NCBI GenBank assembly: GCA_048886185.1
Contig: JBHLKY010000002.1
Span: 90,001 to 122,000 of the forward strand
From: Candidatus Hermodarchaeota archaeon
GTDB lineage: Archaea > Asgardarchaeota > Heimdallarchaeia > Hodarchaeales > Hodarchaeaceae
Length of the DNA: 32,000 bases
Direction: 5' to 3'
The position numbers and the translations under genes are program-made. The notes below the pieces were generated by a model, which searched no databases, was not told where the DNA came from, and was given only the letters and a program-made list of their open reading frames with translations. Every line of letters starts with the position of its first letter. Positions within the stretch are counted from its first letter, which is position 1. Below are positions 1 through 32,000 of this stretch, piece by piece.

Positions 1-172
1 GTGCCTTTATAACTGGTAATAAAAAGGAGCTGGCTAGTACTGCTATTCCAAATCTCAGTGTCATTATATCTAAGGGAGTTGAAAAGTTTAATATTTGTTC
101 GACTACAATAGGACTTATGCCCCACAGTATACTACTAATTAACATGGCACTTTGTGCACTTTTGTCTTGCAT
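1..172 (-). CDS. EamA/DMT-family transporter, N-terminal part (runs off the left edge)
   Basis: Not in the ORF track. Manual translation from ATG at 172 gives MQDKSAQSAMLISSILWGISPIVVEQILNFSTPLDIMTLRFGIAVLASSFLLPVIKA, open to base 1. The LWG...P...(L)RF pattern is typical of the first two helices of an EamA repeat. An in-frame TGA lies 6 codons upstream of the ATG. Confidence 0.8.
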   Translation of the reverse strand, partial: MQDKSAQSAMLISSILWGISPIVVEQILNFSTPLDIMTLRFGIAVLASSFLLPVIKA

Positions 173-284
173 AGTTTCGTTATTAGCTCAGACAAAGATG
201 AATTTATTACCTCGATTAGGAGGTATTTTCTTTAAGATTTAATATTCAACACTATTCCAATAACAAGAAACGAAGTGACAGCAG

Positions 285-956
285 ATGCTTTATAATGTCC
301 TAGTCAAAATAAACCATAATTGCCCATTTTCGAGACTCTCCAAAAAATTTCCAACAGTTGAAGTTCTACATTGGTGTAATTCACATTATGACGTATTGGA
401 AATACGAGGAAGTAAAACGGAGGTAGATAATGCAATAGCTGATGTTCATACGAATCTAGGATCAATTATTAAGAAATCCTTAGGTCAAGACCATGTACAA
501 ATGGTCATCAAGCAATGTGAATGTGATTACGAACCTTTTTCTGTCATATTAGACAGTTATAAATGCATACGATTACCACCAGTAAAATATCTAGCTGGAG
601 AAGAAGTTGTTAAGTTACTAATCACATTAGATGATCTCAAAACAATTTCAGATGAACTCAAGAAGAAAGATCCAAGTGCTTTAGTCGAGATTCTTACTAT
701 CGCCCCGATTAAGGAGATTGATAATCCCAAATTACACCCACTGTATTTAGATGAATTAAGAACAGATTTAACATACAAACAACTGCAAGTCATAACCAAA
801 GCGTATGATCAGGGTTATTATGAACTTCCACGAAATGTTTCAATCGATTCACTTTCAGATGAAATGGCGATTAAACCGCGAACCTTTCAAGAACATCTAA
901 GAAAAGCAGAAAGAAAAATAATGAAGAAGATTATACCAGTTCTGACTCTGAAATAA
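285..956 (+). CDS. Archaeal transcriptional regulator, bacterio-opsin activator (Bat/HTH_10)-type C-terminal HTH
   Basis: C-terminal LTYKQLQVITKAYDQGYYELPRNVSIDSLSDEMAIKPRTFQEHLRKAERKI matches the LT.RQ...L..A...GYY..PR......LA...GI...T..EHLRKAE.K pattern. N-terminus resembles the associated sensory domain. Confidence 0.88.
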   Translation: MLYNVLVKINHNCPFSRLSKKFPTVEVLHWCNSHYDVLEIRGSKTEVDNAIADVHTNLGSIIKKSLGQDHVQMVIKQCECDYEPFSVILDSYKCIRLPPVKYLAGEEVVKLLITLDDLKTISDELKKKDPSALVEILTIAPIKEIDNPKLHPLYLDELRTDLTYKQLQVITKAYDQGYYELPRNVSIDSLSDEMAIKPRTFQEHLRKAERKIMKKIIPVLTLK

Positions 957-981
957 AGTCCTTTCTATAGTAATTCAGATT

Positions 982-1695
982 CTACTTTTCAAGGGATAAG
1001 CCTCTCCTCCTCAGCTTTTCTCGTACAAAGGGGTACAGAAGTAACTGCTCAATTTCTAATTGCTTTGGTCTCACTACAGCTTCCAAATCACTGATTTCCT
1101 TAGACGTAAAGAACTCAGCCATGATAGCGACATTAAATCGCAATGATGATTTCTGCAATAGCTCAATGGCATGAAGCTGGGCCTTATAAATATCAATGGG
1201 TGCTCCAGTTACCTTCGAAAAGAGGGTTTGTCCTGCTTTCAAACTGATTCGTATATATGGGCGATGTTGAGCGTTTTTTAAGGCTTGAATGTATGTGGAT
1301 TCAGAAAGAAGAATACCATTTGTTTCTAGGACAAACAAAATATCATCTGGGATCTGTTCCAGTACTGAAAGGAGGTGTTCTTTACACAACGTGGGTTCAC
1401 CTCCACTCAAGCGCATACGATGACAATTGTGCTTCTCACTGAGAGCCATCAATGCCCGTACTACCTGATCAGCGGAGTACCATGAGCCCTTTCGAGGAAA
1501 CCATGCGGTTTTTTGAGACCAACAATACCCACAGCGGAGATTACACCCCACTACATCAGCAGTGACAATTCCCCCATAAAACTGACTTGAATACCGAAAT
1601 CGATAGTATTTTCTAAGGGATTCATTGGCCAATCCTTCCTGACATACCTGATTTATTGTTTGACGAGTCAATTGGTGGGTTTTACTAGGATTCAT
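982..1695 (-). CDS. Small radical SAM protein, substrate unknown
   Basis: CxxxCxxC (CNLRCGYC), GGE motif (RLSGGEPTL) and LETNG. 237 aa, partial-barrel size. Confidence 0.88.
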   Translation of the reverse strand: MNPSKTHQLTRQTINQVCQEGLANESLRKYYRFRYSSQFYGGIVTADVVGCNLRCGYCWSQKTAWFPRKGSWYSADQVVRALMALSEKHNCHRMRLSGGEPTLCKEHLLSVLEQIPDDILFVLETNGILLSESTYIQALKNAQHRPYIRISLKAGQTLFSKVTGAPIDIYKAQLHAIELLQKSSLRFNVAIMAEFFTSKEISDLEAVVRPKQLEIEQLLLYPFVREKLRRRGLSLEK

Positions 1696-1886
1696 AATCT
1701 CTAATTACAATTTCTAGAGCTTCATTAAACTATCCTTCGATCTCCTTAAATGATGTTTTTTTAATAAGAAAGTGCACTCGTTTGAGAAGAGATAGGATCC
1801 CTGTAAGTACGCTTACGAATTTAAGCCCGAATGTATTGATGGATTCTCTATTATCTGGAAATTCTATCGTTTAAATTATCAATTTC

Positions 1887-2309
1887 TTAGATTCTACACC
1901 AAGCAGAGGGATCTGCTTCAAGATCTTTTTGAGTAACTGCCTCAACGATTAGTGGGAGAATTGATTCTCTCAATTGGTTAACAGGTTGTCTAAGTCCTGA
2001 AAGATCTTCCTGCTCAAGTTCAATTCCAAGGTTCTTAAGAATTTTAAAGACATAAAGAAGCTGGTAGCGGAGAATCCCACATCCTTGACAAGAATCCTTT
2101 TCTAAGTTTTCGGAAGCAAGTACCACGTTTTCAGCTAAAGTACGTACCAATTGACGTCTATCCCATTCTCTAGCTTTCTTAAAGTTGACACAATCATTAC
2201 AAACTACTAATGATTGGTCATAACAATTACTACAAATCGCTCGCTTGCATCGAAGACAGAAGACTGTGGCTGCTACTTCCTCGCATCTTTCACATTTCAT
2301 TATCCTCAC
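1887..2309 (-). CDS. Cys-rich zinc-finger protein (B-box-like) with helical C-terminus
   Basis: CERC-x8-CLRC-x4-CSNC-x7-CNDC at the N-terminus plus a further CQGC. Start may be the ATG at 2300 rather than the GTG at 2309. Confidence 0.7.
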   Translation of the reverse strand: MRIMKCERCEEVAATVFCLRCKRAICSNCYDQSLVVCNDCVNFKKAREWDRRQLVRTLAENVVLASENLEKDSCQGCGILRYQLLYVFKILKNLGIELEQEDLSGLRQPVNQLRESILPLIVEAVTQKDLEADPSAWCRI

Positions 2310-2650
2310 TAAGAGAAATACACTAACCAGGACGCAAAAAAGCTTTTCTACAAAGTCTAAGCCAAAAATTATATTTCAAAGTTAATCAGGTCAAAAATAG
2401 CTCTTTCTCTCTCATTTTGCCATGTAATAGAATGATAAACGCCTTAATAAAGATTTCAATTCTCAAAACAGGGAAAAAAAGATACATGAAAGGAAGGAAG
2501 AGGAGGAAAGAAAATTTAACAGCTCTATAAGGAAAACCACAGGGGAAAACGAAACACGACCCTACTTGCACATTCCGATGTCCTTATATACTGTTGTTGA
2601 TGATGAAGTGTTGATGTTGATGATTCTTACAATGGTCAGCATCCCTCGTT

Positions 2651-2656
2651 AGGTGA
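2651..2656 (+). promoter_or_regulatory. Shine-Dalgarno site AGGTGA
   Basis: AGGTGA 6 nt upstream of the ATG at 2663, complementary to the archaeal 16S 3' end. Confidence 0.6.
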
Positions 2657-2662
2657 CCAGTA

Positions 2663-2920
2663 ATGGCAGCAATCGACACAAATGAAGTAATTGAGAGTGA
2701 TTCGCCTAGTGATAAGGTTCATCACTTGCCTAAATCCGCCCAAGAGGTGTACTCGTTGCTTTGTGCCAACGGTGCCTTAAAACCTCGCGAGATTGGGTTG
2801 TATACTTCCTTATCGAATCGTACCATCCGTTATGCATTAAAGATTTTAGTTGATGATGATAAGGTCCGACGTGTTCCTGATTTACATGACTTACGGTCTC
2901 ACTTTTATGCCATCAATTAG
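2663..2920 (+). CDS. Small winged-helix (MarR/TrmB-like) DNA-binding protein
   Basis: LPKSAQEVYSLL..NGALKPREIGLYTSLSNRTIRYALKILVDDDKVRRVPDLHDLRSHFY: HTH, wing and terminal aromatic strand. Good SD site. Confidence 0.85.
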   Translation: MAAIDTNEVIESDSPSDKVHHLPKSAQEVYSLLCANGALKPREIGLYTSLSNRTIRYALKILVDDDKVRRVPDLHDLRSHFYAIN

Positions 2921-3092
2921 CTTCCTGTGTTGTTTCCTCGGCGTGAGACCTTTCTTTTGGAGTATGAAAATCATGTGTTAACCCTGATCGTGTTGTTGGT
3001 TTCCTATGTCAGTTTAGCTAGTTCAAAAGATTAAAATTTGATTTAGAAAGTTTTCATCAACAGATACGATTTCCTTTCAAACGGCGTTTTCC

Positions 3093-3722
3093 ATGGGTTC
3101 AACAGATAAAACTAGTCAGAAAGAGGAGAAAAAATCTGTTGAATTCTCTGATTTGTCTTTACAACAAGCTATTCCTAAAATCATTCATGAGAGTCTCCAG
3201 GAGGTTCGGGAGGATATCCACGACATCAAGGAATCGAGTAGAGATCTCCATTTGATGGTTCGGGGTATTCATGCTGAACTTAGTGAAATGAAATCCTTAG
3301 CTCAGAGTATCGGTCGGTCTATTGAGCGTTTCATTGATGGAAGAGAAGTTAAAACGGCTTCTGGGTTTGATGTGGGTGAAATCGCTACTGGATTAGATTT
3401 GATTACCAAAATCCCTCAACATTTGCGACGAACCTTCCAAGTTGTCCTTCAACTTGATAGAGCCACCGCCCGAAGTGTGTCCCGTAGAACGGGAAAGAGT
3501 CGGCCGTTGGAGAGTGATTACCTCAACCAACTCTCTGAACGAGGATTTCTTGAGAAAAAGCATGAGGGAAGAAAAGCTTTCTTTTATTACAAACATGCGA
3601 AAGAGGAGGAAGACGAGGAAGAGGAGGAGGAAAATGATTATATGGTAAAAAAACAAATGATTGTTAACAATGCCAATCATGCTAATCGGTCTCATGGCAA
3701 GAAAAATGCCCATCATTATTAG
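3093..3722 (+). CDS. Coiled-coil + winged-helix protein with acidic tail
   Basis: Heptad-like segment (SLQEVREDIHDIKESSRDLHLMVRGIHAELSEMKSLAQSI), then wHTH (ATARSVSRRTGKSRPLESDYLNQLSERGFLEKKHEGRKAFFY), then EEEDEEEEEE. Confidence 0.8.
   Translation: MGSTDKTSQKEEKKSVEFSDLSLQQAIPKIIHESLQEVREDIHDIKESSRDLHLMVRGIHAELSEMKSLAQSIGRSIERFIDGREVKTASGFDVGEIATGLDLITKIPQHLRRTFQVVLQLDRATARSVSRRTGKSRPLESDYLNQLSERGFLEKKHEGRKAFFYYKHAKEEEDEEEEEENDYMVKKQMIVNNANHANRSHGKKNAHHY
3603..3632 (+). repeat. GAR trinucleotide low-complexity tract encoding EEEDEEEEEE
   Basis: gag gag gaa gac gag gaa gag gag gag gaa, in frame within 3093..3722. Confidence 0.8.
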
Positions 3723-3742
3723 TGATAAGTTCTTTAGGATGA

Positions 3743-4555
3743 GTGTCTAATATGAGGATTATTGCGTTTCATTCGTACAAGGGAGGAACAGGAAAAACTC
3801 ATTTATCAGCCAATTTAGCTACTGTGTTAGCCCGTAAGGGCCATAAGACTGCCCTCCTCGACTTAGATTTTCGGGGGCCCAACCTCCAGACCTTATGTGG
3901 GATTGATTCTGATGTAACGATCAATGATCTCCTGTTTGACCCGGATCTTCGGGGGCGTGATCTACTTGTTTCCTTTGAAGATCAGTACAAAATCCCCCTT
4001 TATGCGGCTTTTGCCTCAACGGATTTCCGGAAAATGAGTGATATTGTCCGTGCGGACAAGAAACAGCGTCAACGTTCCCTTAAACGTATTCTACGTCTCC
4101 GTGACGAACTATCTGAGTCTGGCTTTGATTATACTATTATTGACACTAGTCCAGGTGTCCAAATGGAAAGCATTGATGGTCTGGTGATTAGTGATGCTAC
4201 CTGTCTAGTCTTGAAAGCAGATGATTTTGATATTAGTGGGACTAAGAGTATGGTGGCCCAACTTTATAGTTTGCTGGACTCCAAAAACTATGTTATCTTA
4301 AATCGTGTGGTTGCGGAAACTTGCCCCCCTGAGGAAGGTGTTTGGGGTGAAAAGGATAGACAGCAAGTTGAGCAGCTTGAAAAAACGATTACTGATGCGA
4401 TGCGTATGTCAGTGCTTACAGCCATTCCTTGTTTCTGCGAAGTGGCTCGTGAAGGTTCTCGAAACATTTTTAGCCTTAAGTATCCTGACCATCCCTTTAG
4501 CCGATATATTGAGGAACTCGCAACCAAACTGATGAATGGGTTCTCTCCAGAATAA
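3743..4555 (+). CDS. MinD/ParA-family ATPase
   Basis: Deviant Walker A (SYKGGTGKT), LLDLD, Walker B (IIDTSPG), LNRV, C-terminal IFSLKYPDHPFS. No obvious amphipathic membrane-targeting tail. Start is GTG 3743 or ATG 3752. Confidence 0.9.
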   Translation: MSNMRIIAFHSYKGGTGKTHLSANLATVLARKGHKTALLDLDFRGPNLQTLCGIDSDVTINDLLFDPDLRGRDLLVSFEDQYKIPLYAAFASTDFRKMSDIVRADKKQRQRSLKRILRLRDELSESGFDYTIIDTSPGVQMESIDGLVISDATCLVLKADDFDISGTKSMVAQLYSLLDSKNYVILNRVVAETCPPEEGVWGEKDRQQVEQLEKTITDAMRMSVLTAIPCFCEVAREGSRNIFSLKYPDHPFSRYIEELATKLMNGFSPE

Positions 4556-4608
4556 GCTTTTTAAAGAAACAGATGGTCATAATCCCTACTTTCTGTTCCT
4601 TACTCATC

Positions 4609-4615
4609 TTTTTTT
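4609..4615 (+). terminator. Oligo-T tract, probable archaeal terminator
   Basis: T7 in a pyrimidine-rich stretch ~55 nt after the ATPase stop, between convergent genes. Confidence 0.35.
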
Positions 4616-4645
4616 AGGATTTATTTCCGCGTTAGATGAGTGCCA

Positions 4646-5329
4646 TTAGACAAAGCGCCCAGATGACATCCTATGAGTCATATCTGCGTACTTTTTGAGC
4701 TCCTCGTTATGTGTGACTACCAAGATTGAGGTATCTCGTTTGGTAAAGCTCTTCAAGAGTCGCATTATCGATGCTGCGTTGTCTACATCAAGATTCCCTG
4801 TTGGTTCATCCGCGAAGATGATTCGTGGTTTCCCCACGAGAGCACGAGCAATTCCTATTCGCTGCTGTTCTCCTCCGCTAAGTTCATCAGGAAAATTGTC
4901 TGCTTTATCCCAGAGGCCCACTTGTTTCAGTAACGAGATAGATCTTGTCCTGATCTCTTTCCCTTTCACTTTGAGAGGATAGAGGGGGGATTCAATGTTT
5001 TCCAATGCTGTCATGATGGGAACGAGCTCCCAGTTTTGAAAGATAAATCCAACATTCTCTCTACGAAATTGAGCTAGTTTCTCTTCATCCCATTCTGCGA
5101 TGTTTTCGTCTTCATAGAGGATTTTACCTTCTGTGGGTTTATCTAATCCTGATAGGATGTTTATAAGTGTGGATTTTCCTGACCCTGAAGGCCCTGTTAC
5201 TAGAACCATCTTTCCCTTTGGAATTTGGATGTCCACATCATTTACTGCCATCACAACTTCTCGTTTCCCTCGGATATACTCTTTAGTTAGGTTTTTGGCT
5301 TCAATTAATGTTCCACTCATCTTTTGCAC
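4646..5329 (-). CDS. ABC transporter ATPase, LolD/MacB family
   Basis: Walker A GPSGSGKST, Q-loop GFIFQ, signature LSGGEQQR, Walker B/D-loop IFADEPTGNLD, H-loop VVTHN. Confidence 0.95.
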   Translation of the reverse strand: MQKMSGTLIEAKNLTKEYIRGKREVVMAVNDVDIQIPKGKMVLVTGPSGSGKSTLINILSGLDKPTEGKILYEDENIAEWDEEKLAQFRRENVGFIFQNWELVPIMTALENIESPLYPLKVKGKEIRTRSISLLKQVGLWDKADNFPDELSGGEQQRIGIARALVGKPRIIFADEPTGNLDVDNAASIMRLLKSFTKRDTSILVVTHNEELKKYADMTHRMSSGRFV

Positions 5330-5330
5330 C

Positions 5331-6530
5331 TCACTTCTGTCGGAAAATCTCTATAGGCCTTACTGAGAGAATTCGGAATGTAATTAGGAAAAATCCTGGA
5401 ACACATGAGATTACAACAGCTATAAACGCGAATAATGCCGTCGGTGACAATAAAATTAGATAATAGTATGCTCCTGAACGGCCTAATGGATTCCATAAAT
5501 ATCCTTGAATTACTAATAAGCCTATTATATATCCAGTAATCGCAACAACCAAGATCTCACTTAAGACCACTATTCGAACATTTAATTTTGAGTATCCCAT
5601 TGCTTTCAGAACTGCTACTTCTCGTCGTCTAAAGCGAGTTATTAGATAAGAATAAAGTGTACTCACCATAAATGTCCCAAACATTCCAAACAGCAATGAT
5701 AGAAACGAAAAACTCCTCCCACCTTCTTTCAGGGATTTTGGTGTGTGATCGACATCATCGTATTGAGGTAGAGGGTCAATTTCTGGGGAAAATTCTGCGT
5801 AAAGATTGTCAACATTATTATAGACATTTCCACTAAGATAATCTCCACTGGCAAGAATGGATATTGAATGGATATAAATTTGACTAGAGTCGTAATTCAG
5901 ATGCTCTGCATCAGTTAAGGTTTTAAACGCTTCCTCTGTAATAAAAATCCACTCCCTGTTATCGCTAGCGACAGCAGTTGGCTTTTTATAGACTCCAGAG
6001 ACTCTTAAATCAAATTCCGAATCTGCAGTTTTCCCTATCTTAATTGTCGTACCTACTACAAATTTGGTATAAATATTGACTGGGTCTTGGGCATCCGCTA
6101 ATGTTAGTAACGCATCCTCAGGAACCAAGACATCGTTATTACCCCGAGGAAAAGTCCCTGCCACCAGATCTGTGGGGGAAATTGCATCAAATGCCCATGA
6201 ATATTTAGGTCGCATACTGAATATCCGGATATTTCCCCCAAAATTGACATACTTATAGAATATAACTGCTTTTGTCAACCCATGACTCCCTCCATCTGTC
6301 ACTCCGATATCACTTTCTGCATCTGAAAGAGTGACACTATCCATGGAAGATGCTTTAATGACCACCCCGCTGTGGACCAATAATCCTTCCCGTGAAAAAT
6401 TATCAAAATTATAAAGTAGGATGATAGTTGCCCCACTTAGAATACCAAACACAATGACGAACGGGATAAATCGTCTTTTAGAACGAGTGCTGAAAATGAT
6501 TGATTTGAATAAGAGTCGATATATTCCCAT
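5331..6530 (-). CDS. FtsX/MacB-type (type VII) ABC permease
   Basis: N-terminal TM helix, ~250-aa extracellular domain, then three TM helices with RRREVAVLKAMGYSK...SE. Ends 1 nt before the ATPase gene. Confidence 0.88.
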   Translation of the reverse strand: MGIYRLLFKSIIFSTRSKRRFIPFVIVFGILSGATIILLYNFDNFSREGLLVHSGVVIKASSMDSVTLSDAESDIGVTDGGSHGLTKAVIFYKYVNFGGNIRIFSMRPKYSWAFDAISPTDLVAGTFPRGNNDVLVPEDALLTLADAQDPVNIYTKFVVGTTIKIGKTADSEFDLRVSGVYKKPTAVASDNREWIFITEEAFKTLTDAEHLNYDSSQIYIHSISILASGDYLSGNVYNNVDNLYAEFSPEIDPLPQYDDVDHTPKSLKEGGRSFSFLSLLFGMFGTFMVSTLYSYLITRFRRREVAVLKAMGYSKLNVRIVVLSEILVVAITGYIIGLLVIQGYLWNPLGRSGAYYYLILLSPTALFAFIAVVISCVPGFFLITFRILSVRPIEIFRQK

Positions 6531-6828
6531 ACTACTTTAACTCCAATAGTTTTGTTTTATTAAAATGACTGATAACCGTGACTGTATTAACAATCTTAAA
6601 GATTTTTTTGCTTATTAACTCTTGTTACAGAGCATTCATGATGACTAGATTCTCTTGATGTTTAATCTATTAATAATTTGTATGTTACTTAAAATTAATC
6701 TTTTATCATCTTTACATAAGTTTTTCTATACCTATCATTGTTTCTGATTCAAAAGATTGTTAAATTCATTATTTAATTTAGCTAGATAGTGTGAAAATTA
6801 TCCATAATCAATACGGGAAACACGAGAC

Positions 6829-8517
6829 ATGGAATCATTATCCTTAACGGATTCACGGATATATTTTTTAGAGGAATGGATTCGTCATCATTCAGAGTTT
6901 GTCAGTTTAACCATATTAATTATTATTGGATGGATTCTTCGCTTTTTTTTAGCTATAAGCTCTGGAGGAATGGTTCATCCTGATGAGATTTATCAATCTC
7001 TGGAGATTGCCCACGATTTGAAATACGGGTATGGGTACATCCCGTGGGAGTTTCAAATCCCCGCGACCCCTGAAGATGATGGTGCAGCCCGTTCCTATCT
7101 GTTTCCTCTCTTATTTTATTACATTTTTGAAGTCTGTGACCTTCTTGGGATTCCCCATCAAATTAATGGAACACTAATGGTTGTTCGCATTTTTAGTGCA
7201 ACTTATTGTACGTCGCTTATTCCAATTGTCTACTTCTTTAGCAAAGAACTGTTCCCCTCGCAAAAACCTCCTCATGCTTTTTCGTTATTCGCAGCCTTTC
7301 TCATCACTTTCTGGTTTCAGTTTCCTTTTTTTGGCATTCGAACACTGACTAACTCGTTTGTCACCCCACTTATATTTTATGCATTATATCTCCACCTACA
7401 TACTACCAAGCGAAAGGATGAATTATCCTTTCTTAGGATTTCTGTACCAGAATTTATTGCAGGGGTTCTACTTGGATTAGCGTGCGCCCTTCGCATGGAT
7501 TCAGTTGTCTTTTTTGCCCCATTTTTCCTCCTACGTCATCAAAATAATGTCAAAATGCTTTTTCAATATTTCTTGGTAGCCATTGGATTTGGCATAATGT
7601 TCTTCATCCAAGGATTGACCGACCTATATTTTTTTGGTGTTTTCTTAGCATCTCCCATCAACTGGTATCAATTCAACATTGTTGAAGGGAAAAGTTCCAT
7701 CTTCGGGGTTCAACCATTTGCTTACTATTTCGGTAAAATTTTGATTCGTCCCTTTTATTCAATCAATTTTAGTCTCCTGATTGCTATGTTGATCTACAAG
7801 ATTCAGCGAGCTCTTCATAAATCTTCAGGCAGAATACATGACGAATGGTTCTTCACAATCCTAGAGAGTTTCATCTGGGCTATGATATCATTGATCGTTC
7901 TATCGTTGGTTGAGCATAAAGAAGAACGATTTATCTTCACCCTTTTTCCATTATTCATGATTCTGTTTGCAGCTGCAATGAAGGAATATCATTTAATTCT
8001 CAAGGATTTATACCATTATCTACATAATGATTTGTTTCCAAGATTCAATATTATCCACAAACCAAGACAAGAGGATCTCGCTTTCATTCAACTGGGATTA
8101 TTTCTTCTTGCGAGTCTTTTTACCCTTTCCTCAAGTCTTGAGAGTAGCGAAAATGCAGATTGGGCTTTTTTCCATGATGTAAATCAAGCCCTTGAATGGG
8201 TTGGTGATCAGGAGAATTCTACTGGTGTAATCGTTTTTACACAGTGGTTTTACACTGGAGGCTGGACTTATCTTCATAAAAACATCTCCATGAATTTTAA
8301 AAATGATCCTGGAGAAAACCTCGTCTGGCAAAGTGACGAACAATATGATTATCTAACAAAAGTGAAGAGAAGTGGTTTTAATTACTTAATTGCCCCTCAT
8401 TTCCAATATCGGAAAGCAAAAAATACCTATGATGTGGAACTTGAGCCACTACTCAACATTACTTTTAGATTAATCAAAACTGTTGAAGAGAGGGTAGATA
8501 TCTGGTTTAGGAGATAG
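6829..8517 (+). CDS. GT-C fold mannosyltransferase, GT22 (Alg9/PIG-B-like)
   Basis: Polytopic membrane protein with HPDEIYQSLEIAH..KYGYGYIPWEF, RSYLFP, RTLTNS and HKEERF, the conserved lumenal-loop motifs of PIG-B/Gpi10. Confidence 0.82.
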   Translation: MESLSLTDSRIYFLEEWIRHHSEFVSLTILIIIGWILRFFLAISSGGMVHPDEIYQSLEIAHDLKYGYGYIPWEFQIPATPEDDGAARSYLFPLLFYYIFEVCDLLGIPHQINGTLMVVRIFSATYCTSLIPIVYFFSKELFPSQKPPHAFSLFAAFLITFWFQFPFFGIRTLTNSFVTPLIFYALYLHLHTTKRKDELSFLRISVPEFIAGVLLGLACALRMDSVVFFAPFFLLRHQNNVKMLFQYFLVAIGFGIMFFIQGLTDLYFFGVFLASPINWYQFNIVEGKSSIFGVQPFAYYFGKILIRPFYSINFSLLIAMLIYKIQRALHKSSGRIHDEWFFTILESFIWAMISLIVLSLVEHKEERFIFTLFPLFMILFAAAMKEYHLILKDLYHYLHNDLFPRFNIIHKPRQEDLAFIQLGLFLLASLFTLSSSLESSENADWAFFHDVNQALEWVGDQENSTGVIVFTQWFYTGGWTYLHKNISMNFKNDPGENLVWQSDEQYDYLTKVKRSGFNYLIAPHFQYRKAKNTYDVELEPLLNITFRLIKTVEERVDIWFRR

Positions 8518-8543
8518 TGACAAGGGATTTCTCTTCAAACCAA

Positions 8544-8560
8544 ATTTGTATAGTACAAAT
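8544..8560. terminator. Perfect 7-bp inverted repeat between convergent genes
   Basis: ATTTGTA-tag-TACAAAT in the 72-bp gap between the GT22 and RtcB-like stops. AT-rich and weak. Confidence 0.3.
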
Positions 8561-8589
8561 GAGTAACAACTATGGAAAAGGGAGTGAAT

Positions 8590-9828
8590 TCACACTTTTA
8601 ATGCGAATCGTGGAACCATGCGAGCGACTATTTCCCCAAGCCCGAGGTCAATGGTTTGAACTAATACTTGGCGCCCTCGGTAAGCGAATTGCAGCTCACG
8701 GGGAGTTTCAAAGATTTTTGACCCAATTCCAGTCCCTAAATCGACTGAAAAGTACCTTCGTTTCTCCATTGTTTCATAAATCTCAGGAATCGCCACTATA
8801 TGTGGAAATGTATACCCTCCGCCGTGTGGAAGTATATTTGCGGTACTTATCCGCTCTGTTAAGCCAAAAGTTCGCATTCGTTCTGCGAAATTTAATGTTT
8901 CTATCGCTTCCTCATTGAAATTTGCGAATCCTTTCATCAAATAACAGGGGAGGTCAGACCTTAATGTCAATGGATAGAGATCTGTTCCATTTGCCTTTTC
9001 AAAGACATGTGTTCCAAGAGCCACTTCGTTCATATGTACTAGCCCTTGGTGCGTCTTATTAGTAATAACCTTAAAATCATCAAATAATAATTTCCCTGCA
9101 ATTTTTCGCCTTTCAGCTCCTATTCGATCTGCCCATTGGAAGAATTCTAAATATTTGTAGGCATTATCATCAACTAGATAATGAATATCCCCAAAGGGGG
9201 TCTGCAAAGTTTGAGCCATTTGTTGTAAATTTTCAGAGAGATGATAGTATAGGCCTAATTCACGAGGATTATTATCTGATTTTAATTCTGAGGGAGAGCT
9301 ATGAGTGATAAATGAGTATTGAGGGAGATTAGCGCTATCACCAATGGCAGGGTTCGGAAATATCTCAAATACATTGATAAAATGGTTTCCACTGCCAAAG
9401 TTCCAATGAATGGGGACTCCATCAATTCGTATTTCCCCACTCCGTTCATTCATGTCGTGTACCTTTTGAATCAGCTCGATAGGATCAGGGATTTCATCTA
9501 GTGTTCCCACAAGCATACCACATGCGTTAGGCATTGTATCAACAAATATTAGCGGATCTGTTCCATCTCCCCAGGTCACCTTCCCTCCATATCCTATTCC
9601 ATTTCGCCAACGTTGTAAGTTACGAGTAATAGTGCAATCAGGGGCCGCGATAAATGTTGCTGTAGGATCCAGACCTAAATGTGCTAGTGCAAGATGCATT
9701 TTTGCTAATCCATAGCGAAAATTCAGACGACTGAGCTTTGAAGCACTATCTGGAAGAGCAGTAGAGAAAATAAACTTTCGAGCTCTGTCCAATATTTTTA
9801 CTCGACTCATCTTCTGGATTTCATGCAT
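8590..9828 (-). CDS. Divergent RtcB-family (RNA ligase/guanylyltransferase fold) protein
   Basis: RtcB motifs in the correct order: PD, GYGG, NACG, GSGNHF, THS, HQ, PHGGG (nucleophilic His), E...AYR and terminal P...K. Confidence 0.75.
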   Translation of the reverse strand: MHEIQKMSRVKILDRARKFIFSTALPDSASKLSRLNFRYGLAKMHLALAHLGLDPTATFIAAPDCTITRNLQRWRNGIGYGGKVTWGDGTDPLIFVDTMPNACGMLVGTLDEIPDPIELIQKVHDMNERSGEIRIDGVPIHWNFGSGNHFINVFEIFPNPAIGDSANLPQYSFITHSSPSELKSDNNPRELGLYYHLSENLQQMAQTLQTPFGDIHYLVDDNAYKYLEFFQWADRIGAERRKIAGKLLFDDFKVITNKTHQGLVHMNEVALGTHVFEKANGTDLYPLTLRSDLPCYLMKGFANFNEEAIETLNFAERMRTFGLTERISTANILPHGGGYTFPHIVAIPEIYETMEKRRYFSVDLGTGIGSKIFETPRELQFAYRGRQVLVQTIDLGLGEIVARMVPRFALKV

Positions 9829-10233
9829 TTTTCCATTACACCAGAGTCAAATTTAGTTTTATTAATTTAATTAAGCAAAAAGAATAATCAATTGCTATTT
9901 AAACAACTAACTAGGGGTTCCTGCAGTCGTGCCTCATTAAGACATTATTATATAAAAAGGCATTCTGTTGGATTTTTTTTCCAATTATTTTTCTCTCAAT
10001 AGACCCATTTCTGTCGATTTAATTCCAAATATATCTGACAAAATTTTTAGATTTCCACTTACCAATATAAACTGGAAGGATTTTCTCCATTAGCCTAGTT
10101 ATCTTCATAGAATTGAAATTCTTTCCTCTTTATAACCCTTCTGCTTTAATAATCGATATTTATGATAAGTTTTTAACAAAAAAAAGTAATTCACCTCTTT
10201 GCTCATTAATTACTAAATTCAAGGTAATTCTCT

Positions 10234-11430
10234 ATGAAGAACGATTTAAGGGCATTTACAAAGGATTTATTTATCTCAGAAGGCTTCTGGGGAATTTATC
10301 AAAAGTTGGATTTAACTCCTGATGTAAGATTAGATCCATTCCGAACATATGTTGATAATGGTATAAATATCAGTCATTACTCCTACATCAGTACACTACG
10401 AGCTGATAGACCATATGAATACCATACACGTCGGAAACTCCCCTTAATAAGTCATTTGAAGAAAGGAGAGGATTCGTTTTGCCGATTGATAGTAGGAAAA
10501 CTCCCCTCTATTGTGATTTCTCGAGATTTAACTCAGAGCAAAAGTCCCCTTAGTATTGAACCTCTCTTAGAAAATCTTAGTAAAACCAAAGTTTTTTCGA
10601 TCATCAACTTATTTACACCCATGGCTCGAGTTATACCTCTACGAGAAACAATATTTCAAAATAATAAATCAATATCACGTGGAATTCCGTTATTACATAT
10701 CTTTACTGAACACTATCAGGCGATTGAGGAAGTTCCTATTGAGGAAATGGTTCTTTATTTAAAAAATATAATTGCAACGATAGAAAAAAGCCATCAGGTA
10801 CTCAGTGAGGAAAAAAACAGCACTACTATGGTTTTTCATTTTTACAACATAGGTGCTAACGCTGGAGCCAGTATTCCCCATCTTCATAGTCAGACATTGC
10901 TCTATGAAAAGGGAGGACATGGCTGGAAGGATCGTAGTTTCTTCATCTCATTTGAAAAAAATAAGCAACAAAAGAAATCCTATTGTTTAGGATGTGAACA
11001 TACAAATGGATTAGATTTTGATCTAATTGGTCAGCAATTAAAAATAGAGGAGAGAATAATATGGAAGGATGAAAATTGGATCGCGTTTACCGCCTATGCC
11101 CCCGAAAGAGATGGACATATCCGCCTCCTACCAAAACGCCATGTATCATCACTTTGGGAATTAAAGGAATCAGAAATAGTATCACTAGCTAAAGCTTTGC
11201 TTGTAGTGAATCGATTTCTGAGTAAGTTCATTAAGCAGTATGGGGAAGATCTGAAAATCCTTCCTGACAGGAATATTCTCTTTCGTCAAAAACATTTTGG
11301 ATTCACAATCCCCATTCACATGTTTATTGATATAATTCCAGTTCAACAGATTGGTGGGGCGGAAATGCTTGACGATCACAGATTATCTCATATTTTTCCA
11401 GAAGAGGCAGCAAAACGAATGAAATTGTAG
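10234..11430 (+). CDS. GalT-family (HIT superfamily) nucleotidyltransferase/phosphorylase
   Basis: Catalytic HxHxQ in NIGANAGASIPHLHSQ, N-terminal RLDP, and second-half AFTAYAP...IRLLPKRH. Confidence 0.82.
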   Translation: MKNDLRAFTKDLFISEGFWGIYQKLDLTPDVRLDPFRTYVDNGINISHYSYISTLRADRPYEYHTRRKLPLISHLKKGEDSFCRLIVGKLPSIVISRDLTQSKSPLSIEPLLENLSKTKVFSIINLFTPMARVIPLRETIFQNNKSISRGIPLLHIFTEHYQAIEEVPIEEMVLYLKNIIATIEKSHQVLSEEKNSTTMVFHFYNIGANAGASIPHLHSQTLLYEKGGHGWKDRSFFISFEKNKQQKKSYCLGCEHTNGLDFDLIGQQLKIEERIIWKDENWIAFTAYAPERDGHIRLLPKRHVSSLWELKESEIVSLAKALLVVNRFLSKFIKQYGEDLKILPDRNILFRQKHFGFTIPIHMFIDIIPVQQIGGAEMLDDHRLSHIFPEEAAKRMKL

Positions 11431-11789
11431 GGCCTTTATCTTTTCAGCAAATACTATATTCATTAAATAAAGCAATACCAGTTTAATACCCTTGATTGTC
11501 TTGTTTAGAGTCATTTTACTTATTTTGAAAAAATAAAACTGATTTGAAAAGGATTTATGTAGATTACTGGCATAATCCTTCTAAAAATAATAGTTATCCC
11601 AAAAAGAAGCAATTTTAAAAATAATATAAGGTAAAAAGTAATTAATTCAGACTAATCTGAAGTGAATGGTTTGCTTCAACTACCTTACAGATGTGTAGAA
11701 CTATTTATAAAGGATGTAGTGCAGACCTGTATCAAAGATATGGGTAGTCAAGAAATCTTCTCACCTTCCATTAACTTGGTGGTAACTGA

Positions 11790-12095
11790 TTGTATAACCT
11801 GAATGACGACCAAAACCGTGTGATTAATGTTTTAAAGAATCCTTCTCATTACATTGTTAATAGTCAAGAGAATGGGATAAAAAGTCTTCCTTACAAAGAA
11901 ATTATGAAAGCGTCTGGGCTTTCTTTGGAAAAAACATTACTTTCACTTGGCTATTTAGAAGCAAACCAACTTGTGCAACATGAATGCGCTGTACAACGAC
12001 AGATTGTGGATTATCTTGGTCGTTCTAATGTCGAGATTGCAGGTCAAAAAATTGTCAGGATGTTCTCTTTAACGTCTAAAGGAAAAAATCTTTAA
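11790..12095 (+). CDS. Small winged-helix-like protein, paralog 1
   Basis: TTG start preceded by GGTGG. wHTH-like pattern ending RMFSLTSKG. Clearly paralogous to 12343..12687, which supports both as real genes. Confidence 0.75.
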   Translation: MYNLNDDQNRVINVLKNPSHYIVNSQENGIKSLPYKEIMKASGLSLEKTLLSLGYLEANQLVQHECAVQRQIVDYLGRSNVEIAGQKIVRMFSLTSKGKNL

Positions 12096-12342
12096 TAAGA
12101 ATCGTCAATCTTAAAACTTCAATCTGTTTGATAGATCTAATTCTAAAAAATTTCTGGAACACACTTTTATTCAATTTCTCTGGGATTTTATTCATTTTTT
12201 TCTAGTTCTCTATAACGAACCCATTCAAACCACATGTGCCAAAACATAAAAATGTGGAAGGCCAGAGAGGAGTTAGACAAAAATACCTTTCTTTATCTTT
12301 TAAAGAGAAAAATTCCCATGATTGGGCATGAGGCAAAATTAA

Positions 12343-12687
12343 ATGTCAGGTACACAAGATTTAAACCAAGATCAACGTCAGGTTATCCTTGCATTACATA
12401 ATCCTGAAGAATTCTACAAGGGTCATCATTCTATCGCGGGGATTCGGGGTGTTCCTTACAAAAAAATCATTGAAAAGACAGAAATGTCACTAGAAAAAGT
12501 ATTATTATCACTCGGCTGGTTAGAGGCAAAAGGAATCATTGCGCATGACGTGGCTATTGTTAGGAAAGCTCTCGATTATCTTGGTCAGACAAATGTTGAA
12601 ATTGCAGGTCAATCCATTTTGCGAATGTTCTATTTAACAGAATTAGGTCATAAAATTCTTAATGAATTATTGAAGGAGGAGCAATAG
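12343..12687 (+). CDS. Small winged-helix-like protein, paralog 2
   Basis: Shares LN.DQ..VI..L.NP, PYK.I, SLEK.LLSLG.LEA and DYLG..NVEIAGQ.I.RMF.LT..G with paralog 1. Its stop lies 2 nt before the gap start. Confidence 0.8.
   Translation: MSGTQDLNQDQRQVILALHNPEEFYKGHHSIAGIRGVPYKKIIEKTEMSLEKVLLSLGWLEAKGIIAHDVAIVRKALDYLGQTNVEIAGQSILRMFYLTELGHKILNELLKEEQ
12675..12679 (+). promoter_or_regulatory. Shine-Dalgarno GGAGG for gap, inside the upstream gene
   Basis: GGAGG 10 nt before the GTG at 12690. Confidence 0.5.
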
Positions 12688-12689
12688 AA

Positions 12690-13787
12690 GTGGCAAAGTC
12701 AAAAGCAAGAGTAGGCGTTATCGGATACGGAATCATTGGAAAAAGAGTTGCTGATGCGGTAGCAATGCAATCTGATATGAAATTGATTGGTGTAGCTGAC
12801 ATTATCTCTGATGTTCGATTACGGATTGCTCAAGAACGTAATTACCCTATATATTGTAGTGTCCCAGATTTTGAACCAAAAATGCGTGAAGCGGGATTTG
12901 AAGTAGTAGGGTATCTTGAGGACATGTTGAGAGAAGTCGATTTAGTTGTCGACTGCACACCTGCAGGAGTTCCACTCCAAAATTTCCCCACCTACCATGA
13001 TGCTAATGTAAAAGTGATTGTTCAAGGTGGTGAAAAACATGTTCTTACTAACCGTAGTTTTAGCACGTTTGGCAATTATGCTAGCCATTTAGGTGTGGAC
13101 ATGACTCGTGTGGTATCATGTAATACAACTGCTTTGACTAGAATTGTAGCAACAGTCGCTCAAGAATATGGTGTTTCTGATGTTTTTATTGCACTTGCTC
13201 GAAGAGCTGGAGATCCAACTCGCACCAATCGCGGCCCCATAAACGCAATTGCCCCAGTTCTTGGAGTTAGCCATCATGGTCCTGATCTCGTAACAATCAT
13301 GCCTCAATTAAAGGACAAAATATATTCTCTCGCTATTGCTGGAAGTTGGACACTCTCCCACGTTCACATGTTAAAAGTCACCCTAGATTCAACTCCATCT
13401 AGAGAAGAGGTAATTGATCTATTTAAGAGAACTCCACGAATTTTAATTGAACCTGGAAAACAGGGTCTTTTTGACTCAGCTCAATTAGTTGAGTATTTCC
13501 GTGATTTAGGTAGACCGCGATACGATCGACCCGAAGTATTCATCTGGGAAGAGACTCTCAATCTTGACAACAGGAACAATTTGTACATGATATATGATGT
13601 CCATATGGAATCTATTCCTATCCCCGAAAACGTTGACGCGATTCGAGCAATGTTAGAGATGGAAACAGATGTAATTAAATGTGTTGAAAAGACTGATAAA
13701 GCGCTGAATATTTACAAAAAAGGAGCTTATCAAGGAACACTACTAGGTGGAATAGTTCCGACAGAAAAGGTAGAAGTAAGCGTATAA
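12690..13787 (+). CDS. gap: Glyceraldehyde-3-phosphate dehydrogenase, archaeal type II
   Basis: VGVIGYGIIGKRVADAV...Q.DM.LIGV, QGGEK, catalytic RVVSCNTT, SHHGPD and HMESIPIPENVDAIRAM. Confidence 0.95.
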   Translation: MAKSKARVGVIGYGIIGKRVADAVAMQSDMKLIGVADIISDVRLRIAQERNYPIYCSVPDFEPKMREAGFEVVGYLEDMLREVDLVVDCTPAGVPLQNFPTYHDANVKVIVQGGEKHVLTNRSFSTFGNYASHLGVDMTRVVSCNTTALTRIVATVAQEYGVSDVFIALARRAGDPTRTNRGPINAIAPVLGVSHHGPDLVTIMPQLKDKIYSLAIAGSWTLSHVHMLKVTLDSTPSREEVIDLFKRTPRILIEPGKQGLFDSAQLVEYFRDLGRPRYDRPEVFIWEETLNLDNRNNLYMIYDVHMESIPIPENVDAIRAMLEMETDVIKCVEKTDKALNIYKKGAYQGTLLGGIVPTEKVEVSV

Positions 13788-13974
13788 ATTCTTTTTCTAT
13801 TTGTTTATCCCACTAATGGTTTATTCATTACTGCAATCTAAGAAAAATCTCTCTATTAAATGGATAATCTAAAATTAACTTCTCCACTCAAAAAAGGCCA
13901 ACTTTTTAAATTTAATTAATTGGAGAGTAATTATTAATTTGCATCTCTTAGGATGCAGAATGAGGATATGGGCC

Positions 13975-14700
13975 ATGAAATCAATTCCAGAAATTGATGC
14001 TATCTTTAAGGAGTTATTTGAAAATCCCAATATAAACCAGTGTATTGTATCTACTATTGATGGTTCACCTATTGTGGGGCGAACCAGAGGAAAGGAGGAG
14101 ACTGGAGAGGAATTATTTATTATTCCAGCAGCTATTTCCAGTGCACTGGCCATTTCGCAAGGTTTCTTAGAAGGAAATTTCGATGATAAGGTCTTTGAAT
14201 ACATTGTCTTCCAAGAACGTTCAATAATTGTAGCAACCAAAAAGGCGAATACTGTTTTAATTACGACCATCTCCCTTCCAAAATCTTCTTTTGAATCACG
14301 AACACCAGTTGATAACCTAATAGAAACATTACGAGATGCTGCAGCAAAAATTGATGCTATTGTAAGAACCCTTGAAATAGAGGATAGCTTAATTGAGAAA
14401 CTTCAACGGACTATTCCCGAAGCGACTGCAATTTTATTACTCTCTTCTGCTGGTATCCCACTAAGCGATCTTTTGTCCAGTTTGGATATTGACTCTGCTC
14501 AATTATCAGCTGTTTCTTCTGCTCTTAGTTTACCCACTCGTGTTTTAGGGCAAGAGTGTCAATCTATAGCGGTAACTGGTAAGGAAAATCTTATTCTACT
14601 TTATTCTCTAGATGCTGATCGGATTTTAATGGTCTCTCTGAAACCGAAAGCCAGTGTTGAGTCGTATCTAACTCAGATTTCCAGAATTGTCAGCCATTAA
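13975..14700 (+). CDS. Tandem (double) Roadblock/LC7-domain protein
   Basis: Two repeats of helix, beta-hairpin with D/S-G-x-P-I/L (IVSTIDGSPI; LLLSSAGIPL), A..SA helix, then strands and a final helix. Start moved from TTG 13939 to ATG 13975, which has GAGGA 8 nt upstream. Confidence 0.8.
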   Translation: MKSIPEIDAIFKELFENPNINQCIVSTIDGSPIVGRTRGKEETGEELFIIPAAISSALAISQGFLEGNFDDKVFEYIVFQERSIIVATKKANTVLITTISLPKSSFESRTPVDNLIETLRDAAAKIDAIVRTLEIEDSLIEKLQRTIPEATAILLLSSAGIPLSDLLSSLDIDSAQLSAVSSALSLPTRVLGQECQSIAVTGKENLILLYSLDADRILMVSLKPKASVESYLTQISRIVSH

Positions 14701-14890
14701 TGACCCTTCTAGGATTCAATATAGAAAATGGGAATTTTGGGACAACAATCTTACTAAAAAAGATAATAAGATAGAATGATACTTATGAGTAAGAGAAGAA
14801 GAATATAAAATCAGCAATAAAATTATGATTCATCACATATGAGAAATGGTTTATCACTCAGAAATATAACACAGACTGAAGGAATGTAAT

Positions 14891-15586
14891 ATGGATCTAA
14901 AACATACCCTCAATGAAGCAAAAACATTAATTGTTGAAAAAAAGGCTGAGCAAGCTGCGGAACTTCTCAATAATGCATTAAATATCCTTCAAACTCAACC
15001 TCCAGACGATTTAGATCAAAATGCAAAATTGTTATTAGAGGGAGAGATCCAAGAGAGTTTAGGTGACACTAAGATTCTTCAACAACAAGATCAGAATGCA
15101 TTAAGTCATTTACTCCAGGCTATGACTCTCTTACAAACATTAGAATCTTTAACTAATATAGCACCCAATGAGGCGCTTTTTCGTGTGTATCGAAAACTAT
15201 CTGGAGCTTTTAATCGACTAGGTCAGCAATTTGAAAGCGAAAAATATCTAAGAAATGCGGGTGAAATCAAAGCTTCTATCCTTAAGAATGAGCTTTATTC
15301 ACGATTTAAAGAAGCAGGATATAAAGTGAATGAGAATGTCCGTGTAATTGAAACAGAAGCAACCCCAGTTGATATAATGGCAGAAAAGGGAGGTTTATTT
15401 AAGAAGAATCGTATTGCGATCTGGTTTGCAATGGATGAGGCTGAACTCGATACTATTTCTTTCCTAACTCAAGGATATGCAAAATACGCGAAGAATCGTT
15501 ATATTTTGATGTTAATGGGTCAATCAACGATTCCCACTCTTCAAGGAGCTCATATAGTCACTTCGATCGACCAGATCAAACTCTAG
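14891..15586 (+). CDS. TPR-like helical domain + C-terminal PD-(D/E)xK-like fold, probably inactive
   Basis: Helical repeats with TPR-like A/G/L spacing (ESLGD, ALSHLLQA, KLSGAFNRLG...ESEKY), then GYKVNENV...VDIMAEK...IAIWF. Confidence 0.65.
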   Translation: MDLKHTLNEAKTLIVEKKAEQAAELLNNALNILQTQPPDDLDQNAKLLLEGEIQESLGDTKILQQQDQNALSHLLQAMTLLQTLESLTNIAPNEALFRVYRKLSGAFNRLGQQFESEKYLRNAGEIKASILKNELYSRFKEAGYKVNENVRVIETEATPVDIMAEKGGLFKKNRIAIWFAMDEAELDTISFLTQGYAKYAKNRYILMLMGQSTIPTLQGAHIVTSIDQIKL

Positions 15587-15642
15587 GCGAAACTAAAGTC
15601 AATTTCCTGTTAAATCGGTTACTTCGCTTTCTGTATAATAAT

Positions 15643-15661
15643 AAACAAACAGGGAAAAAAA
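15643..15661 (-). terminator. Oligo-T terminator candidate after the Rab-like gene
   Basis: Minus strand reads TTTTTTTCCCTGTTTGTTT, starting 8 nt after the stop. Confidence 0.35.
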
Positions 15662-15669
15662 GTGGAAGC

Positions 15670-16242
15670 CTACTTCGATTGTTGAGCTTCTACGAAGTCT
15701 AGATACACACTACCAAGCATATCAAACGCTGCAGACACATTCAATCCAGTTTTTGCACTAGTTGGCATGAATTTAACTGGAAATCCAGCTTCCATGGTTT
15801 TCTTTGAAAGATTTTCTGCAAACTCTTCAGCTTGGCCATCAGTGATGTGGTTTGGGAACTGTTCCCTCAGGTCCACTTTGTTTCCAAGAAGAACAATTGG
15901 AATCATACCCTTTCCATTGTGTTTGAAGATTTCTTCCAGCCAGCTTTCTAAATTAACAAATGTATCAGGACGAGTAACATCAAAAAGTAAAAGTCCACCT
16001 AAGCAACCATAATAATAAACGCTTCTCACTGTGCCAAAACGGGGCTGACCAGCGAGATCCCATATTTGAAATTTAATGTTCTTCTCCCGAATAGTCGCCT
16101 CCTTCAAAGCAAAATCAGCACCTATCGTCATCATATAGTTACTACTAAATCCTTTACCTAAATAGCGTTCTCGTAATGCGGTCTTTCCGACAGCGCCGTC
16201 ACCAGCAAGAACTATCTTCATTAAGAAGCTCATATTTTTCAT
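15670..16242 (-). CDS. Rab-like small GTPase (Ras superfamily)
   Basis: G1 GDGAVGKT, G2 TIG, G3 WDLAGQ, G4 GNKVD, G5 TSAK. RabF-like motifs IGADF, KFQIW, RFGTV, YYYG and LFDVT. Confidence 0.95.
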   Translation of the reverse strand: MKNMSFLMKIVLAGDGAVGKTALRERYLGKGFSSNYMMTIGADFALKEATIREKNIKFQIWDLAGQPRFGTVRSVYYYGCLGGLLLFDVTRPDTFVNLESWLEEIFKHNGKGMIPIVLLGNKVDLREQFPNHITDGQAEEFAENLSKKTMEAGFPVKFMPTSAKTGLNVSAAFDMLGSVYLDFVEAQQSK

Positions 16243-16795
16243 AACCTCGATTTTTATTTGATCAGAGCTATTTTCTGTGTGTTATAACCAAGCATTCGTT
16301 TGTTATTTGAGTTGTATTCTTATTATTATTAAATGTTATCTTTGGTTTTTGATGCGAAAGATTTCATTCCTGAAATGAATTAGGAAGGGGAGCGACTCTA
16401 TTGGAAAATTTTCCAAAGTTCAGTCTAATAAAGTTTTTCTTTTTGTTTTTTTTAACCAATCCAGTTACCCACCTTAAAAAACACTATACATCTGGAATTA
16501 TATTAAATAAGAAAATAAATCGATCTTTTCGGATTATTCCTTGTTTTTTACAGAGTTACCATTCTCTTGGGTATCTTACCTTTTGTTTTTGCAAATATAT
16601 TGAAAAGAAGAAGTGTACTGGCCTTTTCTTCGCCCTCAACGAAACTAAATTCCTTTAATAATGTAATGAATTTCTCATGGATTATGTCAAGTATTGAACC
16701 GAGTAGAGGCACTTCTAATTAATCTTAAAAGGACTTTCAAATAACATTCTTAGGTATATAACATTTAAATGATGATAATGCAGGAGAAAACAAGT

Positions 16796-17749
16796 CTATA
16801 ATCTTCTATGGTTAAAAAGTGAGTCCTCTTCCCATAGTTCAACATTTAATTGTTTCCAGCGTGTTGTAATCCGTCCTTGTCTTCTAGCGATTTCAGCACC
16901 CATCCATATCCACTTTCTTGTCAGGAGAATTATTCTCTCAACCCCCATGAACTCTAGAGGTGGTATACTTAGAATCTCATTCAAAATAGAGTTGATCATT
17001 AGTTCATCAATTTTGTCTTCCTGTACAATGATCCATACGATGCCGCCTGATTCTTGATCGATTCCAATTAGGTCTATTGTACCGGCGATTTGACTTGGAA
17101 CTATCGAACTCAAGTAGAAACATTGAAATGCTTTGTGATCTGTTAATGCACGAAGAATTATGTCAACCCTCCGATGTTCTGATCGAGTAATTAAGGAATT
17201 ATGAATTGATCGAATGATATTTGCCTTTTTTGCAAATATATCCCATAGTAATGATTTTTTATCCGCTATTTCTCCTTTGGGACTGTATATAAGGTCAGAG
17301 TGGAACATCAGATCAATAATATGTGAAGTTTCTAATCGATCATACTCAATCAAGTCCGTAACAAAATTCTTTGGTAGAATTATACTCCCACGAGAATAAA
17401 ACCATGTTCGCTTAATTTGATCTACAGGCCGAATACTCGTTTCAGTGCTCTTCAATCTAAACCCAAAAGCAATTCCCATCTGCTGAGCTCTTTCAACTGT
17501 CATTTCTGTCACCGTTGAATCACAAGATGGACATCTATACTCTGAACTGCTTCGGGTTCTTCCTAGAACATCATTACATAAATATTTCATTTGACAGTTA
17601 CGACAGTAGTAAAGGATATCCTGTCCTTGAGTTTTCACATCTTTCTCTCGTGTGTGTTTGCACACCTCACAGGGTCCATCACATACGACCTTGACATCAT
17701 AATCAGAGCTCTCTAATTGTTCTGAAGACACTCCTAAATCTCCAATCAT
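16796..17749 (-). CDS. Multi-Cys zinc-binding protein with C-terminal degenerate PD-(D/E)xK-like domain
   Basis: N-terminal CDGPCEVC...CRNC...C...CPSC. C-terminal GTIDLIGID...IVWIIVQE...ERIILLT resembles a restriction-endonuclease-like fold lacking ExK. Confidence 0.6.
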   Translation of the reverse strand: MIGDLGVSSEQLESSDYDVKVVCDGPCEVCKHTREKDVKTQGQDILYYCRNCQMKYLCNDVLGRTRSSSEYRCPSCDSTVTEMTVERAQQMGIAFGFRLKSTETSIRPVDQIKRTWFYSRGSIILPKNFVTDLIEYDRLETSHIIDLMFHSDLIYSPKGEIADKKSLLWDIFAKKANIIRSIHNSLITRSEHRRVDIILRALTDHKAFQCFYLSSIVPSQIAGTIDLIGIDQESGGIVWIIVQEDKIDELMINSILNEILSIPPLEFMGVERIILLTRKWIWMGAEIARRQGRITTRWKQLNVELWEEDSLFNHRRL

Positions 17750-17825
17750 ATTTCGAAAATACTCCCTTTTTATACATATCCGTATATAGTTCGTTTCAAA
17801 ATGGTTAGCTCCCCTTTATTATTGA

Positions 17826-18104
17826 TCAAAATGTTATTTGAAATTCTGAGAAATGATATTCTTCAATATTTTCCCATTTTTCCTCCGTGTTTTGAATTTG
17901 AGAGTGTGGGGAGCCTTCACTTTTTGCCCATATTGCTAGCTTTTTTAATGATTCTTCAGATCCTTCAGCTACGATTTCCACCCTGCCATCGGGCAAGTTT
18001 CTAACATAACCACGGATGGATAGCTGCCTAGCAAAGTTACGAGTGTATACTCGAAAAAAAACTCCTTGAACTCTTCCTGTGACGTAGATCCTTACTCGTT
18101 TCAT
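17826..18104 (-). CDS. acyP: Acylphosphatase
   Basis: GRVQGVFFR and GYVRNLPDGRVEIVAEG signatures. 92 aa, stand-alone. Confidence 0.96.
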   Translation of the reverse strand: MKRVRIYVTGRVQGVFFRVYTRNFARQLSIRGYVRNLPDGRVEIVAEGSEESLKKLAIWAKSEGSPHSQIQNTEEKWENIEEYHFSEFQITF

Positions 18105-18169
18105 TAATTTTACCTATTATTTGTTGAAGAATATTAACAATCTTGTTCTCTTCAAACTTTTAGCGAGAA

Positions 18170-19237
18170 TTAAATCGCACGTGTTCCATTGATGAACTCT
18201 TCAAACCTTTTTACAGAATCTTGCTCGTTAACATAAACAGGTGGATATTTAAACCCGTAAGCGGATATAGAAATCAACGGACCATCTATCCCTCTATTTA
18301 TGGCTAATTTTGTGGCACGAATAACGTTGATAAGAGTTCCTGCAGCATTCGGGGCATCTACCGTTTTGATTGTGATATCAATTTTAAAGGGACTTTGAAG
18401 AAAATAGTTACCATATATCCAGAAATAACCTGTGCGTTCGTTTCCTAAAAAATCTAAATAATCAGTTGTTCCTGAAGCAATATCGTCATCTGTTAGATAG
18501 GGGAGAGTTCGTTTTATACTATCAGTTTTAATCTGTCGTTTTTCCAACCTACGCTCAGTATATAAGGTATTCATCCCCTCACTACCCCCAGAGACGTCTA
18601 ATTGATATGTATTCCGAATTCTCGCCCCAAATGAATTAAGCATTTCCAATAATCCTTTATGAATCCTTGTACCTCCTAGCTGGGATTGTAAATCGTCTCC
18701 TACCACAGCTAGGTTTGCTTTTTTGAATTTTCTCACCCATTTTTCATCAGAACATATCCGTGTTGGAGCTGCCTCAATAAATGCCACTTCTCCTTTGAGG
18801 CATGCATTTGCATAGGTATGGATCGCATCCTTTGCTCCTGAAGGTAATAACGAAATTAGCATATCTGCTTCGGCTGTTTTAATCTCTTTTACTAGATCGA
18901 CATCAGATTTTGAACTAATCTGTATAGTTTCGGCTAATAAAGGTGAAATGCCATCTAGTAATGGTCCTTTCTTTACTTCTACCCCCAAGGGTTGAGAATA
19001 CTCCACAAAACGCGGAGCAACGTTTGGATCCGCAAAGATGGCTTCTGTTATGTCTTTTCCAACCTTCCCTTCCACAACATCGAATGCAGTAACAATTTCA
19101 ATATCGTTGATCCGCAATCCCCCTATTGTTTCATATTTTAGTCCTGTTGTCTCATGCTTTGAGTAATATTCTAACGCCTGTACAAGTGCGGAAGCTGCAT
19201 TACCCACACCTACCAGAATGACTCTTGCTTTTGTCAC
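18170..19237 (-). CDS. ino1: myo-inositol-1-phosphate synthase family protein (divergent)
   Basis: GVGNAAS Rossmann motif, FDV...KVGKD, GDD, TYQL, K...KT, DAPNAAG and FKYPP. Several active-site positions are altered (see findings). Confidence 0.85.
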   Translation of the reverse strand: MTKARVILVGVGNAASALVQALEYYSKHETTGLKYETIGGLRINDIEIVTAFDVVEGKVGKDITEAIFADPNVAPRFVEYSQPLGVEVKKGPLLDGISPLLAETIQISSKSDVDLVKEIKTAEADMLISLLPSGAKDAIHTYANACLKGEVAFIEAAPTRICSDEKWVRKFKKANLAVVGDDLQSQLGGTRIHKGLLEMLNSFGARIRNTYQLDVSGGSEGMNTLYTERRLEKRQIKTDSIKRTLPYLTDDDIASGTTDYLDFLGNERTGYFWIYGNYFLQSPFKIDITIKTVDAPNAAGTLINVIRATKLAINRGIDGPLISISAYGFKYPPVYVNEQDSVKRFEEFINGTRAI

Positions 19238-19417
19238 TATTGTAACATCCTAATAGTAAATATCCATTATAAACGAATACAAGGGAATTGAAAAGTGATT
19301 AAGAACTTTTTTAGTATTTGAGGGAAAAAAATAAATCTTCTCCCCTAATCCAAATAATGTTGCGGTCTACGAAAACGACTTTTTATGAGAAATGACGACT
19401 GATAACAAAGTTGATTG

Positions 19418-19582
19418 ATGAATCAGCAAAAAAATTTCATATAACCGTGTTTTACTACTGGCTCCTTTATTTTTCATTATTATTGTTTTCTTAAAACTCG
19501 TAAAATCATCATTTAAAATAAGAACGCATTGATGAAGAGATTTGTCACCGAAAATGCTATCAATTGACTCAATGAATCAGCA
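19418..19582. repeat. 11-bp direct repeat ATGAATCAGCA (19418-19428 and 19572-19582)
   Basis: Both copies read directly in the intergenic region between divergent genes. TGACTCA at 19566-19572 adjoins the second copy. Confidence 0.5.
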
Positions 19583-19795
19583 TTTATGGGGATGAAGGAT
19601 AGATAGTAATGATAATATGACTTAATTAGGGGATTACCCTTTTTGTCGGCAATAACAATCCTAATGTAATGTTTTATCATCATAATACATTAAATTGATA
19701 CGATATTTCGGATGAGTTTTTAAAGAAAAATATTATTAGATCTTATTAGACATCTATTAATAGATAAATAAAAGCCTTCAGGACGGACAAATCCG

Positions 19796-20551
19796 GTGGT
19801 AAAACTTTTCAAAAGGAAGTCTCAACAACACACAAGAGATTTTAAGTTTGAAACCTCCTTAAAATTAAAAGAGCTCCCATTAGAGGAATATGCCCATGTA
19901 GCACATTCTTTTCAAGTGGCAATTCTTCGTTTTGAACGTATGCTTAAGGAAAGCTTGCTCGAAGGATATATCACTTCCACGACTTTAGAAAAAGTATCAC
20001 AGGAACTTAATCTTGCTGCCGTCCGAAATATGGAAATTCCAGACACGCCTTCTTTGCAAACAATTTTTGGTTCGGAATCGGTTAAGACTCAAGCAAAAAA
20101 ACTTACTCCAGCTGTCGAAGCTGCTGAAGCTCCCACTCCAGCGTCTATTACTCAGCCAATCCCTGTTGCTACTCCCTCCTTCACTCCTCCTGAACCCTCA
20201 CCAGATGTTCGACCTTCTATCATGGATAGTTCCACAAAAATATCCACTACTCGTCCAAAAATAAGTTTTTCTTTCCCTGAAACCACAGAGGAACCAAAGG
20301 AAGTTACATCATCCCCTACTCCGACTCCTTCACCAGGAGAAGCATCAAAGAAGGAAATTACACCTCCCACAATTCCGAAAATATCCTTTCCCGCACTATC
20401 TAAACCACCAACAATCCCTTCAATAAGTCCATTAGCTCAGTCTACAGGACGTCGTGAAGAAGATCGGGCTACTGGAATAGCTATTCTTCGAAAACAGATG
20501 CTTACTGAATTGAAGAAGATCCGTTCAGTTGTTTCTGAACAAGATCGTTAG
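19796..20551 (+). CDS. Hypothetical protein: helical N-terminus, Pro/Ser/Thr-rich linker, C-terminal amphipathic helix
   Basis: GTG start, 251 aa, on the strand opposite both flanking genes with no competing long ORF, followed by a T8 tract. Confidence 0.7.
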   Translation: MVKLFKRKSQQHTRDFKFETSLKLKELPLEEYAHVAHSFQVAILRFERMLKESLLEGYITSTTLEKVSQELNLAAVRNMEIPDTPSLQTIFGSESVKTQAKKLTPAVEAAEAPTPASITQPIPVATPSFTPPEPSPDVRPSIMDSSTKISTTRPKISFSFPETTEEPKEVTSSPTPTPSPGEASKKEITPPTIPKISFPALSKPPTIPSISPLAQSTGRREEDRATGIAILRKQMLTELKKIRSVVSEQDR

Positions 20552-20579
20552 ATATAGCCCAATTCACATATATTTGAAG

Positions 20580-20587
20580 TTTTTTTT
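20580..20587 (+). terminator. T8 tract overlapping the stop of the convergent alpha-2-macroglobulin gene
   Basis: Eight Ts 28 nt after the stop at 20551. Confidence 0.35.
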
Positions 20588-23500
20588 AACGCCATGACTG
20601 CTCTCTAAATCTTTTTCTGACAATCAAACTAGCTGAAGTTCCTGTGATAGTAGCCACGATAATGAGACCTATTATTGAAAAAACAGGAACAACAAGGTCT
20701 TCAATCTCGATAAATTGTTTAAACGACTCGGTGACAAGTACATTCCCTGCAAGGTCAATAATCTCTAAATAAATCTGACTCTCGCCATCATTTAATCCTG
20801 TCGCAAGAACTTTCCAAGTTTCTTGATCTTCTGAACACTCGAACACCTTCCAAGAAGATTGTTTTATAAAAACACGAACACTAGCGATTCCCCAGTTATC
20901 TGAAGCGGTAACTTCTATATCAAGTACGCCCTTTGATGCAAGAAGAGTTTCTTCCAAAATTATCGATTCAAGAATAGGGATTTGAAGATCTTTGATAACT
21001 GCGCCTGTTGAAGGATCTATTGGTACTCGGGTATCACCTAGAATTTCAGCAGAGCTACTTTCAACCCAATCATCATACATACTTGATAATTTCGCTGGAG
21101 ACACGAGTGATTGTCTTACATTCATGACAACAAGGCCATATTTGATTTCAGTGGATCCAATCTTCAACTCAGGGAAGAAAAAGGTTATTCCTGTTGCAGT
21201 AATCTGATAGGTACCAGTTAAATGCTTAATAGTATTCTCGTCGAGTTCAAAACCGATTGGGATGTTGTCTTCTAGCATTAGAAAATTCTCAACTTCTTTG
21301 TAATTATTAACTGTTAAAGTCACATAGATCAATTCACCCTTTTTTAATCCATTGACTTTTGAATAACTTCGATCTAATTCAATTTCAGTCGAACTATCTG
21401 TTTTTAATTTTGAATTTTTGATATTTATTGTCAAAGGATTGATAGGAACAGATGAAATGCCTAATATAATACCTCCTGCCGGATTAGAGACCTCTAACTG
21501 GACAGGTCCGTACTTCCGAGTGATGATTCCAGGTGAAAATTGAGTTAGATCTCCATTTGACAACTGATAACTGATTTCAAAGCCAGGAATTTCGTAAATT
21601 CCTGATTGAGAAGGAGAATTATAATTGAATCTGATTTCTGTCTGTTGAGTGAGGTGAGTAATTGAATAAGGTTGATTAATAGTTGGTGTCAGCTCTCCAT
21701 CAAGGGGTACAATTGATAGATTATATGCAAAGACATTTGACGAAATTGGTATCATTGTAACAGGAAGTGTAACTTGTTGTCCGTGATAGCTACTTAACTT
21801 AGTTGGAAGGCTAATAGATGGTAAACTTCGAAGGATCTGATTACCATGGAAGTAATAGCTTACATTACCGAGTCCTTCTTTCATCAATTCGATATGGTTC
21901 TCCCCAGCACGGAGATATCTTTCAAGATCAATATAGTATGTGGGTTGAGATGAAGTAGAAAGACTGTAGTTTTCAATTAAATTATCATTAACAACTAAGG
22001 TGACCTTAGCATCTTCATCAGAGCTAATTTCACTTTCGCTCAAAGCAATTATTGTGGAAATCGCAGCTACAGTATCAGCAGTATTACCCCATCCGTACCA
22101 AGATTGACGTTGTAATAACCATTGGATTGCAGAGCGAATGATGGGCATTGAGGCCGCTGGATCGTTCACAACCAATCCTTTTAAAGCCAATGCGGTGATT
22201 TCAACATCACCCCCGAGAGCTCGCCAATAATGCTCATCTGAAGAATATGTCCAGTAGTAACCAATAGAAGAAAGTCGAACTTCATTTTTCAAATAATTAA
22301 GAAGTGTTATTTCAAAGGAAGATTGACCGAATCCTGATCCAGGAACACTATCTAGATATAATCCTGCCAAGTATGTGGAGCGTTTATCTATATCATTCCA
22401 TGCTGCGCTAATATATGTTACAGCGTCCGTTATTGTTGTCGTTGAGTCAAGTACATCAACCCATTGTAAAATTGATCTCAACACAAATCCTGTGAAAGAA
22501 GTTTGATCAATACCTCTCCAAGAGTCAGGTGTCCAACTTCCATCTTGGTTTTGGTGACTACGTAACATATCGATTGCATCCGAAACAACGTTAGGATCGA
22601 TATAGAAACCACTCTTGTTTACAATTCCTAATCCATATAGTACTAGACTAGTCATATAGACACGTGATGAATCATCGTGCCACCAACCCCATCCACCATC
22701 CCTGTGTTGTTGACTATAGATACGAGATAACCCAGAAACAACCATATCACGAATTATTTCCTCTGTTTCATCTGTAAGCTGATCAATCTTTTCAAGATAC
22801 TTCAGAATAAGAGCATCAGGAATGAGGCAAGAAATCGTTTGTTCTGTACAACCATAAGGATAATTTAGTAGCCTTTCCCATGATGTGAGTGCTATTGAAC
22901 CCAAACCGAGGGACAGTTCGAGAAATTCTGATTGCTGAACTGATTCTGAATAACGGATGTATGAAAAACTTGGGTCACTTGAAATAAAACCGCTGGTTTT
23001 AAAATCAGAAGTAACCCCATTAGGAATGATCTCTAGAGGTTTACGAATGGCATCCTCATAACGAGTCGCATCCATCGTTGTGTCACCATAAAGGGTAACG
23101 TTAAAGATTCCGATATCTTGAGCCAAGCATGACCAACCGATAGATCCTAAGAATCCACTTGGTAACATTAATGATTGAGTATTACGACCTAATGTTAAAA
23201 TTCCAGATTCAGTTTCAAGCTCAAGGGTTATGTTCACAAGTGCTTCAAGATAATTGTAAACTATTCCTTTGAGAACGAATACCTCATCCTGCAATACGAA
23301 TGGTTCTTTATTAATTTCTACGAAGAATGGAAGAAAAGTTTTGAAGGAGTACTTACTCAAAACTCCTTTTCCTGAGTCTGTAGTCGCCACAACTCGTACA
23401 GTCCACTCACCAATAGTGTCTGGGAGAGGTAATTCTATCTCAAGCTGTCCATCTTCTACAATCACATTAGGACTCCAATAAGCATTTTCAGGAAGATTGT

Positions 23501-26468
23501 CACGGATATCTCTTTTTTTCGGGGAAGAATCAGCAATTTCCTCGTTTTTTGTAGCTGAAGGGGGTAAGGGGGTTTGATATTCCCCTTCCTCTGCATTAAA
23601 AAAGATATCATCTTCTATATAATAACCACGATATCCCCCAAAGGGAAGAAAGTATCCAGGATAGAGATCGTACCACCAGAACCACCAATATCGTTGTTGA
23701 TTCTTCCATGAAACAACCGTCCAAACTGAAGGCCAGTACTCTTGATCTTGAAAATGTTCTTGTTCAGTTTCGGGATCTGCTTGGACACCAAACACTGAAC
23801 TGTCAATGAAAGAGACAACTAGAACTGTAGGGACAGGTTGATGGTTTGCATCATAAACTTTGATAATAACTGTTGCTTGGTCACCTGGTTCATACACTGA
23901 TTTATCGGAATTGATTTCGACCAGGAGAGATGCATCGATTTCAATATCAAGGCTTGTTTCAAGGATTGTACCATCATTAAGGATGGCAAAAGCATACACC
24001 CAACACCGTGGGGCTAGAAAATAGATATTCTCAATTTCAATATTAAAATCTGAAACAGAAGATACATCAATATACTCAGTAATGACTATTCCTTTTTTGA
24101 TGAATTGAATCATTATTGGAATATTTGTCTGTCCCTGAATCTGTCCAGAAATAGTAAGGCTATCAGTTAAAGCGTAAGAGGACTTATCAGGAGTGAGAGA
24201 AATCTCATTAGCAGACCCAACATGAAATTCGACTGTTTCGGAGTAACGATAATATCTCCATGAACCATATTCACTATCAAATATTGTCTCCAAGTAACAA
24301 TATATGAAGTATTTCCCATTTGGAGCATAAGAAGTAAGATGAAAGTTGATAACACTGCCTTGAGAGGATACATCCATAAGAACCTCTCCAATTAAATCGT
24401 AATCGGAATCAAAGATCCTTAATTGTAAGCTTCCTGCAATTAAAGTGTTTGATACAACATTACGAATTGCAACTTTAAATTCTATTGTTTCCCCTGCTTC
24501 GTATATTCGAGGATCAAGATCTACTTCTAAAGCATTTCTATCAACTGTGAAGTAAAATGTTGATGATTCTTCTCTGCCGTCTCCAGCATTCACTTCCACC
24601 AATCCTTTAAATCGGTGATAAGAAATATACACAGAAGTGGGTAAGTTGAATTCTATCATTCCTTGCCCGTTAAGATCAGTTTTAGACTCGAATGTGGTAA
24701 TATATTTATAATTTGTATCCGATATCACCCCATAGATCTTAATATCTACCTCTGCATTGGTTAAAGGACGCCAATCCCACCAGTACCACCCTCGATTTGA
24801 ATATTGATAGGCACCGAAATACACTGTAATATTCTCTTCAAGTTTAGGAAACCATGGATTCACGTAAGCCCAGACATAGACTTTATCCGTGATCTGAACA
24901 ACTGTAGAGCTTGAAACTTCTCGATCTACTGTGTCTTTTACTGTAACATTAATTGGAATTTCGCTTATTCCTTCAAGAGATGATTCGCTTGGCAATCTAT
25001 ATTTAAAATCCCAATATCCATCAATATCAGTTGTTCCACTAAGAACATCTAAATCTGCGATTGCTAGCTCCACCTCGGCACCAGAAACCGGTTTACCAAA
25101 ATAATACTCTGCAGTAACATTTCCAGAAACTATGTTACCTGGCGCAACATATTCCTGATTTAAACCGATACCAACTCGGAAGGATGGTTTTTCATACTTG
25201 TCAACCCGAATTGAGACCGAACTAACTAGATCCTCTTTTTGAGTAACGATGTAATAACTTCCCAACTCACTTTCTGTATCCAAAGTGAATGAATAAGTCG
25301 CAATACCATGAGAGTCAGTTGTTACTTGCCGATGGAGCAAAATATGTTGAGAGGGAGATAAGAATTTCAAAATAAACGAGGTTTGTGCTGGTTCCTTTGT
25401 AACTTTAAGGTAATCATTTTCCCATAAAAGAATTCGAGCTTGAATTGTTTCTCCAGGGGAATATATAGGCTTATCCGTTGTTACAATGAATTCATACTTT
25501 TGATATTCAGTATATCCATCCCGTCCCCAGTAATAACCCCCACGATAAATATCACGAGATACATAGACTGTTTCATCATTATAACTAGCACTTAGATTAG
25601 CTAGAAAGTTATAATTATCAGAAATACTACTAGGTGGTATGAAATCTATTTCTACTATTCCTTGATCATTTGAAATACCAGTGAATAGGTCTTCAGTTTG
25701 AACCTCATAGGATTCAATACTGTAATTATAATCATAGATAACTCCTGATAATTCGATTTCGGCACCTGCAATAGGAGAAAAGTCTGAAGTACTAAGGACA
25801 TAGGCTACTGAATAATGATGTTCATCCCTGACAAATTCACTTGAAACACGCCAGAAAAGTCCAATATTAGCCACAGTAAAAGATCTTGTGTCTATATAAT
25901 ATCCAGATGATGAACGAACCACAATAGAGTAACGTCCAGTGGAAGGAGGATTGAATTGTCCTTGATACTCACCATCAGATCCTGTTGTTATTAGCTCACT
26001 TGAAATTATTCGATCCTCATATGGTATGTATTCTTCTAACCACCTAAAGTACCATCCCCAATACTCCCCTCGAATAATATCTAAATCGAGGGTCTCACCA
26101 GGAACAGGTTCTAAACCCTTTGTTACTTGTATAACATAGTTAAGGGGGGTTCCAGGAGAAACCACTTGTCTCTCCAAGTCTATGTTTATGATTGTTGATT
26201 GACTCTGGACTTTTTGCGACAAAGAGAGATCAGCGGATACATTATTCGAATTTAATGGGCCTGGGTTGAAGTTATTTTGGATTATTGAGTATTTAGAATC
26301 CTCAATTGGCCGAATTTCTCGTTCAACATCAAAATAAGGCCTTTCTTGAAGTATATTAGTATAATCATCCATTATTTCATTATTTATAGATTGGGAGAAC
26401 CCAATAGTGTAAAATATGTTAAAATTAAGGAGTAATAATAATAAAAAACTTAGAAACTTCTTTTTCAT
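20586..26468 (-). CDS. Alpha-2-macroglobulin/thioester-protein family, secreted and C-terminally membrane-anchored
   Basis: Signal peptide MKKKFLSFLLLLLL. MG-domain motifs TTDKPIYSPGE, DKYEKPSF, YYFGKPV and SDKSVYEPGD. IRDNLPENAYW, LPDTIGEW, thioester YPYGCTEQ, QHRDGGWGWW, GWGNTADT, MLEDNIPIGFE, PAKLSSMYD. Then an Ig-like domain, a TM helix and a basic tail. Start is probably ATG 26468 (alternatives 26483, TTG 26501). Confidence 0.92.
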   Translation of the reverse strand: MKKKFLSFLLLLLLNFNIFYTIGFSQSINNEIMDDYTNILQERPYFDVEREIRPIEDSKYSIIQNNFNPGPLNSNNVSADLSLSQKVQSQSTIINIDLERQVVSPGTPLNYVIQVTKGLEPVPGETLDLDIIRGEYWGWYFRWLEEYIPYEDRIISSELITTGSDGEYQGQFNPPSTGRYSIVVRSSSGYYIDTRSFTVANIGLFWRVSSEFVRDEHHYSVAYVLSTSDFSPIAGAEIELSGVIYDYNYSIESYEVQTEDLFTGISNDQGIVEIDFIPPSSISDNYNFLANLSASYNDETVYVSRDIYRGGYYWGRDGYTEYQKYEFIVTTDKPIYSPGETIQARILLWENDYLKVTKEPAQTSFILKFLSPSQHILLHRQVTTDSHGIATYSFTLDTESELGSYYIVTQKEDLVSSVSIRVDKYEKPSFRVGIGLNQEYVAPGNIVSGNVTAEYYFGKPVSGAEVELAIADLDVLSGTTDIDGYWDFKYRLPSESSLEGISEIPINVTVKDTVDREVSSSTVVQITDKVYVWAYVNPWFPKLEENITVYFGAYQYSNRGWYWWDWRPLTNAEVDIKIYGVISDTNYKYITTFESKTDLNGQGMIEFNLPTSVYISYHRFKGLVEVNAGDGREESSTFYFTVDRNALEVDLDPRIYEAGETIEFKVAIRNVVSNTLIAGSLQLRIFDSDYDLIGEVLMDVSSQGSVINFHLTSYAPNGKYFIYCYLETIFDSEYGSWRYYRYSETVEFHVGSANEISLTPDKSSYALTDSLTISGQIQGQTNIPIMIQFIKKGIVITEYIDVSSVSDFNIEIENIYFLAPRCWVYAFAILNDGTILETSLDIEIDASLLVEINSDKSVYEPGDQATVIIKVYDANHQPVPTVLVVSFIDSSVFGVQADPETEQEHFQDQEYWPSVWTVVSWKNQQRYWWFWWYDLYPGYFLPFGGYRGYYIEDDIFFNAEEGEYQTPLPPSATKNEEIADSSPKKRDIRDNLPENAYWSPNVIVEDGQLEIELPLPDTIGEWTVRVVATTDSGKGVLSKYSFKTFLPFFVEINKEPFVLQDEVFVLKGIVYNYLEALVNITLELETESGILTLGRNTQSLMLPSGFLGSIGWSCLAQDIGIFNVTLYGDTTMDATRYEDAIRKPLEIIPNGVTSDFKTSGFISSDPSFSYIRYSESVQQSEFLELSLGLGSIALTSWERLLNYPYGCTEQTISCLIPDALILKYLEKIDQLTDETEEIIRDMVVSGLSRIYSQQHRDGGWGWWHDDSSRVYMTSLVLYGLGIVNKSGFYIDPNVVSDAIDMLRSHQNQDGSWTPDSWRGIDQTSFTGFVLRSILQWVDVLDSTTTITDAVTYISAAWNDIDKRSTYLAGLYLDSVPGSGFGQSSFEITLLNYLKNEVRLSSIGYYWTYSSDEHYWRALGGDVEITALALKGLVVNDPAASMPIIRSAIQWLLQRQSWYGWGNTADTVAAISTIIALSESEISSDEDAKVTLVVNDNLIENYSLSTSSQPTYYIDLERYLRAGENHIELMKEGLGNVSYYFHGNQILRSLPSISLPTKLSSYHGQQVTLPVTMIPISSNVFAYNLSIVPLDGELTPTINQPYSITHLTQQTEIRFNYNSPSQSGIYEIPGFEISYQLSNGDLTQFSPGIITRKYGPVQLEVSNPAGGIILGISSVPINPLTINIKNSKLKTDSSTEIELDRSYSKVNGLKKGELIYVTLTVNNYKEVENFLMLEDNIPIGFELDENTIKHLTGTYQITATGITFFFPELKIGSTEIKYGLVVMNVRQSLVSPAKLSSMYDDWVESSSAEILGDTRVPIDPSTGAVIKDLQIPILESIILEETLLASKGVLDIEVTASDNWGIASVRVFIKQSSWKVFECSEDQETWKVLATGLNDGESQIYLEIIDLAGNVLVTESFKQFIEIEDLVVPVFSIIGLIIVATITGTSASLIVRKRFREQSWR

Positions 26469-26674
26469 ATCTTTTCCACTCATATTTAGGTTTATGCGCA
26501 ACTCTGAATTATTTGATGTTTAGACGCTCCTTAGATAAAATACCAAGCATTAGAACATCCTCTTACTTTGTGTTCGAATTTTTAGAAAACATTAGAATCA
26601 AAGTGGAAAGACTTGCAGAATGATTAAATATCCCAAACAAATGGTAGAGCGATTTTTATTTGTTGATATGCTAA

Positions 26675-29275
26675 CTATTTGAAAAAAACTGTTAATGGGA
26701 TGATGAATGCCCCTTGTTGAGCCTCGCTTTCCCTTATTTGAATACCAAAACGACTACTAGCTCCCAATATTTCCCTCACATAATGCATTCGGTCAATTAA
26801 TTTCTTTCCATCACGAAAAACGTCTGGGTGATAAGCTCTACGATATTGGGGCTCATTAGGAGAACCTTTGGCTATTATGTAAGGAAATCCATCCCATTTC
26901 TTCCATTCTAATTCAGGATCCAAACCTAATTGTTCACAATAATGCAGAAAAGCACCAATAGCGGGAGTCTTTGATCTATACTTTGCTGGAGATCGTCGTA
27001 ATGGACCCCTGATTGTTAAATCTTTTATTAACATTGTAACTGAATTGCTTAGAATGACACGACTAATGTTAAAAATCACTCTACGCGCATGTTCTCTTCG
27101 CTTATCAGATAAATCAGTTAAGAGTGCCTCAAGGAGCTCTCGTTGTGCTTTTCTTGCTAGAGGTGACCAGTCAGATCTGACAGCTTCAAAACCTCTAATA
27201 ACAATATTATTTGTAAGCAAAGAATCGTAAGCATAAGCCTTTTTTCGACCCTTCTTCAGAATAATCCTTGAGGCTACATCCTCAAGTTGTAATTCGAGGA
27301 ATTCTGGTAATTTTTGCGATAAGAAATAACGGTATTCATCAATTGCTGCTAATAACCGACTCTGTTTCTGGATCCTTATTGTTTGTGCTGAATCAGTCTG
27401 AAAGTCAACTAAACTCAGATTTGGTATTACAAATTCTATGAAAATTGAATCTGTATCACCATATCGAAGTAACACATCATAGCGTTGTTTTTTCGAGAAC
27501 TCATTCGTCCATTTCTCCAATTTATCACTTAAAAGCTCTCGAGCGATACCTGTTATACTATTTGCTATTATATGGTGATAAAATCTTCCTCGTGGATAAT
27601 TCGATGCACCTAACAGAGAATTGGCCATTAATTTCAATGATCGTTGTCTTTTCTCAAGAATATCTATATTTTGAGCAGTTTCATGCCTTTCATCCTTCTT
27701 TATCTTTTGAATTTCTTCCTGTGTTTGATATCGCTGTTTCAAAATTCGATCCATTAGGATAGCTAGTGCACCACGAGGCTCTTTTTTAAATCTTTGATCT
27801 GGAGGTAATGATTCCGAGTTTACCAAAAGAGTTTCTCCAGAAATATTATGTGTTCTAACAATATTAGGGTACAATGAACGAAAATCTAGAATCGCAACAA
27901 ATGTAGCTTCATTAACAGAAGGATCAATAACCCACCCCCCCAGGTGAGGATATTTTCGACCAAACTCCTTCCTTGCTTTTAATTCAGATGAAGTTGGTTT
28001 AGAGGGGATAAATATATCTTTTGAATAGAGAATCCTCATCAACTCTAGCTCCCCAATATTCCGACTTGTTGAAAGAATACCTTCAGGCAGTGGATAACCT
28101 GTTAATCGACACAATTCGATAGAATTTGATACTCCTAACTCTGTAGCTAGCTGAAAAGTAAGAATTGCATCTTTCAAAGAATAATCTCGAAACAATTGGG
28201 CATCTTCTTGATTTCCTTTAACCCCACTTCTCCATAGTTCCCCTAATTCTTTATTCAGCTTTACTTTTGATTCACCAAGAACCTCTTCTGAAATGGAATC
28301 TAATGTTTTTTGCCCGCTAACAGGATGAATTCCCCAGGTTCGTGGCATTAGGTCTACAATAGCACGTCCTTTTAAACGGTAACTTTCGACAGGTATATCT
28401 GACTTGATTATATCGTTCTGTATACCTGGGAAAAATGCTAGTTCACCTAGTGTCTTGTTATATCTTGCTAACCGAGCTATTAAATAGGGAATGTCAAAAA
28501 ATGTTCCATTAAAAGAAAGTAAAATATCAGGTTGTTGTTGTTTTACCGTAGTTAAGAATTCGTTCAATAAAGCTAATTCAGCTTTATTGGTGTCTTTTTC
28601 AAGAATGATTACTTTAGAGATCGGAGTCTCTCTTTCTAACGTACCCCAAGCCATAGATATGGCTGTGACTCTTCCTTTCTTTTCATGCAACAACTCATGT
28701 ATAGTCTCCCCCTCTTTATAATCAACTTCAATATCAAAAGCAAAAAGAGAAGGTTGATAATCACTGGATTTTTCTGAATTTTGTGAAACATTTTCATATG
28801 AAGCTTCAATAAATAGTGCATCATTTTCTTGTCGTATTATCGTACCTTGAACTGTGATAGGATGTAAGGCCCGTAAATTCCTATCAATTAAAAATCGACG
28901 AGTAAAGGGAATATCTGCTTCATGGACTTCAATTCCAGCTTTTAAAAAGACTCTCTTAACCTCTGGAACAAGGAAAGGGACATTTCCTATTACTTTTGTT
29001 ACACTTCTTGTAGATCCACCAAAAAAAGTTTGTTTTTCATAACGAAGAGTTTTTACAAGCCAATCTTTAGTCTGTGCTCTCTCCTCTGCTAGAATAGCTT
29101 TAATTTTTTCTTCAGAAGCTTCCACAAAGAAGTATGGTAAGAACCCATGAACTCTGACTTCAACTCGTTGGCCATTTGATCGGCCCCAGAGACGAAGAAT
29201 AGGTAATTTTACCCCATTCTTTATCTGAATCTCATAATCAGCGTCTAGTAGGAAAAAGTCTATCGACGTAGTCAC
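26675..29275 (-). CDS. polB: Family B DNA polymerase with 3'-5' exonuclease domain
   Basis: ExoI FDIEV, ExoII FNGTFFDIPYL, ExoIII YSLKDA. Motif A DFRSLYP, motif B KLMANSLLG (Tyr->Leu), motif C YGDTDS, KKAY and RGFEAVRSDW. Confidence 0.95.
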   Translation of the reverse strand: MTTSIDFFLLDADYEIQIKNGVKLPILRLWGRSNGQRVEVRVHGFLPYFFVEASEEKIKAILAEERAQTKDWLVKTLRYEKQTFFGGSTRSVTKVIGNVPFLVPEVKRVFLKAGIEVHEADIPFTRRFLIDRNLRALHPITVQGTIIRQENDALFIEASYENVSQNSEKSSDYQPSLFAFDIEVDYKEGETIHELLHEKKGRVTAISMAWGTLERETPISKVIILEKDTNKAELALLNEFLTTVKQQQPDILLSFNGTFFDIPYLIARLARYNKTLGELAFFPGIQNDIIKSDIPVESYRLKGRAIVDLMPRTWGIHPVSGQKTLDSISEEVLGESKVKLNKELGELWRSGVKGNQEDAQLFRDYSLKDAILTFQLATELGVSNSIELCRLTGYPLPEGILSTSRNIGELELMRILYSKDIFIPSKPTSSELKARKEFGRKYPHLGGWVIDPSVNEATFVAILDFRSLYPNIVRTHNISGETLLVNSESLPPDQRFKKEPRGALAILMDRILKQRYQTQEEIQKIKKDERHETAQNIDILEKRQRSLKLMANSLLGASNYPRGRFYHHIIANSITGIARELLSDKLEKWTNEFSKKQRYDVLLRYGDTDSIFIEFVIPNLSLVDFQTDSAQTIRIQKQSRLLAAIDEYRYFLSQKLPEFLELQLEDVASRIILKKGRKKAYAYDSLLTNNIVIRGFEAVRSDWSPLARKAQRELLEALLTDLSDKRREHARRVIFNISRVILSNSVTMLIKDLTIRGPLRRSPAKYRSKTPAIGAFLHYCEQLGLDPELEWKKWDGFPYIIAKGSPNEPQYRRAYHPDVFRDGKKLIDRMHYVREILGASSRFGIQIRESEAQQGAFIIPLTVFFK

Positions 29276-29328
29276 TCTAAATTACACCGAATAAGAAACC
29301 ATTCTTCTATACTTCCTGAACAAATCTC

Positions 29329-31284
29329 TTAAGTTCTATACTTTATGGCAAGGAAGTTAATAACTTCTGCCGCATCTTCAGCAGAGTCAGCAGCCTGTTC
29401 TATCATGTTGATAACATCTTTTATGGCGTACCATGTACCATAATGCAAGTCTCGCGACAAAATAAAGAGATGTTTACTCATGATTTGATATAACAGATCA
29501 AGATCAGATTCTCGATCACGGACGGTCTGATAAACTCCTGTGACTGCATCTATTTTTATGTCAAGGACTTGAAGGATATCAACAGTGGTTCGTACTAGTG
29601 ATCGTAGGGCGATAGAAGCATCATGTAGTTTTTCTTGAATTAAAGGAGGAATCTCTTCAATTGGGATTAATTGAATCCGATATAAGGCACCTAAGGATAA
29701 TCCGGCAACCCGATCTAAGCGTCGAGCAATTCTTAAAAAGTTTTCGGCATCAGGAGTTCGGTGAAGACTATGGTAGGATTGAACAGCTATTTCCTCTAGC
29801 TGACGATCAGCTTGGAGTTCCAAATCCTTTGCTCGAGTAGTATACCTTATTAATCTATGCTCAAAAGAAGTAATCTCCATAGCTTCCTGTTCTAGATATA
29901 CTAACAGGCCCTTTGTAGCTTGAATTACAGATTGTTCCACTATCCGAGCATGTTTTAATGTTGTCTGGAATTGAGCCCAACCTGGTCTAGTTTCACGTAC
30001 AATAACTAAACTAATCGCACCAATTAAGAGTAGCAATCCTGCAAAAGTTAAAGGAATCCGAAGCACCTGTTCCAATCGCGGATTAGAATCGTACCATAGT
30101 TGTGCTACAAATCCAGCCAAAATTGGACCAGTTAAATAACCAAGATCCTTGATAGCACGATAAAGGCCAATAATCTTTGGTTTTTCAGCTTCAGGTGAAA
30201 TATCAACCGAAATTGATGGTAACACTGGATAGTACAGGCCAACACCAATACCTCCTGAAGCTGAAAGTATGAAAAGAATGAAAAAGGGAGAGCCTCCTCC
30301 TTGTAATCCTAGCAAGGCAAATGCTTCTAGACAAAGGCCAATCAGTATGGGAGTTTTTCGACCTATTCGATCACTTATACGACCTGCAAATGGCATTATC
30401 AAAGCCCAAGAAAGCGTAAAAATAGCTGTGATCAACCCGGTAGCTTCAATCGAAAAACCATAACCGTATACGGTACTACTTAAAAGTAAGGGGAGGAATA
30501 AAACAATGATACTATCCGCCATTTTACTTATATGACCATTTAGACAAGTAATAATCACTGTTGGTCTTAATACAAGGTTCCTAAATCGAATTGGGGTCTG
30601 GGGTTTCTCAATTAGTGTACGAAGCTTTTCTAATTCTTCCTGAGTTTCAGATTTGACCCTAGATTGTACAGCTATAATGGCAGTCATCAAACCAATAATA
30701 GAAATAATAGCTGAGAATGTAAACGCTGTTGATGTCTCTGCTGTTATCATAGTTATCATACCAGCCCCCAAAGCTCCAAAAGAATACCCTCCATAAACTG
30801 AGAGTTCCATAATGCCCATCCATTGAGCGCGTCGGGCTGCCTTACTGACATCCGACAGATATGTCATAGCTCCAGCATAAAGAAGACCCTCACCAGCACC
30901 TAAGATAGAGTTTCCAAGACCAAGAAATAAAGGATCCCCATTTGACAGAAGAAGGGGAAAGGCTCCAATTACAAAACAACCTGCTCCAGAAACAATTATC
31001 TTTTTTGTACCAACCCGAGTTGAATACACTCCAGTAAAAGCACCCGCTAAGGCCTTAAATAATCCAAATCCTGATAAAGTAAACGCGATAGAAAGCCAAG
31101 TCCAATTTTCAAACCATTTCGAAAATTCAAGTTGTTCTTCGGCGAATGTTGATAGAATAGTTCTTTGAACACCATAAGCAGAAGCAACGAAAAAAAGAAC
31201 ACTCAAAATACCAAATATTAATAATATTCGGCTTCTACCTTTCTCATTGACTGTTGCTTTTCCAAGATTCCATTTGTCTGTCAT
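29329..31284 (-). CDS. MFS transporter fused to a C-terminal DUF47/PhoU-like domain
   Basis: ~12 hydrophobic segments with motif-A loops (TRVGTKK; SDRIGRK), then ~210 soluble helical residues with ELQAD, ESDLD and IEQAADSAEDAA, in one uninterrupted frame. Confidence 0.82.
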   Translation of the reverse strand: MTDKWNLGKATVNEKGRSRILLIFGILSVLFFVASAYGVQRTILSTFAEEQLEFSKWFENWTWLSIAFTLSGFGLFKALAGAFTGVYSTRVGTKKIIVSGAGCFVIGAFPLLLSNGDPLFLGLGNSILGAGEGLLYAGAMTYLSDVSKAARRAQWMGIMELSVYGGYSFGALGAGMITMITAETSTAFTFSAIISIIGLMTAIIAVQSRVKSETQEELEKLRTLIEKPQTPIRFRNLVLRPTVIITCLNGHISKMADSIIVLFLPLLLSSTVYGYGFSIEATGLITAIFTLSWALIMPFAGRISDRIGRKTPILIGLCLEAFALLGLQGGGSPFFILFILSASGGIGVGLYYPVLPSISVDISPEAEKPKIIGLYRAIKDLGYLTGPILAGFVAQLWYDSNPRLEQVLRIPLTFAGLLLLIGAISLVIVRETRPGWAQFQTTLKHARIVEQSVIQATKGLLVYLEQEAMEITSFEHRLIRYTTRAKDLELQADRQLEEIAVQSYHSLHRTPDAENFLRIARRLDRVAGLSLGALYRIQLIPIEEIPPLIQEKLHDASIALRSLVRTTVDILQVLDIKIDAVTGVYQTVRDRESDLDLLYQIMSKHLFILSRDLHYGTWYAIKDVINMIEQAADSAEDAAEVINFLAIKYRT

Positions 31285-31470
31285 TGGAAGCGTCTCTCTT
31301 ATGATGATTGAAACTAGCTTTCATAATCATACTTAATATTTTTTTTGAAATCAGTAAGAAATCTAATCTTTTAAAAGAGTAGATAAATCACAGTACGATG
31401 ATCTTCCAGAAGTAGATAGTATACTAAGCAAATGAACACCAAATTAGGAGCCCTATAGGATGTATTTGAC

Positions 31471-31495
31471 AAAAAAGTTGGAAAAAAAGAGAAGA
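31471..31495 (-). terminator. Pyrimidine/oligo-T tract, probable terminator
   Basis: Minus strand contains T7 and T6 runs 25-40 nt after the tandem stops TGA TAG of the upstream gene. Confidence 0.35.
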
Positions 31496-31511
31496 GGGGA
31501 AATTATTCCTA

Positions 31512-32000
31512 TCAAGGAGCTTTCCCTGTATCATAACTTCCTCGAGATACGATATCGATGAAACGAACAATGATAAACAATTCTACAACGCCTACACCAA
31601 TACCAAGAGTAAATAGAATAATAAATATTAGAAAATATAACTCATCACCAGTTATTCCTTGTGATGCAATTACAAAAATCCCTGCAAAAAAGGTGTAGAA
31701 CCCAAGAAAGAACGAATATAAGAGGATTTTTCTGTGAAAACCAACTTTATATCCTGCTAGTCTTTTCTCACCGATTATAATTTTGCTTAGTATGCTATTA
31801 AAGCGTAAATAAATCAAATTGGCCTTATTGAATCCTTTATGGGGTGTGGTCACCAGAACCCTAAATAACTTAACGATAACAGAAAAAACAGCCGAAACAA
31901 TTCCAGTTTCGGAAATGATAATCCAGATAGCTGCAATAATGACTCCAATAACACCAATACCCAAGAATAATCCCAAAGGATGGTCAGTGATCAATTTAAT
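31512..32000 (-). CDS. Membrane protein, C-terminal part (5' end beyond the window)
   Basis: The frame is open to base 32000 (ATT AAA TTG ATC...), so the TTG at 31994 is probably not the start. At least three hydrophobic helices. Confidence 0.7.
   Translation of the reverse strand: MKLITDHPLGLFLGIGVIGVIIAAIWIIISETGIVSAVFSVIVKLFRVLVTTPHKGFNKANLIYLRFNSILSKIIIGEKRLAGYKVGFHRKILLYSFFLGFYTFFAGIFVIASQGITGDELYFLIFIILFTLGIGVGVVELFIIVRFIDIVSRGSYDTGKAP

Follow-up and report, generated by a model that had tools for sequence, protein, structure and literature searches.

Does an Asgard archaeon hold an alpha-2-macroglobulin (A2M) on its surface, is such a protein kin to those of animals, and what might it do there? 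Thioester proteins of the A2M type are familiar mainly from the innate immunity of animals and, among bacteria, from a small number of Gram-negative species. The questions are raised by one minus-strand gene in the window (the whole 32,000-nucleotide stretch of Hodarchaeales DNA that was analyzed), which an earlier note had read as a tethered A2M with eukaryote-like topology.

Domain organization of the Hodarchaeales protein

According to the ORF listing and its translation, the open frame on the minus strand spans positions 20586..26501 and contains three possible starts: TTG at 26501, which gives the longest form, ATG at 26483 (MSGKD) and ATG at 26468 (MKKKF). A TATA-like TTTTATCT lies ~50 nt upstream of the ATG at 26483. 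The start at 26468 yields a 1960-aa product that is identical to database protein P0002, and the whole gene is described here in this form (20586..26468, with the stop codon at 20586-20588; the features below all lie on the minus strand). Pfam models for MG2 (88 bits), A2M_BRD (43 bits), A2M (PF00207, 51 bits) and TED (PF07678, 92 bits) matched above their cut-offs, and bMG10 and Big_7 matched weakly.

AlphaFold2 (AF2) was run with a 36-sequence alignment, and the protein was modeled as an N-half and a C-half. In the N-half (pLDDT 74), ~7 beta domains precede a disordered loop at the bait position; the C-half (pLDDT 83) runs from MG7 through CUB, a helical TED and the second half of CUB to an extra beta domain that the earlier note had not listed, and from there via a disordered linker to MG8, an Ig-like sandwich and a terminal helix that covers the hydrophobic segment. 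Foldseek returned A2M, ECAM, CD109, TEP1 and C3-C5 (E 1e-31 to 1e-21), and for the MG array ECAM, A2ML1, CD109, Salmonella A2M and the C3/C4/C5 beta chains (E 1e-26 to 1e-21); global TM-scores were low (0.2-0.4) because the multi-domain chains differ in domain arrangement, and we take the matches as evidence of fold class only. Pfam and AF2 agree: the Hodarchaeales protein is a member of the A2M (thioester-containing) family with a full MG array followed by CUB-TED-CUB and MG8, as the earlier note had proposed.

The mature protein begins with a disordered, poorly conserved stretch (residues 28-88, 26205..26387; pLDDT 21-26, mean pairwise identity 0.26), followed by ~7 MG-type beta-sandwich domains that include Pfam MG2 and A2M_BRD (residues 92-872, 23853..26195; from Pfam, the AF2 N-half and Foldseek). 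A bait-like loop (residues 936-984, 23517..23663) lies between a conserved aromatic WWFWWY block and a conserved IRDNLPENAYW motif, and its placement between A2M_BRD and A2M is the canonical bait position. The loop is disordered (pLDDT < 50) and hypervariable: it is gappy in the alignment, with a pairwise identity of 0.215 versus ~0.67 in its flanks, ranges from 37 to 49 aa among orthologs, and is rich in G/E/D/Y. The LPENAYW motif downstream of it is conserved among orthologs and matches FPE(T/S)W, a motif located after the bait/ANA region of A2M and C3.

MG7, the Pfam A2M domain (residues 996-1092, 23193..23483), is defined by PF00207 and by AF2 strands, and the first half of CUB (residues 1097-1187, 22908..23180) by AF2 C-half strands 107-197 (model numbering) and by Foldseek alignment to the C3/C5/A2M alpha chains. 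The thioester domain (TED), an alpha/alpha toroid (residues 1197-1478, 22035..22880; PF07678 and AF2 helices 207-488, model numbering), carries GCTEQ within YPYGCTEQT (Cys1207 and Gln1210, P0002 numbering), and reading the DNA directly places this motif at 22839..22853, exactly where it had first been noticed. G-C-x-E-Q is invariant in 36 of 36 full-length orthologs (GC[TIV]EQ) and in distant Asgard members, and the intact CxEQ motif suggests that the Asgard protein forms a thioester. The loop bearing the catalytic His or Asn in C3 and A2M is ~9 residues shorter in the alignment, where neither the C3 His nor the A2M Asn has an evident counterpart, a comparison that allows a weak inference only.

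Beyond the TED, the second half of CUB (residues 1487-1546, 21831..22010; AF2 strands 497-556, model numbering) leads into an extra beta domain with no Pfam match (residues 1551-1661, 21486..21818; AF2 strands 561-671, model numbering; pLDDT ~90, pairwise identity 0.49) and a second hypervariable disordered linker (residues 1665-1693, 21390..21476; pLDDT ~31, pairwise identity 0.15), neither of which has a counterpart in characterized A2Ms. MG8 (residues 1696-1817, 21018..21383; AF2 strands 706-827, model numbering) is of the bacterial MG10 type; the PF17973 (bMG10) score of 20.7 bits is below cut-off, and this model is listed for most orthologs. The domain that had been called receptor-binding-like is present, but it matches the bacterial model rather than the eukaryotic A2M_recep (PF07677), which is absent from the Asgard protein.

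Membrane topology and the C-terminal anchor

Reading of the sequence predicts a signal peptide at residues 1-27 (MKKK, a hydrophobic core and SQS; 26388..26468), and an N-terminal hydrophobic segment is seen in all complete orthologs. At the opposite end are an Ig-like stalk (SDNWGIASV...IDLAGN; residues 1832-1920, 20709..20975), modeled by AF2 as a beta sandwich (842-930, model numbering) and weakly matched by Big_7, a single TM helix (residues 1926-1950, 20619..20693; hydropathy 2.47 over 19 aa; AF2 helix 939-969, model numbering), and the basic, predicted cytoplasmic tail RKRFREQSWR (20589..20618). The Ig-like domain, helix and tail described in the earlier note are thus borne out by AF2, hydropathy and translation. 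Since the signal peptide, the terminal TM helix and the R/K cluster that follows it are kept in all 36 full-length orthologs, the architecture is far beyond chance, and these features support a predicted type-I membrane topology composed of signal peptide, ectodomain, one C-terminal TM helix and positive-inside tail.

Bacterial type-1 A2Ms are periplasmic N-terminal lipoproteins encoded with pbpC. The first reading had seen neither trait here, and neither was found: residues 1-27 contain no Cys and hence no lipobox, no lipobox pattern occurs in the A2M family representatives checked, and the pbpC-type transglycosylase model PF00912 has no match anywhere in the 96%-complete genome. The Asgard protein resembles ECAM/YfhM of E. 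coli (PDB 5a42, 4rtd, 4ziq) and SaA2M of Salmonella (4u48) in its YPYGCxEQT context, bMG10-type last domain and MG-array fold, and by analogy it is likely to be, like them, a monomeric, membrane-tethered thioester trap. It differs from them in its lack of lipobox and pbpC, in its C-terminal TM anchor, in facing the outside, in belonging to a different major clade, and in its low sequence similarity to them (31-45 bits).

A C-terminal helix of this kind could instead be a sorting signal, with a sortase-like enzyme removing the helix such that the protein becomes lipid-anchored or is released. The tail is tripartite, consisting of a conserved D-L-x-I-P-x-x-P-I motif, the helix and the basic cluster; many ORFs of the same genome end in PGF, a TM segment and an R/K tail; and the genome contains two sub-threshold archaeosortase-like ORFs (TIGR04125). 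However, the A2M tail reads D-L-V-V-P-V-F-S-I, without PGF, no NCBIfam CTERM-domain model matched it, a profile search of the genome with PF09721 gave no match, and distant family members have 20-40 cytoplasmic residues beyond the TM helix, a length untypical of sorting signals. We consider archaeosortase processing of the A2M C-terminus unlikely, indeed quite improbable, and treat the helix as a membrane anchor. The Ig plus TM module is also found at the C-terminus of two other large surface ORFs in the same genome. One ORF that shares the Ig-stalk and TM end is 12,627 aa long and putatively adhesin-like.

Distribution and phylogenetic placement

Full-length orthologs with 48-71% identity were found in Hodarchaeales/Heimdall MAGs, and no feature is lost in any of the 36. 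The Hodarchaeales genome studied has a single copy of the gene, which was found in 17 of the 20 genomes that represent the genus. Full-length members that are more distantly related and share the C-terminal anchor are distributed patchily across other Asgard families. The window itself was matched in four sediment-metagenome DNA runs (which may be its own source) and, over a small share, in one estuary run, and in no RNA run.

The neighbors of the A2M gene are PolB and a gene whose 251-aa product matched nothing in Pfam or NCBIfam. The gene order MFS / PolB / A2M is kept in a closed relative genome, and PolB / A2M in a 49%-identical relative. Synteny with a closed Heimdall genome, together with the names of the relatives, is the basis for placing the gene in an archaeon. 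We considered a functional link between A2M and PolB and rejected it: the two genes are taken to lie side by side because the region is inherited vertically and has stayed syntenic, not because they form an operon with a shared function. At the loci examined, the A2M gene is not accompanied by any gene for a protease, a regulator or a partner that would hint at a target.

Archaeal A2M homologs that combine a signal peptide with Ig/MG domains and a TED whose CxEQ is intact have been described, and a role in defense or inter-microbial conflict proposed for them, in an arCOG genome survey that covered mainly Halobacteria and Methanomicrobia and that mentions neither an Asgard lineage nor a TM anchor at the C-terminus of the A2Ms (Makarova et al. 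2021, PMC8416519). The Asgard protein shares the archaeal host and each of these domain features with that set (PMC8416519), but the loci of the latter are often in variable surface-protein neighborhoods whereas the Asgard gene sits in a conserved housekeeping neighborhood beside PolB. Further archaeal relatives are large TM-anchored A2Ms of Thermoplasmata (for example P0127, 2458 aa) and smaller A2Ms of Altiarchaeota, Micrarchaeota and Nanoarchaeota (P0140, P0201, P0203), which have the signal peptide, YPYGCxEQT, C-terminal TM helix and basic tail in common with it. They differ in length and N-terminal architecture and are only 25-30% identical over the core; the matches end at about query position 780-900, and the Asgard post-TED part (extra domain, MG8 and Ig stalk) is unmatched by them. 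Among archaeal relatives C-terminal TM anchoring is common, occurring in the whole Asgard clade and in A2Ms of these four other lineages, and the claim of a eukaryote-like topology is not supported.

CD109 and A2ML1 are monomeric, protease-triggered proteins of the A2M type, and CD109 is tethered at its C-terminus via GPI. Both human proteins (CD109, 8s3o and 9fx2; A2ML1, 7q1y) rank with the top matches to the Asgard protein in sequence and in fold. The Asgard protein adds one N-terminal MG-like domain, the post-CUB beta domain and the Ig stalk, and CD109, unlike it, carries the metazoan GCGEQN context and another last domain. If the resemblance reflected direct kinship, the Asgard protein would be the ancestor or sister of eukaryotic A2M/C3/CD109/TEP and its tether homologous to that of CD109, a proto-complement protein as the earlier note had suggested. 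In phmmer searches of the PDB, human A2M (118 bits), CD109 (96) and TEP1 (81) did outscore the ECAM and Salmonella A2M structures (31-45 bits), and Asgard and metazoan sequences fall in a large common clade (SH-aLRT 100) apart from the ECAM-like rows, which form a separate clade (SH-aLRT 99) across a branch of support 100 from the Asgard protein.

The placement within that large clade argues against such kinship. The Asgard A2M clade is monophyletic (SH-aLRT 100) and groups weakly (support 89) with large TM-anchored Thermoplasmata-type proteins, its nearest outgroup, while metazoan A2Ms are sister to bacterial P0057 and a bacterial RMPxGCFEQTSS clade (SH-aLRT 100 and 99); the eukaryotic rows of this tree were vertebrate A2M/ovostatin and two other metazoan-looking proteins, with C3/C4/C5, CD109 and insect TEPs left out, so that the sister relationship refers to A2M-type metazoan sequences only, and its 'ProkOther' rows are prokaryotic relatives without taxonomic assignment. 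An AU test rejected an Asgard+Metazoa clade (delta lnL 118.7, p 0.0013). Around its thioester the Asgard protein carries the prokaryotic YPYGCxEQT and not the metazoan MPxGCGEQN, the last MG domain is of the bMG10 type instead of A2M_recep, and the tether is a TM helix rather than a GPI anchor. To our knowledge TEPs are essentially a metazoan family, and vertical descent from Asgard archaea would therefore need massive loss. Together these results make it highly improbable that the Asgard protein is the direct ancestor or the sister of the eukaryotic ones, and the proto-complement proposal is not supported.

We take the gene to be neither recently acquired from bacteria nor the origin of metazoan TEPs. 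Nesting in a bacterial clade in which the anchor is common had been named as an argument against the first reading; the protein does nest where the anchor is common, but the clade is archaeal, not bacterial. Taken jointly with the protease-trap reading below, we think it probable that the gene has been vertically kept and represents an Asgard-specific clade in a wider radiation of archaeal TM-anchored A2Ms.

Possible roles at the cell surface

The architecture and the hypervariable bait point to a type-I, C-terminally tethered A2M that probably serves as a surface trap for foreign proteases, the best functional reading in our view and one of the two that the earlier note had offered; the mechanism is proposed by analogy with the monomeric A2Ms ECAM, A2ML1 and CD109. 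The signal peptide would export the ~1900-residue ectodomain, and the Ig-like stalk, TM helix and basic tail would keep it anchored at the outside of the cell membrane. Cleavage of the exposed bait loop by a foreign protease would cause rearrangement of the MG ring and CUB-TED, exposing the buried Cys-Gln thioester, which could then acylate a nearby amine on the protease. The protease would be left covalently immobilized on the cell surface and sterically blocked, and the wall-less, protein-rich archaeal surface would be protected. Bait cleavage and protease trapping may proceed in the Asgard protein much as in its characterized counterparts.

C3 and TEP1 tag surfaces. A surface-fixed thioester, once activated, might similarly tag or tether cells, syntrophic partners, viruses or polymers, in the manner of C3/TEP opsonization or of Gram-positive thioester adhesins, but cell-bound. 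An Ig stalk keeps the protein permanently attached to the membrane of the cell that makes it, and a trap fixed in this way suits adhesion or capture equally well; moreover, the same stalk and anchor module ends the 12,627-aa putative adhesin-like ORF, and the loci examined have no protease-related neighbors. However, a full MG ring with a hypervariable bait is a hallmark of protease-triggered traps, no catalytic His for hydroxyl transacylation aligns, and no convertase-like or recognition partner is evident. We therefore regard a covalent capture or adhesion device as rather unlikely. Improbable, too, is the more specific proposal that this Asgard-wide, vertically kept, membrane-fixed thioester protein is more than a simple inhibitor and performs cell-bound covalent capture, in which cutting of the hypervariable bait by the protease of a partner or attacker leads the archaeon to grab that cell, virus or enzyme covalently; if capture were its role, the closest prokaryotic lineage to eukaryotes would have an analog of cell-surface opsonization, which might serve in attachment to syntrophic partners.

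The tethered protease trap is most likely one of ordinary mechanism in an architecture that differs from characterized forms: a type-I membrane protein with an Ig stalk and an extra domain. The system was under-described, as had been suspected, to the extent that neither the Asgard A2M clade nor its C-terminal anchor was found in the literature searched, although archaeal A2Ms with CxEQ and a signal peptide are published (PMC8416519). Because tree and motifs put the protein among archaeal A2Ms and not among animal complement-type proteins, it should not be over-read as a eukaryotic signature. Asgard archaea have retained an old, conserved A2M lineage of their own, which provides a testable candidate for how wall-less Asgard cells may guard or use their exposed surface.

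A thioester protein with additional domains

The alpha-2-macroglobulin (A2M) gene lies in a single long minus-strand open reading frame (26501 to 20586). Translation from the ATG at 26468, the start proposed in an earlier note made from the sequence alone, gives 1960 residues, and the product is identical to database protein P0002; a second ATG is located at 26483, with a TATA-like TTTTATCT ~50 nt upstream of it. The MG2, A2M bait-region, A2M and thioester (TED) domains were matched above Pfam cut-offs, with bacterial MG10 and an Ig domain matched weakly, and the GCTEQ motif is encoded at 22853-22839 (minus strand). The protein starts with a classical signal peptide that contains no cysteine and, therefore, no lipobox, and it ends in a hydrophobic segment (25 residues) and the sequence RKRFREQSWR, a basic cytoplasmic tail of only 10 residues.

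AlphaFold2 was run on the two halves of the protein separately, each with an alignment of 36 orthologues. In the model of the C-terminal half (pLDDT 83), MG7 is followed by a helical TED set between two CUB segments, and then by an extra beta domain for which no Pfam match was found, a disordered linker and MG8, with an Ig-like sandwich and a helix at the end; Foldseek matched this half to the alpha chains of complement C3, C4 and C5 and to human A2M. The N-terminal half (pLDDT 74) begins with a disordered stretch, which is followed by approximately seven beta-sandwich domains, and the bait position is occupied by a disordered loop; its Foldseek matches include E. coli A2M (ECAM), A2ML1, CD109, Salmonella A2M and complement beta chains. 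The reading frame, Pfam domains, exact position of GCTEQ and structural models bear out in full the architecture observed in the earlier note, which did not list the extra domain after CUB or what we take to be one MG-like domain more in the N-terminal part than in animal A2Ms.

Conservation, spread and genomic setting

A word-indexed search returned ~39 relatives of P0002 with 48-71% identity and 1940-1990 residues, named as Hodarchaeales, Hodarchaeota, Heimdallarchaeota or 'Promethearchaeota', beyond which similarity falls to ~25% identity, with bacterial proteins. The signal peptide, G-C-[TIV]-E-Q, C-terminal helix and basic tail are kept in every complete orthologue. The least conserved, gap-rich part of the entire protein in the orthologue alignment is a stretch of 37-49 residues flanked by a conserved aromatic block, WWFWWY, and a conserved IRDNLPENAYW motif. 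This stretch has a mean pairwise identity of 0.215, versus ~0.67 in both flanks, and is disordered in the model of the N-terminal half; such low identity and predicted disorder are as would be expected for a bait region. The protein has a second hypervariable and disordered segment, a linker (residues 1665-1693, window positions 21390-21476, minus strand; pairwise identity 0.15, pLDDT ~31) that connects the extra beta domain to MG8; we know of no counterpart in characterised A2Ms.

A search of 301 genomes of the phylum with a profile built from the C-terminal half gave matches in 17 of the 20 genomes of the same genus. Full-length matches extending into the Ig and transmembrane (TM) part were present in other Asgard families (5 of 7 genomes in one, 4 of 68 in another, and two families with one searched genome each), and large families, for example one of 76 genomes, yielded no match of any kind; an exhaustive HMMER search gave the same spread. 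The ORFs at these other-family loci encode proteins of 1950-2080 residues in which CxEQ is accompanied by a signal peptide and a C-terminal helix, and some have a longer cytoplasmic tail. The longer tails, seen in six loci (L005-L010) and in the distant Asgard members P0112, P0115 and P0133, terminate in an acidic, FSF(I/V/L)D(D/E/S)-like motif. A second type of Asgard A2M-like protein (loci L011, L012 and L013, and protein P0162; 1557-1650 aa) contains CxEQ, has neither an N-terminal signal peptide nor a TM helix, forms a separate clade (SH-aLRT 98) and may be intracellular.

The genome containing the window (4.84 Mb, 96% complete) has one TED-bearing gene, and no transglycosylase-type PBP was found in it. 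The A2M gene is immediately preceded, on its own strand, by a family-B DNA polymerase gene (PolB; 26675-29275, minus), and the convergent 251-aa protein encoded downstream has no Pfam or NCBIfam match. The order MFS-PhoU, PolB, A2M, 250-aa protein and inositol-phosphate synthase is also found in a closed relative (A2M 52% identical), and PolB and A2M are likewise adjacent in a relative with a 49%-identical A2M (loci L002 and L003). We read this conserved order as vertical inheritance within a stable chromosomal region and not as a functional operon.

The C-terminal anchor

The anchor is not special to the Asgard clade: a C-terminal TM helix and basic tail also end many of the next-best matches outside it, and the named ones among these come from Thermoplasmata, Altiarchaeota, Micrarchaeota and Nanoarchaeota. 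Moreover, the last ~135 residues of P0002 (Ig domain and helix) align in their entirety with the C-termini of two other ORFs in the same genome, one of 12,627 aa (contig C15, 8414-46294, minus; hmmsearch i-E 1.7e-6) and one of 741 aa (contig C1, 231491-233713, plus; i-E 1.5e-4), both outside the window and both ending in an Ig-like domain, TM helix and basic tail. Because the same module ends these ORFs, the Ig stalk and TM anchor look like a general surface-display module.

Removal of the C-terminal helix by a sortase-type enzyme is unlikely: although dozens of ORFs in this genome end in PGF, a TM segment and an R/K tail (for example, C12:64213-66112, C8:95350-97150 and C3:44425-46213), the A2M tail contains no PGF, and PF09721, the exosortase/archaeosortase Pfam model, has no match in the genome. 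Two archaeosortase-like ORFs match TIGR04125 below threshold (L015, C7:165684-166007, 29.9 bits; L016, C8:72080-72403, 24 bits), and the genome may encode a divergent archaeosortase. At least 10 ORFs of the genome (for example, C2:75615-77661, C2:78007-79780, C2:80142-81966, C11:163739-167614 and C16:43484-47924) share another conserved C-terminal tail, approximately DLLPxxQ(I/L)LxLG followed by a phenylalanine-rich helix and IIIRR(H/Q)Q, which may serve as a sorting or anchoring signal in its own right.

Relationship to other A2Ms and putative mechanism

Scores against solved structures (human A2M, 118 bits; CD109, 96; TEP1, 81; Salmonella A2M, 45; ECAM, 31) could suggest a eukaryotic affinity, but the thioester context, the last MG domain and the tree contradict it. 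The Asgard protein shares the context YPYGCxEQT with ECAM-like and other prokaryotic proteins, whereas that of Metazoa is MPxGCGEQN and that of a bacterial 'eukaryote-like' group (the CFEQ clade) is RMPxGCFEQTSS, and its last MG domain is matched by the bacterial MG10 model (weakly in P0002) and not by A2M_recep. In a quick-search tree of the MG7-to-MG8 core (95 rows, the metazoan ones A2M-type only; 717 columns; IQ-TREE, LG+C20 PMSF, SH-aLRT), the Asgard family is monophyletic (support 100), and its grouping with a clade of large, TM-anchored proteins of archaea, among them one from Thermoplasmata, has support of only 89. ECAM-like proteins are separated by a branch with support 100. The closest relative of the metazoan A2Ms (support 100) is a single bacterial protein, the CFEQ clade joins these next (99), and an AU test rejected joining Asgard and Metazoa (delta lnL 118.7, p 0.0013). 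The prokaryotic-type thioester context, MG10-type last domain and AU test therefore argue against the eukaryote-like, proto-complement protein that had been proposed. The sister of the metazoan A2Ms (support 100), prokaryotic protein P0057 (1403 aa; longest contig 3.3 Mb), carries the animal-type context MPFGCGEQNM, and its placement points to a transfer of the gene, in either direction, between animals and bacteria.

CxEQ-bearing archaeal A2M homologues that have signal peptides have been described (Makarova et al. 2021, PMC8416519), so the suggestion that the system is under-described applies to the Asgard clade and its anchor: Asgard lineages are not mentioned in that paper, nor is a C-terminal TM anchor of the A2M homologues, and our literature search found no paper linking macroglobulins or thioester proteins with Asgard archaea. 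We class the Asgard protein as new in architecture and of an A2M kind already known.

In the alignment, the loop bearing the catalytic His (C3) or Asn (A2M) is shortened in the Asgard protein, with no clear equivalent of either residue; hence, direct reaction of the thioester with amines is weakly expected. The main rival for function is a role in cell-bound capture or adhesion. The best-supported reading is that the Asgard A2M is a membrane-tethered, protease-triggered covalent trap, in which the protein, once its bait is cleaved, would rearrange and expose the thioester, which would then acylate the protease, steps that, beyond the intact architecture and motif, we infer from characterised family members.
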